DNA of 64,000 nucleotides from Rhodococcus sovatensis (GTDB lineage Bacteria > Actinomycetota > Actinomycetes > Mycobacteriales > Mycobacteriaceae), in contig NZ_CP147846.1 of the NCBI RefSeq assembly GCF_037327425.1, positions 2,604,963-2,668,962 on the forward strand, read 5' to 3'. This document shows, piece after piece, positions 1-64,000 of the stretch. How positions within the stretch are numbered: the first letter of the stretch is position 1; every line of letters begins with the position of its first letter. Position numbers and translations under genes: made by a program. Below the pieces are notes generated by a model. The model was not told where the DNA came from and ran no database searches. It saw nothing but the letters and a program-made list of their open reading frames with translations.

Positions 1-1243
1 TTGTCGGTGTCGTCGGTGAGACCAGAACATCCACCTGCTCGTACGCCTTGTCGAAGTCACGCGCGATGAGGGTACGAACCTTGAGTGCCTGGCCGTAGTA
101 CTCGTCGTAGTATCCGGCGGACAACGCGTACGTGCCGATCATGATGCGGCGCTTGACTTCTGCACCGAACCCTTCTGCGCGCGTGATGGCCATGACCTGC
201 TCGGCGCTGTGCTTGCCGTCGTCGCCGGCACGAGCGCCGTATCGCATTCCGTCGAATCGGGCAAGGTTGGACGACACCTCGGACGGCAGAATGAGGTAGT
301 ACGCCGCGAGTGCGTGCACGAAATTGGGGCACGAGACCTCGACGACCTCGGCCCCGAGAGAGGTGAGTGTCGACACCGCGGCGTCGAACGACGAGATCAC
401 CCCCGCCTGATAGCTGTCGGAGTGCAGTTCCTTGACGACACCGACGCGCACGCCTTTCAAGTCTCCGCCCGCGCCTGCGCGCGCTGCCTCGACCACCGAC
501 GCAACCGAGGTGTCCACCGACGTGGAGTCTCGCGGGTCGTGGCCTGCGATGACCTCGTGCAGCAACGCGGTGTCGAGGACGGTACGACCACACGGCCCAC
601 CCTGGTCCAGCGAGGACGCACACGCGATGAGTCCGTAGCGCGACACCGTGCCGTACGTCGGCTTCGTCCCGACGGTGCCCGTCAGCGCGGCGGGCTGGCG
701 GATCGATCCACCGGTGTCTGTTCCGATGGCCAGCGGAGCCTGGTGCGATGCGAGCGCAGCTGCGCTTCCACCGCCGGAACCGCCGGGGATCCGGGTGGTG
801 TCCCACGGGTTCTTCGTCGGTCCGTAGGCGGAGTTCTCCGTCGACGAACCCATCGCGAACTCGTCCATGTTGGTCTTGCCGAGCAACGGAATTCCGGCTG
901 CCCGCAGCCGGTTCGTCACCGCTGCGTCGTACGGGGATATCCACCCCTCAAGCATCTTCGACCCACAGGTGGTCGGCATGTCCGTGGTGGTGAACACATC
1001 CTTCAACGCGAGCGGTACCCCGGCAAGCGGTGAATCGGGCGCGTCACCCGCTGCCCGCCGGGCGTCGACCTCGCGCGCCGCCGCCAACGCGTTCGAGCCA
1101 CTCACGTGCAGAAAAGCGTGGATATCCGTATCGACACTGTCGATACGATCCAAGTGGGCCTGGGTGACCTCGACTGCGGACACGTCGCCGGAATGGATGC
1201 GTGTCGCGAGATCGGATGCGTCGAGCGCGGTCAGATCGGTCAT
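1..1243 (-). CDS. gatA: Glu-tRNA(Gln)/Asp-tRNA(Asn) amidotransferase subunit A (GatA); the C-terminal end runs off the window edge
   Basis: This frame is not in the supplied ORF track. My translation from the ATG (complement of 1241-1243) reads [21 protein letters not shown]...GSSGGS...[13 protein letters not shown], the amidase signature. The start overlaps the gatC stop (ATGA). ORF 57..944 is the wrong frame of the same DNA. Confidence 0.85.
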
Positions 1244-1539
1244 TCGCTCTCTCCCAGAATTTGCGGCACTGCGAAACGGTCGTCCTCGGCGTTCGGGGCA
1301 CCGGAGAGCGCCTGCTGCGGAGTCAGACCCGGCACGATTACGTCCGGGCGCGTCACGTTGGTGATGGCGCTGGGATTCGCCGTCGGAGGCACATCGTCAG
1401 CAGCGACTTCCGCGACCGCCTTCACGTGGTGAAGGATCGAATCCAGCTGGCCGGCAAACTCGTCCAGCTCGGCTTCACTGAGAGCCAGCCGAGACAGCCG
1501 GGCGAGGTGAGCCACCTCGTCGCGGGAGATATCAGGCAC
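1240..1539 (-). CDS. gatC: Glu/Asp-tRNA amidotransferase subunit C (GatC)
   Basis: The C-terminal 99 aa of ORF 1240..1851 read [39 protein letters not shown]...[12 protein letters not shown], a GatC family match. The likely GTG start is at 1539. Synteny gatC-gatA matches Mtb Rv3012c-Rv3011c. Confidence 0.8.
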
Positions 1540-1796
1540 CGCGTAGACCCCTTTCACACATGTATCGATGCAGCCGCACAGGTACGCGACCCGTGCAAGC
1601 CTAATGGCCGCGCCGAGCGAGGCACCATCCAGCAGTCCCCAAAGCCATCCTGCGGCCCTCGAGCTCCGAGACGAGATGTCATAAAGGTCACGTGCGGCGC
1701 TGCGGCTGCGAATACCTGCCCTCACAATGCAAGGATGGCTCGCGGCGCTCGCGCACACGAGCGCCGAACGGAACCATGTCATCGAAAGGGAGCACC

Positions 1797-2447
1797 ATGT
1801 CGTATCTGCTCCGAGTACAGCTCCCCGATCGTCCTGGCTCCCTCGGGTCACTTGCCGTTGCTCTCGGTTCGGTCGGCGCCGACATCTTGTCGCTGGACGT
1901 TATCGAGCGCGGCGACGGCTACGCGGTGGACGACCTGGTCGTCGACGTCGCGCCGGGCGCGCTGCCCGATACCCTCATCACTGCCGCGGAGAATCTGCAC
2001 GACGTTCGAGTCGACTCCATTCGGCCCTACACCGGCGTCCTCGACACTCATCGCGAACTCGAACTGATCGACCGTGTTGCGGCTGCGTCGGACGACCGCC
2101 TGCAGGTTCTCGTCGACGGTGCCCCGCGGGTACTCAGGGTTGGGTGGTCGGTGGTGGTTGCGACCGGCCGTCGCGGTGCGTACCGAGTTGTCGGCAGCTC
2201 TGGCGCACCTGAGACACACGCGACGAACATGCCGTGGATGCCCCTCGCACACCCGTCGGCACTCGACGGCGAAGCCGACTGGGTTCCGCAGGTATGGCGC
2301 GACATGGATACGAAGATCGCGGCCGCTCCGCTTGGGTCCACCGGCACTGTGCTGATGCTCGGACGCCCTGGCGGGCCGGATTTCCGGCCATCCGAGGTGG
2401 CACGACTCGGTTACCTCGCCGGAATCGTCGCCACCGTCCTCGGCTGA
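1797..2447 (+). CDS. ACT-domain protein (Rv3013-like)
   Basis: ATG at 1797 with RBS aaaggga; the product begins [24 protein letters not shown], an ACT fold. It is divergently placed between gatC and ligA, as in Mtb. Confidence 0.7.
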
Positions 2448-2448
2448 T

Positions 2449-4677
<2,229 letters not shown>

Positions 4678-5697
4678 CTACAACGAATCAGGCGCGTCCT
4701 GAAAAGCGTCTGCGACGTTGCCCGCAAGCTCGAGGGCATGCCTGGACCACTCCGGCGTAGCACCTGCCAATCCGCACGCAGGCGTGACCGATACCTGCGT
4801 CGCCAGCACGGACCTCGGAAATCCGAGACGATCGATGAGAGTTACCGCAGGCGCTGCGACCTCACGCCATGTCGGGATCCGCTCGGGAGCGACCGAGGGC
4901 ACGAGGCCGAGCAGCAGGGTCTTGCCCGCCTGCAGGAATTCCCCGACGGCGTCGAGATCGCCGGCGGTGAGAAGCGCGACGTCGATCGCGGCGGCGTCCG
5001 CGTTGCTCCGGCGGATCAGCTCCAGCGGTACGTCTGCGCCGCAGCAGTGGACGACAGTAGGAACTCCCACTCCAACGAGGACCGAATCCAACAGTTCGAG
5101 AGCTTCGGGCTCGGGAATTGCCCGTACCGGATCGAGCCTGGTCACTCCGGACAGCGAACCCGCCAGCACCGCAGGCAAACTCGGCTCGTCGAGTTGCACG
5201 ACGATATCGACACCCAGCCTCGAACGCAGCTCGGCACAGTGCTGCCGTAGCCCTTCGGTGAGTGAACCGGCGAAATCTCGAACAGCACCGCGATCGGTGA
5301 GGACACGGTGTGCACTGCGAAGTTCCACCTGAGCTGCCATCGTGAACGGCCCGGCGGCTTGCACCTTGAGTACCCGATGGGTCGCCGCGAACCCGCCGGT
5401 CTCCCACAGCTCCTCGAGCACATCGAGGTCGAAGTGCAACAGATCCTCGGCTCGCCGCCCGGCGAGCGACTTACGTTGTGCCACACGGTACCCCGATGTG
5501 CGGACATCGAGTTCGACATCCACCATCAGGGCGCCGGTGCGGCCGATCGTATCGGCGCCGAGTCCGCGTGCGGGCAGTTCGACCACATGAGGGAGTGCAG
5601 GCAACTCACCCAGGACGATCGACGCAGCCTCCCGGACATCGGTACCCGGCCACGAGCCGAGACCCGTTGTGAGCGAGCTGAAGACGTTACCGCTCAC
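4678..5697 (-). CDS. Cobalamin-independent methionine synthase (MetE C-terminal-like) family protein (Rv3015c-like)
   Basis: 339 aa; family-level similarity only; same position as Rv3015c next to ligA. Confidence 0.55.
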
Positions 5698-6785
5698 TCG
5701 TTCTCGGAACGTGTGCCGGCGATCGTGGAGCTACCGATGACGATGTCGCCATGCATATCTCGGCGGTACAGAACTGCAGCCTGACCCTTGGCGACGCCGG
5801 TGAGCGGGCTACGGAGCGTGATCTCCATGCCGCCGTCCGCAGTTGCCTCGGCGACGGCTTCCGTCATCCCGCCGTGCGCACGTACCTGGACGACGCATTC
5901 GATCGGCCCGACCGGCACGGATCCTTCGGTCCACACCGCCCGATCCCCGCTGATGCCCCAGACATCGAGCCGCGTCGCCGATCCGACGATGACCGTGCCG
6001 CTCTCGGCTTCGATGGCTGTCACGTAGCGCGGCTTGCCGTCCACGGCCGGGCCACCGACACCGAGACCCTTGCGCTGCCCGATGGTGAAGCCGTGCACAC
6101 CCTCGTGGTCTGCGAGTTCGGCGCCGGTGTCGGCGTCGACGACCTTGCCCGGGCGGATGCCGATCTTGGCACCGAGAAAAGCTCGGGTGTCGCCGGAGGG
6201 AATGAAGCAGATGTCGTGACTGTCCGGCTTGTCGGCGACGGCAAGTCCACGCTCGGCCGCTTCCTCGCGGATCTCCGACTTCGGGGTGTCGCCGATGGGG
6301 AACAGTGCGCGTGAAAGCTGACTCTGTGTCAGGACCGCGAGTACGTACGACTGATCCTTGTCTGCATCCACCGCCCGACGCAGAACACCATCGTGCAGCT
6401 GCGCGTAGTGACCGGTTGCCACAGCGTCGAACCCGAGCGCCAACGCTCGATCAGCGAGAGCAGAGAACTTGATCTTCTCGTTGCAGCGGAGACACGGATT
6501 CGGAGTCTCCCCGGCTGCGTAGGACTCGACGAAATCGTCGATGACGTCTTCCTTGAATCGGTCGGCGAAGTCCCACACGTAAAACGGGATGCCGAGCACG
6601 TCGGCGGCGCGGCGCGCGTCACCCGCATCTTCCTTGGAGCAGCATCCGCGGGATCCGGTTCTCAGGGTTCCCGGCTCAGCGGACAACGCGAGGTGAACAC
6701 CGACGACGTCGTGCCCTTCGTCGACAGCCCGAGCCGCCGCAACGGCCGAATCCACTCCGCCGCTCATCGCAGCCAGTACACGCAT
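5694..6785 (-). CDS. mnmA: tRNA-specific 2-thiouridylase MnmA
   Basis: [17 protein letters not shown] (PP-loop SGGxDS) with conserved MnmA body. Start chosen at the ATG at 6785 that overlaps the iscS stop; the 75-aa R-rich extension in the ORF track is spurious. Confidence 0.85.
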
Positions 6786-8023
6786 CAGCGTTGTCCTCCC
6801 CGAGCTCCTACGCTCGCCAATCCCGCGGCGCGGGCACGTTCGATTACTTGCGGCAACGCGGCCAGCAGTGCGTCCACATCTGCATCCGTGGACTGCGGTC
6901 CCATCGAGAAACGCAGCGAACCGCGGGCGGTCGAGGGATCTGCACCCATTGCGATCAAGACATGGCTTGCGCTGGCGACGCCGGCGGTACACGCCGAACC
7001 TGTCGAGCATTCTATCCCTGCCGCATCGAGCAGCATCAACAGGGAATCGCCCTCGCAGCCAGGAAAGGTGAAGTGCGCGATGCCGGGCAGTCTGCCATCG
7101 CCCGAGGCGCCGTTGACGACGACCTCCGGGTCGAGCGTTCGGATACCGTCGATCATCTTTTCGCGCAGACGAACCAACTCGCTGCGGCGGGATTCCAGCT
7201 CACCGACGGTCTCTTTCAATGCCGCAGCCATGGCCACGACTGACGCCGTGTCGTGGGTTCCGGAACGGATATCGCGCTCGTGTCCGCCGCCGTGCAGCAA
7301 CGGCACGCACGGCACCGTTCGCCCGAGGAGGAGCGCGCCGACTCCTTGCGGTCCGCCGAACTTGTGCGCCGCGATACTCATGGCGGACAGCCCGCTAGCA
7401 GCGAAGTCCACTTTCAGGTGGGGTACAGCCTGGATCGCGTCGCTGTGTATCGGAATGTCGTAGGCACGGGCAACAGCGGCCAGTTCGACGATCGGCATGA
7501 CCGTGCCGACCTCGTTGTTGGCCCACATGATGGTGATCAGGGCGGTCTCGTGCCCGTGGGCAGCGAGTTCGGATCGGAGTGTGTCGGGATGGACACGCCC
7601 GGTCGAGTCCACGGGCAGCCAGGTGACCTCCGCGCCCTCGTGCTCGACGAGCCACTCGACCGCGTCGAGCACGGCATGGTGCTCGACCGAACTTGCGATG
7701 ATCCTTCTGCGGATCGGATCCGAATCGCGCCGGGCCGCGAATATCCCCTTGACCGCGAGATTGTCACTTTCTGTGCCACCTGAGGTGAAGATCACCTCGG
7801 ACGGGCGTGCACCGAGGTCGTCCGCGATCGACTCACGCGATTCTTCGACGCGTCGTCGCGCCGCGCGCCCCGAACTGTGCAGGGAGGACGCATTCCCGAC
7901 CGAGGCGAAGACGGCGGTCATCGCCTCGATAGCGGCGGGCGAGATCGGCGTCGTCGCAGCGTGGTCGAGGTACACCGGTGCACCCGGGGGGTGGGAAGCA
8001 GCCGAACTGCGGGCAGAGGGCAT
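6785..8023 (-). CDS. iscS: Cysteine desulfurase (IscS/NifS class V aminotransferase)
   Basis: Contains the PLP-lysine region [15 protein letters not shown] and active Cys region STGSACT. Located upstream of mnmA as in Rv3025c-Rv3024c. Confidence 0.85.
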
Positions 8024-8080
8024 AACGCCTCCCAGGATAGCCGGTCACGGAGGGCGCACCGCGCACCGAAAGACGCGCGG

Positions 8081-8995
8081 TCAGCGAACTGGCGGTAGCC
8101 GAGACTCTCCGAGGACCCCCAGCTCGATGCCAGCGTGCACGTCTGGGTTGTGCTGCTCGCCGGATCGTGCCGCACTCTCGCATCGACGGGCCAGATCGCG
8201 ACGATCACTCCCCGGGGCTTCCGGCGCAACCAGCTCGACATGGGCGACGACACCCTTCAACCGGAAGATTCGGCCGATGGACTGCCCGATCGTCTCGTCG
8301 CCGACGAAGCAGGTCGCCGTGGTCTGTGCGTTGTCCGCGTCGACGTACCGCAGCCGAACCGGCTGCACCCATGTCTCGGTATCGACAGCTGCCTGGAACA
8401 TGGCCGGCCGGAACGATCCGTACGCCTTGCCACACCACGTGGTCGCCTCGGGGAACACCACTACGGTGCCGCCGGCGCGGAGTCGATCAGCCACCTGATC
8501 GACGGTGCCGGGAAGAGACCGAAGGTTCCTGCGATGGATCGGCAGGACTTTCATCGCCCGAGCGAGCACACCGAGTACCGGCCAGTCGACCAGATCACCT
8601 CGTGCGACGAATGTCGCAGGCCGAAGCGCCGTGAGCACGAGTACGTCCGTCCACGAAACGTGACCGGCTACCAGCAGCGCGCTCTCCTCGGTTCGTGAGC
8701 GTTCTCGCGCCGACCGAAGATCGTTCACGACCAGACCGATTCCCACTGCGAACAGCAAGAGACGTGCGCCGAATCTGGTGACCTGCCTGCGGCATCGCGA
8801 GGACACCACCCCCACCACGATCAAGATCGGGAGCAAAGCGAATGCAAGCATCGCGACCAGCGCACGGAGTACGACGAACATGCCGGCTACAGCCTCCGAT
8901 TCACGTGCAATACATCCTGTCCCACATGGGCTCGATGGCATCCATGCGTGATCGATGTCGGGTTCGACGATCTTTGCCGACGTGGACCCGTTCAT
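8081..8995 (-). CDS. 1-acyl-sn-glycerol-3-phosphate acyltransferase family protein (Rv3026c-like)
   Basis: Has a membrane anchor and the acyltransferase HxxxxD region (VAGHVSWTDVLVL). Start taken at the ATG at 8995, which overlaps the upstream stop (ATGA) and gives 304 aa; the longer ORF 8081..9367 is out-of-frame overlap. Confidence 0.65.
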   Translation of the reverse strand: MNGSTSAKIVEPDIDHAWMPSSPCGTGCIARESEAVAGMFVVLRALVAMLAFALLPILIVVGVVSSRCRRQVTRFGARLLLFAVGIGLVVNDLRSARERSRTEESALLVAGHVSWTDVLVLTALRPATFVARGDLVDWPVLGVLARAMKVLPIHRRNLRSLPGTVDQVADRLRAGGTVVVFPEATTWCGKAYGSFRPAMFQAAVDTETWVQPVRLRYVDADNAQTTATCFVGDETIGQSIGRIFRLKGVVAHVELVAPEAPGSDRRDLARRCESAARSGEQHNPDVHAGIELGVLGESRLPPVR

Positions 8996-9990
8996 GCGCC
9001 AACTTTCGTCTCGTACGTCAGGGCAGCACTTCGGAGCCGGTCGAGGTATCGGGTGTTGGCTTCGTGCAGACCGAGCAGTGCAACGAAGTCGGCGACGCCG
9101 AAGTCCGGGTCGTGTGCCGGTTCTCCGCAGATGACCGCGTTGAGGCGTAGGTAGCCTCGCAGCAGCGGCGGCATCGTCGGACGGGCCGGCGGCGCAAGGT
9201 CGTCGAGCGATCGCCCGTCGACTACGACCGGATTGTGCGGAACTGCGCGCTTGTCCTCGGCCGATCCGTGCTTCGCGAGGAGGAAGTCTCGGACGCCACG
9301 GACGTTCGCGCCCGGCAATTCTGCAGGGGTTGCCTGCATCGGGACCGAGACGCAGCCCATGACCCATTCAAGGCCGGTGACTTCGAGGTAGTGCAGGATC
9401 CCTGCCCACATAAGACCGAGGACAGATCCCGATCGATGGTCGGGATGCACGACCGCTCGTCCCATCTCGACGACGCGAGAGGACGCGGGGTCGAGGGCGG
9501 AGAGGTCGAATTCCGTTGCTGTGTAGTAGCCCCCGGCGGCGATGGCGGCGTCGGGCGGAAGCATCCGATAGCACCCGACGAAGTCGTCGGTTTCGTTGTC
9601 GCGGACGAGGAGGTGGTCGCAGAAGTAGTCGAAGCGATCGGAGTCGCGACCGTCGGCGGCGCTGGGCAGTGCGAATCCGGGCTCGGAGGAGAACACGTCG
9701 AATCGAAGTCGCTGCGCGGCCTCGCGGTGGGCGATGTCGGTGGACAGGACGAGTGAGTACCTGTCGGTGGCGGGAGCGGAGCCTGCGGAGTGACCCGGGA
9801 GGGCGGGAGCGGAGCCTGCGGAGTGACCCGGGAGGGCGGGAGCGGAGCCTGCGGAGTGACCCTGGAGGGCGGGAGCGGAGCCTGCGGAGTGACCCGGGAG
9901 GGCGGGAGCGGAGCCTGCGGAGTGACCCGGGAGGGCGGGAGCGGAGCCTGCGGTGCTTGCGGTATCAGCGGTCATGACTGAAGTGGTCAT
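8992..9990 (-). CDS. GNAT-family N-acetyltransferase with an N-terminal 11-aa tandem repeat (Rv3027c-like)
   Basis: 332 aa; the N-terminus carries six PALPGHSAGSA repeats encoded by a 33-bp tandem repeat; the C-terminal part resembles GNAT/FemAB-like acyltransferases. Confidence 0.6.
   Translation of the reverse strand: MTTSVMTADTASTAGSAPALPGHSAGSAPALPGHSAGSAPALQGHSAGSAPALPGHSAGSAPALPGHSAGSAPATDRYSLVLSTDIAHREAAQRLRFDVFSSEPGFALPSAADGRDSDRFDYFCDHLLVRDNETDDFVGCYRMLPPDAAIAAGGYYTATEFDLSALDPASSRVVEMGRAVVHPDHRSGSVLGLMWAGILHYLEVTGLEWVMGCVSVPMQATPAELPGANVRGVRDFLLAKHGSAEDKRAVPHNPVVVDGRSLDDLAPPARPTMPPLLRGYLRLNAVICGEPAHDPDFGVADFVALLGLHEANTRYLDRLRSAALTYETKVGA
9771..9987. repeat. 33-bp tandem repeat, about 6.5 copies, in-frame within the GNAT CDS
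   Basis: The unit ggagcggagcctgcggagtgacccgggagggcg repeats perfectly, with one copy carrying a g->t change. It is related (24/33 identity) to the repeat at 16553-16618. Confidence 0.95.
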
Positions 9991-10058
9991 GGTGCTGTGT
10001 CTAACGGTTCGGAGCGGCGCCAGCGCGTCGGGAGGGTAACGCGTCCGAAGCTGTTGTG

Positions 10059-10105
10059 TGAACGAAAAGCACGTAGCCCCCGCATCCAGTGGATGCGGGG
10101 GCTAC
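10059..10105 (-). terminator. Intrinsic terminator downstream of etfA
   Basis: Perfect 15-bp stem GTAGCCCCCGCATCC / GGATGCGGGGGCTAC, followed on the minus strand by CGTGCTTTTCGTTC. Confidence 0.6.
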
Positions 10106-10120
10106 GGGAAGTGCGAAAGA

Positions 10121-11077
10121 TCAGCCCTTGTGCTTCTTGACCGCTTCGGTCAACTGCGGCGCGACGTTGAACAGATCGCCCACGATGCCGTAGTCGGCGA
10201 TCTCGAAGATGGGAGCTTCCTCGTCCTTGTTGACAGCGACGATCGTCTTGGAGGTCTGCATGCCGGCGCGGTGCTGGATGGCACCGGAAATGCCGAGTGC
10301 GATGTAGAGCTGCGGCGAGACGGTCTTGCCTGTCTGCCCGACCTGGAACTGGCCCGGGTAGTAACCGGAGTCGACCGCTGCGCGCGAAGCGCCGACGGCT
10401 GCACCGAGCGAGTCGGCGAGAGCTTCGACGACGCTGAACTTGTCAGCGCTACCGACGCCTCGTCCACCCGACACAACGACGGTGGCCTCGGTGAGTTCCG
10501 GACGGTCGCCACCGACGATCGGGTCGCGCGAGGTGACCTTGGTGACGCCCTCTTCCTGGGCCGGGACCTCGACGGTCTCGCGGGTTCCGGCTCCGGCTTT
10601 CGGCTCGGCCTCGACTGCACCCGGACGGAGGGAGATGACGGGGACGTCGCCGTTGGCCTTGGCCTCGACGGTGAATGCTCCACCGAAAATGGAGTAGGTA
10701 GCACTTCCGTCGCCGCTGACTGCGATGACGTCGTTGTGCAGACCGGATCCCAGGCGTGCTGCGAGACGACCAGCGACCTCTTTGCCTTCGATGCTGGCGG
10801 CTGTGAAGATCGCCGCCGGACTCACTGACTCGGCGAGGGCAGACAGCACGTCGACCTTCGGGGTGATGACGAATCCGTCGATGTCGTCGGACTCGGCGGC
10901 GTAGATCTTCTCAGCGCCTGCTTCGGTCAGTGCGTCGGCCAGCTTGTCGGTCGTTCCTGCCGGACCGGTGACGACTGCCGACGGCTCACCGAGAGCCCGA
11001 GCCGCGGTGATCAGTTCGGTACTGACCTTCTTCAGTGTTCCTTCGACGTGCTCCACGAGCACGAGTACTTCTGCCAT
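10121..11077 (-). CDS. etfA: Electron transfer flavoprotein alpha subunit
   Basis: 318 aa; conserved FAD-binding C-terminal domain; pairs with etfB as in Rv3028c/Rv3029c. Confidence 0.9.
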
Positions 11078-11153
11078 GACTTGCTCTCCTTGCGTGGTCT
11101 ACGCGGCGTTTCGGGTCACTCCTGCGGTGTGCGCTCCCGCAGGTGGGGCGAGA

Positions 11154-11954
11154 TCAGATGATCTTCTGGCCTACGAGGTAGGTAGCGATCTTGTCGCCGC
11201 CGTCGCCCTCGTCGGTAACCCGCTCGCCTGCGGTCTTGGGAGGCTTGGGGGTGGAGGACGTGACGGTCGTTCCTGCGTTCTCGACTCCGACGATGCCGTC
11301 CTCGACGCCGATATCGGCGAGCGTGATCGTCTGTACCGTCTTCTTCTTCGCGGCCATGATGCCCTTGAAGGACGGGAAGCGCGGCTCGTTGATCTTCTCG
11401 GTGACGCTGACGATCGCGGGCAGCGCTGCTTCGAGACCGAAGATGCCTTCGTCCGTCTCGCGTTCGCCCGAGACCTTGCCCGCATCCACAGTCAGCTTGC
11501 GCAGCTGGGTGAGGGCGGGGATCTGCAAGTACTCGGCGATGATCGCGGGCACGGCGCCGGTGCGGCCGTCGGTGGCCTCGTTGCCTGCGATGATCAGGTC
11601 GGCAGGCTCGTCGTTCTCGAATGCGACATTGCCGAGAGCAGCGGCGAGTGCGTATGCAGTCTGGATGGCGTCCGAACCGTGGAGCGAAGGGTCGTTCAGG
11701 TGGACCGCGCTGTCGGCGCCCATCGAGAGCGCCTTGCGGATCGCGTCGGTTGCGCGGTCGGGGCCTGCTGACAGAACCTTCACCTCGCCGCCCTGAGACT
11801 CCTTGATGAGCAGAGCTTCCTCGACAGCGCGCTCGTTGATCTCGTCGAGCACTGCGTCTGCCGCCTCACGGTCGAGCGTGAAGTCGCCGTCGGTGAGCTT
11901 GCGCTCGGACCACGTGTCGGGAACCTGCTTGATCAAAACAACGATGTTCGTCAT
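11154..11954 (-). CDS. etfB: Electron transfer flavoprotein beta subunit
   Basis: 266 aa beginning MTNIVVLIKQVPDTW, a typical EtfB N-terminus. Confidence 0.9.
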   Translation of the reverse strand: MTNIVVLIKQVPDTWSERKLTDGDFTLDREAADAVLDEINERAVEEALLIKESQGGEVKVLSAGPDRATDAIRKALSMGADSAVHLNDPSLHGSDAIQTAYALAAALGNVAFENDEPADLIIAGNEATDGRTGAVPAIIAEYLQIPALTQLRKLTVDAGKVSGERETDEGIFGLEAALPAIVSVTEKINEPRFPSFKGIMAAKKKTVQTITLADIGVEDGIVGVENAGTTVTSSTPKPPKTAGERVTDEGDGGDKIATYLVGQKII

Positions 11955-12141
11955 GGGTCTGCGTCGACCTCCTGGTCATGTTCCGCTGATTCGTCGGGGT
12001 GAATCGTCTAGCACTTAATGGGTTCTTGCTGTTCTAGGCCCTGCCGTAGATTACCCCAAGTTTAGTTACTGGTGGGTAACTTACCGCAATTCCGATCTGA
12101 CCATACATCGCACCCTCCTGTCCGGACGCCACCGCCGATAG

Positions 12142-12981
12142 TTGTGGACCGGGCGAGGCGCTACCCTCTCGTCGGTGAGCGATTCATCATCAGCCGACGC
12201 CTCCGTGGAACCGCGGCCCGAGACACTTCCCCTCACCGGGGAGCGCACTGTGCCCGGCATCGCCCAGGAGAACTACTGGTTCCGCCGGCACGAGGTCGTG
12301 TACGAGAAGTTGTTGACGCACTGCACCGGGCGCGTAGTTCTGGAAGCTGGATCCGGAGAAGGCTACGGCGCCAACATGATTGCCGACGTTGCCGCATCGG
12401 TGACCTGCCTCGACTACGACGCTTCGGCAGCCGACCACGTACGTGGTCGCTACCCGAGGGTCGGCATGCTGCGAGGAAACTTGGCACAGCTTCCGTTCGC
12501 CGACAACTCCGTTGATGTCGTCGTCAACTTCCAGGTCATCGAGCACCTCTGGGATCAGGGCCAGTTCCTCGACGAGTGCTTCCGAGTCCTGACGCCAGGA
12601 GGAGCGCTGCTGATCAGCACGCCTAACCGGATCACGTTCTCGCCGGGTCGCGACACACCGCTCAACCCTTTCCACACTCGCGAACTGAACGCCGACGAGC
12701 TCACCGAACTGCTTGTCGAGAGCAACTTCGTCGTACAGACGATGACGGGTGTGCACCACGGGAGGGTGCTACGCGAACTCGACGCCAAACACGGCGGGTC
12801 GTTCATCGATGCTCAGATCGAACGCGCGCTCGCCGGTGAGGACTGGCCTGCGGACCTCACTGCCGACGTCGCCGCGATTTCGACGGCCGACTTCGATATC
12901 GACCCGTCCGACATGTACGGCAGCCTCGATCTCGTGGCCATCGCGGTGAAACCGGGCCAACAGTCTGCGCTGAGCGGTTGA
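12142..12981 (+). CDS. Class I SAM-dependent methyltransferase (Rv3030-like, MGLP cluster)
   Basis: Motif I VLEAGSGEGYGANMIA is present. The start is uncertain: alternative GTG starts at about 12175 or further downstream. Confidence 0.7.
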   Translation: MWTGRGATLSSVSDSSSADASVEPRPETLPLTGERTVPGIAQENYWFRRHEVVYEKLLTHCTGRVVLEAGSGEGYGANMIADVAASVTCLDYDASAADHVRGRYPRVGMLRGNLAQLPFADNSVDVVVNFQVIEHLWDQGQFLDECFRVLTPGGALLISTPNRITFSPGRDTPLNPFHTRELNADELTELLVESNFVVQTMTGVHHGRVLRELDAKHGGSFIDAQIERALAGEDWPADLTADVAAISTADFDIDPSDMYGSLDLVAIAVKPGQQSALSG

Positions 12982-14522
12982 GCACGCCTTCACCGACGGT
13001 GACCGAACCGGGGATGTTCGCCCTCGTTCTGCACTCTCATCTCCCCTGGCTCGCCAACCACGGCCGGTGGCCGGTCGGCGAAGAGTGGCTGTACCAGTCG
13101 TGGGCAGGTTCCTATCTGCCGTTGACAGACATGCTCACGGCGCTCGCCGACGAGGGCCGCACGCACCTACTGACCTTGGGCATCACACCCGTGCTGGCCG
13201 CTCAGCTTGACGATCCGCACTGCTTGTCAGGAATGCATCACTGGCTCGCCAACTGGCAGCTTCGCGCGCACGAGGCGACCGATCGTGATCTGTCGAGTCG
13301 CGAGCACCGTTCCGCCGCACAGGCTCTCGCCACCTTCGAAACTCGGTGGCGGCACGGCGGATCGCCGGTTCTGCGCCCTCTCGTCGATGCAGGAACCGTC
13401 GAAATGCTCGGTGGGCCTCTGGCACATCCGTTCCAGCCGCTCATGGACGAGCGCCTCCGGGAATTCTCCCTGTCCGAGGGCTTGGCCGACGCGCGCATGC
13501 GTCTGGGCACGCGACCCGACGGGATCTGGGCGCCGGAGTGTGCCTACGCGCCCGGCATGGAACGAGGTTATGCAGACGCCGGGGTCACCCATTTCATGGT
13601 CGACGGCCCCGCGCTACGCGGAGACACGAGCCTGGGAAGACGGGTGCGCGATTCCGACGTTGTCGCCTTCGGTCGCGACCTCGAGGTCAGTTACCGCGTG
13701 TGGTCACCGAAGTCCGGCTACCCGGGCCACTCCGCCTACCGGGATTTCCACACCTACGACCACGCAACAGGACTCAAGCACGCGCGAGTGACCGGCCGGG
13801 GAGTCGAGTCGGCAGACAAAGCCCCCTACGACCCCGAGGCTGCGTCGGCTGCCGTCGACAAACACGTCACCGATTTCGTCGATACCGTCCGTCGTCGCCT
13901 TCGCAGCGAATCGAATCGAATCGGCCGACCCGCACTCGTCGTCGCTGCGTTCGACACCGAACTGTTCGGCCACTGGTGGTTCGAGGGGCCCGTGTGGCTC
14001 GAACGGGTGCTGCGCGCGCTCCCCGAAGCGGGTATCGATGTCGGAACACTCGCGGACGCACGCGACAGGGGCTTCGTCGGGGCTCGCGTCGATCTGCCCC
14101 TGTCATCGTGGGGCTCCGGCAAGGACTGGCGAGTCTGGAACGGTGAGGCCGTCCAGGACCTCGTCGGTCTCAATGCAGAGGTCACCGCGACGGCACTCGA
14201 CGCCATCGACAAAAGCCGGGACCATTCCTTCGGCAAGCCCGAATTGCGCAACCGAGTGAACGACCAGATGGTGCGTGAGACACTGAACACAATCGCAAGC
14301 GACTGGGCGTTCATGGTCAGCAAGGATTCTGCCGCCGAATATGCACGTCAGCGAGCGCATGTTCACGCGCATGCTCTGCGAGAGATCGCCGATGCGACCG
14401 AACGCGGCCACGCCGGCCGCGCGGCCGAACTCGCTGAGCAGTGGAATCGGGCGGATGGCCTCTTCCCAGCGCTCGATGCACGGCGATTGCGCACGGATCG
14501 ACCGTTCGGAGGGGAGCGCTGA
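12978..14522 (+). CDS. Glycoside hydrolase family 57 branching-enzyme-like protein (Rv3031-like)
   Basis: 514 aa; contains MFALVLHSHLPW, a GH57 N-terminal signature. The start may be the ATG at 13014. Confidence 0.75.
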   Translation: MSTPSPTVTEPGMFALVLHSHLPWLANHGRWPVGEEWLYQSWAGSYLPLTDMLTALADEGRTHLLTLGITPVLAAQLDDPHCLSGMHHWLANWQLRAHEATDRDLSSREHRSAAQALATFETRWRHGGSPVLRPLVDAGTVEMLGGPLAHPFQPLMDERLREFSLSEGLADARMRLGTRPDGIWAPECAYAPGMERGYADAGVTHFMVDGPALRGDTSLGRRVRDSDVVAFGRDLEVSYRVWSPKSGYPGHSAYRDFHTYDHATGLKHARVTGRGVESADKAPYDPEAASAAVDKHVTDFVDTVRRRLRSESNRIGRPALVVAAFDTELFGHWWFEGPVWLERVLRALPEAGIDVGTLADARDRGFVGARVDLPLSSWGSGKDWRVWNGEAVQDLVGLNAEVTATALDAIDKSRDHSFGKPELRNRVNDQMVRETLNTIASDWAFMVSKDSAAEYARQRAHVHAHALREIADATERGHAGRAAELAEQWNRADGLFPALDARRLRTDRPFGGER

Positions 14523-14524
14523 AG

Positions 14525-15772
14525 TTGAAGGTCTTGATGGTGTCGTGGGAATACCCACCGGTCGTGGTCGGCGGCCTCGGCCGGCATGTCCATCATCTTG
14601 CGACCGAATTGGTCCGGTCGGGCCACGAGGTCGTCGTGCTCGCGCGTCGTCCAACCGGGACCGATGCATCGACGCACCCGACCCATCACCGCATCGAGGA
14701 CGGTGTGCTGGTCGTCGCGGTTGCCGAGGACCCCGCTCACTTCGTCTTCGGCGAGGACATGCTGGCATGGACGCTGGCGATGGGGCACGCCATGGTGCGT
14801 GCAGGCATCGCGCTCGGCAAGCCCGGACTCGGTGAGGGATGGACGCCCGACGTCGTTCACGCACACGACTGGCTCGTCGCCCACCCCTCCATCGCGCTGG
14901 CGGAGCACTTCGACGTGCCGCTTGTGTCCACGATCCACGCGACCGAGGCAGGCAGGCACAGCGGCTGGATTTCCGGCCCCGTCAACCGGCAGGTGCACTC
15001 GATCGAGTGGTGGCTCGCCAACGATTCCGACGCTGTCATCACGTGCTCGGCATCCATGAAGGACGAAGTGACGCGACTGTTCGGCATCCGGGATTCGTCC
15101 GTCGCAGTGATCAGGAACGGAATCGATATCCGCACCTGGACTTTCCGACGTCGCGAGCCGCGACAGGAGCCGGCGAAGCTGCTGTACGTGGGGCGACTCG
15201 AATACGAGAAGGGCATTCAGGACGCAATAGCCGCGATGCCCCGCATTCGCCGCAGCCACCCTGGCACCACCCTGCACATCGCCGGTGAAGGCACCCAGTT
15301 CGGATGGCTGGCTCAATTGGCCCGGACACATCGCGTCGCACGGGCTGTCTCGTTCCTCGGCTCGCTGGATCACACCGAGCTACTCGGCTGGCTGCACGGC
15401 GCCGACGCGATCGTCCTGCCCAGTCGGTACGAGCCGTTCGGGATCATTGCTCTGGAAGCTGCGGCGGCCGGAACCCCGCTCGTGGCGTCGACCGCAGGTG
15501 GCCTCGGCGAGGCGATCGTCGACGGCGTCACCGGGTTGTCGTTCGAACCGGCCGACGTCGGTGGACTCGCGACCGCAGTCCGACGGGTGCTCGACAACGT
15601 GGATGCAGCTCAGGATCGGGCGGAGGCCGCCAGGAAGCGCCTCACCGTCGATTTCGATTGGAAGCATGTCGCCGACGCAACGGCGCAGGTGTACCTCGCG
15701 GCCAAGCGGAAAGTTCGATATCCGCTGGCCCGGCCCGTCATCGTCGAACGTGCTCTACCCGAAAGAAGCTGA
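14525..15772 (+). CDS. GT4 alpha-glucosyltransferase (Rv3032-like)
   Basis: Begins KVLMVSWEYPPVVVGGLGRHV; the C-terminal EPFGIIALEAAAAG is the GT4 motif. TTG start at 14525 right after the upstream stop; the ATG at 14537 is an alternative. Confidence 0.8.
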   Translation: MKVLMVSWEYPPVVVGGLGRHVHHLATELVRSGHEVVVLARRPTGTDASTHPTHHRIEDGVLVVAVAEDPAHFVFGEDMLAWTLAMGHAMVRAGIALGKPGLGEGWTPDVVHAHDWLVAHPSIALAEHFDVPLVSTIHATEAGRHSGWISGPVNRQVHSIEWWLANDSDAVITCSASMKDEVTRLFGIRDSSVAVIRNGIDIRTWTFRRREPRQEPAKLLYVGRLEYEKGIQDAIAAMPRIRRSHPGTTLHIAGEGTQFGWLAQLARTHRVARAVSFLGSLDHTELLGWLHGADAIVLPSRYEPFGIIALEAAAAGTPLVASTAGGLGEAIVDGVTGLSFEPADVGGLATAVRRVLDNVDAAQDRAEAARKRLTVDFDWKHVADATAQVYLAAKRKVRYPLARPVIVERALPERS

Positions 15773-16531
15773 GTCTCCCCTGGCTGTCTCGGCAGCCTTG
15801 AGTGCTTTCTTTCGCTCGATGTCTTCCAGCGCCGCGATGTATTCCGCTCGCTTCGCGGCCCCGGCTTCCCAGTCGGCCTTGCGATTGCGAACGACTTTCG
15901 CCGGAGCACCGACTGCGATGCTGTAGTCCGGAATCGTGCCTTTGACCACGGCGTGGGCACCCAGAACACAACCGCGCCCGACGCTTGTCTCGCGAAGGAC
16001 GGTGACCTTTGCCGCGATCCAGGTATCCGGACCGATCCGTACCGGCCCCTTGACGATTCCCTGGTCCTTGATGGGCGTCGTCACGTCGTCCATCCGATGG
16101 TCGAAGTCGCAGATGTAGCACCAGTCCGCGACGAGCGTGGATGCGCCAATCTCGATGTCGAGGTAGGTGTTGACGACGTTGTCCTTCCCGAACACCACCT
16201 TGTCGCCGATGCGCAGCGAGCCTTCGTGGCAGCGGATCGCGTTCCCGTCACCGATATGAACCCAACGGCCGATCTCCAACCTCGACAGCTCCGGCGTCGA
16301 ATGAATCTCGACGTTCTTCCCCAGGAACACCATTCCGCGAAGAATGACGTGAGGGTTCGCTGCCTTGAACCGGGCGAGACGGTAGTACCGGACCAAATAC
16401 CACGGGGTGTACGCCTTGTTGTGCAGGACCCAGCGCAGTGAGTCGAGTGTGAGGAAGCGCGCCTGATCTTCGTCGCGTCGCCTGGATCCGCGCCACCGTG
16501 AACGCAGCGGTGCGTTCCACATGCTCGTCAT
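15755..16531 (-). CDS. Hexapeptide-repeat acetyltransferase (Rv3034c-like)
   Basis: Left-handed beta-helix hexapeptide repeats (IGDGNAIRCHEGSLRIGDKVVFG...). Start set at MTSMWNAPL; the upstream in-frame extension is a translation of the 33-bp repeat. Confidence 0.7.
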   Translation of the reverse strand: MTSMWNAPLRSRWRGSRRRDEDQARFLTLDSLRWVLHNKAYTPWYLVRYYRLARFKAANPHVILRGMVFLGKNVEIHSTPELSRLEIGRWVHIGDGNAIRCHEGSLRIGDKVVFGKDNVVNTYLDIEIGASTLVADWCYICDFDHRMDDVTTPIKDQGIVKGPVRIGPDTWIAAKVTVLRETSVGRGCVLGAHAVVKGTIPDYSIAVGAPAKVVRNRKADWEAGAAKRAEYIAALEDIERKKALKAAETARGDSASFG

Positions 16532-16552
16532 ACCGACACACCCTAATGGGAC

Positions 16553-16618
16553 AGGAGTGGAGCCTGCGGAACGACCCACGCAGCCGGGAGTGGAGCCTGC
16601 GGAACGACCCACGCAGCC
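16553..16618. repeat. 33-bp tandem repeat, 2 perfect copies, intergenic
   Basis: The unit is ggagtggagcctgcggaacgacccacgcagccg, repeated twice. It shares the core GGAGCCTGCGGA...GACCC with the repeat at 9771-9987. Confidence 0.9.
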
Positions 16619-16704
16619 GGGGAGCCGCTTTCCTGATAGGCGCGGTCGCCGGGATAGTCTTTGTGCTTGACACGTGGGGATCGAGGACGAGGGAGTTACA
16701 CAAG

Positions 16705-18015
16705 GTGCTTGGCCGCAGAGCTGGTTTCACGCGTGTGGTCACGCTGGCGACTGTCGCAGCATTGAGCGTCGTTGCGTGTGGGAGCGATGAGGACACCATC
16801 GACGCGTTCGCCGCCGGTGGCTGGCCGGTTGCCCACGGTGACGCTCGCAACAGCAGCACCACCGACCTCTCCGGCTTGGCCGATGCATCCCTCGACTGGA
16901 CGCGTCCGTTGGGGGGCGCTGTCATCGCACCGCTCTCGATCGCGTCGACCGGCCAGATGTTCGTCGGCGCCTACACCGAATCCGGTTGCAACCTCTTCTC
17001 GTTCGAGATCGATTCCGGCCGTAAGCGCTGGTGTAACCGCATCGGTCCGTCGGTCGCGACCGCAACGCCGCTCGTGGATTCGGTCGCCAATATCTACGTA
17101 GCGGACGACGGTGGGTTCTCCTCGTACAACGATCACGGCCAGCTGCGGTGGCGCACACCTACCTACGGTGTTCCCAGGTCGGCTCAGTTCCTGGGCGATG
17201 GAAGCGTTCTCGCGGTCACTCAGTTCGGGCAGATGAACGTCCTGGACACTCAGACTGGTCAGACTGTTGTGCCTATCCATGATCTCGTCGCGCTTCCGGA
17301 CTTCCTCGCCTCGCCGGATACCGACTTCTTGCCCCCGGATACCGGGCTGGAGGACTGCGCGACCGGATCGCCGGAGTGTGCGGTGCCCGCAACACCCGCC
17401 GTCGATCTCGATGCGTCCGAAATTCTCCTCGTTCTGTGGCGCCCCGGTGCCATTGCACCGCAACTGGTGTCGCTGCACTACGACGCTTCGGCTACACCCG
17501 CGATCACCGAGACGTGGTCGTCGGATTTGCTTCCTGCCGCTGTGACGTCGAGTCCGGTGCTGTCCAGTGACGGAGATACTGTCTATCTCGCTGACGTCGA
17601 CGGTCGGCTGAGCGCGTTCGATACCTCGAACGGTTCGGTGAAGTGGACGTTCGGAGCTGGATTCGGAAACGGGGGCACGCCGTCGGTGTCGTCCGACGGG
17701 TACATCGTTCCGGTCGGCGGCGATACGGGTATGCGTGCTGTCCGTGACGACGGAGACAGCGCTAGCGTGGCATGGACGCGAGATGACCTGCAGCAGTTGG
17801 GAACTCCCGTGCAGACTACGGACAACACGCTCGTGACCGTTACCGGCCGTGGCGATGAGCTGTACCTGACCTCGCTCGATTCCGGCACCGGGGAGACGAT
17901 CTCGGACCGAGCGCTTCCAGGCGCGGCAGGATTCACCATCGGCACATCGATCGGTCCGGACGGCCAGGTGGTCACCGCGTCCTACCTCGGTGAAATCTTC
18001 ACCTACGCACCGTGA
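16705..18015 (+). CDS. Secreted PQQ-like beta-propeller lipoprotein (Rv3035-like)
   Basis: GTG start gives the signal peptide VLGRRAGFTRVVTLATVAALSVVAC, with a lipobox. The body has repeated beta-propeller blades. Confidence 0.65.
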   Translation: MLGRRAGFTRVVTLATVAALSVVACGSDEDTIDAFAAGGWPVAHGDARNSSTTDLSGLADASLDWTRPLGGAVIAPLSIASTGQMFVGAYTESGCNLFSFEIDSGRKRWCNRIGPSVATATPLVDSVANIYVADDGGFSSYNDHGQLRWRTPTYGVPRSAQFLGDGSVLAVTQFGQMNVLDTQTGQTVVPIHDLVALPDFLASPDTDFLPPDTGLEDCATGSPECAVPATPAVDLDASEILLVLWRPGAIAPQLVSLHYDASATPAITETWSSDLLPAAVTSSPVLSSDGDTVYLADVDGRLSAFDTSNGSVKWTFGAGFGNGGTPSVSSDGYIVPVGGDTGMRAVRDDGDSASVAWTRDDLQQLGTPVQTTDNTLVTVTGRGDELYLTSLDSGTGETISDRALPGAAGFTIGTSIGPDGQVVTASYLGEIFTYAP

Positions 18016-19184
18016 TGCGTTCGGCCCGGTTCTCGTGCCGCACAGATGAAGGCCACGCCTGATCTCTCGATGCGGGTGATGATCACCGACAGTGCAACAT
18101 CGCCCTTCAACTTCAGGCGCGGTCGGAGTACAGCCGGATCGACATCGATCCCCCGCACCAGGATCTCCACGGATCCACACCCGTGGCTCGTCAACGCTTG
18201 GCGCAGCGTCTTCTCCGAAAATTTGATTCTCTCGAGAATCCTGAATCCGTTGACTCCCATGGGCACGGAGTCTCCCGTCAGGTAGGCGATTCGAGGATCC
18301 AACTGCCACAACCCGTGCTTGGCCGCGTAGTGGCGCACCAGCCCGGCGCGCACCACGGCACCGTCGGGATCGACGATCCACGAACCCGGATTCGCGGCTT
18401 CGATGTCGTCGGGCTCTGCGTCGGTGATCTCGTAGTTCCATCCGTCCGACGTCAACACCGATGCACGCCGACCGACTGTGGAATCGGTGAGACCCGACGA
18501 CCACAGGCACGCTTCCTTGACGCCGCCGTCCAAGGACACCAATTCGATCTCGCCGTCCCACTCCAGCGCGTCGAAGTCGAGGCCTGGAGCACATTTCACG
18601 ACGAGATCCCTGCGCGCGTAACTCTCGAGCAGCGCGGGCAGCGGTGGCTCGAGCGCCGCCGGGTCGTAGGTTCGTTTGCCTCCCGAACGTCGTCCTGGGT
18701 CGGCGAGCACGACTGTCCCGTGAGAGGTCGGTGTGAGTGCGTCGGCGCGCAGCACGGCTGCGCCGGGAACGTTGAGTGCCGCCATCCGCAGTCGCACAGC
18801 GTCCAGATCGCTGCCGATCACCAGACCCGGCGTTCTCGTCAGAGCCGCGAGTTCGGTACCGATGGAGCACGTGACGTCGTGCACGTCGCGTCCCGCCAGA
18901 CGCTCTGCCCGACGCTCAGCGATGACCGACGGCGTCGCCTGCTGGACAGCATCGTCGGTCAGCAGCCAACTGCCCACATCCGACAGCTTGCTCCGTGCCT
19001 TTCGCCGGAGGCTTGTGGTCTCCACCAACGAGGCTGCGCGGTCTCCGAACGACCCTCGCGCCTTCGCAATGTCGGCGAGCATCGAGGCCTTCGTCAGGGG
19101 CAGTTCTTCGATCCGGCGTAGTGCAGCGGCACCGACATCGCTGGACAAGTAGTCGATGTCGGTGCCGTCGAACTCGTAGGGCAT
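18003..19184 (-). CDS. SAM-dependent methyltransferase (Rv3037c-like)
   Basis: 393 aa; class I methyltransferase core (VVLADPGRRSG) with an N-terminal domain. Confidence 0.65.
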   Translation of the reverse strand: MPYEFDGTDIDYLSSDVGAAALRRIEELPLTKASMLADIAKARGSFGDRAASLVETTSLRRKARSKLSDVGSWLLTDDAVQQATPSVIAERRAERLAGRDVHDVTCSIGTELAALTRTPGLVIGSDLDAVRLRMAALNVPGAAVLRADALTPTSHGTVVLADPGRRSGGKRTYDPAALEPPLPALLESYARRDLVVKCAPGLDFDALEWDGEIELVSLDGGVKEACLWSSGLTDSTVGRRASVLTSDGWNYEITDAEPDDIEAANPGSWIVDPDGAVVRAGLVRHYAAKHGLWQLDPRIAYLTGDSVPMGVNGFRILERIKFSEKTLRQALTSHGCGSVEILVRGIDVDPAVLRPRLKLKGDVALSVIITRIERSGVAFICAAREPGRTHHGA

Positions 19185-19200
19185 CTTGTGAGCGGGGAAA

Positions 19201-20229
19201 TCAGTCGGACTTCACTCCGGTGATCATCACGTTGTAGAAGAAGCTGCGTGGAACCACGTGCTCGAGGACGTTCTCGTCCACCCAGCTCAAGGTCTTCCAC
19301 CCGCCGAACGCGAACCGCGCCCAATTCCAGCCGAGCTTCTCGGCCGGAACCGCCGCCTCGAATGTGCGTACCGGCCAGCCGAGCAACGCAGCTGCAAATT
19401 CCTCGGTCTGCGCCTGAACCTGGACGGCCCCGGCGCTGCGGGCGATGTTCTCTAGATCCGTCGGATCGAACGTGTGCAGGTCGACGACGGCTTCGAGCGC
19501 TGCAGCGCGTGAGGACTCGTCGAGTTCCTCCTGCGGCTTGCGCCAACTCGCGAGGAACGGCAACTTGGTGGCCCTGGTCGTTGCCTCCCACGTGAGTCGC
19601 CCGAGCCACCGCGCATAGAAGTTGCCTACCGTGGTGGGCTCACCGGCGAACACGAATCGTCCGCCGGGCTTGAGCACTCGGAGCACTTCACGCAGTGACT
19701 GCTCCACGTCGGGAATGTGGTGCAGCACCGCATGCCCGACAACCAGGTCGAATGTGTTGTCCTCGTACGGGATGGTTTCGGCGTCCGCGACCCGTCCATC
19801 TACATCCAAATTCAGGTGCTCGGCGTTGCGAAGCGCGACCTTGACCATGCCGGGTGACAAATCCGTCACCGACCCCTTGTCGGCAACCCCGGCCTGCATG
19901 AGATTGAGAAGGAAGAAGCCGGTTCCGCAACCCAACTCCAGTGCGCGCCCATGCGGAAGTGCGTCCTGTGCGCTCGGTTGTCCGCTGACTGCCTGGTCGA
20001 AGCGACCACGCGCGTAGTCGATGCAACGCTCGTCGTACGAGATCGACCACTTGTCGTCGTACGTCTCCGCTTCCCAGTCGTGATAGAGCACCTGAGCAAG
20101 CTTGGTGTCACTGCGCGCGGCCTCGACCTGCTCGGCGGTGGCGTGCGGATTGGGCGCGGGGTCGCTCGGAGCGTCCGGAACCACGTGCAGGGTGGCGTCG
20201 GAGTTACCGTCGTGCGGGCTTGCAGTCAT
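19201..20229 (-). CDS. Class I SAM-dependent methyltransferase (Rv3038c-like)
   Basis: LELGCGTGFFLLNL motif I; 342 aa. Confidence 0.8.
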   Translation of the reverse strand: MTASPHDGNSDATLHVVPDAPSDPAPNPHATAEQVEAARSDTKLAQVLYHDWEAETYDDKWSISYDERCIDYARGRFDQAVSGQPSAQDALPHGRALELGCGTGFFLLNLMQAGVADKGSVTDLSPGMVKVALRNAEHLNLDVDGRVADAETIPYEDNTFDLVVGHAVLHHIPDVEQSLREVLRVLKPGGRFVFAGEPTTVGNFYARWLGRLTWEATTRATKLPFLASWRKPQEELDESSRAAALEAVVDLHTFDPTDLENIARSAGAVQVQAQTEEFAAALLGWPVRTFEAAVPAEKLGWNWARFAFGGWKTLSWVDENVLEHVVPRSFFYNVMITGVKSD

Positions 20230-20284
20230 GAGGGCAGCCTACTATCCAGTAGAGAATGAACAAGTTCTAGTTTGTCAGCCGAGA

Positions 20285-21064
20285 TCATTCCCCGACGAAC
20301 TCGGCCTTGCCCGGTCCGTTGGCGATGAACGATTCCATACCGATGGTGCGATCTTTCGTGGCGAACAACGCGGCGAACTGCTGAGCTTCGATCTTGAGGC
20401 CAGTGCCCAGGTCGGCGTCGAGCCCCTGATCGATCGACGCCTTCGCGGCGGCGAGCGCCCGCGAGGCGCCCGTAGTGAACTGCGACGCCCACTTCCGTGC
20501 CGCGTTGTACACCTCGTCGGGAGCGACCACCTCGTCGACCAGTCCGATGCGCAGGGCCTCCTCGGCACCGACGAATCGGCCGGTGAACACCATGTCCTTG
20601 GCCTTGCTCGGACCCACCAATCGCGCGAGGCGCTGGGTACCACCTCCGCCCGGAATGACGCCCAACAGCACCTCGGGCACCCCGAGCTTCGCGTTGTCCC
20701 CGGCGATGCGCCGATCTGCACCCAACGCCACTTCGAGCCCGCCGCCGAGTGCGTATCCGGTGATCGCGGCGACGACCGGCTTCGGTATGCCTGCCAACGA
20801 ACCGAGCGCGGACTGGAGATCACCGATGATGTCGGTCATCTGAGCCGGCGTCAGCTCGACCATTTCCTTGATGTCCGCTCCCGCTGCGAAGACTTTCTCC
20901 CCGCCGTAGACGATGACCGCTCGGACGGCGGAATCGACGGTCGCCGCGCGCGCAGCGGCACGAATCTCCTCCTGGACCTGACGGTTCAACGCATTCATCG
21001 GAGGACGGTCCAACCGGATCGTGCCGATGCCGTCTGATACCTCGAGAGTCACGAACTCAGCCAT
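20285..21064 (-). CDS. Enoyl-CoA hydratase/isomerase (EchA17-like)
   Basis: Crotonase fold motifs AAITGYALGGGLEVAL. Start at MAEFVTLEV (ATG at 21064); the 130-aa extension in the ORF track is overlap. Confidence 0.85.
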   Translation of the reverse strand: MAEFVTLEVSDGIGTIRLDRPPMNALNRQVQEEIRAAARAATVDSAVRAVIVYGGEKVFAAGADIKEMVELTPAQMTDIIGDLQSALGSLAGIPKPVVAAITGYALGGGLEVALGADRRIAGDNAKLGVPEVLLGVIPGGGGTQRLARLVGPSKAKDMVFTGRFVGAEEALRIGLVDEVVAPDEVYNAARKWASQFTTGASRALAAAKASIDQGLDADLGTGLKIEAQQFAALFATKDRTIGMESFIANGPGKAEFVGE

Positions 21065-21075
21065 GTTCGCACACG

Positions 21076-21906
21076 CTACCGGTGCCGGTCCTTGTCTCCG
21101 GCCCACGGGTGCGCACTGCCCGCGTAGTAGTTGTCCTGGCCGGGAAATTCGACCCGTATTTCGCCGTCGACGTGGTAGAGATTCGGCTGTATCGGGGCGA
21201 TGTCGGGGGATGTAGCAAGCACGTCGGCCACCGAGGAGAACTCCGTCAACCCGGACAACTGACTCCACGTCGGTGGCAGCAGAACCGTGCTGCCCGCACG
21301 CCAGTCGGTGAGCGCAGACTCGGGAGACCGCCACCCCACCGATGCAGCCTCCGTGGTTGCGCCGTCGGCGAACTGGCCCTCCGGTTGGACTGCGACGAAG
21401 AACCTGGTGTCGTAGCGACGTTTCTCGCCGACGGGTGTAATCCAGTTCGACCACGGACGCAGTAGATCCGCTCGAAGCACGAGTCCATTGCGGGTGAGGA
21501 ACTCGCCGAACGTCTGCTCACGCCGCTCGAGTGCACCCCGATCGTCATCGTAGACCTCCGTATCGGTCACCACGGTATCGGCGGTGCGCCCGGCCAGCAG
21601 AATTCCGCACTCCTCGAACGTCTCCCGGGCGGCGGCGCACACGAGAGCTGCTGCCTTCCGCTCGTCGACTGCGAATTTGCTCGCCCACCAGGACGGCGGG
21701 GGGCCGGCCCAGGCAAGATCGGAATCCGCATCGGAGATGTCGACGCCACCCCCGGGGAACACGGTCATGCCGCCGGCGAATGCCATGCCACCGACCCGCT
21801 CCAGCAGAAAGACCTCGATGCCGTCGTCGCGGTTCTGCAGGAGGATGACGGTCGAGGCATCGCGGACTGGTGCTGCCTCGGTGGGCGGGAGCTCGGTGGA
21901 AGACAC
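21076..21906 (-). CDS. NUDIX hydrolase (Rv3040c-like)
   Basis: Nudix box-like region RETFEECGILLAG. Confidence 0.7.
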   Translation of the reverse strand: MSSTELPPTEAAPVRDASTVILLQNRDDGIEVFLLERVGGMAFAGGMTVFPGGGVDISDADSDLAWAGPPPSWWASKFAVDERKAAALVCAAARETFEECGILLAGRTADTVVTDTEVYDDDRGALERREQTFGEFLTRNGLVLRADLLRPWSNWITPVGEKRRYDTRFFVAVQPEGQFADGATTEAASVGWRSPESALTDWRAGSTVLLPPTWSQLSGLTEFSSVADVLATSPDIAPIQPNLYHVDGEIRVEFPGQDNYYAGSAHPWAGDKDRHR

Positions 21907-21941
21907 CTGCTCGAAACTACAACGCCGTGAAGTCGGACTCC

Positions 21942-22784
21942 TCAGCGGCGGTGCTGACCGGAGGCCCTGGTGCGTCGCGCGAAGAATCGCCCGTCGACAC
22001 GGTCCAGGGTGATGGACTGACTGAACGCCTCGGTGAGGTTCTCCGCCGTGATGACGTCGTCGACGAAACCCTTGGCGACCACGCCGCCTTCCTTCAGTAG
22101 CAGCGCATGGCTGAAGCCGGGTGGGATTTCTTCCACATGGTGCGTGATCAGCACCGTTGCCGGCGCATCCGGATCGGCGGCGAGATCGGCCAGACGTGCG
22201 ACGAGTTCCTCACGTCCACCGAGGTCGAGACCGGCGGCGGGTTCATCGAGGAGGAGCAGCTCGGGATCGGTCATGAGTGCACGCGCGATCAGTACGCGCT
22301 TTCGCTCACCTTCGGACAGAGTCCCGTACGTCCGCTGGGCCAGGTGCTCGGCGCCGAGGCTCTCCAACATCTCGACGGCACGCTCGGTGTCCATGTCGTC
22401 GTAGCGCTCACGCCAGCGACCGAGGACGCTGTACCCCGCCGAGACGACCAGATCGCTGACTATCTCGTCGGCAGGAATGCGATGAGCCAGGGCGGAGGAC
22501 GACAGACCGATCCGAGGTTTCAGGTCGGCGATGTCGGCCTTGCCCATGACCTCGCCGAGCACATGCGCTGTGCCGGAGGTGGGATGAACTTCGGCCGCGG
22601 CGATGCGCATCAACGACGTCTTGCCCGCGCCGTTCGGCCCGAGAACGACCCATCGTTCGTCGAGTTCCACCTGCCAGGTCACCGGGCCGACGAGTGTTAC
22701 TCCACCCCGCCTGATGAGAACGTCGTTGAAATCGATGAGCAGATCGGGATCCGGTTCAGACACGTTGTCCATCTTGTCGCACAT
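21942..22784 (-). CDS. ABC transporter ATP-binding protein (Rv3041c-like)
   Basis: Walker A GPNGAGKTS, signature LSEGERKRV and Walker B LLLLDEP are all present. Confidence 0.9.
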   Translation of the reverse strand: MCDKMDNVSEPDPDLLIDFNDVLIRRGGVTLVGPVTWQVELDERWVVLGPNGAGKTSLMRIAAAEVHPTSGTAHVLGEVMGKADIADLKPRIGLSSSALAHRIPADEIVSDLVVSAGYSVLGRWRERYDDMDTERAVEMLESLGAEHLAQRTYGTLSEGERKRVLIARALMTDPELLLLDEPAAGLDLGGREELVARLADLAADPDAPATVLITHHVEEIPPGFSHALLLKEGGVVAKGFVDDVITAENLTEAFSQSITLDRVDGRFFARRTRASGQHRR

Positions 22785-22813
22785 CCGGCGCGCTTACACG
22801 GCAGGATCTCCAT

Positions 22814-24978
22814 GCGTGTCGTCCAATTCTCATCACACTGCGCGTCAGACAGTCAGCCACCCTGCCCGCGCGGACTTCCCTGCCCCGGGATCAGCGTTCC
22901 CCCTCGGGGCGACCGCCACCAAAGGTGGTACGCAATTCGCAGTCCACTCCCCCGACGCCGAAGGTGTCGAGATCTGCCTCGTCGACGACGACGGCAGCGA
23001 GCGGCGCGTCGAACTGCGCAGTCGAACCTTCGGAATCTGGCACGGATTCGTCCCCGGCGTCGAGCCTGGAGAGCGGTACGGGATCCGAGCGCACGGCCCG
23101 TGGGATCCATCGAACGGACGTCGTTTCAACGCGCACAAGATTCTGCTGGATCCGGCCGCTCGGCAGATCACCGGGCGTCTCGGGACCGCCACCGCGCTCC
23201 TGCCCTACGACGACGAGCCATTCGGCCAGGCAAGCAAGGTCGACTCGCTCGGCCACATGCCGCTGTCCGTGGTCACCTCGGCGCCTACCGGTCGACTGCT
23301 CCACCGACCGGCAGTGCCGTGGGATCGAACCGTTCTGTACGAGCTGCACGTGGGCGCGTACACGGCCCGGCACCCCGGTGTGCCGATCAGCCATCGTGGC
23401 ACCTATCTCGGCCTGACGGCACCAGCGGTGCTGGAACATCTCACTCGGCTGGGCGTGACGACCGTGGAACTCCTGCCGGTACAGGCGATGCTGACCGAAT
23501 CGGACGTACGTGCTCGCGGGATGCGCAATCACTGGGGCTATTCGACCGGTGCCTACTTCGCGCCGGATCCTCGGTTCGCCTCGGTTCCGGGCAACGAGAT
23601 CTCCGAATTCAAGGTGATGGTCGACGCACTGCATTCGGTCGGAATCGAAATCGTCCTCGACGTTGTCTACAACCACACGTGCGAGTCGTCCGTTGCCGGG
23701 CCGTCGATCAGTTGGCGCGGGCTCGACGCACCCGGGTACTACTTGCTCGACGGCCGCGGGTACGACGTCGACCTCACCGGCTGCGGAAACACGCTGGACT
23801 CGGCGTCACCTGCCGTCGTACGCATGGTGTGCGACAGCCTCCGATACTGGGCCGAGGAGATGGGCGTCGACGGATTCCGATTCGACCTCGCCAGCACCCT
23901 TGGCCGACCAGGTGGATGGCGATTCGATTCTCGCGCTCCGCTTCTCACTGCCATCACCACCGATCCGGTCCTGTCGAGTCGAAAGTTGATCGCCGAGCCG
24001 TGGGATGCCACCGGAGCCGGCTACGAGGTGGGTGGATTCGGCAGCATGTGGTCGGAATGGAACGACCGATACCGTGACACCGTACGTCGGTTCTGGTCCG
24101 GGCAATCCGGCGTCAGGGAACTCGCGTCGAGGCTTGCCGGCTCGGAGGACATCTACGGCGGTGGCGTCCGAAAGCCATGGGCATCGGTCAATTTCGTCAC
24201 CGCACACGACGGTTTCACCGTCCACGATCTGGTGTCGTACTCGCACAAGCACAACGAGGCGAACGGCGAGGAGAACCGAGACGGCACCGACAACAATCTG
24301 TCCAGCAATCATGGGGTCGAGGGCCCGACCACCGATCCATCGATCCTCTCTGCGCGTGCTCGCCACGCACGTGCACTGCTTGCGACGCTCACCCTGTCGA
24401 CCGGCACGCCGATGCTTCTCGGCGGAGACGAATTGGGACACACTCAATTCGGCAACAACAATGCCTACTGCGTTCCCACCGACGCCGCTGCCGCCGACTC
24501 GTGGGCGATCGAGTGGTCGGACATCGACACCGACCTGGTCGCGTTCGTCACACGGTTGCTGCGCATCCGACGCAGCGCGCCTTCACTCCGCCAACAGGAA
24601 TTCTTCATCGGTCGCGACACCCTGACCGGCAGGCCGGATCTCGTGTGGTTCGATGCGTTCGGGCACGAGATGAGTACGGAATCCTGGAACGACGACTCCG
24701 TGCGAACGATGCAGGCATGGGTGGACGGTGGCGACGTCCGCTCCTACTTTCCTGACGGCGTGCCCGTGGACGACGCCAGTTCGTTGTTGATCGTGCACTC
24801 CGGTGGTCCGACGGAAGTCTCGTTGGCCTGCCCGAGCTGGGCGGCAACACGATTCGTTCCAGTCTTCGATTCCTCGTCGGCGGACGGAGTGCCCGCGGAC
24901 TCCTCCCCCATCGAAGCAGGTTCGTCGATCGCACTGTCCGGTGCGACGGTGCTCGTTCTGCGCAGCGACGGTAAGTAG
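22814..24978 (+). CDS. glgX: Glycogen debranching enzyme GlgX (GH13)
   Basis: N-terminal FPLGATATKGGTQFAVHS plus GH13 catalytic regions GFRFDLAS, EPWD and FVTAHDGFT. GTG start at 22814 chosen from an alignment-like N-terminus; the upstream ORF extension overlaps the divergent ABC gene. Confidence 0.85.
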
Positions 24979-25574
24979 GTCATGAACAGCTGAACCAGCG
25001 GCCCGATTCCTAACGCGTACAACAGAGTTCCTACTCCGACATTGCCACCGAGCAGCCAACCTGTCGCGACCACAACCAATTCGATGCACGTGCGAACCAA
25101 GCGGATGGACAGACCGGTACGCGCGACGAGTCCCGTCATCAGGCCGTCGCGCGGCCCCGGGCCCATCTCTGCGCCGATGTACAACGCAGTCGCGAACGCG
25201 TTCATGACGATCCCGGTCGTCAGCAGCGCTACCCGCGCTGCCACGCCGTCGACCGCAGGGAGCAAACTCAGTGAGACGTCGACCGACACAGCGATGACCA
25301 CCACGTTGCTCACGGTGCCCAAGCCTGGCTTCTGCCGCAGCGGGATCCACGCGAGCAGAACCACGAGTCCGGTCAATGCGGTGATCATCCCGAAGCTCAG
25401 TGGCAGGTGCCTGCTTACACCCTGATGGAACACGTCCCACGGGTCGAGGCCGAGGCTCGCGGTCACCATCAACGCCATCGAGAGACCGTAGAGCCAGAGC
25501 CCGACATAGAGCGCAAACAGACGGACAGTGAGTTCTCGGGCGCGGCGGTTCGATCGCATGCCGTCCAGTGTCAT
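24744..25574 (-). CDS. Integral membrane protein (YczE/YitT-like) with a hydrophilic C-terminal tail
   Basis: Six predicted transmembrane segments. The 70-aa low-complexity tail overlaps the glgX 3' end by 235 bp. Confidence 0.55.
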   Translation of the reverse strand: MTLDGMRSNRRARELTVRLFALYVGLWLYGLSMALMVTASLGLDPWDVFHQGVSRHLPLSFGMITALTGLVVLLAWIPLRQKPGLGTVSNVVVIAVSVDVSLSLLPAVDGVAARVALLTTGIVMNAFATALYIGAEMGPGPRDGLMTGLVARTGLSIRLVRTCIELVVVATGWLLGGNVGVGTLLYALGIGPLVQLFMTYLPSLRRTSTVAPDSAIDEPASMGEESAGTPSADEESKTGTNRVAAQLGQANETSVGPPECTINNELASSTGTPSGK

Positions 25575-25624
25575 CGCTTACTGGCATCTTCAGAAACAGC
25601 CAGTTCGACGACAGTGGACCCTGA

Positions 25625-27741
<2,117 letters not shown>

Positions 27742-29568
27742 TTACTTCGGATCCGGGTCGCCGGAGTGTTCGTGGTCGCTGGTGGACAGTGGTGCGCGGC
27801 GTGCCTGTTCGAGGACTTCGGTGGTCTGTCCTCCGTGACTGCCCGGTCCGACGTGGGCTTCGGCGCGGAGCCGTTCGACCATGTGCGGATAGTGCAGTTC
27901 GAACGCCGGCCGTTCGGACCGGATCCGTGGCAACTCCGTGAAATTGTGCCGCGGCGGCGGGCACGAGGTCGCCCACTCCAACGAGTTGCCGTAACCCCAC
28001 GGATCATCGACAGTGACCACTTCCCCGTACCGGTAGGACTTGAACACATTCCACACGAACGGCAACGTCGAGGCACCGAGCACGAACGCACCGATCGTGG
28101 AAATGATGTTGAGCGTCGTGAACCCATCCGAAGCCAGATAATCCGCATACCGACGCGGCATACCTTCGTTCCCGAGCCAATGCTGCACCAAGAACGTGCC
28201 GTGGAACCCGAAGAACGTCAACCAGAAATGCCACTTACCGAGCGTCTCGTCCATCATCCGGCCCGTCATCTTCGGGAACCAGAAGTAGATACCGGCATAC
28301 GTCGCGAACACCACCGTCCCGAACACCACATAATGGAAATGCGCGATCACGAAGTACGTATCGGTGACATGAAAATCGATCGGCGGGCTAGCGAGCAACA
28401 CACCCGACAACCCACCGAAGAGGAACGTGATCAAAAACCCGATCGAGAACAACATCGGCGTCTCGAGCGTCACCTGACCACGCCACATCGTGCCGATCCA
28501 GTTGAAGATCTTCACCCCCGTCGGCACCGCGATCAAGAACGTCATGAACGAGAAGAACGGCAACAACACCGCACCAGTGGCATACATATGATGCGCCCAC
28601 ACCGCAATCGACAGCGCCGCGATCGCGATCGTCGCATAGATCAACGTGGTGTACCCGAACATCGGCTTACGCGAGAACACCGGGAAAATCTCCGACACGA
28701 TCCCGAAGAACGGCAACGCGATGATGTACACCTCGGGATGACCGAAGAACCAGAACAAGTGCTGCCACAACAACACCCCACCAGTGGCCGGATCGAACAA
28801 ATGCGCACCCAGATGACGATCGGCCGCCAACCCCAACAACGCCGCCGTCAACAACGGAAACGCCAACAAAATCAAAATCGACGTCACCAAAATGTTCCAC
28901 GTGAAAATCGGCATCCGGAACATCGTCATACCCGGCGCCCGCAAACAAATCACCGTCGTGATCATGTTGACACCACCCAAAATGGTGCCCAAACCAGCCA
29001 CAGCGAGGCCCATGATCCACAGATCAGCACCCACACCAGGCGAATGCAGAGCCGACGTGAGCGGGGTGTACGCCGTCCACCCGAAATCAGCAGCACCACC
29101 AGGAGTGATGAACCCAGCCGTGGTGATCAACGCACCGAACAGATACAACCAATACGAAAACGCATTCAACCGCGGAAACGCCACATCCGGAGCACCGATC
29201 TGCAACGGCAAAATGTAGTTCGCGAACCCGAACACGATCGGCGTCGCATACAACAGCAACATGATCGTGCCGTGCATCGTGAACAGCTGGTTGTACTGCT
29301 CATTGGACAGGAACTGCATCCCCGGCACAGCCAACTCGGCACGCATCAACAACGCCATCAAGCCACCGACGAGGAAAAACGCAATAGACGTCGCGATGTA
29401 CATGATCCCCAACACCTTGGGATCAGTCGTCGTCACCGCCTTGTGAAGAAAAGAACCCTTCGGTCCCATCCGCGGCGGAAAAGGCCTCACCGCCGAAACA
29501 GCGGGAGTTGGCCTAGGCGCTAGGGCAGTCACTGATCCTCCTGAAGATGCGTACCACCCCTCTTGCAA
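27742..29568 (-). CDS. ctaD: Cytochrome c oxidase (aa3) subunit I
   Basis: Canonical CtaD helices and His ligands ([13 protein letters not shown]). The true start is probably a GTG near 29532. Confidence 0.95.
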
Positions 29569-29699
29569 GAGGTGGGACGTCCTGGTGTCTTGCGCTCCTC
29601 GAATCGTAGACCGTGCGGATGCTGAGCGCCGAACCGGTCCTACCGTGTGTCGTATTGGGGTGTCGCACCAGCATGAGGCACGTGCCGAGCGCCGACCGA

Positions 29700-29718
29700 T
29701 GAGGTAGGGCTAACTTGT
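29700..29718. promoter_or_regulatory. IdeR (iron box)-like motif upstream of fecB
   Basis: tgaggtagggctaacttgt matches the consensus TTAGGTTAGGCTAACCTAA at 13 of 19 positions. Confidence 0.3.
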
Positions 29719-29805
29719 TTCACAGTCCGCTCCAGGCAATTCCACGCACGCAACCCGTAGTGGATAAGGTGTGACGGCATCCCACTCCCGTTAGGAACTT
29801 CACTG

Positions 29806-30870
29806 TTGACCGAACAGTCTTCTGTGCGCACCGCAGCCGTCACGCTGGCCGTCGGAGCGCTCGTCTTGGTTGCCGGGTGCTCGGGAGGCTCGACAGCCAG
29901 CGACAACGCGTCGACGATCGTCCGCAGCACGACCAACATCGCCGGTGCCGGCGTGGTGGGCAACGACCGCGAGACCGTCGGACTGTGCCCAGACATGGCA
30001 CCGATGGATCCGACCGGCGTCGAGGGCTCGATCCGTCCGGTCGGCCACAGTGAAGGCATCACCGAGGTTCCGGCCGATCCGATGCGGGTGGTCGTACTGG
30101 ATCCGGCGGCACTCGATGCGACATGCGCCCTTGGTGTGTGGGAGCGGGTCGTGGGCGCCTCCACGCTGAACCCCTTCTTCCGAGGCGACGGCGACCAGGA
30201 GCTGTACCTCGGCACCGGAATCGCGGAGATCCCCACCGTCGGGACGGTCGGTGCGCCCGACATCGATGCGATCGTCGGCCTCGAGCCCGACCTCATCATC
30301 GGCTCGGATTCCCTGGGGTCCGAGCTGTACGACTCCCTGACCGATATCGCCCCGACCGTGTTCACCTCCGCCGACGACGGCTGGAAAGGTGCGTTCCTGC
30401 AATCAGCCGCCGCCCTCGGCCGCGGAGGCACTGCCTTCGAGGAGTTGGCTCGCTTCAGCGCCGACGCCCAGCAGGTCGGCCGGGATGTCAACGCGAACCA
30501 GACTCAGGCATCCGTCGTTCGATTCCTTCCGGACTCGATCGTGTCCGACAGCCGCTCGTCCTTTGCAGGCGAAGTACTCGACGAGATCGGCGTGCAGCGC
30601 CCCCCGTCACAACGCGACGCTGCAACTGTGGTTCCCGCCGACGACCTCGCAGGCGCCGAAGGCGACATCGTCTACGTACGATTCGACGGAGACGACGGCG
30701 AAAGCTACGGCCGAAGTGTCATGACGAGCGACGCGTGGGAGGACCTGGGCTCGGCGAAGGACGGTCGCATCTTCGTCGTGAACGACACCGTGTGGTCCGG
30801 CAGCGGAGTCATGGCAGCGAGAGCAATCCTCGCGGACGTGACCAACTCGCTCAACGCCTACGTTTCCTGA
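29806..30870 (+). CDS. fecB: Iron-siderophore ABC transporter substrate-binding lipoprotein
   Basis: TTG start; signal peptide with lipobox LVAGCSG; class 8 periplasmic binding-protein fold (Rv3044-like). Confidence 0.85.
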   Translation: MTEQSSVRTAAVTLAVGALVLVAGCSGGSTASDNASTIVRSTTNIAGAGVVGNDRETVGLCPDMAPMDPTGVEGSIRPVGHSEGITEVPADPMRVVVLDPAALDATCALGVWERVVGASTLNPFFRGDGDQELYLGTGIAEIPTVGTVGAPDIDAIVGLEPDLIIGSDSLGSELYDSLTDIAPTVFTSADDGWKGAFLQSAAALGRGGTAFEELARFSADAQQVGRDVNANQTQASVVRFLPDSIVSDSRSSFAGEVLDEIGVQRPPSQRDAATVVPADDLAGAEGDIVYVRFDGDDGESYGRSVMTSDAWEDLGSAKDGRIFVVNDTVWSGSGVMAARAILADVTNSLNAYVS

Positions 30871-30871
30871 C

Positions 30872-31345
30872 ATGCCGATCCCCGAATTCGTTCTGGCACT
30901 TCGCAGCAAGGTCGGCACGTCACCTCTGTGGCTCTCCGGGGTCAGCGCAGTGATCGTCGGTGACGACGGCCGGATACTCCTGACCCGTCGCCGCGACAAC
31001 GGCAAGTGGGCCGTAGTGTCCGGGATCCTCGAACCCGGTGAGGAACCCGGGCCCGCGGCGTTGCGCGAGATCAGCGAAGAGACCGGCATCGAAGCCGAAC
31101 TGGTGCGACTGACCAGCGTCGACGTCACCGACAAGATCACCTACCCGAACGGCGACGTCGCTCAATATCTGGACATCACGTTCCTGGCGCGGCACCTATC
31201 GGGCACCGCCGTCGTATCGGACGACGAGAATCTGGCGGTCGAATGGTTCGCCGTCGACGCTCTGCCCGACAACCTCGCCGACACCTCACGTCTGCGTATC
31301 GAGCACGCGCTCAGTGGCGTACCCGGGGCGTGGTTCCGCCGCTGA
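30872..31345 (+). CDS. NUDIX hydrolase (MutT-like)
   Basis: Nudix box GILEPGEEPGPAALREISEETGI. Confidence 0.8.
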   Translation: MPIPEFVLALRSKVGTSPLWLSGVSAVIVGDDGRILLTRRRDNGKWAVVSGILEPGEEPGPAALREISEETGIEAELVRLTSVDVTDKITYPNGDVAQYLDITFLARHLSGTAVVSDDENLAVEWFAVDALPDNLADTSRLRIEHALSGVPGAWFRR

Positions 31346-31371
31346 TCGGGAGCCCGAGGCGGTTGCACTCC

Positions 31372-31560
31372 CCCATTTCGGTGACCGACTGTCTACTTCG
31401 GTCACCTGGCGGGACCGAATGTCTACTTCAGTCACTCTGAGTGCGCGAATGTCTGTTTCGGTCACCTGGCGGGACCGAATGTCTACTTCAGTCACTCTGA
31501 GTGCGCGAATGTCTGTTTCGGTCACCTGTGGGCCAGCGAACGACTCATTCGGTCACCCAG
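31372..31560. repeat. Phased direct-repeat array: three 60-bp units, equal to six ~30-bp sub-repeats
   Basis: The 60-mers at 31381-31440, 31441-31500 and 31501-31560 are near-identical; copy 2 is identical to copy 1 from position 31390, and the third copy degenerates in its second half. The core GAATGTCT-NN-TTC-N-GTCAC recurs at 31386, 31416, 31447, 31476, 31507 and 31538. Confidence 0.95.
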
Positions 31561-31573
31561 GCGAGCCGAAAAT

Positions 31574-31595
31574 GTGATATCACTTTAGTATCACC
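31574..31595 (+). promoter_or_regulatory. Palindromic operator/promoter element upstream of the SPFH gene
   Basis: Perfect palindrome GTGATATCAC, then TTTAGTATCACC containing a TAGTAT -10-like hexamer, about 20 bp before the strong RBS GAGAGGGAGG. Confidence 0.4.
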
Positions 31596-31613
31596 ATCGA
31601 GAGGGAGGTTCAC

Positions 31614-32387
31614 ATGTCCGCACCCGCAACCGTCGCCGAGAAGCCAACGGGTACCCCAACCATCACAATCGCCGAACGGCCCGGGTGGGATCTGCCCGGA
31701 TGGTCGATGCTCGGCGCAGGCCTCGTGCTGTTCCTCGGAGGTATCGCCGCATTCGTGGTCGGCCTGATTTTCACCATTGTCGTCGCGATGGTCGTCGGCG
31801 TCGTGCTGTTCGTCGCGTCGCTTCCAGTCCTGGCCGGCCTGACGCTCGTGCAGCCGAATCAGGCTCGCGTGCTTCAACTTCTAGGGAGTTCGTACAGTGG
31901 CACCCTCCGCACACCCGGATTGCGGTGGACGAATCCGCTGACGTACCGCAAGGCGATCTCGACCCGGATCCGCAATCACGAGACCGCCCAGTCCACCGGC
32001 AGCTACCCCTACGATGCAGAGGATCGAATGTCGTTGCGCGAGAACGCCGACGAGATCACCGGGGCAATGTCCGAGGAGGTGCACGCCAGGGTTCGCGCCG
32101 CAGGTGTCGAGGTGATCGAGACCAGAATCAACCGTCTCGCGTACGCACCCGAGATCGCCCAGGCCATGCTGCGTCGTCAGCAGGCGGGCGCGGTCATTGC
32201 CGCTCGTCGACAGATCGTCGAGGGCGCCGTCGGCATGGTGGATATGGCCCTGGCGAAGCTGGAAGAGAAGCACGTCGTCGAACTCGACGAAGAACGCAAG
32301 GCCACGATGGTCTCGAACCTACTCGTCGTGCTGTGTAGCGACCGCGACACACAGCCCGTGGTGAATGCCGGATCGCTGTACCAGTGA
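31614..32387 (+). CDS. SPFH/band-7 (stomatin-prohibitin-like) membrane protein
   Basis: ATG at 31614 with SD GAGGGAGG. Two N-terminal transmembrane helices followed by an SPFH core ([30 protein letters not shown]) and coiled coil. Confidence 0.7.
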
Positions 32388-32390
32388 CCC

Positions 32391-32588
32391 ATGGCTGCCG
32401 ATCGTAAGAAACTTCTGCTTCGGCTGGACCCAGCGGTGCACGACGCCCTTGCCCGCTGGGCCGCCGACGATCTCCGCAGCACCAATGCGCAGATCGAATT
32501 CCTGCTTCGCCGCGCGTTGGCCGAGCACGGACGAATGCCGAAGAACGCGGACAACATGCGCAAACAGGGACGTCCGCCGAGCTCCTGA
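32391..32588 (+). CDS. Ribbon-helix-helix (Arc/MetJ/CopG-like) small DNA-binding protein
   Basis: 65 aa; [36 protein letters not shown] is a typical RHH beta-strand plus two helices. Starts 3 bp after the SPFH stop. Confidence 0.65.
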
Positions 32589-32629
32589 GTGCTCGGCAGG
32601 CGTCCCTGCCCGTGAATATCGAGGCGCTT

Positions 32630-33685
<1,056 letters not shown>

Positions 33686-33833
33686 TCACAAGTGTGCCGA
33701 GCGAGCATCAGCTAGGGCCCGATTTCGCAAAAACTAGCGGAGCGGCCGATATTCCGCTCAGCCCAAGTTACACGAGTGCGATTCTCGTGAGTACATGACA
33801 CGCCAAACCTGACTCCCAAAACCGTTGTCGCAC

Positions 33834-33867
33834 AAAAAAAGTGGCGGCGGACAATGTCCACCGCCAC
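33834..33867 (-). terminator. Intrinsic terminator downstream of the small ORF
   Basis: The minus strand reads GTGGCGGTGGACATTGTCCGCCGCCAC followed by TTTTTTT. Confidence 0.75.
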
Positions 33868-33940
33868 TTCCCACGCACCCCCACAGTGACTCATGGAGCC
33901 CCAAACAGAGCGTGCGCTGTGATCCGTGAGTAAACGCAGA

Positions 33941-34066
33941 TCACCTTCCCTTACCGCGCCGAATCGTCTCGGTCTGAGTAGTCCGCGGCGACTTCCTTGC
34001 AGCCGACGGCGGCAAGAACCGACCCGTGATCGAACTTCGAACGACCTTTGTGATCTTCTTTGTCAT
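33941..34066 (-). CDS. Small basic protein (41 aa), candidate independent gene between nrdE and nrdF
   Basis: Not in the ORF track (shorter than 60 aa). Near-perfect SD GAAGGAGGTGAAGTC-ATG. Product MTKKITKVVRSSITGRFLPPSAARKSPRTTQTETIRRGKGR. Upstream promoter-like TTGATG-N17-TATACG; the terminator lies 75 nt downstream. Confidence 0.5.
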   Translation of the reverse strand: MTKKITKVVRSSITGRFLPPSAARKSPRTTQTETIRRGKGR

Positions 34067-34179
34067 GACTTCACCTCCTTCGGGTTCTCGAAACCCCTCG
34101 GAGCCTCACGCACATGGCAAAGAGCACTCGTATAAGCTTGGTATCCCGACATCAACTGGGACCTCGCTTTGCGGGGTAT

Positions 34180-34213
34180 GAAGAGCCGATCCGTTACAGC
34201 GGATCGGCTCTTC
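34180..34213 (-). terminator. Stem-loop directly after the nrdE stop (terminator or stabiliser, no U-tract)
   Basis: Perfect 14-bp stem GAAGAGCCGATCCG / CGGATCGGCTCTTC with a 6-nt loop. Confidence 0.4.
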
Positions 34214-34249
34214 GCGTTCCCGGACGACTGTTCGCCAGGAAAATCTTGC

Positions 34250-36412
34250 TTACAGCATGCACGAAACGCAACCCTCCACCTCGGTGCCTTCGAGTGCCAT
34301 CTGCCGCAACCGGATGTAGTAAAGCGTCTTGATGCCCTTGCGCCACGCGTAGATCTGCGCCTTGTTGATATCGCGCGTCGAGGCCGTGTCCTTGAAGAAC
34401 AGCGTCAAAGAAAGGCCCTGGTCGACGTGTTGCGTCGCAGCGGCGTAGGTATCGATGATCTTTTCGTACCCGATCTCGTAGGCATCCTGGTAGTAGTCCA
34501 GGTTGTCGTTGTCGAGGTACGGCGCCGGGTAGTAGACGCGACCGATCTTGCCTTCCTTGCGGATCTCGATCTTCGACGCGACAGGGTGGATCGACGACGT
34601 CGAGTTGTTGATGTACGAGATCGAACCGGTCGGCGGAACGGCCTGCAGATTCTGGTTGTAGATGCCGTACTTCTGCACCGATTCCTTCAGCGCGACCCAG
34701 TCGGCCTGCGTGGGGATGTGCACATCGGCATCCTGGAACAACGAAGCAACGCGCGCAGTGGACGGTTCCCACACCTGGTCCGTGTACTTGTCGAAGAACT
34801 CACCCGACGCGTACTTGGACTCCGGGAACCCCTTGAAGTAGCTTGCCCGGTCCTTTGCGAGCAGGTTGGATGCCTGCAGCGCATGGAACAGGACGGTGTA
34901 GAAGTAGATGTTGGTGAAGTCGATTCCCTCGACGCTGCCGTAATGGATGCGCTCGCGAGCAAGGTAGCCATGCAGGTTCATCTGACCGAGGCCGATGGCA
35001 TGAGAGTCGTTGTTGCCCTGCTCGATCGACGGCACCGAGTAGATGTGTGTCTGATCCGAGACTGCAGTCAACCCACGGATCGCGACGGCGATGGTCTTGC
35101 CGAAGTCGGGCGAATCCATCGTCTTGGCGATGTTGAGTGAACCCAGGTTGCAGGAGATGTCCTTGCCGACATGACTGTAGGAGAGGTCGTCGTTGAACTC
35201 CGACGGCGTCGAGACCTGAAGAATCTCCGAGCACAGATTCGAGTGAGTGATCTTGCCCTTCACCGGGTTTGCCCGGTTCACCGTGTCTTCGAACATGATG
35301 TACGGGTAGCCGGACTCGAACTGCAACTCGGCCAGAGTCTGGAAGAACTCACGTGCCTTGATCTTCGTCTTGCGAATCCGCTTGTCGTCGACCATCTCGT
35401 AGTACTTCTCCGAGACATTGATGTCGGCGAATGGCACGCCGTAGATCCGTTCGACGTCGTAGGGCGAGAAGAGATACATCTCTTCGTTCTTCTTGGCCAG
35501 TTCGAACGTGATGTCCGGGATGACGATTCCGAGAGAGAGCGTCTTGATACGGATCTTCTCATCGGCGTTCTCGCGCTTGGTGTCGAGGAACTTGTAGACG
35601 TCGGGGTGGTGAGCATGGAGGTAGACCGCGCCTGCTCCCTGACGAGCACCGAGCTGGTTGGCGTACGAGAACGAATCCTCGAGCAGCTTCATGATCGGAA
35701 TGACACCCGAGGACTGGTTCTCGATCCGTTTGATCGGAGCTCCCGCTTCGCGAATGTTGCTGAGCAACAGCGCAACACCGCCACCGCGCTTGGACAGCTG
35801 CAGGGCAGAGTTGATGGAACGACCGATGGACTCCATGTTGTCCTCGATACGCAACAGGAAGCAGGATACGGGCTCGCCGCGCTGCTTCTTGCCGGAGTTG
35901 AGGAACGTCGGAGTGGCCGGCTGGAATCGACCGGCGATGATCTCGTCGACCAGATCAGTCGCGAGCGCCTCGTCCCCGGCTGCGAGCGTCAGCGCGACCA
36001 TGCAGACACGATCCTCGAACCGCTCGAGGTATCGCTTGCCGTCGAACGTCTTGAGCGTGTACGAGGTGTAGTACTTGAACGCACCGAGAAACGTCGGGAA
36101 GCGGAACTTCTTTGAATAGGCGTGATTGATCAAGAACTTCACGAATTCACGCGAGTACTGGTCCAGAACCTCTGGCTCGTAGTAGTTCTCCTCTACGAGG
36201 TAATCGAGTTTCTCGTCCAGATCGTGGAAGAACACCGTGTTCTGGTTGACATGCTGAAGGAAGTACTGGTTGGCCGCCTCGCGGTCCTTCTCGAACTGAA
36301 TCTCGCCGTTGGGGCCGTACAGATTCAGCATCGCGTTCAACGCGTGGTAGTCCAGGTCACCATCCGCTCGAACGGCATTGACAGGTGCTACCTCGGTGAT
36401 GGTGGGTGCCAC
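34250..36412 (-). CDS. nrdE: Class Ib ribonucleotide reductase alpha subunit
   Basis: Catalytic NLCSEI, radical C-terminal GCVSCML. GTG start at 36412 chosen (RBS GGAGCG); the ORF-track N-terminal extension is unlikely. Confidence 0.95.
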
Positions 36413-36449
36413 GGCGATCGCTCCAGTTCCTTGTTTCGCGCTTGAAAAT

Positions 36450-36914
36450 CTAGTGTGTGTGCGCTGCTCGCCGGGATTCCCGTTCCCAGAAGTCCTCGAG
36501 TCCTTCGCGGACTCGGTCGACGTCTTCGGGGGTTCCCATGAGTTCGAATCTGTAGAGATACGGAACCGCGCACTTCTGTGAAATGACATCGCCCGCAAAG
36601 CAGAACGAATCACCGAAGTTGGTATTGCCTGCTGCGATGACTGCTCTGATCAGGGACCTGTTGTGCTTCTGGTTGAGGAATTTGATCACCTGCTTGGGGA
36701 CGTAATTGGTGTCACGTCCAGCAAAGGTGGTTCCCCCGCCATAGGTCGGAACGATCAGCACGTATGGCCGATCGACCAGAAAGTTCTCTGGGTTGCGGAG
36801 TGGAATGCGGCTTGCCTTCAGGCCGAGCTTGACGACGAACCGATGTGTGTTCTCGGACGCACTCGAGAAGTAGACCAGCGAGTGCGTCTGCTGCGGAACG
36901 AGAGCGGAAGTCAC
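36450..36914 (-). CDS. nrdI: Class Ib RNR flavodoxin-like protein NrdI
   Basis: [15 protein letters not shown], an NrdI-family N-terminus. Confidence 0.9.
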
Positions 36915-36955
36915 ACCTGCTCATCTCCGTCTACTGTTCCAGCCGCGCCATCTGT

Positions 36956-37189
36956 TCAAGCAACGTTGGCCGTGAGTGCCTTGATGCGATCCGGGCGGAA
37001 GCCCGACCAGTGATCCTCGCCGGCGACAACGACGGGTGCCTGCAGGTAGCCGAGTGCCATGACGTAATCCCGGGCTTCAGCATCCTGCGATATATCGATG
37101 ATGTCGTACTCGATGCCCTCTTTGTCGAGAGCGCGGTAGGTTGCATTGCACTGAACGCAGGCGGGCTTGGTGTAAACGGTGATGCTCAT
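36956..37189 (-). CDS. nrdH: Glutaredoxin-like protein NrdH
   Basis: 77 aa with the CVQC redox motif and WSGFRP. Confidence 0.9.
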   Translation of the reverse strand: MSITVYTKPACVQCNATYRALDKEGIEYDIIDISQDAEARDYVMALGYLQAPVVVAGEDHWSGFRPDRIKALTANVA

Positions 37190-37371
37190 GAGGGTTCCCT
37201 TCTCCCTGTCGGACGATCACGGTGTCCACCGAGATCCCGATGTGCGCTGCGTGATATCTGCTGGTGCACCAGAGCCGAGATCGAACCCGGATCAGGGGCA
37301 GTTTCGAGGCGATTTCGCGTCTTCGAGCCCGTTTTCAGAGCTTGTCGCGTTGTGACCTCTCGACTGCTCAG

Positions 37372-37416
37372 ACACTACACCTTGTGTCCGACATATGCCT
37401 ACAACACGAGATGTTG
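37372..37416. promoter_or_regulatory. Two NrdR-box-like 16-bp palindromes upstream of nrdHIE
   Basis: ACACTACACCTTGTGT (37372-37387) and ACAACACGAGATGTTG (37401-37416); the spacing and location fit paired NrdR operators. Confidence 0.3.
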
Positions 37417-37629
37417 CGAACAACATCCTTGGTATTCGCTGGTCACAGTGCCGCCGACCGAGCGAATACGCACCTCGCGTCGGCGTGTCACGACGCCAGA
37501 CCCCCTTATGTCGTGCGTCACAGCTCGACACCGCCCGACCGATGACATGCACCAAAGGCCCGGCAACGGTACGGAAACACAGATAGGCCCCCGGATCACA
37601 TCGATCCGGGGGCCCAGTCCACGACACCG

Positions 37630-37752
37630 TCAGCGCTGACGCGCTTTGAATCGCGGCTCCTTCTTGTTGATCACGAACACCTTGCCGTGGCGGCGCACGA
37701 CCTGCGCGCCCGGCTTGCCCTTCAACGACTTGAGTGAGTTTCGTACTTTCAT
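37630..37752 (-). CDS. rpmJ: 50S ribosomal protein L36, zinc-independent paralog (YkgO/RpmJ2 type)
   Basis: Not in the ORF track. My translation is [40 protein letters not shown]. It lacks the Cys ligands and is a clear match to the C- form of L36. Confidence 0.85.
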
Positions 37753-37763
37753 GCACCCAGGCT

Positions 37764-37797
37764 ACATGAAAACGATTCCCATTTCGATAATGATGGA
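37764..37797. promoter_or_regulatory. Zur-box-like AT-rich motif in the rpmJ2 promoter
   Basis: TGAAAACGATTCCCATTTCGATAATGA compared with the actinobacterial Zur consensus TGAAAATGATTTTCA gives a partial match of 11-12 out of 15. Confidence 0.3.
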
Positions 37798-37814
37798 TCG
37801 AGCAGCAACGAAGG

Positions 37815-38381
37815 TCAGACGGTGGCCAGCTCGGCGGATGCCTTGACGAGCTCAGCGACGACCGCAGCAATTGCCGCGGAAACCTCGGCATTTTCGCGCG
37901 GGTGCGCCGAACCGAACTTGTCGACGGTGCCACCGATCGTGAGCGTGACGTCCTCGAGCACAGAGCCGCCCGCGACGCCGACCGCCTTGCGCGCGTCGTC
38001 GTGAGCCCATTTCGCTCCGTTGCCGCTGGGCGATGCGCTGATCACTGCGACAGGCTTGCTGCTCACAGCGCCCGCGCCGTAGGGGCGAGAGAGCCAGTCG
38101 ATGGCATTCTTCAGAACAGCCGGGATCGTTCCGTTGTACTCGGGGGTGACGAGGAGAAATGCGGTCGCCTGCTCGGCTGCGGCACGCAGTTCGAGCGCAG
38201 CAGCGGGGACCTTACCGGGAATGTCGATGTCCTCGTTGTAGAACGGGACCTCGGCGAGACCGTTGTAGACCTCGGCCGTCGAGCCTTCTGGAGCGAGCGA
38301 CACCGCGGTCTCGGCGATCTGCTTGTTGACCGAGTCGGCGCGGAGGCTTCCGACGAGAACCAGTACCTGTGCGTGCGTCAT
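37815..38381 (-). CDS. NADPH-dependent FMN reductase (flavodoxin-like fold)
   Basis: VLVLVGSLRADSVNKQ...LLVTPEYNGTIP, typical of the NAD(P)H:FMN reductase family. Start at the ATG at 38381. Confidence 0.8.
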   Translation of the reverse strand: MTHAQVLVLVGSLRADSVNKQIAETAVSLAPEGSTAEVYNGLAEVPFYNEDIDIPGKVPAAALELRAAAEQATAFLLVTPEYNGTIPAVLKNAIDWLSRPYGAGAVSSKPVAVISASPSGNGAKWAHDDARKAVGVAGGSVLEDVTLTIGGTVDKFGSAHPRENAEVSAAIAAVVAELVKASAELATV

Positions 38382-38437
38382 GACGATAATCCTTCGAGTT
38401 CGAGTGAGAGCCTGTGTTCGATCAATTCCTACCATCT

Positions 38438-38457
38438 AAGTGGACCGCGGTCCACTT
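38438..38457. promoter_or_regulatory. Perfect 20-bp palindromic operator (TetR site) in the divergent promoter region
   Basis: AAGTGGACCGCGGTCCACTT, sitting between the FMN reductase and TetR genes. Confidence 0.55.
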
Positions 38458-38484
38458 GTATTCCCGAACAGGTAGACTCTCCAT

Positions 38485-39078
38485 GTGACCGACTTCGTGC
38501 TCCCTATCGCAGGCGAGGAGACCGAGCGTTGCGACGCCGCACGCAACCGTCGTCTCCTGCTCGATGCCGCAAAGGAACTGGTCGCCACCATAGGCGCCGA
38601 CGCTGTCACGATGGACGGCCTCGCAGCCAGGGCCGGTGTGGGCAAAGGCACAGTCTTCCGGCGGTTCGGCAGCCGCTCCGGACTGATGCAGGCCCTGTTG
38701 GATCACACTGAAAAAGAACTGCAGCAAGCGTTTCTCTTCGGTCCGCCGCCTCTCGGTCCAGGCGCGGACCCCATCGACAGGCTCGTCGCTTTCGGACGCG
38801 CCCGCCTCGACCTCGTCGAAGTGCAGGGAGAAGTCATGCGTGCGGCCGAGAACTCACCTGAACTCCGATACTCCGCTCCGGCTCATATGGTCAACTACAC
38901 GCACGTCCTCACCCTCCTCAGGACCGCCGGGGTCGAGGGTGATCTCGAACTTCTCGCCTACGGCCTGCTGACTCCCCTGGAAGCCACCTTGGTATTGCAC
39001 CAGTTCCGCGATCTCGGCATGACGATGGGACGTCTCGCCGACGGCTGGGAAGACTTGGTACGTAGGGCAACTCGATAG
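38485..39078 (+). CDS. TetR-family transcriptional regulator
   Basis: N-terminal HTH LLDAAKELVATIGADAVTMDGLAARAGVGKGTVFRRF. Confidence 0.85.
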   Translation: MTDFVLPIAGEETERCDAARNRRLLLDAAKELVATIGADAVTMDGLAARAGVGKGTVFRRFGSRSGLMQALLDHTEKELQQAFLFGPPPLGPGADPIDRLVAFGRARLDLVEVQGEVMRAAENSPELRYSAPAHMVNYTHVLTLLRTAGVEGDLELLAYGLLTPLEATLVLHQFRDLGMTMGRLADGWEDLVRRATR

Positions 39079-39085
39079 TGGCGGG

Positions 39086-39859
39086 CTACTCGATAGACAG
39101 CAGACCGGACACGCTGCGAGCAGCACGAACAAGCTCGACGCCGTAGGACGGGCCGTGTCCCGCGGCGTGCACGGCGAGGGGATGCAGCTCATGGAGCGGG
39201 ATGCGGAGTTCCCAATCTTCGGACAGTTCGTGCGCATCCCGATAGCCCACGAGAATGTCGGAGAGCAATGGGCAACCGAACAGAGCCAGCATCGCCAAAT
39301 CGGTTTCACGATGTCCACCGTGCGCAGCGGGGTCGATCATCACGGCGCCCGACGCGGTCCACACAAGGTTTCCGGTCCACAGATCACCGTGAATCCGGCT
39401 CGGCGGTTCGTCGTCGTCGAACACCCCGTCGGCGATCGCGGCACACACACGTTCGACCTCCGCCGCACCGGATTCGGAGATGTTGCCGTTCGCGACGGCC
39501 ACCGATAGGTATGGCAACACACGTTCGTAGGCGTAGAACGAACCCCACGAAGCGTGCTCGGTGCTCGACATCGGTCTGGATCCGATGAACATCTGACCGT
39601 CGAAACCATCTGGTGGACAACCGAACTGCCGTGCGCCCGCAGCGTGCATCGCCGCGAGTTCAGCGCCGAAACGGAGCGCGGCGTCCTGAGTGGGCGACGA
39701 CGGTACGAGCCGGGCGAGATCGATGTGGGTGGGACCGAATCCGCGAACGTCGACGACGTTGCCCCCGCCGTCTCGGAGCCACGCCAACCCGGTTGCTTCG
39801 GCCGTGAAGAAGTCCGGGTGTGCACTCGGATCGGTCTTGGTGAACGTGTCTGCAGACAT
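39086..39859 (-). CDS. Fructosamine/ketosamine-3-kinase family protein
   Basis: IHGDLWTGNLVW catalytic loop plus DPA and kinase-like fold. Confidence 0.8.
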   Translation of the reverse strand: MSADTFTKTDPSAHPDFFTAEATGLAWLRDGGGNVVDVRGFGPTHIDLARLVPSSPTQDAALRFGAELAAMHAAGARQFGCPPDGFDGQMFIGSRPMSSTEHASWGSFYAYERVLPYLSVAVANGNISESGAAEVERVCAAIADGVFDDDEPPSRIHGDLWTGNLVWTASGAVMIDPAAHGGHRETDLAMLALFGCPLLSDILVGYRDAHELSEDWELRIPLHELHPLAVHAAGHGPSYGVELVRAARSVSGLLSIE

Positions 39860-39897
39860 CGGAACTCACAGTACGCGCGAGCCAATAAGATGGCGGA

Positions 39898-40743
39898 ATG
39901 TCACTCCAACGTTCGGAACTGCGGACGCGCATCCTGCGCGAATTGGCCGTGCAGTCGTCCATCGACCCAGTCACGGAAATTACCCGCCGCGTCGAGTTCC
40001 TGAAGGCCTATCTTCGTTCCACGCCCGCCAAAGGGTTCGTTCTCGGTATCAGTGGGGGGCAGGACAGCACACTGACCGGTGCCCTGTGCCAACGCGCCGC
40101 CGCCGAACTGAGAGCCGACGGCGCAGAGGCGCAATTCCTGGCCGTCAGACTCCCCTACGGCGTTCAAGCAGACGAGGCGGATGCCACAGTGTCGCTCGAG
40201 TTCATCGCACCCGACCGGACGGTGACCGTCAACATCAAGGCAGCCGCCGACGCGGCCGCATCGGCGGCCGCCGATGCCCTGGGCTCCTCGGAAGTTCGAG
40301 ACTTCGTGCGCGGCAACATCAAAGCCCGGCAACGCATGGTCGCGCAATACGCATTGGCGGGAGAGCTCGGATACGTAGTCGTCGGAACCGATCATGCCGC
40401 CGAGGCAATCACCGGCTTCTTCACCAAGTTCGGCGACGGTGGTGTCGACATCACCCCACTCACCGGCCTTACCAAGCGGCAGGGTGCCGCGTTGCTGCGC
40501 GAATTGGGTGCACCCGAGAGCACGTGGAAGAAAGTTCCTACGGCCGATCTGGAAGACGACCGCCCCGCGCTGCCCGACGAGGAAGCCTTGGGAGTGATGT
40601 ACACCGAGATCGACGACTATCTCGAAAACAAGGATGTGGCCGACGAAGTCGCCGAGAAGCTGGAACGGATGTATCTGAGCACACGGCACAAGCGCGCGGT
40701 CCCGGTGACGCCTTTCGACGACTGGTGGACCACCGAGAACTGA
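39898..40743 (+). CDS. nadE: Ammonia-dependent NAD+ synthetase
   Basis: PP-loop GISGGQDS and conserved NadE body. Confidence 0.9.
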
Positions 40744-40746
40744 CGA

Positions 40747-40989
40747 CTATCCCCCGGCGAACGGCGGCAGGACGTCGACCCTGTCGCCGAACGTCGTCGA
40801 CAGGTCTCGGGTGAGCTCGTCCCCGACGAGGAAAGCCGACACGCGCAACACATCTGCCAGCGCATTGCCGTGTCTGTCGAGGACGGCGGCCTTGAGTGCG
40901 GACAGGTCGCTCCCCTCGGGCAGTTGGAAAGTCTCGCTTGCGCACCCGGACGCGTCCTTGGCCCCGGCGAAGTATCGAACCTCAACCAC
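40747..40989 (-). CDS. moaD: Molybdopterin synthase sulfur-carrier subunit MoaD
   Basis: GTG start [12 protein letters not shown]...; C-terminal GG. It overlaps the moaA stop (GTGGTTGA). Confidence 0.75.
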
Positions 40990-42052
40990 CGATAGCTCCC
41001 ATACTTCTCGCCGGCGGGACGAAGCCCACCGCATCGATTCCGTGTCCTGCCCACTTGTTCCACATTGCACCTTGCCAGAGCTTGCCCAACTCGTCGTCGG
41101 TGGCTCCTCCGCGCAACGCAGCGCGCAGATCGGTTTCCTCGTCGCTGAACAAGCAGGACCGAACGGTGCCCTCGGCCGTCAATCGCGTGCGGTCGCAGTC
41201 AGAGCAGAACGAACGCGTGACCGACGCGATGATGCCCACGGTGCTCGATGTCCCGCCGACAGCCCACTCCTCGGCGGGAGCAGACGGATCGGACCGACCG
41301 ATCTCACGCAGATCGAACCGAGTCGACAGCACATCGAGCAGGTGTTCGGCGTCGAGCATGTTCGCCCGAGCCCATTCCTGATCGGCGTCGAGAGGCATCT
41401 GCTCGATGAACCGCAGCGCGACACCTTCGTCCAAGCACCATTGGAGGAGGTCGGCTGCACCATGCAGTGTTTCCGGCATCAGCACCGCGTTGATCTTGAC
41501 CGGAGTCAGTCCTGCCCGCATGGCGGCGCGCACACCGGCCAGCACCGAGGGCAGGCGATCGCGCCTGGTCAGTTCCGCGAAGTGCGCGCGATCGATCGTG
41601 TCGAGCGAGACATTGACCCGATTCAGGCCTGCGGCCGCCAGCGTATCTGCTCGATGCTCCAGCCCAACTGCGTTGGTGGTCATGGACAGCGGCACACCCG
41701 GTGCCACCTGCGAGGTCAGTCGCACGATCTCCGTCAGATCAGCGCGCATCAATGGCTCACCGCCGGTGAAGCGCACCTCCTCGACGCCGAGTCGGTGGAC
41801 AGCAACTCCGACGACGCGCGCAATTTCGCTCGCCGTCAGCAGATCCTGAGTGGGAATCGCTGGTAGACCTTCTTCCGGCATGCAGTAGGTACACCGGAGC
41901 GAGCATTTCTCGGTGATGGAAACCCGCAGGTCACGGGCCACTCGGCCAAAGCGGTCGATCAATACCGGAACGTCGGGACGGTCGTCCACGGACACCCCGG
42001 GCGTTCGGCTGATCGAAGGGATGCCGAGTCCTACGACACTGCTGGTTGTCAC
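40982..42052 (-). CDS. moaA: GTP 3',8-cyclase MoaA (radical SAM)
   Basis: CSLRCTYC radical-SAM motif; C-terminal double Gly. Confidence 0.9.
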
Positions 42053-42174
42053 GAACTCTCCTTCGAATCATCGGTCTTTCCCACAACAACGAACTACGAT
42101 CCAGTATGCCGTCCTGGGGAACTTCGTGCGATCCGCCGAACATTTCGTCGTTGCGGCGCGCATAAGATCGTGAC

Positions 42175-43413
42175 ATGACCACACCATCGGCGGGGCCGAA
42201 TCGAGTAGCGGACTCCGGTCGAGAACACCGTCGTGCAGTGTCGGTCGAAGAACACACCGAGCTCGTCGCGAGCCTGTTGGCACCGCTGCGGATTCGTCCG
42301 GCAGACTCCGTCGCCGTCGGTGACGCTCTCGGTCGAGTTGCCGCGTCCGATGTCTGCGCGCCGGTCGACCTGCCGCTGTTCCGAAACTCCCAGATGGACG
42401 GATACGCAGTGCTGGCATCGGACCTCGCGCGCGTGCCCGCGAGTCTGCGTGTGATCGGGACCGTCGCCGCTGGGCCCTCGGACCGCATTCATCTCGAGGC
42501 CGGTACCGCGGTGAAGATCATGACCGGTGCACCGATGCCCGAGAACGCCGATGCCGTGGCGCCGATCGAGAACACCACCTATGACGGCGGAGTCGTCACC
42601 GTGACCGTCGCGCGCAGAGCGGGCGAATACGTTAGAGAACAAGGCAGCGACATCACCACCGGAACGGTCATGGTGCAGGCGGGCGAGATCATCGAACCCC
42701 GCCACATCGCGGTTCTTGCGGCAGTGGGACTTTCGCACGTGCAGGTTCTGAGCCGACCGAAAGTCGCGGTCATCACGACCGGTGCAGAACTGGTCGCCGC
42801 CGGTTCGCCGCTGCGCCCCGGCCAGATCTACGACTCGAACGGCGTGGCCCTGGCCGCGCACCTCCGCGCGAACGGCGCCGATGTGGTCGCAGTTCACCGC
42901 AGCTCCGACGACGCGGACGAATTCCGACGCATTCTGTCCGACGCGGTCGCGGCGGCCGAACTCGTCATCACCTCGGGCGGGGTGTCGATGGGTGACTTCG
43001 AGGTCGTCAAAGATGTACTGGCACCGATGGGTGGACACTTCGGTTCCGTTCGCATGCAGCCCGGTGGCCCCCAGGGTACGGCGACGATCGACGGTGTTCC
43101 CATCCTCGATTTTCCCGGCAACCCGGTCAGCACGGTAGTGTCGTTCATCGTGTTCGCGCGCAACGCTGTTCGCGAGGCGGCAGGCCTCGACGCAATCGAA
43201 TCACGCTCGGTGCCGCTGGCGCATTCGATCACGTCGATTGCAGGCAAAAGACAACTCCTGCGCGGAAAACTCGGTGACGACGGCGTGGCCGCGATCGCAG
43301 GTCCAGGCTCCCATCTGGTCGCTGCTATGGCGTGGGCGGATGTACTCATCGACATTCCCGAGGACACAACCGAACTCGATGCCGGCACCGAGATCCAGGT
43401 GATCCCGCTGTGA
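42175..43413 (+). CDS. moeA: Molybdopterin molybdotransferase MoeA
   Basis: 412-aa conserved MoeA fold (GGVSMG). Confidence 0.9.
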   Translation: MTTPSAGPNRVADSGREHRRAVSVEEHTELVASLLAPLRIRPADSVAVGDALGRVAASDVCAPVDLPLFRNSQMDGYAVLASDLARVPASLRVIGTVAAGPSDRIHLEAGTAVKIMTGAPMPENADAVAPIENTTYDGGVVTVTVARRAGEYVREQGSDITTGTVMVQAGEIIEPRHIAVLAAVGLSHVQVLSRPKVAVITTGAELVAAGSPLRPGQIYDSNGVALAAHLRANGADVVAVHRSSDDADEFRRILSDAVAAAELVITSGGVSMGDFEVVKDVLAPMGGHFGSVRMQPGGPQGTATIDGVPILDFPGNPVSTVVSFIVFARNAVREAAGLDAIESRSVPLAHSITSIAGKRQLLRGKLGDDGVAAIAGPGSHLVAAMAWADVLIDIPEDTTELDAGTEIQVIPL

Positions 43414-44420
43414 ACGAGATGTACCGCGCACAGCCTGGCTTCTCGCACGTCGACGCCGAGGGACGCGCCCGCATGGTCGATGTATCGCACAAGTCCGACA
43501 CCGAACGAATCGCGGTTGCAGCAGGAGAACTCGCGACGACAGCGGAGGTGGTCGCACTGGTCCGCGCCGACGGAATGCCCAAAGCCGACGTACTGGCGAC
43601 AGCAAGAATCGCAGGAATCACGGGCGCGAAGAAGACCTCCGAACTCATTCCGCTCTGCCACCAGTTGGCATTGTCGAAGGTCGATGTCGTCTTCGGATTC
43701 ACCGACACCACGATCACCGTCGAAGCAACCGCGAAGACGACCGGACCCACGGGCGTCGAAATGGAGGCGCTCACCGCCGTCGCCATCGCGGGTCTGACGC
43801 TGCACGACATGGTCAAGGCCGTCGACCCCGCCGCGACGATGAACGGTGTTCGACTCCTCCACAAAGAGGGCGGCAAGCGCGGACGGTGGTCTCGCGACGC
43901 CGCAGTGGAACAGGTCGATGCCCGAACCGACGACCGATCGGCTGTCGTTCTCGTAGCCTCGACCGGTGGTGCACGTGGAACTCGTGAAGACACGACCGGT
44001 CCGGCGATCGCAACATGGTTGGAAAACAGAGGTTTCTCGGTGCGCGGTCCCCTCGTATATGCCGACGCCGAGATCTCGGCGGGCCTCGACGACGCACTCA
44101 TCGGTGCGCCCGCCCTCGTCATCAGTACCGGAGGAACCGGGGTGTCCCCCACCGATGCGACACCCGAAGCCACCAGAGCAGTCCTGGATCGTGAACTACC
44201 TGGAATCGCCGACGCGATTCGGCTCGAAGGAACCAAGGTCACACCGCACGCAACCCTGAGCCGAGGATTGACAGGAGTCTCCGGGCGTACCGTCGTCGTC
44301 AATCTCCCCGGTTCACCCGGCGGGGTGAAGGACGGCCTGTCGGTTCTCGATCCAATACTCGACCATCTCATTGCCCAGGTCGCGGGCAATGGACTACACG
44401 AAACCGCTGACGAGAAATGA
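43410..44420 (+). CDS. moaC: Fused MoaC (cPMP synthase) and MogA/MoaB-like protein
   Basis: The N-terminal half is MoaC (SHVDAEGRARMVDVSHK...ELIPLCH); the C-terminal half is MogA/MoaB (ISTGGTGVSPTD). GTG start overlaps the moeA stop (GTGA). Confidence 0.8.
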   Translation: MNEMYRAQPGFSHVDAEGRARMVDVSHKSDTERIAVAAGELATTAEVVALVRADGMPKADVLATARIAGITGAKKTSELIPLCHQLALSKVDVVFGFTDTTITVEATAKTTGPTGVEMEALTAVAIAGLTLHDMVKAVDPAATMNGVRLLHKEGGKRGRWSRDAAVEQVDARTDDRSAVVLVASTGGARGTREDTTGPAIATWLENRGFSVRGPLVYADAEISAGLDDALIGAPALVISTGGTGVSPTDATPEATRAVLDRELPGIADAIRLEGTKVTPHATLSRGLTGVSGRTVVVNLPGSPGGVKDGLSVLDPILDHLIAQVAGNGLHETADEK

Positions 44421-44427
44421 GAGAACG

Positions 44428-44841
44428 ATGACGGACCTGCTCGCCCATATTTCCAGCGAGGCGCTCGACACCTCGGTGGTGGAGAACGCTGTTGCAGGGC
44501 CCGAACATGGAGCCGTCGTGCTGTTCAGCGGGGTCGTTCGCAATCATGATGGCGGACAATCGGTTTCGACACTGGAGTATCAAGCACACCCCGACGCCGA
44601 ACGCTTCTTGCGCAAGTGTTGCGCCGAAGTCGCAGCGGAATCGGGACTCCCGGTCGCGGCGATTCATCGAGTCGGCGACTTGACCGTCGGTGATATCGCC
44701 CTCGTAGCCGCGGTCGCGTCGCCGCACCGCGCCGAGGCGTTCGCTACGTGCGCAACTCTCGTCGAACGCATCAAGTCGGAGGTTCCGATCTGGAAGCGCC
44801 AGAATTTCGCGACAGGGATGTCCGAGTGGGTAGGCCTGTAG
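44428..44841 (+). CDS. moaE: Molybdopterin synthase catalytic subunit MoaE
   Basis: ATG at 44428; conserved MoaE body (GAVVLFSGVVRNH). Confidence 0.8.
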   Translation: MTDLLAHISSEALDTSVVENAVAGPEHGAVVLFSGVVRNHDGGQSVSTLEYQAHPDAERFLRKCCAEVAAESGLPVAAIHRVGDLTVGDIALVAAVASPHRAEAFATCATLVERIKSEVPIWKRQNFATGMSEWVGL

Positions 44842-44857
44842 CGCCTGCGGTGTTCGA

Positions 44858-45895
44858 CTACGTCGAGTAGCGATGCACGGGCAGCATCGCCGACTCGTCG
44901 GTGGGATCCCCCGGACGCCTGACGCAATCGAGTAGCCGAATTTCGATCAGCTCCTCGTCGAGCTCGGTACCGATCGACACGATCCGCGTCACCCGTTGCT
45001 CACCGTCTTTCCAGATGTCCGGCTGGAGCCGAATGTGTCTTCCGACGGTATTCAACACGAATTTTCCCTCGTACCCGTCGATCCCGAAGTACACGAGTCC
45101 TTTGATCCGATAGACATCCCCCGCCGGATTCTCGAGCATGTCGACGAGTCTGCGTGGATCCATCGGCTCCGCGGACTCGAAGCTGAACGTCGTGTAGCGG
45201 GAGTGCAGGTGTCGCGCGTGGTCGTCGTCCTCGTAGAGAAGCTCATCCAGCGTCAATTGCCTGGCCTCGGTCGGATCGTCGGCACGTTCGGGCACCTCGA
45301 AGAGAAGCTCCGCATCGACCTGGCCGTGTGAGGTGATCAGGATCGGAACCTCGTCGACAACTCGGCGCACCCTCGACTCGACGGCGCCGAGTTCCTCCGG
45401 TTCGAGCAGATCCGATTTGTTGAGAACCACCAGGTCGGCGAGGCGGAGGTGACTGTCGATCTCCGGATGCTTAGACCGAATCGAATCGAACTCGACGGAA
45501 TCGACGAGACCGACCAAGCCGCCGTAGGTGATCCTGGGATTGCCGCTTCCCAGGACCAGGCGAATCAGATTTCGAGGTTCGGCGAGTCCACTGGCCTCCA
45601 CGACGATGACATCGAGCTGGGAAGAACTGCTTGCGAGCACGTCGAACATCGAGTCCATATCGCTGACATCGACTGCGCAGCACAGACATCCGTTGCCGAG
45701 TGACACCATCGAATCGACCTGACCGGCCACCATCATCGAGTCGATGTTGATGGATCCGAAGTCGTTGACCACAACTCCGATTCGGATTCCGCGGTTGTTT
45801 CTGAGCAGATGATTGAGCAACGTGGTCTTGCCCGATCCGAGAAACCCAGAGACCAGTACGACCGGGATCTTCGATTCTTCTTGCCCTCGCGCCAC
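44858..45895 (-). CDS. COG0523 (CobW/Zng1-like) GTPase metallochaperone
   Basis: P-loop GFLGSGKTT, metal-binding GCLCC motif and C-terminal CobW_C domain. Confidence 0.85.
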   Translation of the reverse strand: MARGQEESKIPVVLVSGFLGSGKTTLLNHLLRNNRGIRIGVVVNDFGSINIDSMMVAGQVDSMVSLGNGCLCCAVDVSDMDSMFDVLASSSSQLDVIVVEASGLAEPRNLIRLVLGSGNPRITYGGLVGLVDSVEFDSIRSKHPEIDSHLRLADLVVLNKSDLLEPEELGAVESRVRRVVDEVPILITSHGQVDAELLFEVPERADDPTEARQLTLDELLYEDDDHARHLHSRYTTFSFESAEPMDPRRLVDMLENPAGDVYRIKGLVYFGIDGYEGKFVLNTVGRHIRLQPDIWKDGEQRVTRIVSIGTELDEELIEIRLLDCVRRPGDPTDESAMLPVHRYST

Positions 45896-45921
45896 GCAGC
45901 GAGGGTACTAGGGAGCTGAAA

Positions 45922-46962
45922 CTAGGGAGCCAGGAGCTTCAGCAGACCCTGGGCGAAGTTCGACACCGCGTCCATGTTGTCCTCGGTCACCAGATTCGAC
46001 AGGCCCTCGACTCCGGTGGACTCGATGTACGGCGAAATGCCGGACAGCAACTGCGACAGCGAACTCCCGCCGGTCCGCGTGGTCTCCGACGCTCCCGTTG
46101 CCGGTGTCGCCGGAACCGCGTCAGCAGCCGTCTCGATGTCCTCGGTCGCCTTCACCACGTCTGTTCCGTCGACGCTGGTGTCCGGCCCAAGGAGATAGTC
46201 GATGACTCCGGTAGCGATGGCAATTGCGTGCTCGAGTTGCCCCTCCGAGCTTTCCAGCACAGCGGCGTCGTCCGGGTTGGAGCCGTTGCCCATTTCGAGG
46301 AACACGAGTGGCACGCTGGTGAGCGCAGGTCCAGCTACGTCGGAGCGCTCCTGCAGCCCGTCGACCACACCTGCATAGTTCGCTGGTGTGAATCCACCGC
46401 GTTCGTAGGAGTCGCGCATGAGGTTCGACGCCGCCCTGCCGCCCTCCGACTGTGCCGCGTTCGCGGCTGCATCGGGAATGGGAAGTGTCGGAACAATGAG
46501 ATGAAATCCATGCTTGGCGTCGTCGGCGCCGGACGCAGTCGAGTCCGCGTGGATGCTGACAGCGACGTCGGCGCCGGACTCGCTGGCGGCCCGTGCCCGC
46601 TCGTCGACGCATCCGCCCCATCCGGAGTCGTCGGCGCGAGAGGTGACGACGGTGGCACCGAGGCTTTCGAGACTGGACTTCACCAACTGCGACACGTTCC
46701 AGGTGATCGTGTGCTCCGGAACTCCTCCGACCGTGGTCATCCCTGTCGTCTGACAGTCCTTGGTGCCGCCCCGGCCGTCGTCGACCTGCCTGCCGAGGTC
46801 CTGAGAGTGACCCGTTCCTTGGTGTCCAGGATCGAGAAACACGGTCTTTCCCGACAACTCACTTCCCGACGATTCCTCCGCGGCGGACGCCACGGAGGCA
46901 GTCGTGACGGTCAAAGCCAGGATGCCCGCTGACACGGCGCCGAGAAATACGGTCTTGTTCAT
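45922..46962 (-). CDS. Secreted N-acetylmuramoyl-L-alanine amidase (Amidase_3, zinc-dependent)
   Basis: Signal peptide; FLDPGH at the start of the Amidase_3 domain; ISIHADS; immediately upstream of the COG0523 gene. Confidence 0.8.
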   Translation of the reverse strand: MNKTVFLGAVSAGILALTVTTASVASAAEESSGSELSGKTVFLDPGHQGTGHSQDLGRQVDDGRGGTKDCQTTGMTTVGGVPEHTITWNVSQLVKSSLESLGATVVTSRADDSGWGGCVDERARAASESGADVAVSIHADSTASGADDAKHGFHLIVPTLPIPDAAANAAQSEGGRAASNLMRDSYERGGFTPANYAGVVDGLQERSDVAGPALTSVPLVFLEMGNGSNPDDAAVLESSEGQLEHAIAIATGVIDYLLGPDTSVDGTDVVKATEDIETAADAVPATPATGASETTRTGGSSLSQLLSGISPYIESTGVEGLSNLVTEDNMDAVSNFAQGLLKLLAP

Positions 46963-47256
46963 CTACGGATTCGGGCCCACCCGACACAATCGGCCGAGCG
47001 GCCACTCCCCTTCCACATCGGCACGGAGCACTGTGCAACCCAACGAGCACATGGCTCACACAGGCAACAGCAGACACTTGCGTAGCAAGTGAAACAGAGA
47101 GAACTTTCTCTCGGTCGAGCAGTTCGGCAGTTGCAAGCAAATCGTGAGCGCGCCGTGACTCGACCGTTGCAGTTCGTCAGCCGGTGTTCACTTCGGCGAT
47201 TGATTTCTATAGGTCGTTCCCCGCCCAGAACAAGTCGGCGCGCGGTAGAACAGGTT

Positions 47257-48951
47257 ATGACGTTCGTGATTCTCCAGCCTTGCTGCAACGACGCGTCGTG
47301 CGCCGAAGTCTGTCCTGTCGACTGCATCCACCCGACTCCGGACGAACCGGAATTCATGCGCGCAGAAATGCTTCACATCGATCCGGACACGTGCATCGAC
47401 TGCGGGGCATGTGTGGACGAGTGCCCGGTCGATGCCATTCGTGCTGATCACGAAATCGACGCAGGACAGGGCGTGTACCTCGAAATCAACGCCGACTACT
47501 TCCGCACACACCCCATCCGCAGCACCGAATACACGAGCCCGACACCGACATGGAAGAACACCGACTTCGCAGGGCGTCGGATCGCGGTCGTGGGCTCCGG
47601 CCCTGCGGCGTTCTACGCCGCGATCGAACTCGCAACCGTGCGCGGAATCGAAATCGACATCTACGACCGACTGCTGACGCCGTACGGCCTCGTGCGGGCG
47701 GGTGTCGCGCCGGACCATCCTGAAACGAAAGCCGTGACCGAGCTGTTCCGAACGGTTGCCCGGACGAAGTCCGTGCACGTACACCTCGGTGTCGAGATAG
47801 GAACCGACGTCACGCACGAGGACTTGATGGCTCACCACGACGCTGTCGTCTACGCAACGGGCGCCTCTGGTGAGCGGGCGCTGGACATTCCGGGCGAGAA
47901 GCTACCCGGCAGTCACGCTGCCACCGAATTCGTTGCCTGGTACAACGGCCACCCAGACTTCGCAGACAGGACGTTCGACTTCTCGTCGCGGCGTGCAGTG
48001 GTGATCGGCAACGGCAATGTCGCACTCGATCTCGCCCGGGTCCTTACCTCTGATCCGGAAGAGTTGGCGCACACCGACATAGCCGATCACGCGCTCGATG
48101 CGCTGCGGCACAGCAATATTCGTGAGGTTTTGGTGCTCGGCAGGCGCGGGCCGGCGCAAGCGAAGTTCACCAATCCCGAATTGATCGCGTTGTCGAATTC
48201 CACCGCTGTCGAGCTCGTGGCTCACCCGCTCGACGCCGAGACCGCCGCCACAGCCGTGTCCAGCTCGTCGTACGCGGATCTCTCGGTCAAGCTTGCACTG
48301 CTGCAGCAGCTCACGGATCGCTACAGCGGATCGACGGAACCGGACCTGGAATCGAAGAAGATAGTTCTGCGGTTCTGCACTTCTCCGGTCTCGATAGAAG
48401 GAACGACTTCTGTCACCGGTCTACGGCTTGTACGCAATGTCCTCCGTGAAAGCGAGGACGGTTCGCTCTGTGCCGAAGCGACCGGGGACACGGAAATTGT
48501 GGATACGTCTCTCGTGCTTCGTTCCGTCGGCTATCGCGGACGTGCGATTGCGGGTGTTCCGTTCGATACGACACTTGGCGTGATACCCAACGCCGATGGC
48601 CGCGTGACCGACGAGTCCGGCCGCGTAGTGCCAGGCGTGTATGTAGCCGGTTGGATCAAACGCGGACCGACCGGAGTAATCGGCACCAACAGGAAATGCG
48701 CTCGAGAAACGGTGCACCATCTGCTGGAAGACATCGCCGCCGGCAACATTGACGCTGCTCCGAGGGGACGACAGGAACTGGAAGCCATGCTGTCGGAGAA
48801 GGTGCCCGACGCGCTCGATTTCACGGACTGGCTGGAGATCGACGCAGCCGAGATCGCTGCCGGCACGAGGTCGTCTCGTCCGCGGATAAAGTTCGTCGAC
48901 CAGGACGCTATGCGCGCAGTGGCACTTCGACGCCGAAGCGAGCACGACTGA
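47257..48951 (+). CDS. Ferredoxin plus NADPH:ferredoxin reductase fusion (FprB-like)
   Basis: ATG at 47257; 2x[4Fe-4S] Cys clusters (CPVDC, CIDCGAC) followed by an FprA-like FAD/NADPH domain (VVGSGPAAFYAA). Confidence 0.85.
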   Translation: MTFVILQPCCNDASCAEVCPVDCIHPTPDEPEFMRAEMLHIDPDTCIDCGACVDECPVDAIRADHEIDAGQGVYLEINADYFRTHPIRSTEYTSPTPTWKNTDFAGRRIAVVGSGPAAFYAAIELATVRGIEIDIYDRLLTPYGLVRAGVAPDHPETKAVTELFRTVARTKSVHVHLGVEIGTDVTHEDLMAHHDAVVYATGASGERALDIPGEKLPGSHAATEFVAWYNGHPDFADRTFDFSSRRAVVIGNGNVALDLARVLTSDPEELAHTDIADHALDALRHSNIREVLVLGRRGPAQAKFTNPELIALSNSTAVELVAHPLDAETAATAVSSSSYADLSVKLALLQQLTDRYSGSTEPDLESKKIVLRFCTSPVSIEGTTSVTGLRLVRNVLRESEDGSLCAEATGDTEIVDTSLVLRSVGYRGRAIAGVPFDTTLGVIPNADGRVTDESGRVVPGVYVAGWIKRGPTGVIGTNRKCARETVHHLLEDIAAGNIDAAPRGRQELEAMLSEKVPDALDFTDWLEIDAAEIAAGTRSSRPRIKFVDQDAMRAVALRRRSEHD

Positions 48952-49129
48952 TCTGCAATTGATCGGTACCGCAAAACCGTCATTTCTTTCGGATGCGGGT
49001 AATGCACCGGCGGGAAGGGCGAAATCGGCACGCTCGAACCGACTCACGTGGATAATTCGAAGAAGCAGTCGTATAGTCGCGGAGAGTTCGATTCGGACGC
49101 ACCCGAAATGATCATTGGAGAATTGCAGA

Positions 49130-49477
49130 ATGGCCAAGAAAGTCTACGTCCAGCTCGTCGATGATATCGACGACAAGCCGATCGATTCGGGCGGCGAGCA
49201 CATAACCTTTTCAGTCAATGGCACCAGCTATGAAATCGACCTCAGCGACAAGAACGCCAAGGAATTTCACCGCAAGCTGGACTACTACATCGAACATTCG
49301 GCACGTATCGGCGGCAAGCGAACCAAGAAGTCGGCAGGCCCGTCGGCCGCCGGATCAAAGCGGGACGCGAACCAGACGAAAGCCATTCGCGAATGGGCCA
49401 AATCGAACGGATACAACATTTCCGCGCGAGGCCGCATTCCAGCAGACGTGGAGCAGGCATTCGACGCCGCGCACTGA
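49130..49477 (+). CDS. lsr2: Nucleoid-associated protein Lsr2
   Basis: [14 protein letters not shown]...; C-terminal [23 protein letters not shown] is the Lsr2 DNA-binding domain. Confidence 0.9.
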
Positions 49478-49505
49478 AACCGACTCGATGCACGATCGAT
49501 CGACG

Positions 49506-49539
49506 AAAAAGGGAGCCACCATCCGGTGACTCCCTTTTT
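49506..49539. terminator. Bidirectional intrinsic terminator between lsr2 and tRNA-Ala
   Basis: AAAAA-GGGAGCCACC-atcc-GGTGACTCCC-TTTTT: a 10-bp stem with one mismatch, flanked by A-run and T-run. Confidence 0.7.
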
Positions 49540-49550
49540 CTTACCTTCTG

Positions 49551-49623
49551 TGGAGCTAAGGGGACTCGAACCCCTGACCCCCACACTGCCAGTGTGGTGC
49601 GCTACCAGCTGCGCCATAGCCCC
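49551..49623 (-). tRNA. tRNA-Ala (anticodon GGC)
   Basis: Cloverleaf GGGGCTA-TG-GCGC-AGCTGGTA-GCGC-A-CCACA-CTGGCAG-TGTGG-GGGTC-AGGGG-TTCGAGT-CCCCT-TAGCTCC-A. G3:U70 Ala identity pair. CCA is not encoded. Confidence 0.9.
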
Positions 49624-49728
49624 GTACTTCACTTCCGCATTACCTTGCGGTTGCTCGAACGAAGTTACACCATCGCCACTTGCAGCTACAAATCCGCTGG
49701 TCGAGCTCGGTCCTGTACTGGCCGCTGA

Positions 49729-50490
49729 TCAGCCGATCGATTCGACCCATGAAGAGTCGCTGAGAGCGTCGACGATCTGTCCATCGACGAGGACGCCCGG
49801 AGTACCTGCCGCACCGGCGCTCGCCAGCGCTGCGCGCGCAGTCTCGGCATCGGCGGCAGCGGTGTCGGCTTGCTCGCCGGAGGTGATGCACTCGGCTACG
49901 GAGTCATCGGCACCACTTTGTTTCGCCATATCCGCAAGTTCCGAGTCCGTATGGTCGGCGTCGCCGTTTTCCTCTGGCTGAAATTCGGCCGAGAACAAGG
50001 TCGCGTGGAATGCCGAATAGACGATGGCATCCGCGGACTCCGCGACGCAATGCGATGCTGCCACCGCCCTGCTCGAGTAGTTCCCACTGGCGGAAACCTG
50101 GTTCAGCTGAGGTAACACAACCATGTGGTAGCGGACGGTGACCGATCCTTCGTCGATCTTCTGGGCGAGTTCCTGGCCGTGTTTCACCTCGAGCTCGCCG
50201 CAGAACGGGCACATGGGGTCTTCGAATATGTCGACCGTATGGGCCGCGCCCGGAACACCGAGCTGCACAACGCCATCGTCCAGCACAGTCAAACCTACGG
50301 CAGCATTTTTGACGGAGCCGTAGCCGTCGTTTCGAGGTTCGTCTCCACCTCGCTGCCACAGTATGGCTACGACGACGACGGCGACGACAACAACGAGGGC
50401 GATTCCTGCCAGTACATAGGTGAACGTGTTGGACGTCGGTCGGGGTGTGTACTTCGCGCCGGAGGTTCTGTTTTGGCTCACACTGCTCAT
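49729..50490 (-). CDS. Membrane-anchored DsbA-like thiol-disulfide oxidoreductase
   Basis: N-terminal transmembrane anchor; CPFC active site; thioredoxin fold. Confidence 0.75.
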   Translation of the reverse strand: MSSVSQNRTSGAKYTPRPTSNTFTYVLAGIALVVVVAVVVVAILWQRGGDEPRNDGYGSVKNAAVGLTVLDDGVVQLGVPGAAHTVDIFEDPMCPFCGELEVKHGQELAQKIDEGSVTVRYHMVVLPQLNQVSASGNYSSRAVAASHCVAESADAIVYSAFHATLFSAEFQPEENGDADHTDSELADMAKQSGADDSVAECITSGEQADTAAADAETARAALASAGAAGTPGVLVDGQIVDALSDSSWVESIG

Positions 50491-50519
50491 GATACGAAAG
50501 GAATATTCTTCCGCTTACG

Positions 50520-51743
50520 TCACGATTGCGGATCGTGCTCGTGTTTCCTGTCCATCGTGTCGGGGACGACGATCCACCACACTGCCGCTAGCAACAGAAT
50601 CAATCCCGACGTCACGAATGCAGTGCCGTAGGAATAGGCCTCGACGATTGCACCCGCTATGACCGGGCCGAGAATCGCGCCGACGTCGGCGGACATCTGG
50701 AACGTGGAGAGCACGGGGCCGCCCCGCGCTTTCGACCCGATGACGTCGGCGATCGACGCTTGCTGCGCGGGAGTCATCAGCCCGGATCCGACCCCTGCCA
50801 GGAACGAGAACACCATGAACAACGCGACGTCCTCGGTCAAGCCGATGGCCGCGGTGAAGATACCGGAGACGACGAGTCCGGCAACGACGAACGGTTTTCT
50901 GCCCCGGGTGTCGGACAAACGTCCCGAAGTCGTCAATACAAGTGCGTTGCCGACGGCGAACACCGCCAACGACACCGCGGCCACGGCGGCCGACCGCTCC
51001 AGCATCGCAATCACGAACAGAGGGATCAAGGCAACACGAACGCCGAATACCACCCATCCCGTCGCGAGGTTCGACGCCAGTGCCGCCCTGTACGCGGGCA
51101 CACGCAGAGCCGACCTCAGGGTCAACAACGGAACGGTCGAATCCTTGCTCGTCTCGAGCTCCTTCATGTCCCCGAGGCTGAAGAACACGACGGCGGCGGC
51201 GATGACGAGCGCCACCGCATAGATGATGAATGGCGCACGAAGCCCCAGTCCGACCACTGCTCCCCCGAGGAGAGGTCCGCCGATCGACCCCATGAGAAAG
51301 CTCGTCGCATACAGGCCCGATACGCGGCCGCGACTGTGATTCGGACTCATTCGAATCAGAAGGCCGAACGCCGATACCGAGAACATGGTCGAGCCGATAC
51401 CGCCGAGACCTCTGAATACGAGCAGTTGCCAGTATGTCTGGGCGAATGCACAGGCTCCCGTCGACAACGCGACGATCAGCAACCCAGATAGGTAGACCGG
51501 TCGCTCGCCCAGTTTCTGCACAAGGGATCCACTGGCGGGGGCGAACAACAGCCGCATCATTGCGAACGTACTGATCACCGCTGATGCCGCAAAGACCCCT
51601 ACTCCGAACTCGGTCGCGAATTGCGGCAAGACAGGCGAGACGATGCCGAAGCCGAGAGCAATGACGAAACTGGCCGAGATCAGAACCCAGATCTCCGACG
51701 GCAGTGCGGGGGTGTTCTTGGCGGATGAGGGAGCTTTCGTCAC
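50520..51743 (-). CDS. MFS transporter
   Basis: 12 predicted transmembrane segments with MFS motifs (GxLxDRxGRR-like [11 protein letters not shown]). Confidence 0.85.
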
Positions 51744-53380
51744 GATTCCTTCAGTGCCTGGGACACCAGCTCTTTGGCAGCGGCCTGCACCTTCGCCAGG
51801 TGCTCCTCCCCGCGGAAGGACTCGGCGTAGATCTTGTACACGTCTTCCGTACCGGATGGGCGAGCCGCGAACCAGGCACTCTCCGTGGTGACCTTGAGAC
51901 CGCCGATCGCTGCACCGTTGCCCGGCGCGGAAGTCAGTGTCGCGGTGATCTTTTCACCGGCAAGGTCGGTGGCGTCGACCTGTTCGGGGGACAGCTTCGC
52001 GAGAATCGCCTTCTGCTCGCGCGAGGCCGGTGCATCTACACGCGCATACGCAGGGCTGCCGAACTCGGCGGCGAACTCCCCATAGCGCTGCGACGGCGTC
52101 TTGCCGGTCACTGCGGTGATCTCGGAGGCCAACAGCGCCATGATGATCCCGTCCTTGTCCGTCGTCCAGACACGACCGTCGTTGCGCAGGTACGACGCTC
52201 CCGCGCTTTCCTCACCCCCGAAGCCGAGGTCGCCGTCGAGCAAGCCGGGTACGAACCACTTGAAACCGACCGGAACTTCGAGGAGTTGACGGCCGAGGCC
52301 GGCGACGACCCTGTCGATCATCGAGGAGGACACCAGTGTCTTGCCGACCTTGGTAGTAGGCGACCATCCTGATCGGTGGGTGAACAGGTAGTCGATCGCG
52401 ACGGCCAAGAAGTGGTTCGGATTCATCAGTCCGCCATCGGGCGTGACGATGCCGTGGCGATCCGAGTCGGCATCGTTCCCGGTTGCGATGTCGTACGCAG
52501 TGCGCGCCTCGATGAGTGAAGCCATCGCGTTCGGCGAGGAGCAATCCATCCGAATCTTGCCGTCGGTGTCGAGTGTCATGAATCGGAAGGTGGCGTCGAC
52601 GAGCGGGTTGACGACGGTCAGATCCAGGTTGTGCCGTTCGGCGATCGCATCCCAATAGTCGACGCTTGCGCCGCCCAATGGGTCAGCTCCGATGCGCACG
52701 CCCGCAGCGCGGATCGCATCGAGATCGACGACGTTCGGCAGATCGTCCACATACGTACCGAGGTAGTCGTACTTGTCCACGGTGCTCGCGAGCGCTCGCG
52801 CCAGCGACACACGCTTTACCTCGGACAGACCGTTGCGGAGTAGCTCGTTCGCGCGCGCGGCGATGACGGACGTGGCGTCGCTGTCCGCAGGCCCGCCGTG
52901 CGGCGGGTTGTATTTGAACCCACCGTCACGAGGCGGATTGTGCGACGGAGTGACCACGATTCCGTCCGCGCGCGCCGCGTTGCCGGACGCGTTGTAGCGC
53001 AGAATGGCGTGGCTCACTGCGGGCGTCGGGGTATACCGGCCACCGGAATCGACGAGGGCGGTCACTCCGTTGGCAGCCAGTACTTCCAGGGCTGTGGTCC
53101 ACGCGGGCTCGGACAGCGCGTGTGTGTCCCGGCCGATGAACAGCGGACCGGTGATCCCCTGCTCGGCGCGGTACTCGACGATCGCCTGCGTGGTCGCGAG
53201 AATGTGCCCCTCGTTGAAGGCTGAGTCTTCGCTGGAACCGCGGTGCCCCGAGGTACCGAAGACGACTTGCTGGCTCGGATCGGACACGTCCGGTGTGCGC
53301 GAGTAATAGGCCGTGACCAACTGCGCCACATCGACGAGATCCTCCGGCAAAGCAACCGTTCCAGCTCTATCGTGCGCCAC
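51740..53380 (-). CDS. pgm: Phosphoglucomutase (alpha-D-glucose phosphate-specific)
   Basis: Active-site TPSHNP, Mg loop and sugar-binding GEESAG. Confidence 0.9.
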
Positions 53381-53500
53381 GATGCGACTCCTTCTCCTTG
53401 CCCGATACCACCGCGTTCAAGCGTAGTTGTCTCGGCGCCGGACTGTGTGCGCACCCGGGCTCCAACCGGCATTGTGGAACGCGGGAGACGCTGGGACATG

Positions 53501-53539
53501 AAAAAAGCCGAGCCGACACATTCGCTGTGCCGACCCGGC
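53501..53539 (-). terminator. Intrinsic terminator downstream of ssrA
   Basis: On the minus strand a 13-bp stem (including 3 G.U pairs) with loop AGCGAAU is followed by UUUUUU. Confidence 0.6.
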
Positions 53540-53544
53540 TTTCG

Positions 53545-53912
53545 GTGGAGCTGCCGGGAATCGAACCCGGGTCCTCCGCTGTATCACCAGGGCTTCTCCG
53601 TGTGCAGTCTGCTATGCCTCTACTTGGATCTCCTGATCTCGCAGACAAGCCAGGATGACGATCCCAGCCACTGTTTGATGTTCCTCATCACTCCGTGGCC
53701 GAGTGAATCGGTAAGCCCTCTAGCTGATGCCAGTACCCGGACCGAGGGCGAGCCCGGACTGACAGACACGCAGTCGCTACTTAGGCAGCGAGTGCGTAGT
53801 CGCGCTGATTGGAATCGGCGCTTATATGTTTGCGATGACGCTTACGGTGGTCTCTCGCCTGCACCGACACGCTTCCCCTGACTCAACATACAGAGTCGAA
53901 ACCGTTCAGCCC
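53545..53912 (-). ncRNA. ssrA: tmRNA (ssrA)
   Basis: 5' GGGGCTGAACGGTTTCGAC...; tag reading frame GCC GAT TCC AAT CAG CGC GAC TAC GCA CTC GCT GCC TAA = ADSNQRDYALAA*; 3' tRNA-like end GGGTTCGATTCCCGGCAGCTCCACC. Confidence 0.9.
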
Positions 53913-53994
53913 CGTATGTTCCCCAGCACTTTGCCGGGGCTTGTAAGTGTAACGCGTCCACCGAGCAGAATCATCCCGTTATTCGGCGCGTGTT

Positions 53995-55395
53995 CTACGC
54001 ACGGTCGACTTCGGCTACGACGCCCTGCAGTAGTCGGCCGGCCACCACCTTTCGCGCCGGCAGCGATCCGTACCAGAATGCGCGACCGGCCAAACCCCGC
54101 GGGAAGAAGTCGATTCGTTGTTCGAGACGCGTCCCTCCGCCCGCCGAGCCGACCGTGTACTGCATCCACGCGTTGCCGGGCAATGCGGCGGTGGAGCGCA
54201 ACCGCAGCACGCCCGAACCGTCGGGCTCGGCATCACCGTTGTCCGACGCATCGGCGCTGTCGATTCGCCAGTTCTTCGAGCCGCTGGTCTCGACGGCCTT
54301 GCGCAGCCGTCGTGAAATCTCTTCGGGTCCACTACCGAGGTACACACTGCGTACGTCGGTGTAAACGACCTCGCCGGCCCAGTCCGGATCCGAGGGCAGC
54401 GGATCGGACGGAGCGGACACCGTCTGGGACCAGTTCGATTCGGGTTCGCCGAAGTCGATGGACCGCAAGGCCAGGCGAACCGACTCACGATACGGCGTCG
54501 ATCCTCCGTCGGGACGATCCACGATCGAGTCGATGTCGGTCTCGTGCGCGACCGCGTCGTACTGGAGCGACTCGATGAGTGGCATCGCGAGTCCCCGCGG
54601 AATGGGCGTCACCAATCCGATCCAATGGCCCGCCAAGCGCGGGGTGAGAACCGGTAGAACGAGCATTCGACGCTTACGCAGCCCCGCGACTTCGGCATAG
54701 GTGTTCATCATCTCGCCGTACTCCATGACGTCCGGACCGCCGACGTCGTAGGTCCGACTTTCCGGCAGATCGGCCTCGGCGGCACCGATCAGGTAGTGAA
54801 GGATGTCGCGCACAGCGATCGGCTGAATCTTGTTGTGGACCCAGCGCGGAGTTGTCATGACCGGAAGCCGGTTGGTCAGATGGCGGATCATCTCGAACGA
54901 CGCCGAGCCTGCGCCGATGACAACACCGGCCTGCAACACCAATGTCGGGACATCCGACTCGATGAGAATGCGCCCCACCTCGGCCCTCGACTCGAGGTGC
55001 TCGGACAGATCGCCGGATTCGGGGTGCAGGCCGCCGAGATAGACGATGCGTGACACTCCCGCCTCGGCAGCAACCGCTGCGACGTTCTGGGCGCTCTCCC
55101 GCTCCGTCTTCGCGAAATCGTCGTGCCCGCCCGAGCCCATCGAATGCACGAGGTAGTAGACGACGTCGACATCGGCGAACGCCTTCTTCAACGAATCACG
55201 ATCTCCGAGATCGCCGCGTGCGACCTCGACGTCGGTAGCCCAGGGAACGCCGTCCAGCTTGTCGGGATTACGTGCGAGCACCCGCACGGTGTAGCCGGCG
55301 TCGAGCAATCTCGGAGCGAGTCGGCCACCGAGATAGCCAGTAGCTCCGGTGACGAGCACGCGGCGAGGGACGTCAGCATTGCTGTTGGCGGTCAT
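53995..55395 (-). CDS. NAD(P)H-binding (NmrA/SDR-like) protein with C-terminal DUF2867-like domain
   Basis: N-terminal Rossmann VLVTGATGYLGGRL; the start among upstream ATGs is uncertain. Confidence 0.65.
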   Translation of the reverse strand: MTANSNADVPRRVLVTGATGYLGGRLAPRLLDAGYTVRVLARNPDKLDGVPWATDVEVARGDLGDRDSLKKAFADVDVVYYLVHSMGSGGHDDFAKTERESAQNVAAVAAEAGVSRIVYLGGLHPESGDLSEHLESRAEVGRILIESDVPTLVLQAGVVIGAGSASFEMIRHLTNRLPVMTTPRWVHNKIQPIAVRDILHYLIGAAEADLPESRTYDVGGPDVMEYGEMMNTYAEVAGLRKRRMLVLPVLTPRLAGHWIGLVTPIPRGLAMPLIESLQYDAVAHETDIDSIVDRPDGGSTPYRESVRLALRSIDFGEPESNWSQTVSAPSDPLPSDPDWAGEVVYTDVRSVYLGSGPEEISRRLRKAVETSGSKNWRIDSADASDNGDAEPDGSGVLRLRSTAALPGNAWMQYTVGSAGGGTRLEQRIDFFPRGLAGRAFWYGSLPARKVVAGRLLQGVVAEVDRA

Positions 55396-55441
55396 CGTGT
55401 ACCGATACCCCGCCGTGGGCAATTCAATCCAGCGCTAGGCC

Positions 55442-56293
55442 TCACCCGAGCGCGATCAGGCCCACCGCCCCGAGGGCCAGGACCATTCCTGCCTGCTGGA
55501 TACGAGACACGCGTTCGCCCAGCATGACCATCGCCAACATCACGGTCGCAGCGGGATACAACGACGCGATCACGCTGACCAAAGACAGTAGTCCGCCTTG
55601 ATAGGCGTACAGCAAGGCTGCATTTGCGATCACGTCGAGAGTTCCGACGAAAGCGCACAGCTTCAACACGCTGCCATGGGGCGCCGAGAAATGTCCTGAC
55701 GCGAGCGCGACGCACCAGACCACCGCCGTCGCGGACGCCCGTGAGGCTGCGAGTGGCCACAAACCCGATTCGTCGCCGATCTGGTGCAGGCAGATGAAGG
55801 CGACCGCGAATGTCACACCGGATCCGACGGTCAACCACGCCACGGTCCTGGTGAACTTCAACTCGCGTCCGCCTGCGACCTCGCCCGCAGCCTCGTCGGG
55901 AGACTCCTTGCTGACCAGCACGACGGCAATCAACGCCAACGCAATTCCTGCGAAGGCAAGAACTCCGGGACGCTCGCCCAGACCGAACCCCGCGACGACA
56001 GGTATCCCTGCCACGAGCACTGCCGTCAACGGGGACACTACAGACATCGGACCCGAGGCCAGCGCCACGTAGAACCACCACACCGCGACACCACCGGCGA
56101 CACCGGACGCGAGTCCCCACAGAATGGGCGCAAGCGATATCGACCCACCGACGAACGGCGCGATGAGCAGCACCAGCAGGAGTGAGAAAGGATACGAGAC
56201 GATGACGACCCTCAGAGCGGCCACTCGGCGAGAGGCCACACCTCCGACGAAATCACTGACGCCGTAGCCGAACGCGGCGACGAGCGCCAGCAC
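55442..56293 (-). CDS. DMT/EamA-family transporter
   Basis: 10 transmembrane helices; two EamA repeats. Confidence 0.75.
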   Translation of the reverse strand: MLALVAAFGYGVSDFVGGVASRRVAALRVVIVSYPFSLLLVLLIAPFVGGSISLAPILWGLASGVAGGVAVWWFYVALASGPMSVVSPLTAVLVAGIPVVAGFGLGERPGVLAFAGIALALIAVVLVSKESPDEAAGEVAGGRELKFTRTVAWLTVGSGVTFAVAFICLHQIGDESGLWPLAASRASATAVVWCVALASGHFSAPHGSVLKLCAFVGTLDVIANAALLYAYQGGLLSLVSVIASLYPAATVMLAMVMLGERVSRIQQAGMVLALGAVGLIALG

Positions 56294-56301
56294 TATTGCT
56301 G

Positions 56302-56775
56302 TCAGCGCATGCCCTTGATACGACGCCCGAGCTCGCGTGTCACCTCACGCTCGGCTGTGCGACGTGCGAGGTCCTGACGCTTGTCGTAGTCCTGCTTGCC
56401 CTTGGCGAGCGCAAGCTCGACCTTGACCTTGCCGTCGGAGAAGTACATCGACAACGGCACGAGCGTGAGCGATCCTTCTTTCGTCTTGCCGACCAGCCGC
56501 TCGATCTCACGCTTGTGCAGCAACAGCTTTCGAGTACGGCGCGGCGCGTGGTTGGTCCAGCTCCCCTGGGTGTACTCGGGGATGTGCAAACCACGAAGCC
56601 AGATCTCGCCGTCGTCGACCGTCGCGAACGAGTCGGCGAGCGAGGCTTGCCCATCGCGGAGACTCTTCACTTCGGTTCCGACGAGTGCAATACCTGCCTC
56701 GTAGACATCCAGAATCGAGTAGTGATGCCGCGCTTTGCGGTTGGTCGCGATGGCCTTGCGGCCCTTTTCTCTCAC
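56302..56775 (-). CDS. smpB: SsrA-binding protein SmpB
   Basis: [31 protein letters not shown], the canonical SmpB sequence. Confidence 0.95.
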
Positions 56776-56892
56776 TTCAGGGCCCTTTCTCGAGCGCCGT
56801 TACTTCGCGTACGCGTCCATCGCGCAACCGCTCCAGCATAGAACTGCCGCGCAATCGAATTTCTTCCCGGCGACGAAACCGCAGTTCCGGAT

Positions 56893-57798
56893 CTATTCGC
56901 GGACGTAGAGCCGCAGCGTGATGTACGCGGTGACCGCAGCCATACCGATCCCGACGAGCGCGAGGAACGGCGAGACGAGCAACACGTCGCTGTTGGAGAT
57001 GCGCGCGAGGATGTTTGCGTCGTACACCTCCGAGAGCACGTCGTCGATGAACAAGTTCTTCGCTGTGAACAATCCGGCGATGGCGAGAGCAGAGCCGATG
57101 AGTGCAGCGACCACGGCTTCGAGCAAGAACGGCAACTGCGTGTACCACCGGGTTGCACCGACCAGTCGCATGATCCCGACCTCGGTACGCCTGGTGAACG
57201 CAGCGATCTGCACCATGTTGGCGATCAGCAGCACAGCCGCGATCGCCTGCACGATGGCAATTGCGAAGGCTGCGTTGCGAACACCGTTGAGCACGCTGAA
57301 CAGTCGCTCGACGAGATCTCGCTGGTTCAGCACGCTTTGCACGCCCGGTTGACCGGCGAAGTTGTCGTTGATGACACCGAACCGCTCCGGGTCGCTCAGT
57401 TTCACCTTGAACGATGCCGGGAAGCTATCCGGGCTGACGAGTTCGGCAAGTTCGGGTTGATCCTTGAAAACTCGTTCGGTTGCGTCCTTCACCGCGTCGT
57501 CACGGTTCAAATACTCCACCGACACGACCGCAGGCGTCTGGTCGAGTTCGCTACGAAGGGTCGCGCACGTCTCCGCCGCGCAGTCGGGGTCGGTCGCCGA
57601 AACGTCGTCGGTAAGGAAGATCTGCACTTCGACCCGGTCGAGGAAGATCTGCTGCGTCTTGCCCGCCATCTGGACGACGAGCAGCCCGCCGCCGAACAGA
57701 CCGAGCGATATCGCGGTCGTCAGGATCATGGCAATGGTCATGGTGATGTTGCGGCGTAGTCCGGTCAGAACTTCGCTGAAGATGAAACTTGCGCGCAT
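56893..57798 (-). CDS. ftsX: Cell-division ABC transporter permease FtsX
   Basis: 4 transmembrane helices plus extracellular domain; follows ftsE. Confidence 0.85.
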   Translation of the reverse strand: MRASFIFSEVLTGLRRNITMTIAMILTTAISLGLFGGGLLVVQMAGKTQQIFLDRVEVQIFLTDDVSATDPDCAAETCATLRSELDQTPAVVSVEYLNRDDAVKDATERVFKDQPELAELVSPDSFPASFKVKLSDPERFGVINDNFAGQPGVQSVLNQRDLVERLFSVLNGVRNAAFAIAIVQAIAAVLLIANMVQIAAFTRRTEVGIMRLVGATRWYTQLPFLLEAVVAALIGSALAIAGLFTAKNLFIDDVLSEVYDANILARISNSDVLLVSPFLALVGIGMAAVTAYITLRLYVRE

Positions 57799-57876
57799 CG
57801 GTTGATCCGGGCCCTTCGGTGTCTACGGTCTTGGAATGTCTGATCGTTCGGCACTCGGCACAGAGTGCAGGGGCAC

Positions 57877-58566
57877 TTACCTGCCGACGCCGTAGACCCC
57901 ACGGGCTTCGTCGCGCACCACGCGCCCGTTGTCGAGTTCGATGACCCGGCGACGCATCGAGTCGACGATGTGGTTGTCGTGCGTTGCCATCAGAACCGTC
58001 GTTCCGGTCCGGTTGATGCGTTCGAGCAGCATCATGATGTCCTGGCTCGTATCCGGGTCGAGGTTTCCGGTCGGCTCGTCCGCGAGCAAGACCAGAGGCC
58101 TGTTGACGAACGCCCGGGCAATCGCGACCCGCTGCTGCTCACCACCGGAAAGCTCGGTCGGGAGCCGATCCGACTTTCCGCCGAGCCCGACCAGATCCAG
58201 CACCTCGGGCACTGTTCTCTTGATCATAGAGCGCGGCTTTCCGATCACTTCGAGAGCAAACGCGACGTTTTCGACGACGGTCTTCTGCTGAAGCAATCGG
58301 AAATCCTGAAACACACACCCCATGGACTGTCGCAATTTGGGTACGCGCCGAGACGACAGACGATTGACGTGAAAGTCCGCGACATGGATGTCGCCCGAGG
58401 TAGGCGTCTCTTCCTTGAGGAGCAGTCGCATGAACGTCGACTTCCCTGAACCAGAGGGACCGATGAGGAAGACGAAGTCCCCTTTTTCCACCGAGACCGT
58501 CACGTCGTCCAAAGCTGGTCTGGTCGACGTCTTGTAGGACTTGGAGAGATTCGAGGTGCTGATCAC
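57877..58566 (-). CDS. ftsE: Cell-division ABC transporter ATPase FtsE
   Basis: Walker [10 protein letters not shown], signature LSGGEQQRV, Walker [13 protein letters not shown]. Confidence 0.9.
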
Positions 58567-58633
58567 GGGTCGCCAGTGTAGCCCTTACTTGCCGGTAACC
58601 GACCGGGGCAACATGTGTGTTGCCTGTGGAAAT

Positions 58634-59090
58634 CTAGGGGCTGGGAGTGGCGCTCGGCTCTGACGGGAACAACGATCGCAACTGCGGTGGTACGGGCACC
58701 CCGGGTAGGAACGTCGGTTCCTGTGTACCGGATTCGCTCGAGGTGGAGCTGCCTGAGGATCCCGGCTCCCCAGGGGTCGCCCCGGTGTTCGACGGGTCCT
58801 CGGTGTTCGAGGGATCGACGGTAGAGCTCGGCGGAGTCGTCGTCGAAGGTTCGGTGTACTCGGACTGATAGTTCGGCTGAACTCCCGTGTACTGGCTCGT
58901 GTCGACCGGCTGGGGACCCTGCACCTCGGCTGGTTCGGGTCGCACCTGGTTGTACAGAAGAGCGGTGAGGACGAAGCAGATACCGAGAGCCACCGTCGAC
59001 GTCCGGACCCGCCCATAGATCCTGGATGGGATCTTCCAGCTGCGCGACCGCCGATCTGTGCCGTCCGTACCGCCGTCGTGTTCGGTCATC
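58634..59090 (-). CDS. Pro/Thr/Ser-rich single-pass membrane protein (hypothetical)
   Basis: Start MTEHDGG...; one transmembrane helix (VALGICFVLTALLY), then a low-complexity TTPPSSTVDPSNTEDPSNT tail. The ATG overlaps the mscS stop. Confidence 0.5.
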
Positions 59091-60003
59091 GCTCGTCCCC
59101 CCGGTCGGACGACGCGCTTTCCGGCGCGACACCTGCTGTGGACAGATCGGGACTGACGCTGATTCCTTCGGGCCGCAGAGCCGCGGCGACCCGAACACGC
59201 AGATCGCGGCCGACGTGAAATTGCTTGCCCGGCAGGGTCCGTGCCACGAGCCGCACGTTCACCACATCGACCTCGATACTCTCGACGCCCATCACGGTCG
59301 GCTCGTCCAGCAGCAGTGGGCGAATCTGTGGATCCTCGAAGGCTTCGCGACCGACACTCCTGAGGATTTCGTTGACCCGGTTCAGGTCGGCACTCGATGG
59401 GATCGGAACATCGACCACAGCACGAGCCCAATCCTTGGACAGGTTGATGACTTTGACGATCTGACCGTTGGGAACGGTGATCACTTCACCGTCGACGCTG
59501 CGGACGCGGGTGACCCGCAGCGTCACGTCCTCGACGGTGCCTTCGGCGTCCTCGGCCGACCCGGTCACCGCGATCTGGACGACGTCACCGAAGCCGTACT
59601 GACGTTCGGTGATGATGAAGAAGCCGGCGAGGATGTCCTGCACGACGCGTTGTGCACCGAAACCCAGCGCTGCGCCGAGTACCGCGGCCGGAGCCACCAG
59701 TCCGCTGGCTGCGAATCCGAATCGGCGTAGCACTTCGATCGTCACGAGTACGTAGACCAACGTGACAGCGACCCAGGTGATCACCTGAGCAAGAGCGTGA
59801 CGATGTTTGGCGGCTTCGGTTCGCACCAGTGCGTCACTGTGCTGATAGTTCGAGTCGATCCGCGCGGTGATACGCGATCCGACGTAGCTGATGAAACGCG
59901 CCGTGAGCATTCCACCGAGGATGTACAGCACGATTTCGAGCCCACTGCCGTATAGCCAACCCTCCAGGTCCGCTGGCAGGCCGAGCGAGAGTGCTGTGAC
60001 CAT
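59086..60003 (-). CDS. Small-conductance mechanosensitive channel (MscS family)
   Basis: 3 transmembrane helices and the MscS beta domain (Rv3104c-like). Confidence 0.8.
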   Translation of the reverse strand: MVTALSLGLPADLEGWLYGSGLEIVLYILGGMLTARFISYVGSRITARIDSNYQHSDALVRTEAAKHRHALAQVITWVAVTLVYVLVTIEVLRRFGFAASGLVAPAAVLGAALGFGAQRVVQDILAGFFIITERQYGFGDVVQIAVTGSAEDAEGTVEDVTLRVTRVRSVDGEVITVPNGQIVKVINLSKDWARAVVDVPIPSSADLNRVNEILRSVGREAFEDPQIRPLLLDEPTVMGVESIEVDVVNVRLVARTLPGKQFHVGRDLRVRVAAALRPEGISVSPDLSTAGVAPESASSDRGDER

Positions 60004-60009
60004 GGTGTT

Positions 60010-61122
60010 CTACTCGTCCCCGCGCATGCGCCAACGAATTCCCGCTTCAAGGAAACCGTCGATGTCACCGTCGAGCACGGACGAGGGATTGTTGACCTCG
60101 TATTCGGTGCGCAGATCCTTGACCATCTGGTACGGGTGCAGCACGTACGAGCGCATCTGGTTTCCCCAGGAACTGCCACCGTCGCCTTTGAGGGCGTCCA
60201 TCTCGGCGCGTTCTTCCTTGCGCTTGACCTCGAGAAGTTTGGCCTGCAGAACGCGCATGGCCGAGACCTTGTTCTGCAACTGCGACTTCTCGTTCTGACA
60301 CGTGACGACGATGCCCGTCGGGATATGCGTCAGGCGAACTGCGGAGTCCGTCGTGTTGACCGACTGACCACCGGGGCCACTGGATCGGTAGACGTCGACG
60401 CGGATGTCACCCTCGGGAATCTCGATGTGGTCGGTCGTTTCGACGACAGGAAGAACCTCGACCTCGGCGAACGACGTCTGGCGACGGCCCTGGTTGTCGA
60501 ACGGACTGATACGCACGAGGCGGTGGGTGCCCTGCTCGACGGACAGGGTTCCGTAGGTGTACGGCGCCTTGACCGCGAACGTCGCGCTCTTGATGCCCGC
60601 TTCCTCGGCGTAGGACGTGTCGTACACCTCGACGCTGTAACCGTGCTTCTCCGCCCAACGGATATACATGCGCATCAGCATCTCGGCCCAGTCCGCCGCG
60701 TCGATGCCGCCGGCGCCGGAACGAATGTTGACGAGCGCATCACGCTGGTCGTACTCACCGGACAGGAGCGTGCGCACCTCGGCCGCGGCAATGTCCTCGC
60801 GCAGCGACGCACGTTCTGCATCGGCGTCGGCGGTGGCCGATGCCTCGGCTTCGCCTTCTTCGCCTTCAGCGAGTTCGTACAGGACCGGAAGGTCGTCGAG
60901 ACGAGAACGTAGTTCTTCCACTCGGCGGAGCTCGGCCTGCGCATGCGAGAGCTGACTGGTCACTTGCTGGGCATGTTCCTGGTCGTTCCACAGATCGGGC
61001 GACGCCGCCTGATGTTCGAGCTCGTCGATGCGGCGACGGAGTTCTTCGACATCGAGAACTGACTCGATCGTAGTGAGGGTGATGTCGAGTTCGTTCAGGT
61101 CTGCGGAGACGTCAGGATGCAC
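60010..61122 (-). CDS. prfB: Peptide chain release factor 2
   Basis: SPF and GGQ ([16 protein letters not shown]) motifs; a continuous ORF with no +1 frameshift site; GTG start near 61122. Confidence 0.9.
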
Positions 61123-61222
61123 GAGAGTCAAGGTTACCGGCAGTTGCACGGACGGCAGACCAGAGCGTCTCACCTCGCGCCGGGGTGAGAGCGCCGTCTT
61201 CGCCCTGTCCTACTCTTGAGCA

Positions 61223-62011
61223 GTGACTTTCCCCGCCGACGACCTGCAGCTCGCCCTGTCCATCGCCGACCAGGCCGACGACATCACCCGCGATCGCTTC
61301 CTTGCACTGGACTTGAAGGTCGCAGACAAGCCCGACCTCAGCCCGGTCAGCGACGCCGATCTCGCGGTCGAAGAGAAAGTCAGGGCGATGTTGGCCGCAG
61401 AGCGACCCGAGGACGCGATACTCGGTGAGGAATTCGGCGGAGACGCGATATTCGAAGGCCGTCAATGGGTGGTCGATCCGATCGACGGAACCAAGAACTT
61501 CGTCCGCGGAGTTCCGGTCTGGGCGTCCTTGATCGCGCTTCTCGTGGACGGCGTCCCCGTCGTCGGCGTGATCAGCGCACCGGCCCTGAACCGTCGATGG
61601 TGGGCAGCGCAGGGCGACGGCGCCTGGACGTCGTACGACGGTGGCGAGTCCCGTTCGATCGCGGTGTCCTCCGTCAGCGAGCTCTCGTCTGCGAGCCTGA
61701 GTTTCGCGAGCCTGTCCGGTTGGCAGGATCGCAACATCCGTGATCGGTTCATCGAACTGACCGATGCCGTCTGGCGAGTTCGGGGCTACGGCGACTTCTT
61801 CTCGTACTGCTTGCTCGCCGAGGGCACCCTCGACATTGCGACCGAACCCGAGGTCTCACTGTGGGACCTTGCTCCGCTCGACATTCTCGTCCGAGAGGCG
61901 GGCGGGCGCTTCACCTCGCTCGACGGAGATCCGGGCCCCCACGGCGGGAGTGCGGTGGCCACGAACGGCTTGTTGCAGGACGAGGTCTTGGACCGCCTAC
62001 GACCGGTGTGA
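61223..62011 (+). CDS. Inositol monophosphatase family protein (HisN/ImpA-like)
   Basis: Metal-binding motifs EEFGG and [15 protein letters not shown], typical of the IMPase family. Confidence 0.8.
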
Positions 62012-62034
62012 TCGCTAGCTAGGGTGCTCGCTGC

Positions 62035-62421
62035 TCAGGCGAACGCCGCGAACACCAACGCCAGTGCCGGAGTGATGCCTTGAACGACGGCAGGGCGGAA
62101 GTACTTCTTTCCTCCGGTCGCGAGAACGAATGCGGCCCCGACGATGCTCAAACACGCGAAGACGACGATCGCATCGCCGGCTTCGCCGCCGAGGATCAGT
62201 CCGACAAAGATTCCGACGGCCAGAAACAGGTTGTAGAAACCCTGGTTGAACGCCATCGGCCGGACAACGTCGGCGTCGGCCTGGCTAGCGACGCCGAACC
62301 TCTTCCACACCGTGGGCTTGCTCCACACCACGCTTTCGAACACGAAGATGACGACGTGAAGGATAGCCGCGAGGGCGGCGAAAATCTGGGCTAGTACAGG
62401 CACGAAGTGAGATGCTGCCAC
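62035..62421 (-). CDS. Small integral membrane protein (DUF1304/DoxX-like)
   Basis: 128 aa, 4 predicted transmembrane helices. Confidence 0.55.
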   Translation of the reverse strand: MAASHFVPVLAQIFAALAAILHVVIFVFESVVWSKPTVWKRFGVASQADADVVRPMAFNQGFYNLFLAVGIFVGLILGGEAGDAIVVFACLSIVGAAFVLATGGKKYFRPAVVQGITPALALVFAAFA

Positions 62422-62549
62422 ACCTGCCTGGATTTCCGTAGCGACTGCGCGGAGCGCACGTCACGACACACTTCTTACTCGGGAGTAGACAGCTAACTTA
62501 CCCGGGAGTAAGATAGTTCAAGTCCGAGCCCGACACCGAGAAACAGCTG

Positions 62550-63956
62550 GTGATCATGAGCAAGCAAGACAGTGTGGTCGATACGAAGCGCACAGCGCCT
62601 CGCGACACATCCGCAGTAGGCCTCAATCCGTTCAAGCGTGATGCCATCGGCACCGCTATGCGCGTGCTCACGGCCATCACCGGATCCGAACTCGCGGAGA
62701 AGTACAACCTCCGTCAGACGATCGACCGAGTGACGTACGAGAGCACCAAAACCGGCTTCAAGACCTTGGGTGCTGCGAACCGCACATTCGCCAAGGCAAC
62801 CGGAAGCGGCAAGCCGAAGCGTCTGGAAGATGCGGCCGTCAAGAACCTGGACTTTTTCGATCTGACGCCCGACGACGAACAGCGTATGATCGTAGAGACG
62901 GTCAAGGAGTTCGCCGAAGAAATTCTGCGGCCCGCAGCGTTCGACGCAGATGCGTCTGCATCCTCGCCCGAGGATCTGGTGCGTCGGTCGGCCGAGCTCG
63001 GCATCACATTCATCAACGTTCCTGAAGAGCTCGACGGTGCTGCCAGCGAACGCGGCGCCGTCACCAATGCGCTCGTCGCCGAAGCGCTCGCCCATGGCGA
63101 CATGGGACTCGCGCTCCCGATCCTCGCGCCGAGCGGGGTCGCCGTGGCCCTCACCCAGTGGGGCACCGACGCTCAGCAGAAGACGTACCTGCCGGCGTTC
63201 GTCGGGGAAAAGGTCCCGAACGCAGCAGTCGTCGTCAACGAGCCTCGCGCGCTTTTCGATCCGTTCGCGCTGAAGACGAAGGCCGTGCGGTCACCCAGCG
63301 GGTTCAAGCTCAACGGAGTCAAGAGCGTCGTGCCCGCTGCCGGCAGTTCCGAACTGTTCATAGTTGCCGCTGAGCTGGAGGGTCGCCCGGCGTTCTTCAT
63401 CGTCGAGTCGGACACCAAGGGCCTCGTCGTCGAAGCCGATCCCAGCATGGGGCTTCGCGCGGCAGGTCTCGGCCGTCTCGTGCTCACCGACGTCGCGGTT
63501 CCCGAGTCCGCGCTTCTAGGCGACGGCGACGCAGACCAGCGCGCACTCGACTACGCCGACGCCATCAGCCTCGCGCGTCTCGGATGGTCGGCTCTTGCAG
63601 TCGGTACCGGACAAGCCGTACTCGACTACGTAATCCCGTACGTCAACGAGCGTGAGGCGTTCGGAGAACCCATCAGCAACCGTCAGGCCGTCGCATTCAT
63701 GGTCGCGAACATCGCGATCGAACTGGACGGTATGCGCCTGGTAACTCTGCGCGGCGCATCGCGCGCCGAGCAGGGCAAGTCGTTCGCCCGCGAAGCCGCG
63801 CTTGCGCGACGCCTCGCAGCCGAGAAGGGCATGCAGATCGGTTCCGACGGCGTGCAGTTGCTCGGAGGACACGGCTTCACCAAGGAACACCCCGTGGAAC
63901 GCTGGTACCGCGACCTCCGCGCCGTCGGTGTCACCGAGGGCATCGTCCTCATCTGA
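62550..63956 (+). CDS. Acyl-CoA dehydrogenase family protein with an N-terminal extension
   Basis: ACAD middle and C-terminal domains (GLRAAGLGRLVLTDV, YRDLRAVGVTEG), with about 100 extra N-terminal residues. Confidence 0.8.
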   Translation: MIMSKQDSVVDTKRTAPRDTSAVGLNPFKRDAIGTAMRVLTAITGSELAEKYNLRQTIDRVTYESTKTGFKTLGAANRTFAKATGSGKPKRLEDAAVKNLDFFDLTPDDEQRMIVETVKEFAEEILRPAAFDADASASSPEDLVRRSAELGITFINVPEELDGAASERGAVTNALVAEALAHGDMGLALPILAPSGVAVALTQWGTDAQQKTYLPAFVGEKVPNAAVVVNEPRALFDPFALKTKAVRSPSGFKLNGVKSVVPAAGSSELFIVAAELEGRPAFFIVESDTKGLVVEADPSMGLRAAGLGRLVLTDVAVPESALLGDGDADQRALDYADAISLARLGWSALAVGTGQAVLDYVIPYVNEREAFGEPISNRQAVAFMVANIAIELDGMRLVTLRGASRAEQGKSFAREAALARRLAAEKGMQIGSDGVQLLGGHGFTKEHPVERWYRDLRAVGVTEGIVLI

Positions 63957-64000
63957 TTCGCCCCCCCATCTTCTCGAGAACCCCGCCAAGGAATCGATAA

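Follow-up and report, generated by a model that had tools for sequence, protein, structure and literature searches.

A probable in-frame coding VNTR in an OlsB-like gene of Rhodococcus sovatensis, and the interspersed-repeat family of Nocardiaceae that shares its core

We propose, with a probability of roughly 0.62, that a 33-bp tandem repeat in the 64,000-nucleotide stretch of Rhodococcus sovatensis DNA analysed here (the window) is an in-frame coding VNTR in the N-terminal tail (predicted to be disordered) of an OlsB-like protein, and that it represents one locus of a large interspersed-repeat family of the Nocardiaceae. The design of this family is unusual, in that a non-palindromic, near-invariant 23-nt core recurs at modular intervals of about 33 bp and is often found in frame within the opening codons of housekeeping genes. 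No description of the core family was found in the literature, where searches returned only coincidental primer matches and unrelated papers, and the family is apparently undescribed. The features discussed below are collected in Table 1.

Table 1. Coordinates of the two arrays and of neighbouring features in the window.
Feature	Position	Strand	Basis or remark
OlsA-like acyltransferase gene	8081..8995	minus	PF01553; ORF, profile matches, syntenic gene calls
OlsB-like GNAT N-acyltransferase gene, 332 aa	8992..9990	minus	ORF, Pfam, NCBIfam
Acetyltransf_5 (GNAT) domain, aa 95-196, downstream of repeat	9403..9708	minus	Pfam PF13444
Array 1, 33-bp tandem repeat	9769..9953	minus	TRF and sequence, core positions, frames
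9-bp micro-repeat, ACCGCAGGC-like, 2.6 copies, 5' edge of array 1	9941..9963	minus	TRF
Terminator-like hairpin after etfA, 16-bp stem and T-run	10072..10106	minus	sequence
Hexapeptide-repeat transferase gene, directly downstream of array 2	15755..16531	minus	same orientation as core
Array 2	16554..16621	minus	TRF and core positions

The repeat array and its host gene

The host protein is identical to WP_338892897.1 of R. sovatensis. It scores 113.5 bits against PF13444 (gathering cut-off 22.4), and the NCBIfam OlsB models match its residues 76-319 with 123 and 116 bits, below the equivalog cut-offs of 320 and 350. The ATG of the OlsA-like gene, at 8995, overlaps the stop codon of the OlsB-like gene (ATGA), such that the two are translationally coupled, and the host has the adjoining, co-transcribed OlsA-like O-acyltransferase gene that is looked for beside OlsB. 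With etfBA preceding the host gene and the OlsA-like gene following it, the arrangement matches that of Rv3026c-Rv3029c. A preliminary description of this DNA, which called the host Rv3027c-like, was correct in placing a 33-bp repeat in frame in the 5' part of a minus-strand GNAT gene. Judged by its sequence, the host protein is OlsB-like, with a putative ornithine-lipid role.

Array 1 was reported by TRF with a period of 33, 5.6 copies, 98% matches and zero indels. The earlier estimate of about 6.5 copies reaching to 9987 was too high, and its end falls 34 bp past the array in non-repeat N-terminal codons. Five complete 23-nt cores are present (plus-strand starts 9773, 9806, 9839, 9872 and 9905), together with a sixth that is 5'-truncated to 16 nt (9938-9953), and the spacers read cgccctcccg with the single variant cgccctccag. 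Each 33-bp unit amounts to 11 codons and the host frame is open throughout, giving the peptide (S)APALPGHSAG five times, including one unit with an L->Q change. The array thus has the high-identity, head-to-tail units of 10-100 bp, the unit length divisible by three and the open host frame that characterize a coding VNTR or minisatellite, with translation predicted as follows.

The array lies within the coding region, 37 nt past the ATG. The only in-frame starts of the host ORF are the ATGs at 9990 and 9975, both upstream of the array, as is the MTTSVM... N-terminus that is conserved in repeat-less homologues. Because no in-frame start codon occurs between the array and the conserved domain, and the conserved start lies upstream, the repeat is predicted to be translated. 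Residues 1-73, which make up the repeat tail, are predicted to be disordered (AlphaFold pLDDT below 50 for 1-31 and 33-73), and residues 77-332 are confidently folded, with pLDDT mostly 80-98 across 81-320. At the 5' edge of the array, the micro-repeat also differs between the window and a 96.7%-identical relative (L001), the respective N-termini being TASTAG and TSSTLSTAGTAG.

Given the hairpin that follows etfA, the OlsB-like gene is probably transcribed separately, as a unit with a start no more than about 80 nt upstream of the array. A sigma-70 scan for a promoter near array 1 gave nothing, and an ECF-type promoter candidate (GGAAC, antisense strand) was rejected by inspection as having no matching -10 at the right spacing. 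The repeat had been said to leave all six reading frames open, which holds for five; one forward frame carries a TGA in each unit. The artefact ORFs 9516..9977 and 9790..9981 that had been named do exist, and annotators should be warned that array 1 yields these two opposite-strand artefacts as well as N-terminal length differences between orthologues.

A dispersed family defined by a 23-nt core

A recurrence of the unit had been noted at 16553-16618 with 24 of 33 positions identical. The second array is real, but by our own count 25 of 33 positions match the array 1 unit and the boundaries are 16554 and 16621. TRF gives array 2 a period of 33 and 2.1 copies that are 100% identical; it contains two complete cores (16554-16576 and 16587-16609) separated by the spacer cggctgcgtg, with a degenerate partial unit upstream. 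It occupies the divergent intergenic region common to the hexapeptide-repeat transferase gene (gene calls of 258 aa in L001-L003) and a PQQ-like lipoprotein gene, its end lying 23 bp upstream of the start codon of the former (ATG, 16531). Its insertion point is undefinable from 78%-identical relatives, in which the intergenic region is too diverged.

The sequence common to both arrays is a 23-nt core, GGTC-R-Y-TCCGCAGGCTCC-R-CTCC. The search pattern first suggested had a gap of N7, the correct form being GGAGCCTGCGGA-N2-GACCC; with this gap written out (GGAGCCTGCGGA-NN-GACCC), 7 matches occur in the window compared to 0.03 expected by chance. The search for the unit elsewhere that the preliminary description called for was extended to 185,579 species genomes and recovered at least 120 stretches with the core, nearly all of them in Nocardiaceae and mostly in the R. 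fascians clade. The same sequence is therefore present at many unrelated loci far above chance, as befits an interspersed repeat. The repeat is dispersed as described, but the family is not small, and what is conserved and dispersed is the core, with spacers that vary, and not the 33-bp unit as a whole. Since only two loci are visible in the window, one might have supposed that a single local duplication had been fixed as a low-complexity linker and that its likeness to 16554-16621 was coincidental. After testing, no support is left for this idea, which we regard as already refuted by the 7 cores in the window, by the at least 120 stretches in species genomes and by the variation of unit number among close relatives.

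At least 142 elements are present in these stretches, 76 as solo cores and the remainder as arrays of 2-7 units. The family module comprises about 30-33 nt, namely the core followed by a weakly conserved YGCC and then roughly 10 nt of C-rich spacer, and among the matches listed the information content drops to zero at both core ends. Cores are almost always intact: over 934 kb, 206 are exact, 45 have one mismatch, 11 have two and three have three, after which only background is seen, and truncated cores are rare and chiefly found at the 5' edges of arrays in the matches listed. Periods span 30-36 bp, with a mode of 33 in 82 of 138 intervals among the matches listed, and 33 is also the mode in the listed non-coding contexts (27 of 42), which led us to reject a coding constraint as the source of this period. 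Spacers in the matches listed are 7-13 nt long and mostly uniform within an array, and non-identical 10-nt spacers separate identical cores in six cases (L018, L104, L075, L093, L086 and L003). An all-against-all BLAST of the flanks of the matches listed found them unrelated save at orthologous loci.

Two positions of the core, 6 and 19, are linked. Among the matches listed, 84 arrays carry T..A and 51 carry C..G, and T..G and C..A were never found when the last unit of each array was scored. C..G is the sole core type among the listed matches from Nocardia, Aldersonia, Smaragdicoccus and Antrihabitans, and T..A, the subtype of array 2, is almost restricted to the R. fascians clade, with 82 copies there versus 24 of C..G and two more T..A copies in other Rhodococcus species. 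We take this linkage to reflect subfamily descent, because the subtypes track taxon distribution; base-pair covariation was considered and rejected, as no helix fits.

Copy number among close relatives

Within the same 90% protein cluster as the host, proteins carry about 1.5, 2.5, 3.5 or 5.5 units, sister clusters (90% identity) carry 0, 1 or 2 and 1, 2 or 4 units, and the 96.7% DNA-identical relative has about 2.5 units versus 5.6 in the window, although many such differences come from short-read or metagenome (MAG) assemblies, in which an array of 185 bp can be collapsed. Close relatives differ in copy number, and array 1 therefore behaves as a VNTR, with the same caveat applying to the strain-to-strain differences on which this class assignment depends. 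As had been anticipated, the changes in unit number between close relatives cause no frameshift. Array 1 can serve directly as a VNTR marker for strain typing in the R. sovatensis / R. fascians group.

Reading frame and genomic context

Most elements among the matches listed are intergenic or lie at gene ends, and some run antisense to genes or occupy other reading frames. Some elements sit in the loops of another palindromic repeat. The sense reading frames of coding elements among the matches listed are distributed as 39 in frame +0, 11 in +1 and 5 in +2 (chi-square p = 1.6e-8), where coding status was assigned by heuristics based on GC3 and open frames, and certain orthologous loci enter the counts repeatedly. 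Frame +0, which dominates despite having the poorest GC3 of the three, yields G-R/H-S-A-G-S-T/A-P, a peptide that is small and flexible. In at least 23 cases, including OlsB, PurE and a NuoD-like gene, the first core begins 1-31 codons past the nearest in-frame start. Furthermore, sense elements among the matches listed number 28 at gene 5' ends versus 10 at 3' ends, an excess that could reflect function or targeting instead of tolerance.

The strong preference for a single frame raises the question of whether selection acts on the protein, with the G-R/H-S-A-G-S-T/A-P units serving as an N-terminal spacer, modification site or stability tag whose number is tuned for each protein. The same N-termini recur across genera, as for PurE in Rhodococcus, Nocardia and Aldersonia, and OlsB has N-terminal elements in four species clusters, both of which would be in keeping with such a role. 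However, about 40 of 130 classified elements among the matches listed have no coding signal on either side, periods of 31, 32, 34 and 35 bp are common, and other elements are antisense or out of frame. In addition, conservation is at the nucleotide level and includes synonymous sites, the tail is predicted to be unstructured, and most OlsB homologues carry no repeat whatsoever. We therefore consider selection for the peptide to be highly improbable.

Constraint on the core

In OlsB orthologues whose flanks share about 78% DNA identity, all 20 fixed positions of the core are kept, the chance of which at this identity is 0.78^20, or about 0.007 per core. The same OlsB site holds different subtypes across orthologues, namely C..G, T..C and probably T..A. 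One way to account for such conservation is that the core is a cis-element bound by a conserved DNA- or RNA-binding factor of the Nocardiaceae, where arrays at 5' ends tune downstream expression and coding copies are tolerated. This would agree with the near-absolute nucleotide constancy of 20 positions from genus to genus, synonymous sites and the non-preferred codons GGT, GCA and ACT among them, with the retention of orthologous cores while flanks and spacers diverge, with the enrichment of sense copies just past start codons, and with a period that stays close to 33 bp outside coding DNA as well.

Despite these attractions, we judge a regulatory site to be unlikely. The core is found in every context and both orientations, including the interiors and 3' ends of genes, the space between convergent genes and the loops of palindromic repeats, and its host genes (OlsB, PurE, NuoD-like) are unrelated in function. 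An asymmetric 23-nt sequence with twenty invariant positions is far more specific than a typical regulator site, and the taxon-linked T..A and C..G subtypes look like lineages of master copies and not like products of site selection. There is also no promoter-like match near array 1, no Rfam family and no significant RNA structure. Specifically, a scan of the whole window at Rfam gathering thresholds returned only tmRNA and one tRNA, with neither array matched, and folding of the core and of both arrays on both strands gave nothing better than shuffles; the sole structure of the core is a weak 5-bp stem (GCAGG/CCUGC), and z-scores relative to shuffles range from -0.2 to -1.2.

Origin and spread of the family

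Our best reading of the family as a whole is that of a short interspersed repeat which proliferates, gives rise to minisatellites and persists only at sites where the encoded peptide does no harm. New loci have the core in unrelated flanks, and its two linked subtypes track taxonomy, as would be expected if a copying element had given rise to subfamilies. An established module gains or loses copies one unit at a time, and this would come about by replication slippage or unequal recombination between identical cores. The present distribution would then be the remainder after selection on insertions into many kinds of site, and in the OlsB-like gene each unit would add 11 residues to a floppy tail with little or no effect on enzyme function. 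The family offers a tractable case for studying both the spread of very short repeats without recognizable transposon features and the filtering of insertions by reading frame.

Comparison of filled and empty OlsB sites suggests copying primed by microhomology to the 3' end of the core, a proposal drawn from alignments of these sites. The sharp ends of the core instead argue for a defined intermediate or a dedicated enzyme. Moreover, a core that is identical across genera makes passive copying alone a poor fit, and sequence-specific recognition by a conserved factor fits better; likewise, different 10-nt spacers between identical cores are not predicted by simple duplication and drift. We also entertain, tentatively and as an idea that is probably incorrect, that the roughly 33-nt module is an actively mobile, coding-compatible mini-element of a hitherto undescribed kind, a unit of defined length with a sequence-specific 23-nt core but neither hairpin nor terminal inverted repeats, inserted by dedicated machinery conserved in the Nocardiaceae. 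Such machinery might be an integrase, or might act by templated synthesis via a small DNA or RNA intermediate, and insertion would be preferred at the 5' ends of genes or in hairpin loops, with housekeeping proteins gaining N-terminal cassettes of 11 residues. Sharp core ends, a 33-bp period that extends to non-coding DNA, differing 10-nt spacers and differing subtypes at one orthologous site would all fit. If true, the machinery might be a possible tool for the insertion of short cassettes.

Neither a mobilising enzyme nor a donor locus came to light among the matches listed, and no rule for target-site duplication emerged from them. The core lacks terminal inverted repeats and solo cores have no consistent flanking direct repeat, features that a MITE would have. 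A phage or plasmid origin was rejected, since the core had 0 matches in a viral collection and PLSDB yielded one solo core, in one R. ruber plasmid. Also rejected was a larger mobile element bearing the core, given that the flank comparison among the matches listed returned orthologous loci only, and a tRNA-like context proved to be a chance match in an archaeon (Haloparvum).

Comparison with known repeat systems

The interspersed repeat that we favour resembles several known systems in part. Like CRISPR arrays, it has identical repeats at regular spacing with short spacers, and a few arrays have non-identical spacers of constant length. However, CRISPRs have repeats of 23-47 nt and unique spacers of similar or greater length, whereas the spacers here are 7-13 nt and usually identical within an array, arrays occur inside genes, the core has no viral match, and no Rfam CRISPR-DR match was obtained. 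REP and BIME sequences are likewise short (20-40 nt), highly abundant, specific to a genus or family, interspersed and often clustered, but REPs are imperfect palindromes that are extragenic and mobilised by RAYT transposases, whereas the present core is frequent in coding DNA and forms no stable stem-loop. MPTR and PGRS repeats are limited to one gene superfamily and encode the protein body. These repeats of the mycobacterial PE/PPE genes share with array 1 a GC-rich coding character, a conserved core with variable spacers and polymorphism among strains, but here one DNA core is spread over unrelated genes and intergenic DNA.

Rickettsia palindromic elements are 100-150 bp in length, palindromic and inserted singly. 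Similar to the family described here, they are dispersed elements of non-coding origin that persist in frame in genes, according to the review in PMC3184786 of Ogata et al. 2000, and both add a tolerated peptide to unrelated housekeeping genes. The present element differs in being 23-33 nt long, non-palindromic, arranged in tandem arrays and partial to the extreme N-terminus.

A further parallel is the mycobacterial MIRU, to which this family would be a Nocardiaceae counterpart. As summarized in PMC3184786, MIRUs are 40-100 bp repeats that are intergenic in operons, with ORFs that overlap the start and stop codons of their neighbours and with internal inverted repeats. They resemble the present family in being short, interspersed and arranged in head-to-tail arrays that vary between strains (Supply et al. 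1997, as summarized in PMC3184786). Both are compatible with ORFs, co-oriented with neighbouring genes and without a transposase of their own, and their hosts belong to a related suborder. By description, however, the two are set apart: the unit here is about 33 bp (periods of 30-36 bp, compared to about 40-100 bp), with a non-palindromic, invariant 23-nt core and variable spacers. The locations also differ, with array 1 inside a coding region and array 2 between divergent genes, and many copies of the family, in Nocardiaceae hosts, lie inside N-terminal codons.

An in-frame tandem repeat in an OlsB-like gene

The repeat within the minus-strand OlsB-like gene (array 1) comprises 5.6 copies of a 33-bp unit with 98% matches and no indels, as delimited by Tandem Repeats Finder. 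Read on the minus strand, a 5'-truncated unit precedes five copies of GGTCACTCCGCAGGCTCCGCTCC plus cgccctcccg, and a C-to-A change in one spacer converts ALPGHS to ALQGHS. The preliminary description was right in substance to report an in-frame 33-bp repeat in a GNAT gene, but its count of about 6.5 copies ending at 9987 had taken in 34 bp of non-repeat N-terminal codons. It also held that all six frames are open, which is true of five, as a TGA interrupts one forward frame in every unit; both of the plus-strand artefact ORFs that it named are present. At the 5' edge of array 1 lies a ACCGCAGGC-like 9-bp micro-repeat coding T-x-S/G, whose copy number differs between the window (TASTAG) and its 96.7%-identical relative L001 (TSSTLSTAGTAG).

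Coordinates of the repeat arrays and associated features
Feature	Locus	Position	Strand	Basis or remark
Over-extended version of the OlsA-like gene	Window	8081-9367		428 aa, mechanical ORF listing
OlsB-like stop/OlsA-like start overlap	Window	8992-8995		ATGA
OlsB-like ORF	Window	8992-9990	-	332 codons
Array 1	Window	9769-9953	-	Tandem Repeats Finder
9-bp micro-repeat	Window	9941-9963		
Terminator-like hairpin	Window	10106-10072		
Array 2	Window	16554-16621		Intergenic
30/60-bp tandem repeat	Window	31383-31528		
ORF with strong RBS	Window	From 31614	+	
tRNA gene	Window	49551-49623	-	Rfam scan
tmRNA gene	Window	53543-53913	-	Rfam scan, 148.6 bits
Relative's micro-repeat	L001	~10020-10060		
Site orthologous to array 2	L002	3290-3330		
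Six-unit array	L100	~1800-1990	+	Rhodococcus tukisamuensis
Palindromic repeat with core in loop	L011, L051, L072, L090, L116			Solo cores

The host protein is identical to WP_338892897.1 of Rhodococcus sovatensis. It matches Pfam Acetyltransf_5 (GNAT) at residues 95-196 and, with scores below the equivalog cut-offs, the NCBIfam OlsB (ornithine N-acyltransferase) models at residues 76-319. An OlsA-like acyltransferase gene begins with an ATG that overlaps the stop codon of the OlsB-like gene, an arrangement that suggests translational coupling. Upstream lie etfB and etfA and then the strong terminator-like hairpin, a gene order that matches the Rv3029c-Rv3026c arrangement; no sigma-70-like promoter was found near array 1. 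No further in-frame start (ATG, GTG or TTG) separates the candidate ATGs (9990 and 9975) from the conserved domain, and the MTTSVM/MTSR motif with which repeat-free homologues start sits upstream of the array. Judging from these two features of the sequence, the gene could give a functional enzyme only if array 1 is translated. In an AlphaFold model whose input alignment held 29 sequences, residues 1-73 have pLDDT below 50 and no secondary structure, and the folded domain (residues 81-320) mostly scores 80-98, so the repeats are predicted to make up a disordered N-terminal tail. One OlsB homologue (P0014, 287 aa) has SVPLQ three times in approximately 15-bp units, in a loop after a CVSVPMQ motif; this insertion is within the folded enzyme part and bears no relation to the 33-bp family.

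Copy-number variation at the OlsB locus

Members of the 90%-identity cluster of the window protein carry approximately 1.5, 2.5, 3.5 and 5.5 units, with spacer variants ALP, ALL, ALT, ALE and ALQ. One sister cluster has one, two or four GRSAGSPPADT units, another has zero, one or two, and a fourth cluster has 0.6 or 1.6; a metagenomic relative with 96.7% DNA identity across 20 kb has approximately 2.5, although several of the compared sequences are short-read or MAG assemblies in which repeats might have collapsed. Throughout, the differences are whole 11-residue units, as anticipated by the proposal that length could change without a frameshift, and the locus therefore acts as an in-frame VNTR. 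There is good support for regarding this array as a genuine in-frame VNTR located in a disordered N-terminal tail.

More distant OlsB homologues mostly have no repeats. The zero-copy allele L126 reads GCC CCG CCT GCA ACC GAT, compared with ...CCG CCT GCC ACC, then TCT GGTCGTTCCGCAGGCTCC CCTCCTGCCACC, then GAT in filled alleles, where the final 12 nt of the unit nearly copy the 12 nt preceding it. This near-duplication accounts for the odd C at core position 19 at the OlsB locus, and the pattern fits either units gained and lost through slippage or a copying event primed by microhomology with the 3' end of the core. Copy number would change by slippage or unequal recombination between identical 23-nt cores, and the length of the tail may be close to neutral.

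A repeat family of the Nocardiaceae

The preliminary description had also recognized a dispersed unit, and GGAGCCTGCGGA-NN-GACCC, the core common to the two arrays, indeed matches seven times in the window versus 0.03 expected. Array 2 has the same period as array 1, with 2.1 copies at 100% identity. The family, which had been described as small, proved to be anything but: a scan for GGAG-N-GGAGCCTGCGGA-NN-GACC in one genome per species (185,579 species) matched at least 120 stretches. Overall, our results support the earlier interpretation and extend it. The matches listed all come from Nocardiaceae-type actinobacteria except for Haloparvum and an Acidimicrobiales MAG, which are likely chance matches. 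The R. fascians clade (Rhodococcoides) supplies the majority of those listed, with at least 7-8 loci in some genomes, and the remaining hosts are other Rhodococcus, Nocardia, Aldersonia, Smaragdicoccus, Antrihabitans and a MAG labelled Mycobacterium sp. The viral collection yielded no copies of the core, and 72,556 plasmids yielded one solo core.

Among the matches listed there are 142 elements (up to three mismatches), 76 of them solo cores and the others arrays of 2-7 units. Listed unit periods range from 27 to 46 bp, with 33 in 82 of 138 intervals and also 30, 32, 34, 35 and 36. A coding constraint on the 33-bp period was ruled out, because the mode is evident too among listed arrays without coding signal on either flank (27 of 42); the period is thus intrinsic to the repeat. 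Aligned solo copies from the list define the core as GGTC-R-Y-TCCGCAGGCTCC-R-CTCC, 23 nt with sharp ends, where 20 positions each carry approximately 2 bits of information and none is left 1-4 nt beyond either end. Weak conservation around the listed cores extends to YGCC after and YC(G/T) before, and spacers in the listed 33-bp arrays begin YG and, on the sense strand, are rich in C and poor in G. Since the listed flanks are mutually unrelated save at orthologous loci, no larger element carries the core. In 934 kb of retrieved DNA, 206 cores are exact, 45 have one mismatch, 11 have two and three have three, beyond which lies background; truly truncated cores are rare in the list and mostly sit at the 5' edge of arrays, the window included. 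As RNA or DNA, the repeat forms just a 5-bp stem, equalled by shuffled sequence, and no Rfam family for it was found.

The bases at core positions 6 and 19 are closely coupled (T..A in 84 listed arrays and C..G in 51); the choice of G or A at position 5 is independent of theirs. The window contains both subtypes, C..G in array 1 and T..A in array 2. Among the matches listed, T..C occurs only in OlsB orthologues, Nocardia, Aldersonia, Smaragdicoccus and Antrihabitans have C..G only, and T..A is nearly confined to the R. fascians clade (82:24 over C..G there, with two more in other Rhodococcus). This pattern would be expected of subfamilies descended from master copies. The site orthologous to array 2 in L002 is without a core and has a different duplication, of 16-17 bp (GGCAGTCCGGTCGAGA twice).

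Genomic context and reading frame

By a GC3/open-frame heuristic, approximately 40 of 130 classified elements among the matches listed have no coding signal on either side. Where listed elements adjoin or lie within sense-strand coding DNA, the frame GGT CRY TCC GCA GGC TCC RCT CC, encoding G-R/H-S-A-G-S-T/A-P, is used 39 times versus 11 and 5 for the other frames (p = 1.6e-8); it has the poorest third-position GC of the three, yet is the commonest. Certain orthologous loci enter these counts repeatedly. Listed sense elements favour gene 5' ends over 3' ends (28 versus 10), and antisense ones are unbiased (10 versus 11). In 23 listed cases with a non-coding upstream flank, the first core lies 1-31 codons past the nearest in-frame start, several with a plain Shine-Dalgarno and ATG directly upstream. 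Hosts with a core in their early codons include OlsB, PurE (...AVGLIMGSDSDW) and a NuoD-like protein. In PurE and OlsB no start codon falls between the core and the conserved structure, so those copies are coding. The purE N-termini of L035, L081 and L118 (Rhodococcus, Aldersonia and Nocardia nova) have two, one and one copies, at an equal position preceding AVG(L/V)IMGSDSDW.

Inverted repeats of at least 9 nt surround 8 of 131 listed elements versus 1 of 131 control positions; in the majority of the eight, the core occupies the loop of a separate palindromic repeat, CATGTGAGTGGAAAT...ATTTCCACTCACATG. The 32-bp-period array of L100 has coding signal on both sides and one continuous frame; if it is real, translation would pass through each of the three unit frames successively.

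Origin and relation to known repeats

In OlsB loci of species with approximately 78%-identical flanks, all 20 fixed core positions are kept (chance approximately 0.78^20 = 0.007 per core), while spacers and the remainder of the tail vary freely. One orthologous OlsB site has three core subtypes in four species clusters, PurE has T..A in a Rhodococcus and C..G in Nocardia and Aldersonia, and identical cores alternate with differing 10-nt spacers within the arrays of L018, L104, L075, L093, L086 and L003. These observations argue against simple vertical inheritance with drift. They suggest repeated insertion from, or conversion by, other copies of the family, or else a constraint on the nucleotide sequence itself.

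We consider it well supported that array 1 is one member of a large, Nocardiaceae-specific family of interspersed repeats, and that this family shows signs of proliferation (insertion sites that are unrelated, subfamilies structured by taxon, and copies that are intact) and of a selection filter, the latter in its frame bias and its placement in tails and intergenic DNA. A sequence-specific factor is a real possibility, given the sharp ends, the intrinsic ~33-bp period and the identity of the core across genera. This could be insertion machinery, to which we give roughly one chance in five. The same three features would also suit a binding protein for which the core is a functional cis-element, a reading that we regard as slightly more doubtful.

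The closest system in behaviour is the mycobacterial MIRU-VNTR, likewise interspersed, tandemly amplified, strain-variable and ORF-compatible, although our family differs in unit size and lacks the intergenic-operon position. Repeats can persist in frame inside genes, as Rickettsia palindromic elements do (PMC3184786), and the family shares this habit. However, REP and RPE are palindromic and it is not, MITEs have terminal inverted repeats and it has none, and it fails as a CRISPR on spacer length and uniqueness. Because it lacks defining features of each family tested, we file it as a bacterial short interspersed repeat or minisatellite outside any named family. Our literature search found neither the repeat sequence nor its peptide in any paper, nor a description of such a Rhodococcus family. 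Taken alone, the locus is of moderate interest, both as a marker for typing and as a caution in annotation. The family is of greater interest for its unusual core-plus-spacer design, its first-codon residence in housekeeping genes and its unexplained conservation.

Elsewhere in the window, the 30/60-bp tandem repeat (4.9 and 2.4 copies) contains palindrome-like GACCGAA...TTCGGTC motifs that look like operator-type sites, and it ends approximately 85 bp upstream of the plus-strand ORF.

What the first reader, a model, noticed from the sequence alone, without database searches (positions are those of the whole stretch)
31571..32588. Self-contained SPFH membrane protein plus ribbon-helix-helix module with palindromic operator and unusually strong translation signals
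An SPFH/band-7 protein (2 N-terminal transmembrane helices) is followed 3 bp later by a 65-aa RHH DNA-binding protein. The pair is preceded by the perfect palindrome GTGATATCAC and a second half-site GTATCAC overlapping a TAGTAT -10-like box. It also carries one of the strongest Shine-Dalgarno sequences in the window (GAGAGGGAGG). The interval is locally AT-rich relative to the 65-68% GC background. This looks like an autoregulated two-gene cassette; SPFH proteins scaffold membrane microdomains and are recurrent partners in diverse membrane-associated systems. Together with the upstream repeat array it forms an operon-like unit (repeats, operator, membrane scaffold, small DNA binder) whose function is not evident from the flanking housekeeping genes.
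Basis: partly seen in the sequence, partly recalled or inferred. Interest (0 to 1): 0.6.

Follow-up and report, generated by a model that had tools for sequence, protein, structure and literature searches.

The report
SPFH membrane scaffold with its own repressor
This is one copy of a two-gene operon found across many bacterial phyla: a stomatin-like membrane scaffold protein followed by a small Arc-type DNA-binding protein, with a nearly invariant palindromic DNA site at the promoter that the small protein most likely binds. In this strain the scaffold gene has lost 48 codons of its core.

Summary
The two ORFs, the palindrome, the second half-site, the 3-nt gap and the strong Shine-Dalgarno are all real. 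Two claims fail. The interval is not AT-rich (63.1% GC against 63.0% for the window). The 30-bp repeat array is specific to one clade and is not part of the conserved unit.

It removes 48 near-invariant core residues. The closest relatives (~92% DNA identity) have the full 305-307 aa protein.

Comparative evidence strongly supports an autoregulated cassette:
- An RHH homologue lies directly downstream of the SPFH gene in 79 of 80 loci from at least seven phyla, and also in Deinococcus, Bacillus and Bacteroidales.
- No third gene is conserved, and the flanking genes differ between genera.
- Exact GTGATATCAC occurs 42 times in 27 kb of upstream DNA and once in 636 kb of background.
- The consensus is the 16-bp palindrome AAAGTGATATCACTTT.
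- Operator layout co-varies with the type of RHH tail.
- SPFH homologues that lack the RHH (Listeria, Enterococcus, Vibrio) lack the boxes.

I found no paper describing this pair. The most likely mechanism is Arc-like negative autoregulation of a stomatin-like scaffold. The scaffold's cargo and any signal it responds to are unknown.

The parts
31571..31586 (.). Operator: 16-bp near-palindrome AATGTGATATCACTTT. The perfect 10-bp core GTGATATCAC is at 31574-31583.
   Evidence: Sequence; single exact match in the window; inverted repeat I11. The consensus over 62 loci is aAAaGTGATATCACttt. Exact core: 42 in 26,931 upstream positions against 1 in 636,170 background positions.
31589..31594 (+). Second TATCAC box, 11 bp (one helical turn) downstream of the TATCAC in the palindrome.
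   Evidence: Identical in L001 and L002; TATCAA in the closest relatives. An 11-bp spacing of TATCA boxes is seen 16 times upstream and once in background.
31586..31591 (+). -10-like hexamer TAGTAT (TANNNT), overlapped by the second box. The promoter is inferred; there is no transcription-start data.
   Evidence: A conserved T-A lies 6-7 nt after the palindrome in 53-55 of 62 loci. The sigma-70 consensus scan found no promoter here, so this rests on inference.
31600..31609 (+). Shine-Dalgarno GAGAGGGAGG, 4 nt before the ATG.
   Evidence: Strongest anti-SD duplex of 1294 candidate starts. Conserved in L001 and L002.
31614..32387 (+). SPFH/Band-7 gene, 257 aa, with two N-terminal hydrophobic helices. 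It is an in-frame deletion allele of a 305-aa protein.
   Evidence: 100% identical to the Rhodococcus sovatensis protein P0001.
31993..31994 (+). Deletion junction. Exactly 144 nt (48 codons) are missing relative to every relative. This removes orthologue residues 127-174.
   Evidence: Protein alignment A1. DNA alignments. The orthologue model places strands 127-130 and 136-147 and helix 157-178 there.
32391..32588 (+). Arc-type ribbon-helix-helix protein, 65 aa, with a basic GRP-containing tail. Probably translationally coupled to the SPFH gene (3-nt gap, no Shine-Dalgarno of its own).
   Evidence: Profile hit to P22 Arc. hhalign probability 82%, E 1.1e-5. Pfam RHH_5 in 15 of 26 and Arc in 9 of 26 family members. 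Gap distribution.
32595..32610 (.). Small GC hairpin GGCAGG-cgtc-CCTGCC between the convergent RHH and nrdF genes. A possible bidirectional terminator (inference only).
   Evidence: Read from the sequence. Not called by the terminator scan, which requires a T-run.
31381..31570 (+). 30-bp tandem array of about 6 units with a 60-bp higher-order period. It is adjacent to the conserved module but not part of it.
   Evidence: Absent in L001 and L002. Present in L089, L090 and L092, and one contig is 60 nt shorter.

Best explanation
The locus is a self-contained bicistronic operon that is widespread in bacteria.

Gene 1 encodes a stomatin-like SPFH membrane scaffold. It has an N-terminal two-helix membrane anchor, an SPFH alpha/beta domain, a long oligomerisation helix and a conserved C-terminus.

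Gene 2 is separated by 3 nt here and overlaps gene 1 by 4 nt in many genomes. It encodes an Arc-type ribbon-helix-helix (RHH) protein.

The RHH most likely binds as a dimer, or a dimer of dimers, to TGATATCA-type boxes that abut or overlap the -10 region of the operon's own promoter. Here these are the 16-bp near-palindrome at 31571-31586 and a second TATCAC box 11 bp downstream that overlaps TAGTAT. Binding would repress transcription. This would hold the level of the scaffold within bounds, while translational coupling would fix the scaffold-to-repressor ratio.

In Actinomycetota and Chloroflexota the RHH carries a [RKP]GRP (AT-hook-like) tail at a fixed distance from helix B, and the operator is a single palindrome flanked by AAA/TTT. 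In other phyla the tail motif is missing and the operator is two or three boxes 11 bp apart.

In this strain (Rhodococcus sovatensis) a recent exact 144-nt in-frame deletion removed two beta-strands and most of the first helix of the SPFH core. The scaffold is therefore probably non-functional, while the operator, ribosome-binding site and repressor remain intact.

Shown: gene-pair conservation, operator conservation, covariation between operator and RHH tail, the deletion, and the fold assignments. Inferred: that the RHH binds this operator, that binding represses, the promoter position, and the cytoplasmic orientation of the SPFH domain. Unknown: the cargo or partner of the scaffold and any input signal.
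For: Pair conservation:
- RHH lies directly downstream on the same strand in 79 of 80 SPFH loci. These come from Actinomycetota, Chloroflexota, Gammaproteobacteria, Acidobacteriota, Bacteroidota, Cyanobacteria and Verrucomicrobiota.
- The pair is also present in Deinococcus, Bacillus thuringiensis, Parabacteroides and Prevotella records, annotated as 'Arc family DNA-binding protein', 'HicB family antitoxin' or 'hypothetical'.
- Starting from the RHH side, Band_7 lies directly upstream in every place examined, in unrelated flanking contexts.
- No third gene is conserved.
- The gap between the genes is -4 nt in 17, at most 10 nt in 35 and at most 30 nt in 64 of 79 loci.

Operator:
- Exact GTGATATCAC occurs 42 times in upstream DNA and once in 636 kb of background. 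62 of 80 loci match with up to 1 mismatch.
- 77 of 79 loci have at least one TGATATCA box with up to 1 mismatch.
- The consensus is aAAaGTGATATCACtttGcTAg.
- Boxes show 11-bp phasing.
- In Gram-negative loci the layout is TTGACT, 17-18 nt, then TATCAT, with the box overlapping the -10.
- Between Rhodococcus species whose SPFH proteins are about 76% identical, the 44 nt from the operator to the ATG are almost invariant. The rest of the intergenic region has diverged.

Link between the RHH and the operator:
- 54 of 57 RHHs with a GRP tail have the extended single palindrome and only 3 have tandem boxes. 18 of 22 RHHs without the tail motif have tandem boxes.
- SPFH homologues without an RHH (Listeria, Enterococcus, distant Vibrio) have no boxes.

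Folds:
- The RHH family profile matches P22 Arc over the strand and both helices: E 1.3e-4 and hhalign probability 82%, E 1.1e-5.
- The model of the full-length orthologue matches human stomatin (E 8.5e-12), then HflK/C, prohibitin, erlin, flotillin and QmcA.

Deletion.
Against: - No experiment or transcription-start data exist. The simple sigma-70 scan finds no promoter at the window locus.
- The window RHH reaches no Pfam gathering threshold.
- The monomer AlphaFold model does not show the N-terminal beta-strand, and its fold search was uninformative.
- One locus (Kutzneria, L015) keeps a CTGATATCAC box but has no RHH. The box can therefore persist, at least for a time, without the regulator.
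- The covariation between tail type and operator layout is confounded with phylogeny, because the tail-positive RHHs are essentially Actinomycetota and Chloroflexota.
- A plain autorepressor does not obviously explain why the RHH (about 75-85% identical across actinobacterial orders) is more conserved than the scaffold (about 50%).
Confidence: 0.62

Rival explanations
1. Feedback by sequestration, or a toxin-antitoxin-like circuit. The RHH binds the operator and also binds the SPFH protein through its conserved C-terminal tail. The assembly state or abundance of the membrane scaffold would then titrate or co-repress the regulator, as toxins do in type II systems or as PspA does with PspF. The operon would report on membrane or scaffold state rather than merely limiting its own expression.
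For: - Tight or overlapping gene spacing implies fixed stoichiometry.
- The RHH has a short conserved tail beyond the DNA-binding fold, the architecture of RHH antitoxins. Several sources already label orthologues 'HicB family antitoxin' or 'type II antitoxin'.
- The RHH is unusually conserved for a simple autorepressor.
- On one Deinococcus plasmid the pair sits among AbiE, Fic/AbrB and ImmA/IrrE modules and an IS element.
- If the hydrophobic hairpin leaves both protein termini on the cytoplasmic side, the SPFH domain would be accessible to a cytosolic RHH (inference).
Against:
- SPFH is not a known toxin fold. Neither protein matches any PADLOC defence or toxin-antitoxin model.
- The chromosomal position is stable within genera, which is unlike typical mobile toxin-antitoxin loci. 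Examples: the same fecB-NUDIX-SPFH-RHH-nrdF synteny across Rhodococcus species, and one synteny across 15-18 Streptomyces loci.
- The conserved tail motif ([RKP]GRP) looks like a DNA minor-groove AT-hook rather than a protein-binding peptide, and it co-varies with the DNA site.
- The conserved SPFH C-terminal motif is kept in Listeria, which has no RHH.
Confidence: 0.2
2. The palindrome is the site of some other regulator, or is simply a conserved core-promoter element (an extended -10, TGnTATCAT/C). The RHH then acts elsewhere, for example on other genes or on a process at the membrane.
For: - GTGATATCAT reads as a near-perfect extended -10 (TG-n-TATCAT) placed 17-18 nt after TTGACT in the Gram-negative loci.
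- The Kutzneria locus keeps the box without an RHH.
Against: - A bare -10 element does not need two-fold symmetry, a 16-bp palindromic extension, or repetition at 11-bp intervals.
- The RHH is the only DNA-binding protein that co-occurs with the box across phyla.
- Boxes are absent where the RHH is absent.
- Operator layout tracks the RHH tail type.
- There are no further boxes in the 64-kb window or in 636 kb of flanking DNA beyond chance.
Confidence: 0.1
3. The 48-codon gap in the SPFH gene is an assembly or sequencing artefact, and the strain really has a normal 305-aa protein.
For: The deletion is seen in a single genome only (P0001, one member, one contig). All other family members seen, including relatives about 92% identical at the DNA level, are full length.
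Against: - The gap is exactly 144 nt, in frame, with unique non-repetitive flanks and no repeat that could collapse.
- It lies in a 6.0-Mb contig.
- Assembly errors of this size normally involve repeats.
Confidence: 0.08

Closest known systems
Stomatin / QmcA-type SPFH scaffolds (SPFH1) and other SPFH cage formers (HflK/C, prohibitin, flotillin, erlin)
   Same: The full-length orthologue has a Pfam Band_7 match over positions 3-173 of 176 (83 bits). It has an N-terminal hydrophobic anchor, an SPFH alpha/beta domain and a long C-terminal helix. Foldseek gives human stomatin as the best hit (E 8.5e-12), followed by HflK/C, prohibitin, erlin, flotillin and QmcA.
   Different: - Sequence identity to solved structures is only about 15%, and phmmer finds no PDB hit.
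- No NCBIfam equivalog matches: hflK scores 25.7 bits against a cut-off of 159.
- No NfeD partner or any other conserved neighbour except the RHH. Hinderhofer et al. 2009 (PMC2636767) report NfeD partners only for SPFH1, 2 and 5, and describe subfamilies 6-12 as small and undocumented.
- The copy in this window lacks 48 core residues.
Phage P22 Arc repressor and the Arc/MetJ/CopG ribbon-helix-helix superfamily
   Same: - The family profile aligns to Arc across the beta-strand, helix A, the RS-x-N turn and helix B.
- Pfam Arc and RHH_5 hit many family members.
- The protein is small with no ligand domain, and the operator is made of short symmetric boxes at the promoter.
- The 11-bp centre-to-centre spacing of boxes matches what I recall for the two Arc dimers on the arc operator. 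This is from memory and was not tested.
   Different: - The operator sequence (TGATATCA) is unrelated to the Arc operator.
- The regulator is dedicated to a chromosomal membrane-scaffold gene rather than a phage immunity region.
- It has an extra basic tail with a fixed [RKP]GRP motif in Actinomycetota and Chloroflexota.
- The window protein itself is below every Pfam cut-off.
Omega repressor of plasmid pSM19035 (an RHH that binds heptad repeats)
   Same: From memory, omega binds repeated 7-bp units 5'-WATCACW-3' in direct or inverted orientation. The boxes here (TATCACT, TATCACC, and the inverted pair in GTGATATCAC) fit that heptad. This is a lead only.
   Different: - The boxes here are spaced 11 bp apart or fused into one palindrome, not arranged as contiguous heptads.
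- No significant sequence match to omega appeared in the PDB profile search.
- Omega controls plasmid copy number, partition and a toxin-antitoxin system, not an SPFH gene.
Type II toxin-antitoxin modules with RHH antitoxins in reverse gene order (higBA, hicAB style)
   Same: A two-gene operon that is tightly spaced or overlapping, with a small RHH second gene carrying a short tail and a palindromic operator at its own promoter. Some databases name orthologues 'antitoxin'.
   Different: - The first gene is a 305-aa membrane scaffold, not a known toxin.
- There are no PADLOC hits.
- The locus is syntenic within genera.
- Both proteins are under strong purifying selection: 29 synonymous against 4 non-synonymous codon changes for SPFH and 6 against 2 for the RHH, compared with the nearest relative.

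Membership tests
SPFH / Band 7 (PF01145) | Profile match above the curated cut-off | tested here: met
   The window protein scores 32.4 bits against a cut-off of 23.6, but only over profile positions 113-170 of 176. The full-length orthologue P0004 scores 83.1 bits over positions 3-173.
SPFH / Band 7 (PF01145) | Complete SPFH alpha/beta core domain | tested here: not met
   The window protein lacks orthologue residues 127-174. These are near-invariant across the family. They form strands 127-130 and 136-147 and most of helix 157-178 in the model. Orthologues meet this feature.
SPFH / Band 7 (PF01145) | N-terminal membrane anchor followed by a long C-terminal oligomerisation helix | tested here: met
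   In the orthologue model, hydrophobic helices span 29-53 and 56-74 and a long helix spans 227-266. The same segments are present in the window protein.
SPFH / Band 7 (PF01145) | Fold similarity to solved SPFH proteins | tested here: met
   For the orthologue model, Foldseek against the PDB gives stomatin at 8.5e-12, with HflK/C, prohibitin, erlin, flotillin and QmcA all at probability 1.00. Model confidence is moderate (pLDDT 67).
SPFH / Band 7 (PF01145) | Assembly into a ring or cage on the membrane | not testable with these tools
   This needs cryo-EM, native PAGE or multimer modelling.
NfeD-partnered SPFH operons (SPFH1/2/5, Hinderhofer 2009) | An adjacent NfeD-family gene in the operon | tested here: not met
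   Clustering of neighbours across 81 loci finds no conserved partner other than the RHH. The window's neighbours are a NUDIX gene and nrdF.
Ribbon-helix-helix (Arc/MetJ/CopG) DNA-binding proteins | Sequence-profile similarity to RHH families | tested here: met
   The family profile against the PDB hits Arc at E 1.3e-4. hhalign against P22 Arc gives probability 82%, E 1.1e-5 over 47 columns. Pfam RHH_5 hits 15 of 26 members (best 3.1e-6) and Arc hits 9 of 26 (best 5.9e-6). The window protein alone is below threshold (RHH_5 18.6 bits against 26).
Ribbon-helix-helix (Arc/MetJ/CopG) DNA-binding proteins | Beta-strand, helix A, tight turn, helix B topology | tested here: inconclusive
   The AlphaFold monomer gives helices 14-26 and 32-45 at pLDDT about 80. 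It models residues 2-10 as a low-confidence helix rather than a strand, and the fold search was uninformative. The strand forms only in the dimer, which could not be modelled. The invariant R29-S30-x-N32 turn aligns with Arc's R-S-V-N.
Ribbon-helix-helix (Arc/MetJ/CopG) DNA-binding proteins | Binds short repeated or symmetric boxes at the regulated promoter | not testable with these tools
   Indirect support only: conserved TGATATCA boxes, 11-bp phasing, and covariation with the RHH tail. EMSA or footprinting is needed.
Type II toxin-antitoxin system | A partner protein with a recognised toxin fold or toxic activity | tested here: not met
   The partner is an SPFH scaffold. There are no PADLOC matches for either protein or for the full-length orthologue. 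Toxicity itself was not tested.
Type II toxin-antitoxin system | An antitoxin with a DNA-binding domain plus a toxin-binding tail, in a tightly coupled two-gene operon with its own operator | tested here: inconclusive
   The architecture fits. However, the tail motif resembles an AT-hook and co-varies with the DNA site. No protein-protein data exist.

The most novel reading that the evidence does not exclude
The SPFH-RHH pair is an uncharacterised circuit found across bacteria for sensing membrane state. In this reading the Arc-type repressor is captured or released by the stomatin-like scaffold assembly, so that transcription from the deeply conserved TGATATCA operator reports on the scaffold's assembly or on membrane stress. 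That would make it a minimal analogue of the PspA/PspF or toxin-antitoxin 'conditional cooperativity' logic, built on an SPFH cage. The exceptional conservation of the RHH and its operator across at least 8 phyla would then reflect a dual constraint: the RHH must bind both the DNA and the scaffold.
Probability: 0.18. Interest if true: 0.75.

Novelty: new variant of a known kind. Interest (0 to 1): 0.55.

Why it matters
Most bacterial SPFH proteins still have no known function. The only well-known genetic partners are NfeD proteins and FtsH.

This analysis defines a large SPFH subfamily whose constant partner is a dedicated Arc-type regulator. The operator is almost unchanged from Actinomycetota to Gammaproteobacteria, Bacteroidota, Bacillota and Deinococcota.

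That gives three things:
- A directly testable regulatory model, with a defined protein, a defined 16-bp site and two operator layouts.
- A handle for finding the conditions that induce this scaffold.
- A rare case of a transcription factor and its site conserved across phyla, which is useful for studying RHH-DNA recognition and AT-hook assistance.

The Rhodococcus sovatensis allele is a natural core-deletion mutant. It can be compared with wild-type relatives that are about 92% identical at the DNA level.

Tried and rejected
- AlphaFold monomer of the RHH followed by Foldseek against the PDB gave no meaningful hit. The best E was 4.6. This is expected for an obligate-dimer fold and was not used as evidence.
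- phmmer of the full-length SPFH against PDB sequences gave nothing. Only the fold comparison worked.
- NCBIfam has no specific family for either protein.
- PADLOC defence models gave no hits, so I did not pursue a defence-system reading.
- The sigma-70 promoter and terminator scan of 31300-32700 found no promoter. It found only one terminator-like site, on the minus strand inside the SPFH gene, which is within what shuffled sequence gives.
- An RNA fold of the 268-nt intergenic region, including the repeat array, gave z = -1.2, no better than shuffles. I therefore dropped a structured-RNA or riboswitch reading. Rfam finds nothing in the locus.
- I looked for a conserved third gene. An ABC ATPase family appears in 25 loci, and PadR plus an ABC transporter in about 15 Streptomyces loci. 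These are lineage-specific or generic, so I rejected them as module components.
- An NrdR-box reading of the palindrome, prompted by the adjacent nrdF, was rejected. nrdF is convergent and its promoter is elsewhere, and the palindrome travels with the SPFH gene in genomes that have no nrd neighbour.
- Literature searches for the palindrome sequence and for SPFH combined with RHH, Arc, HicB or antitoxin found no paper on this pair. FlotP of B. anthracis is a different subfamily, SPFH2a with NfeD.
Full report
**What is in the window.**
The window comes from Rhodococcus sovatensis. The SPFH ORF is 100% identical to that species' protein on a 6.0-Mb contig. The local gene order is:
- a fecB-like periplasmic binding protein (29806-30870, +)
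- a NUDIX hydrolase (30872-31345, +)
- a 268-nt intergenic region
- the SPFH ORF (31614-32387, +, 257 aa)
- a 65-aa ORF (32391-32588, +)
- convergent nrdF (32630-33652, -) and nrdE

The perfect palindrome GTGATATCAC sits at 31574-31583 and occurs only once in the window. A second TATCAC box lies at 31589-31594, exactly 11 bp after the TATCAC of the palindrome. It overlaps a TANNNT-type hexamer, TAGTAT, at 31586-31591. The Shine-Dalgarno GAGAGGGAGG (31600-31609) gives the strongest predicted pairing to the anti-SD among 1294 candidate starts in the window.

- The interval is not AT-rich. It is 63.1% GC against a window mean of 63.0%. Only the intergenic part is lower, at 56%.
- The SPFH protein is not intact. 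Pfam Band_7 matches only residues 143-200, the last third of the profile. Every homologue is about 305 aa.
- The protein alignment shows a clean gap of 48 residues between S126 and T127. The missing segment, [49 protein letters not shown], is nearly invariant across the family.
- At the DNA level exactly 144 nt are missing at 31993/31994. The junction reads ...CAGTCCA|CCGGCAGC..., with no repeat or real microhomology.
- Metagenomic and MAG relatives about 92% identical in DNA carry the full-length gene with identical flanking residues. The deletion is therefore specific to this strain or species and is recent.
- Apart from the deletion the gene looks selected. It shows 29 synonymous against 4 non-synonymous codon differences from the nearest relative.
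- In an AlphaFold model of a full-length orthologue (pLDDT 67), the lost segment comprises strands 127-130 and 136-147 and most of helix 157-178 of the SPFH core. The scaffold here is therefore probably defective. That last step is an inference.

**The pair is a conserved unit.**
I kept the best 80. They span Actinomycetota, Chloroflexota, Gammaproteobacteria, Acidobacteriota, Bacteroidota, Cyanobacteria, Verrucomicrobiota and others.
- In 79 of 80 loci a homologue of the 65-aa protein lies immediately downstream on the same strand. The exception is a Kutzneria locus.
- The two genes overlap by 4 nt in 17 loci. They are at most 10 nt apart in 35 and at most 30 nt apart in 64 of 79 loci.
- Annotated records from Deinococcus, Bacillus thuringiensis, Parabacteroides and Prevotella show the same pair. 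The small gene is variously named 'hypothetical', 'HicB family antitoxin' or 'Arc family DNA-binding protein'.
- Starting from the RHH instead, every place examined has a Band_7 gene directly upstream, in unrelated flanking contexts.
- All-against-all clustering of neighbouring ORFs finds no third conserved gene and no NfeD partner.

**The operator is conserved across phyla.**
- Exact GTGATATCAC occurs 42 times in the 26,931 positions just upstream of the SPFH genes. It occurs once in the other 636,170 positions of the same loci. 62 of 80 loci match with up to 1 mismatch.
- 77 of 79 loci have at least one TGATATCA box with up to 1 mismatch.
- The consensus over 62 loci is aAAaGTGATATCACtttGcTAg. 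This is a 16-bp perfect palindrome, AAAGTGAT/ATCACTTT, followed by a conserved TA that fits the start of a -10 hexamer.
- In Gram-negative, Bacillus, Deinococcus and Bacteroidales loci there are two or three boxes. TATCA boxes are 11 bp apart 16 times upstream and once in background.
- In several of those loci the box is itself the -10: TTGACT, 17-18 nt, then TATCAT.
- Between Rhodococcus species whose SPFH proteins are only about 76% identical, the 44 nt from the operator to the ATG are almost invariant. The rest of the intergenic region is unalignable. This is a classic phylogenetic footprint.

**Why the RHH is the likely binder.**
- The family profile aligns to P22 Arc across the strand, helix A, the R-S-x-N turn and helix B. 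The PDB profile search gives E 1.3e-4 and hhalign gives probability 82%, E 1.1e-5.
- 15 of 26 diverse members hit Pfam RHH_5 and 9 of 26 hit Pfam Arc. The window protein alone stays below threshold.
- It is the only DNA-binding protein that travels with the box.
- SPFH homologues that lack it (Listeria, Enterococcus, a distant Vibrio plasmid family) have no boxes.
- The DNA site co-varies with the protein. 57 of 79 RHHs carry a [RKP]GRP motif exactly 10 residues after helix B. Of these, 54 have the single extended palindrome and only 3 have tandem boxes. Of the 22 RHHs without the motif, 18 have tandem boxes.
- An R-G-R-P core is the AT-hook motif (general knowledge), and the extended palindrome is flanked by AAA/TTT. 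The tail may therefore substitute for a second box. This is an inference, and the association is confounded with phylogeny.

**What the scaffold resembles.**
The model of the full-length orthologue has two hydrophobic N-terminal helices (29-53 and 56-74), an SPFH domain, and a long helix (227-266). Its best structural match is human stomatin (E 8.5e-12), followed by HflK/C, prohibitin, erlin, flotillin and QmcA, at about 15% identity. No NCBIfam equivalog, PADLOC model or PDB sequence match exists. The 2009 survey of prokaryotic SPFH proteins lists NfeD partners only for subfamilies 1, 2 and 5. It calls subfamilies 6-12 small and undocumented (PMC2636767). I found no paper on an SPFH-RHH pair or on this operator.

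**The repeat array.**
The 30-bp array (31381-31570; 60-bp higher-order unit, 96% matches) is absent from R. fascians-group loci with identical synteny. There the intergenic region is 101 nt rather than 268 nt. The array is present in the closest clade, and one contig there is 60 nt shorter. It is a clade-specific minisatellite inserted upstream of the conserved promoter, not part of the module. Its RNA fold is no better than shuffles (z = -1.2).

**Mechanism and verdict.**
The best-supported reading (confidence about 0.6) is Arc-like negative autoregulation of a bicistronic, translationally coupled operon that encodes a stomatin-like membrane scaffold. In this strain the scaffold is crippled by a recent core deletion. 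The main rival (about 0.2) adds a protein-protein feedback between the scaffold and the RHH. What the scaffold organises remains unknown.

The finding is real and its central interpretation holds. It is best classed as a new variant of known kinds: an SPFH operon with a dedicated RHH in place of NfeD. It is of moderate interest, mainly because of how widely the pair occurs and how deeply the operator is conserved.

Noticed in passing
window 31381-31570: A 30-bp tandem array of about 6 units with a 60-bp higher-order repeat at 96% identity. Each unit holds an imperfect 7-bp inverted repeat (GACCGAA-N7-TTCGGTC). The first copy forms a perfect 9-bp stem (GGTGACCGA / TCGGTCACC) just after the NUDIX gene. 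The array is present in the closest relatives, where one contig is 60 nt shorter, as in a VNTR. It is absent from R. fascians-group loci. Unit variants differ between genomes in a concerted way (TCTACTTC here, TCTGTTTC in relatives). Its function is unknown, and the RNA fold is not significant.
   Followed up: partly
window 53543-53913 (-) and 49551-49623 (-): A tmRNA gene (Rfam RF00023, 148.6 bits) and a tRNA gene. These are the only Rfam matches in the window.
   Followed up: no
RHH proteins of loci L001-L054 and others; window 32391-32588, residues 59-62: 57 of 79 RHH partners carry an AT-hook-like [RKP]GRP motif exactly 10 residues after helix B. The window protein has the weaker QGRP, and its nearest Rhodococcus relatives have PGRP.
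   Followed up: partly
L085 (Enterococcus 'phage' OR846655.1) and L086 (P. aeruginosa plasmid pHN232-2, NZ_CP151545.1): The region upstream of the SPFH gene is essentially the same sequence in both records. The phage records are flagged UNVERIFIED_ORG. The 'Pseudomonas plasmid' and the 'phage' assignments are probably mislabelled Enterococcus-type chromosomal DNA.
   Followed up: no
L019-L053 (Streptomyces loci): In about 15 Streptomyces genomes the SPFH-RHH pair is followed by a PadR-family regulator and an ABC transporter ATPase, and preceded by a long GC-rich ORF. This is a genus-specific synteny not seen elsewhere.
   Followed up: partly
L081 (Deinococcus wulumuqiensis plasmid pDrdIV, 31 kb): Here the pair sits between AbiEii/AbiEi and AbrB/Fic toxin-antitoxin modules, an IS5 transposase and an ImmA/IrrE-HTH pair. 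This is a mobile, defence-island-like context, unlike the chromosomal loci.
   Followed up: no
L015 (Kutzneria sp. CA-103260): This is the only one of the 80 loci without an RHH downstream, yet it keeps a CTGATATCAC box upstream. It may be a recent loss of the regulator.
   Followed up: partly
window 32595-32610: A GC hairpin GGCAGG-cgtc-CCTGCC in the 41-nt gap between the convergent RHH and nrdF genes. It is a candidate bidirectional terminator without a T-run.
   Followed up: no

Follow-up and report, generated by a model that had tools for sequence, protein, structure and literature searches.

A 41-codon gene lies between nrdE and nrdF in Rhodococcus sovatensis, and codon-level comparison with related genomes shows it to be a genuine protein-coding gene under purifying selection. 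It occupies positions 33941-34066 on the minus strand of the window, by which we mean the whole 64-kb stretch of DNA analysed here. The explanation that best accounts for the data as a whole, and which we consider probable, is that this is a genuine one-unit member of a widespread protein family, carried as accessory cargo of the mobile-element type and encoding a putative nucleic-acid binder.

The flanking genes encode the two subunits of a class Ib ribonucleotide reductase (RNR). Pfam upheld the identities given in an earlier note on this DNA, assigning nrdE (large subunit; 34250-36613, minus strand) to RNR_N, Ribonuc_red_lgN and Ribonuc_red_lgC, and nrdF (small subunit; 32630-33652, minus strand) to Ribonuc_red_sm with E = 4e-94. 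The GTG start of nrdE at 36613 is probably too far upstream, judging from homologues called at ~720 aa, and the ORFs upstream of nrdE were read by eye as putative nrdI and nrdH. By its NrdF, which is 99% identical to that of Rhodococcus sp. P1Y, the window belongs to the Rhodococcus fascians group. Split class Ib loci, with nrdHIE and nrdF separated by a spacer or a gene, occur in Mycobacteriales (Corynebacterium). The window shares with them the order nrdH-nrdI-nrdE, a spacer with a terminator, and then nrdF. Unlike in those loci, the spacer here varies among relatives (empty, small gene, AbiEi-like gene or Band_7 pair), and the family of the small gene is unrelated to RNR.

The ORF, found in the ORF list as an ATG-initiated frame, encodes MTKKITKVVRSSITGRFLPPSAARKSPRTTQTETIRRGKGR, a peptide of 41 aa with a computed pI of 12.0. 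It had been described as very basic, with eight Arg and no acidic residue. The basic character stands, but the count is 7 Arg and 5 Lys, and there is a sole acidic residue, E33, located at a conserved position of the family. The peptide is composed of one RSxxTGRF...A...P.TT..E unit, with Lys/Arg tails on either side. Homologous ORFs of 35-39 aa are found in the same spacer of three further genomes, namely Rhodococcus sp. H36-A4 (39 aa, 85% identical to the window peptide), R. hoagii (MAKTVKVVRSAKTGQFLPKSAAKKSPSTTVTETVRRGKK, with a GTG start) and the Rhodococcus assembly GCA_013277835.1 (MAKRVRSAKTGRFLPASAAKKSPNTTVTETVKRRK). Since the reading frame is kept in these related nrdE-nrdF spacers, the ORF is a protein-coding gene, and the conservation check of the tblastn type proposed earlier bears out the claim of an independent protein-coding small gene.

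The substitutions between the window and H36-A4 follow the same frame. The comparison gave a dN of 0.078 and a dS of 0.71 (dN/dS ~0.11), with 3, 4 and 13 differences at codon positions 1, 2 and 3, respectively; 12 of the codon changes are synonymous and 5 are conservative replacements, and both other frames contain stops. An antisense ORF (33926-34135, plus strand) was rejected: read in that frame, the substitutions hit first codon positions, and the encoded sequence shows poor conservation. At three loci the GC3 of the small ORF is 0.60-0.67, as compared to 0.82-0.88 for nrdE and nrdF. Such a difference hints that the ORF is foreign, but GC3 carries little weight over so few codons, and nrdH and nrdI are lower as well. 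In a collection of ~15 billion predicted proteins, the exact window, H36-A4 and GCA_013277835.1 peptides are absent, and the R. hoagii peptide is the only syntenic orthologue present, as an entry without a name. Proteins under 50 aa are routinely overlooked in annotation. That a clearly selected gene is missing from this collection together with two of its three syntenic orthologues marks an annotation gap.

Translation and termination signals accompany the ORF. The Shine-Dalgarno (SD) sequence AAGGAGGTGA (34071-34080, minus strand), in which GGAGG is separated from the ATG by 7 nt, is the single perfect copy of this 10-mer within the window, in line with the earlier claim that it is the best SD match there. 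Its AGGAGGTGA portion is invariant at all four syntenic loci. Folding placed an intrinsic terminator at 33834-33867 (minus strand), composed of GTGGCGGTGGAC-ATT-GTCCGCCGCCAC followed by T7. The terminator described previously is real, T7 included (33834-33840); its stem-loop (33841-33867) has a GC-rich stem of 12 bp with a 3-nt loop and begins 73 nt past the stop of the small ORF. A simple terminator scan missed it, the probable cause being that the stem is able to run on into the Ts. The 121-nt region 3' of the small ORF folds with -60 kcal/mol (z = -5.8). The terminator is kept in H36-A4, where one G.U pair is replaced by A-U, and the 73 nt leading from the stop to its stem are scrambled between the two genomes. 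The GCA_013277835.1 locus bears a different strong hairpin at the terminator position.

Upstream of the ORF, alignment of the four syntenic loci delimits a conserved leader of 114 nt, extending from ACCCCGC to the start codon (34064-34177, minus strand), in which the block GCYTATAYGAGT and the SD sequence are invariant. The RNAalifold consensus of the leader contains 26 pairs, 3 of them with compensatory changes, and is based on four sequences that amount effectively to two pairs. A helix of ACCC/CUCC that occludes the SD sequence is kept in 4/4 leaders. In folds of single sequences CUCC pairs with GGAG, masking both the SD sequence and the start codon (z = -2.5 and -2.0). On these four sequences, the leader is a tentative candidate for gating translation of the small ORF by pairing with its SD sequence. 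A non-canonical promoter or a protein-binding site would account for the invariant stretches just as well. A covariance model of the leader matched at the four nrd-spacer loci only, in 559 kb searched that included all plasmid and viral loci of the family, and the idea that the leader travels with the family on plasmids and phages was rejected on these grounds. No Rfam 15 family fits the leader; the best matches, all generic hairpins, scored 11-18 bits against thresholds of 40-162 (E >= 0.79).

The leader also contains the two hexamers that had been proposed as a TTGATG-N17-TATACG promoter. TTGATG (34150-34155) and TATACG (34129-34134), both on the minus strand, are 15 nt apart and not 17. As criteria for a sigma-70-type promoter we took hexamers 16-18 nt apart, a -10 element having A at position 2 and T at position 6, and retention of both hexamers at orthologous loci. 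TATACG lacks the final T (T6), a consensus scan of 33500-34400 detected no sigma-70-like site, and the leaders of R. hoagii and GCA_013277835.1 have unrelated sequence in place of TTGATG. Conserved arms of complementary sequence (UCCC...GGGA) border the stretch that holds TTGATG. The conserved upstream sequence appears to behave more like a structured leader than like the proposed promoter. Of the signals that were said to make the gene autonomous, the SD sequence and the terminator are real, while the specific promoter is unsupported in view of its spacing and its unconserved -35 element. The small gene may be transcribed by read-through from nrdHIE.

The stem-loop that had been noted at the nrdE stop is also real. 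It lies at 34180-34213 (minus strand), 36 nt after the nrdE stop codon, and has the sequence GAAGAGCCGATCCGCTGTAACGGATCGGCTCTTC. RNAalifold on four species found 13 pairs in it (alignment columns 61-94), several of which have changed on both sides with the pairing intact. The hairpin is missing from the 'empty' spacers of 40-85 bp. It bounds the module on the 5' side and may be a terminator of nrdHIE, one without a T-run.

In some Nocardiaceae, the hairpin, the 114-nt leader, the SD sequence, the ORF and the terminator form a module of ~380 bp that fills the nrdE-nrdF spacer. The small gene is present in 4/10 loci in which nrdF adjoins nrdE and absent from 6/10 (the window and H36-A4 counted), a comparison that covers this spacer only and leaves a copy elsewhere in those genomes possible. 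At an eleventh locus, that of Nocardia otitidiscaviarum, nrdF does not adjoin nrdE. Spacers without the small gene measure 48 bp on a metagenome contig with the NrdF of sp. P1Y (L011; NrdF 99% identical to that of the window), 40 bp in R. kyotonense (98%), 85 bp in R. yunnanense (95%) and ~50 bp in Prescottella agglutinans (92%). In R. fascians (98%), a 364-aa AbiEi_4-like gene is located between nrdE and nrdF, and in R. qingshengii (93%) the spacer holds a Band_7 gene and a 70-aa gene on the opposite strand. The three closest relatives examined (NrdF 95-99% identical) all lack the small gene and have spacers of 40-85 bp.

Given this varied content, the spacer is, as judged from the loci compared, a variable, insertion-prone site in which the small-gene module is patchy. 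Because the spacers of relatives are empty or differently filled, the small gene is most likely accessory cargo at the nrd locus rather than a component of the reductase machinery. The module may have been present in an ancestor and lost repeatedly, or may have spread by recombination through the highly conserved flanking genes. A recent insertion, as might be read from the 40-50-bp spacers of the closest relatives, was dropped as an explanation, since more distant species carry the module. Across the Rhodococcus group, the nrdE-nrdF spacer holds different cargo from species to species, and one of these cargoes has a conserved, possibly translation-gating leader.

Searches at the protein level placed the peptide in a large family. 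A phmmer search of the 41-aa peptide against 1.84 billion representatives yielded 31 matches at E <= 1e-3, the best at 2.8e-9, which sets the ORF well apart from a chance reading frame. Most of these matches are proteins of 64-82 aa in which a unit of ~30 residues occurs twice, and a few have it once. Alignment of the units gave the consensus xxVxRSAxTGRFVxxxxAxRxPxTTxxE, in which R10 and G15 are invariant and conservation reaches 90% or more at F17 (Phe/Tyr), A23 and P27. The unit profile matched at least 1,407 protein clusters at E <= 1e-3; wherever a source supplies a name it is 'hypothetical protein', and none of the clusters has a Pfam domain. Members have one or two units and short Lys/Arg-rich tails in 33-82 aa, and the window peptide, with its significant unit match, shares these features. 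Among its relatives, P0009, P0025 and the viral members likewise consist of one unit.

At 72-73% identity, the closest relatives are encoded in a pair of Candidatus Saccharimonadia MAGs and on a metagenome contig whose GC content is 37%. Both Saccharimonadia copies are stand-alone genes equipped with a GGAG SD sequence and a terminator. Overall, the protein-level relatives are 46-73% identical, each encoded by a stand-alone gene, and reside in DNA of 37-61% GC; their occurrence in DNA of such different GC content means that the conservation lies at the protein level. The family ranges over Actinomycetota, Pseudomonadota, Deinococcus and Candidatus Saccharimonadia. These comparisons show the family to be large and uncurated and, as far as the loci tell, the window copy to be a one-unit chromosomal form with a locus-specific leader.

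Comparison with curated collections gave nothing convincing for the peptide or family members in Pfam, NCBIfam, PHROGs, PADLOC or, by sequence, the PDB. Pfam returned zero matches for the window peptide and ten family members. A PDB match to a designed beta-trefoil, 'RSTETGQFL', was set aside, being a 9-residue hairpin repeated three times and not a homology. A word-indexed protein search with the peptide alone, a method limited for such queries, found no match, and tblastn of one-unit peptides against phages and plasmids gave none or marginal ones, short queries having low power. Literature searches with the motif and with nrdE/nrdF/Rhodococcus small protein retrieved nothing relevant. As a kind, the gene product belongs with the small, conserved hypothetical proteins of mobile elements that databases already contain without their being recognised.

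The mobile-element setting differs with the number of units. One-unit members (33-50 aa) are mostly found on phage or prophage contigs, and two-unit members (64-82 aa) mostly on plasmids. One-unit proteins of ~33-50 aa are encoded on 47 IMG/VR viral contigs of 35-69% GC, many of which appear, from the style of their numeric ids, to be prophages cut from isolate genomes. Their neighbours are mixed, including XRE/HTH proteins, HTH-peptidase fusions, and antirepressor-like, transglycosylase and spanin-like proteins. Clustering of the neighbourhoods found no fixed phage partner gene, as no neighbour cluster occurred in more than 8 of the 47 loci. A two-unit query matched 49 plasmids, of which 35 are mobilizable (26) or conjugative (9). 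They include pMAB23 of M. abscessus and the 23-kb plasmid of M. marinum M, with further hosts in Corynebacterium, Dietzia, Arthrobacter, Clavibacter, Agrobacterium, Paracoccus and roseobacters.

Several plasmid neighbourhoods recur. On plasmids of Agrobacterium vitis and Rhizobium daejeonense the family gene stands in the order WYL regulator > family gene > TIR > ~87-aa gene, and on plasmids of Phaeobacter, Sulfitobacter and Yoonia an HTH gene and an ImmA/IrrE peptidase gene are divergent from it. A DUF3892 gene adjoins the family gene at three unrelated loci, on Arthrobacter pJ353-116, Paracoccus p6 and the metagenome contig L010. On some plasmids a large DNA methyltransferase gene or a restriction-modification (R-M) cluster lies just upstream, on others a sigma-like HTH gene does, and on some Shedu, TIR and RelE/ParE genes are nearby. 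An H-NS gene adjoins the family gene on Paracoccus p6, and an Lsr2 gene is near it on Micrococcus pLMV7. These arrangements are suggestive of a tie between the family and WYL, TIR, HTH plus ImmA/IrrE, DUF3892 and methyltransferase neighbours; the association is anecdotal and in part non-independent, several of the plasmids sharing backbones. Their recurrence makes the family a candidate for a part in plasmid or phage establishment or defence.

Two known groups of mobile-element proteins offer a comparison. H-NS/Lsr2-like 'stealth' or silencing proteins are, like the family, strongly basic and found in accessory or establishment regions of mobile elements. The family proteins are much smaller (35-80 aa), are built from repeats, and have no homology or fold match. 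The likeness is drawn from general features of those families and from composition alone, and DNA binding is a putative property of the present family. The other group is cargo of the DUF3892 (PF13031) type from modules under CapH/CapP or WYL regulation, whose small, uncharacterised proteins are likewise encoded on plasmids and prophages. One study describes DUF3892 as a cargo of CapH/CapP-like regulators that has a link to defence (bioRxiv 10.1101/2022.04.27.489752). On the roseobacter plasmids, the family gene occupies the cargo slot beside HTH plus ImmA/IrrE, which is the layout of the DUF3892 systems in that study (bioRxiv 10.1101/2022.04.27.489752). However, Pfam shows no sequence relationship between DUF3892 and the family, and the Rhodococcus copies lack such neighbours.

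Structure prediction points to a compact unit. For a two-unit member, AlphaFold2 with 120 sequences gave a model with pLDDT 78 and pTM 0.56, in which each unit is composed of a strand, a turn, a short strand, a short helix and a strand. The window peptide, modelled as a monomer, reached pLDDT 81, with strands at residues 4-11 and 30-37 and a helix at 20-25; its C-terminal basic tail is of low confidence. The two models agree on the unit, whose predicted fold begins with a long strand and a tight turn at the invariant Gly and continues through a short strand and a short helix into a second long strand. In a fold search, the top BFVD match was another family member, a 44-aa siphovirus protein, and the model had no PDB neighbour, e.g. 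among SpoVT/AbrB swapped hairpins, RHH proteins or SH3-like chromatin proteins.

The tandem-unit architecture suggests that the one-unit proteins act as homodimers, a pair of them imitating the two-unit forms. By way of its basic tails and exposed strands, such a homodimer would bind a polyanion, DNA or RNA being the most probable, and the protein would serve as a small accessory regulator or modulator, as in the stress, defence or establishment regions of mobile elements. From composition, repeat architecture and the monomer model, a dimerising, nucleic-acid-binding accessory protein of mobile-element origin is a possible assignment, which we put forward with some reserve. A bolder and rather doubtful proposal sees the RSxxTGRF unit as an unrecognised minimal strand-helix-strand module borne by mobile elements. 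As a homodimer or in tandem, its target would be nucleic acid or else an effector of defence, for instance a TIR protein, and it would act as a regulator or an anti-defence or defence factor under control of the WYL or CapH/CapP type, a copy having been domesticated in some Nocardiaceae beside dNTP-synthesis genes with an SD-masking leader.

The accessory, nucleic-acid-binding reading has to be weighed against more specific ones. The family might belong to a conflict system of defence or anti-defence, as an effector, adaptor or regulator with TIR, DUF3892 or R-M partners under control of the WYL or CapH/CapP type, in which case the Rhodococcus copy would be an orphan or a domesticated remnant. 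The WYL-TIR order on plasmids of Agrobacterium vitis and Rhizobium daejeonense, the cargo position with HTH plus ImmA/IrrE divergent from it on those of Phaeobacter, Sulfitobacter and Yoonia, the three unrelated loci at which DUF3892, a CapH/CapP cargo (bioRxiv 10.1101/2022.04.27.489752), adjoins the gene, the nearby Shedu, TIR and toxin-antitoxin genes, and the AbiEi-like gene in the R. fascians spacer all fit this. However, the window peptide has no match in PADLOC-DB 2.0, where one family member matched PDC-S38 at E = 0.004 with no passing stretch; the Rhodococcus copies are without a flanking defence gene; the associations are anecdotal and stem in part from shared plasmid backbones; and the prophage contexts are mixed. 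We regard a conflict-system role as unlikely. It overlaps the best explanation and differs in making the more specific claim.

A ribosome-associated protein is a far weaker candidate, and we consider it very improbable. Like the bS22/bL36-type small ribosomal proteins of Actinomycetota (30-40 aa, pI above 11, strong SD sequence), the window peptide is short and basic (41 aa, pI 12), and its gene has the best SD sequence of the window and a stand-alone transcription layout. Those proteins are encoded by core genes in all relatives, whereas the window gene is borne by mobile elements in a family found on plasmids and prophages, is patchy among species with NrdF 92-99% identical, and matches no Pfam or NCBIfam ribosomal model; the sole match to a ribosomal chain in the PDB has E = 0.61 over 12 residues, and a two-unit architecture is unlike known ribosomal proteins. 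Just as improbable is a link to RNR itself, by which the small gene, through its peptide or transcript, would modulate RNR activity or the expression of nrdF, for example with the terminator uncoupling nrdF from nrdHIE or as an accessory factor. The whole module, leader included, does occupy the same position in four Nocardiaceae of at least two genera, the leader model matches nowhere else in the 559 kb, and a strong terminator must separate nrdF transcription from that of nrdHIE; this synteny and the locus-specific leader could reflect a local role tied to nrd expression. The link to the RNR locus nevertheless gives way before the closest relatives, whose nrdE and nrdF lie 40-85 bp apart with no module, the unrelated genes that fill the spacer in others, and the family members elsewhere, which sit on plasmids and prophages without nrd neighbours. 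With absence from 6/10 loci, co-occurrence with RNR genes is not what an accessory factor would give, and the peptide has no similarity to NrdH or NrdI or to any known RNR-associated family in Pfam at E <= 1 or NCBIfam at E <= 10. Least credible of all, to the point of being nearly discounted, is that the locus is mainly an RNA element, an sRNA or attenuator in which the ORF is incidental or a translated leader. The conserved structured 5' region and the strong terminator do bound a discrete unit of ~340 nt, and a leader or dual-function sRNA had been suggested earlier. This suggestion is disfavoured by the dN/dS of 0.11, with changes mostly at third positions, and by protein homologues in DNA of 35-69% GC; the peptide is 46-73% identical across DNA of very different GC, the stretch from stop to terminator is unconserved, and there is no Rfam match. 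The RNA-element reading is largely refuted by this codon-level and cross-phylum protein conservation.

The favoured reading, a one-unit family gene carried as accessory cargo, draws attention to a family that counts at least 1,400 clusters yet has no curated model, structure or literature. The NCBI pipeline sometimes labels its ~70-aa members 'ABC transporter ATP-binding protein', and a family definition would mend such mislabels.

The spacer between nrdE and nrdF behaves as an insertion hotspot, with a cargo that varies among species of the Rhodococcus group. The small-gene module occupies it in Rhodococcus sovatensis (window 33653-34249), while R. fascians carries an AbiEi_4-like gene there (positions 358-1452 of the comparison locus L013) and R. 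qingshengii a pair consisting of a Band_7 gene and a 70-aa gene (L015, 188-1330). In further species of the group, nrdE and nrdF are separated by just 40-85 bp.

The longest nrdE ORF (window 34250-36613) opens with a GTG at 36613 and encodes 787 aa. This ORF overlaps the one read as nrdI (window 36450-36914) by 164 nt, gene calls for its homologues give lengths of about 720 aa, and its RNR_N domain starts at residue 89; the real nrdE start therefore probably lies about 65 codons downstream of the GTG. At the other end of the spacer, just upstream of the nrdF start, lies a block of about 65 nt on the minus strand, CTCGCTCGGCACACTTGTGATCGACTGGTGGTAACACGAGCACTGAAACTCAAATGGGGATAGAT (window 33653-33720). 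The block is nearly identical in Rhodococcus sp. H36-A4, and the stretch from it to the terminator has diverged. The block is a candidate for the promoter or an operator of nrdF.

The window peptide has its closest relatives in two Candidatus Saccharimonadia MAGs, in both of which a tRNA immediately precedes the small gene (L003, 3811-4213; L006, 3286-3691). The variable region of this tRNA carries an insertion of about 46 nt, and the tRNA was called by Rfam and missed by ARAGORN. One copy of a 17-nt direct repeat is situated within the tRNA insertion, and the second directly follows the terminator of the small gene. The spacing of the repeat is 322 nt in both loci; its sequence is not the same in the two genomes. 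The repeat could represent an att-like site or, alternatively, could serve in RNA pairing.

Across phyla, the most repeatable single neighbour of family members is a DUF3892 gene, which directly adjoins them on a metagenome contig and on two plasmids, a conjugative one from Arthrobacter and one from Paracoccus (L010, 4112-4495; L073, 3280-3561; L079, 2676-2936). A longer gene order is conserved on plasmids of Agrobacterium vitis and Rhizobium daejeonense (L077, 1850-4208; L083, 1859-4190), where a WYL-domain regulator is followed by an unannotated two-unit family gene, a TIR-domain protein and a hypothetical protein of about 87 aa. The 6-kb stretch that holds these genes also includes a 3'-5' exonuclease, located upstream of the WYL gene in A. 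vitis and downstream of the operon in R. daejeonense. This arrangement looks like an uncharacterised TIR-containing module. On Micrococcus pLMV7 (L001, 3201-3464) and Dietzia pDK313-98 (L002, 3195-3455), a conserved gene of 86-87 aa, with no match in Pfam or PADLOC, begins within a few bases downstream of an unannotated two-unit gene and is a possible partner of the latter in this plasmid lineage.

Three two-unit members of about 70 aa (L070, 3501-3713; L074, 2992-3198; L076, 2992-3198) are named 'ABC transporter ATP-binding protein' by NCBI (WP_074508526.1, WP_256536478.1 and WP_082764185.1). Given their size and the absence of an ABC domain from two-unit family members in Pfam, this label is clearly a misannotation. 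In NCBIfam, three two-unit proteins, P0002, P0017 and P0022, weakly matched the Dietzia-specific HadA model NF040621 over its last 35-40 residues at the C-terminus (E 0.09-0.5), a hint that HadA of Dietzia may carry a fused copy of the family unit.
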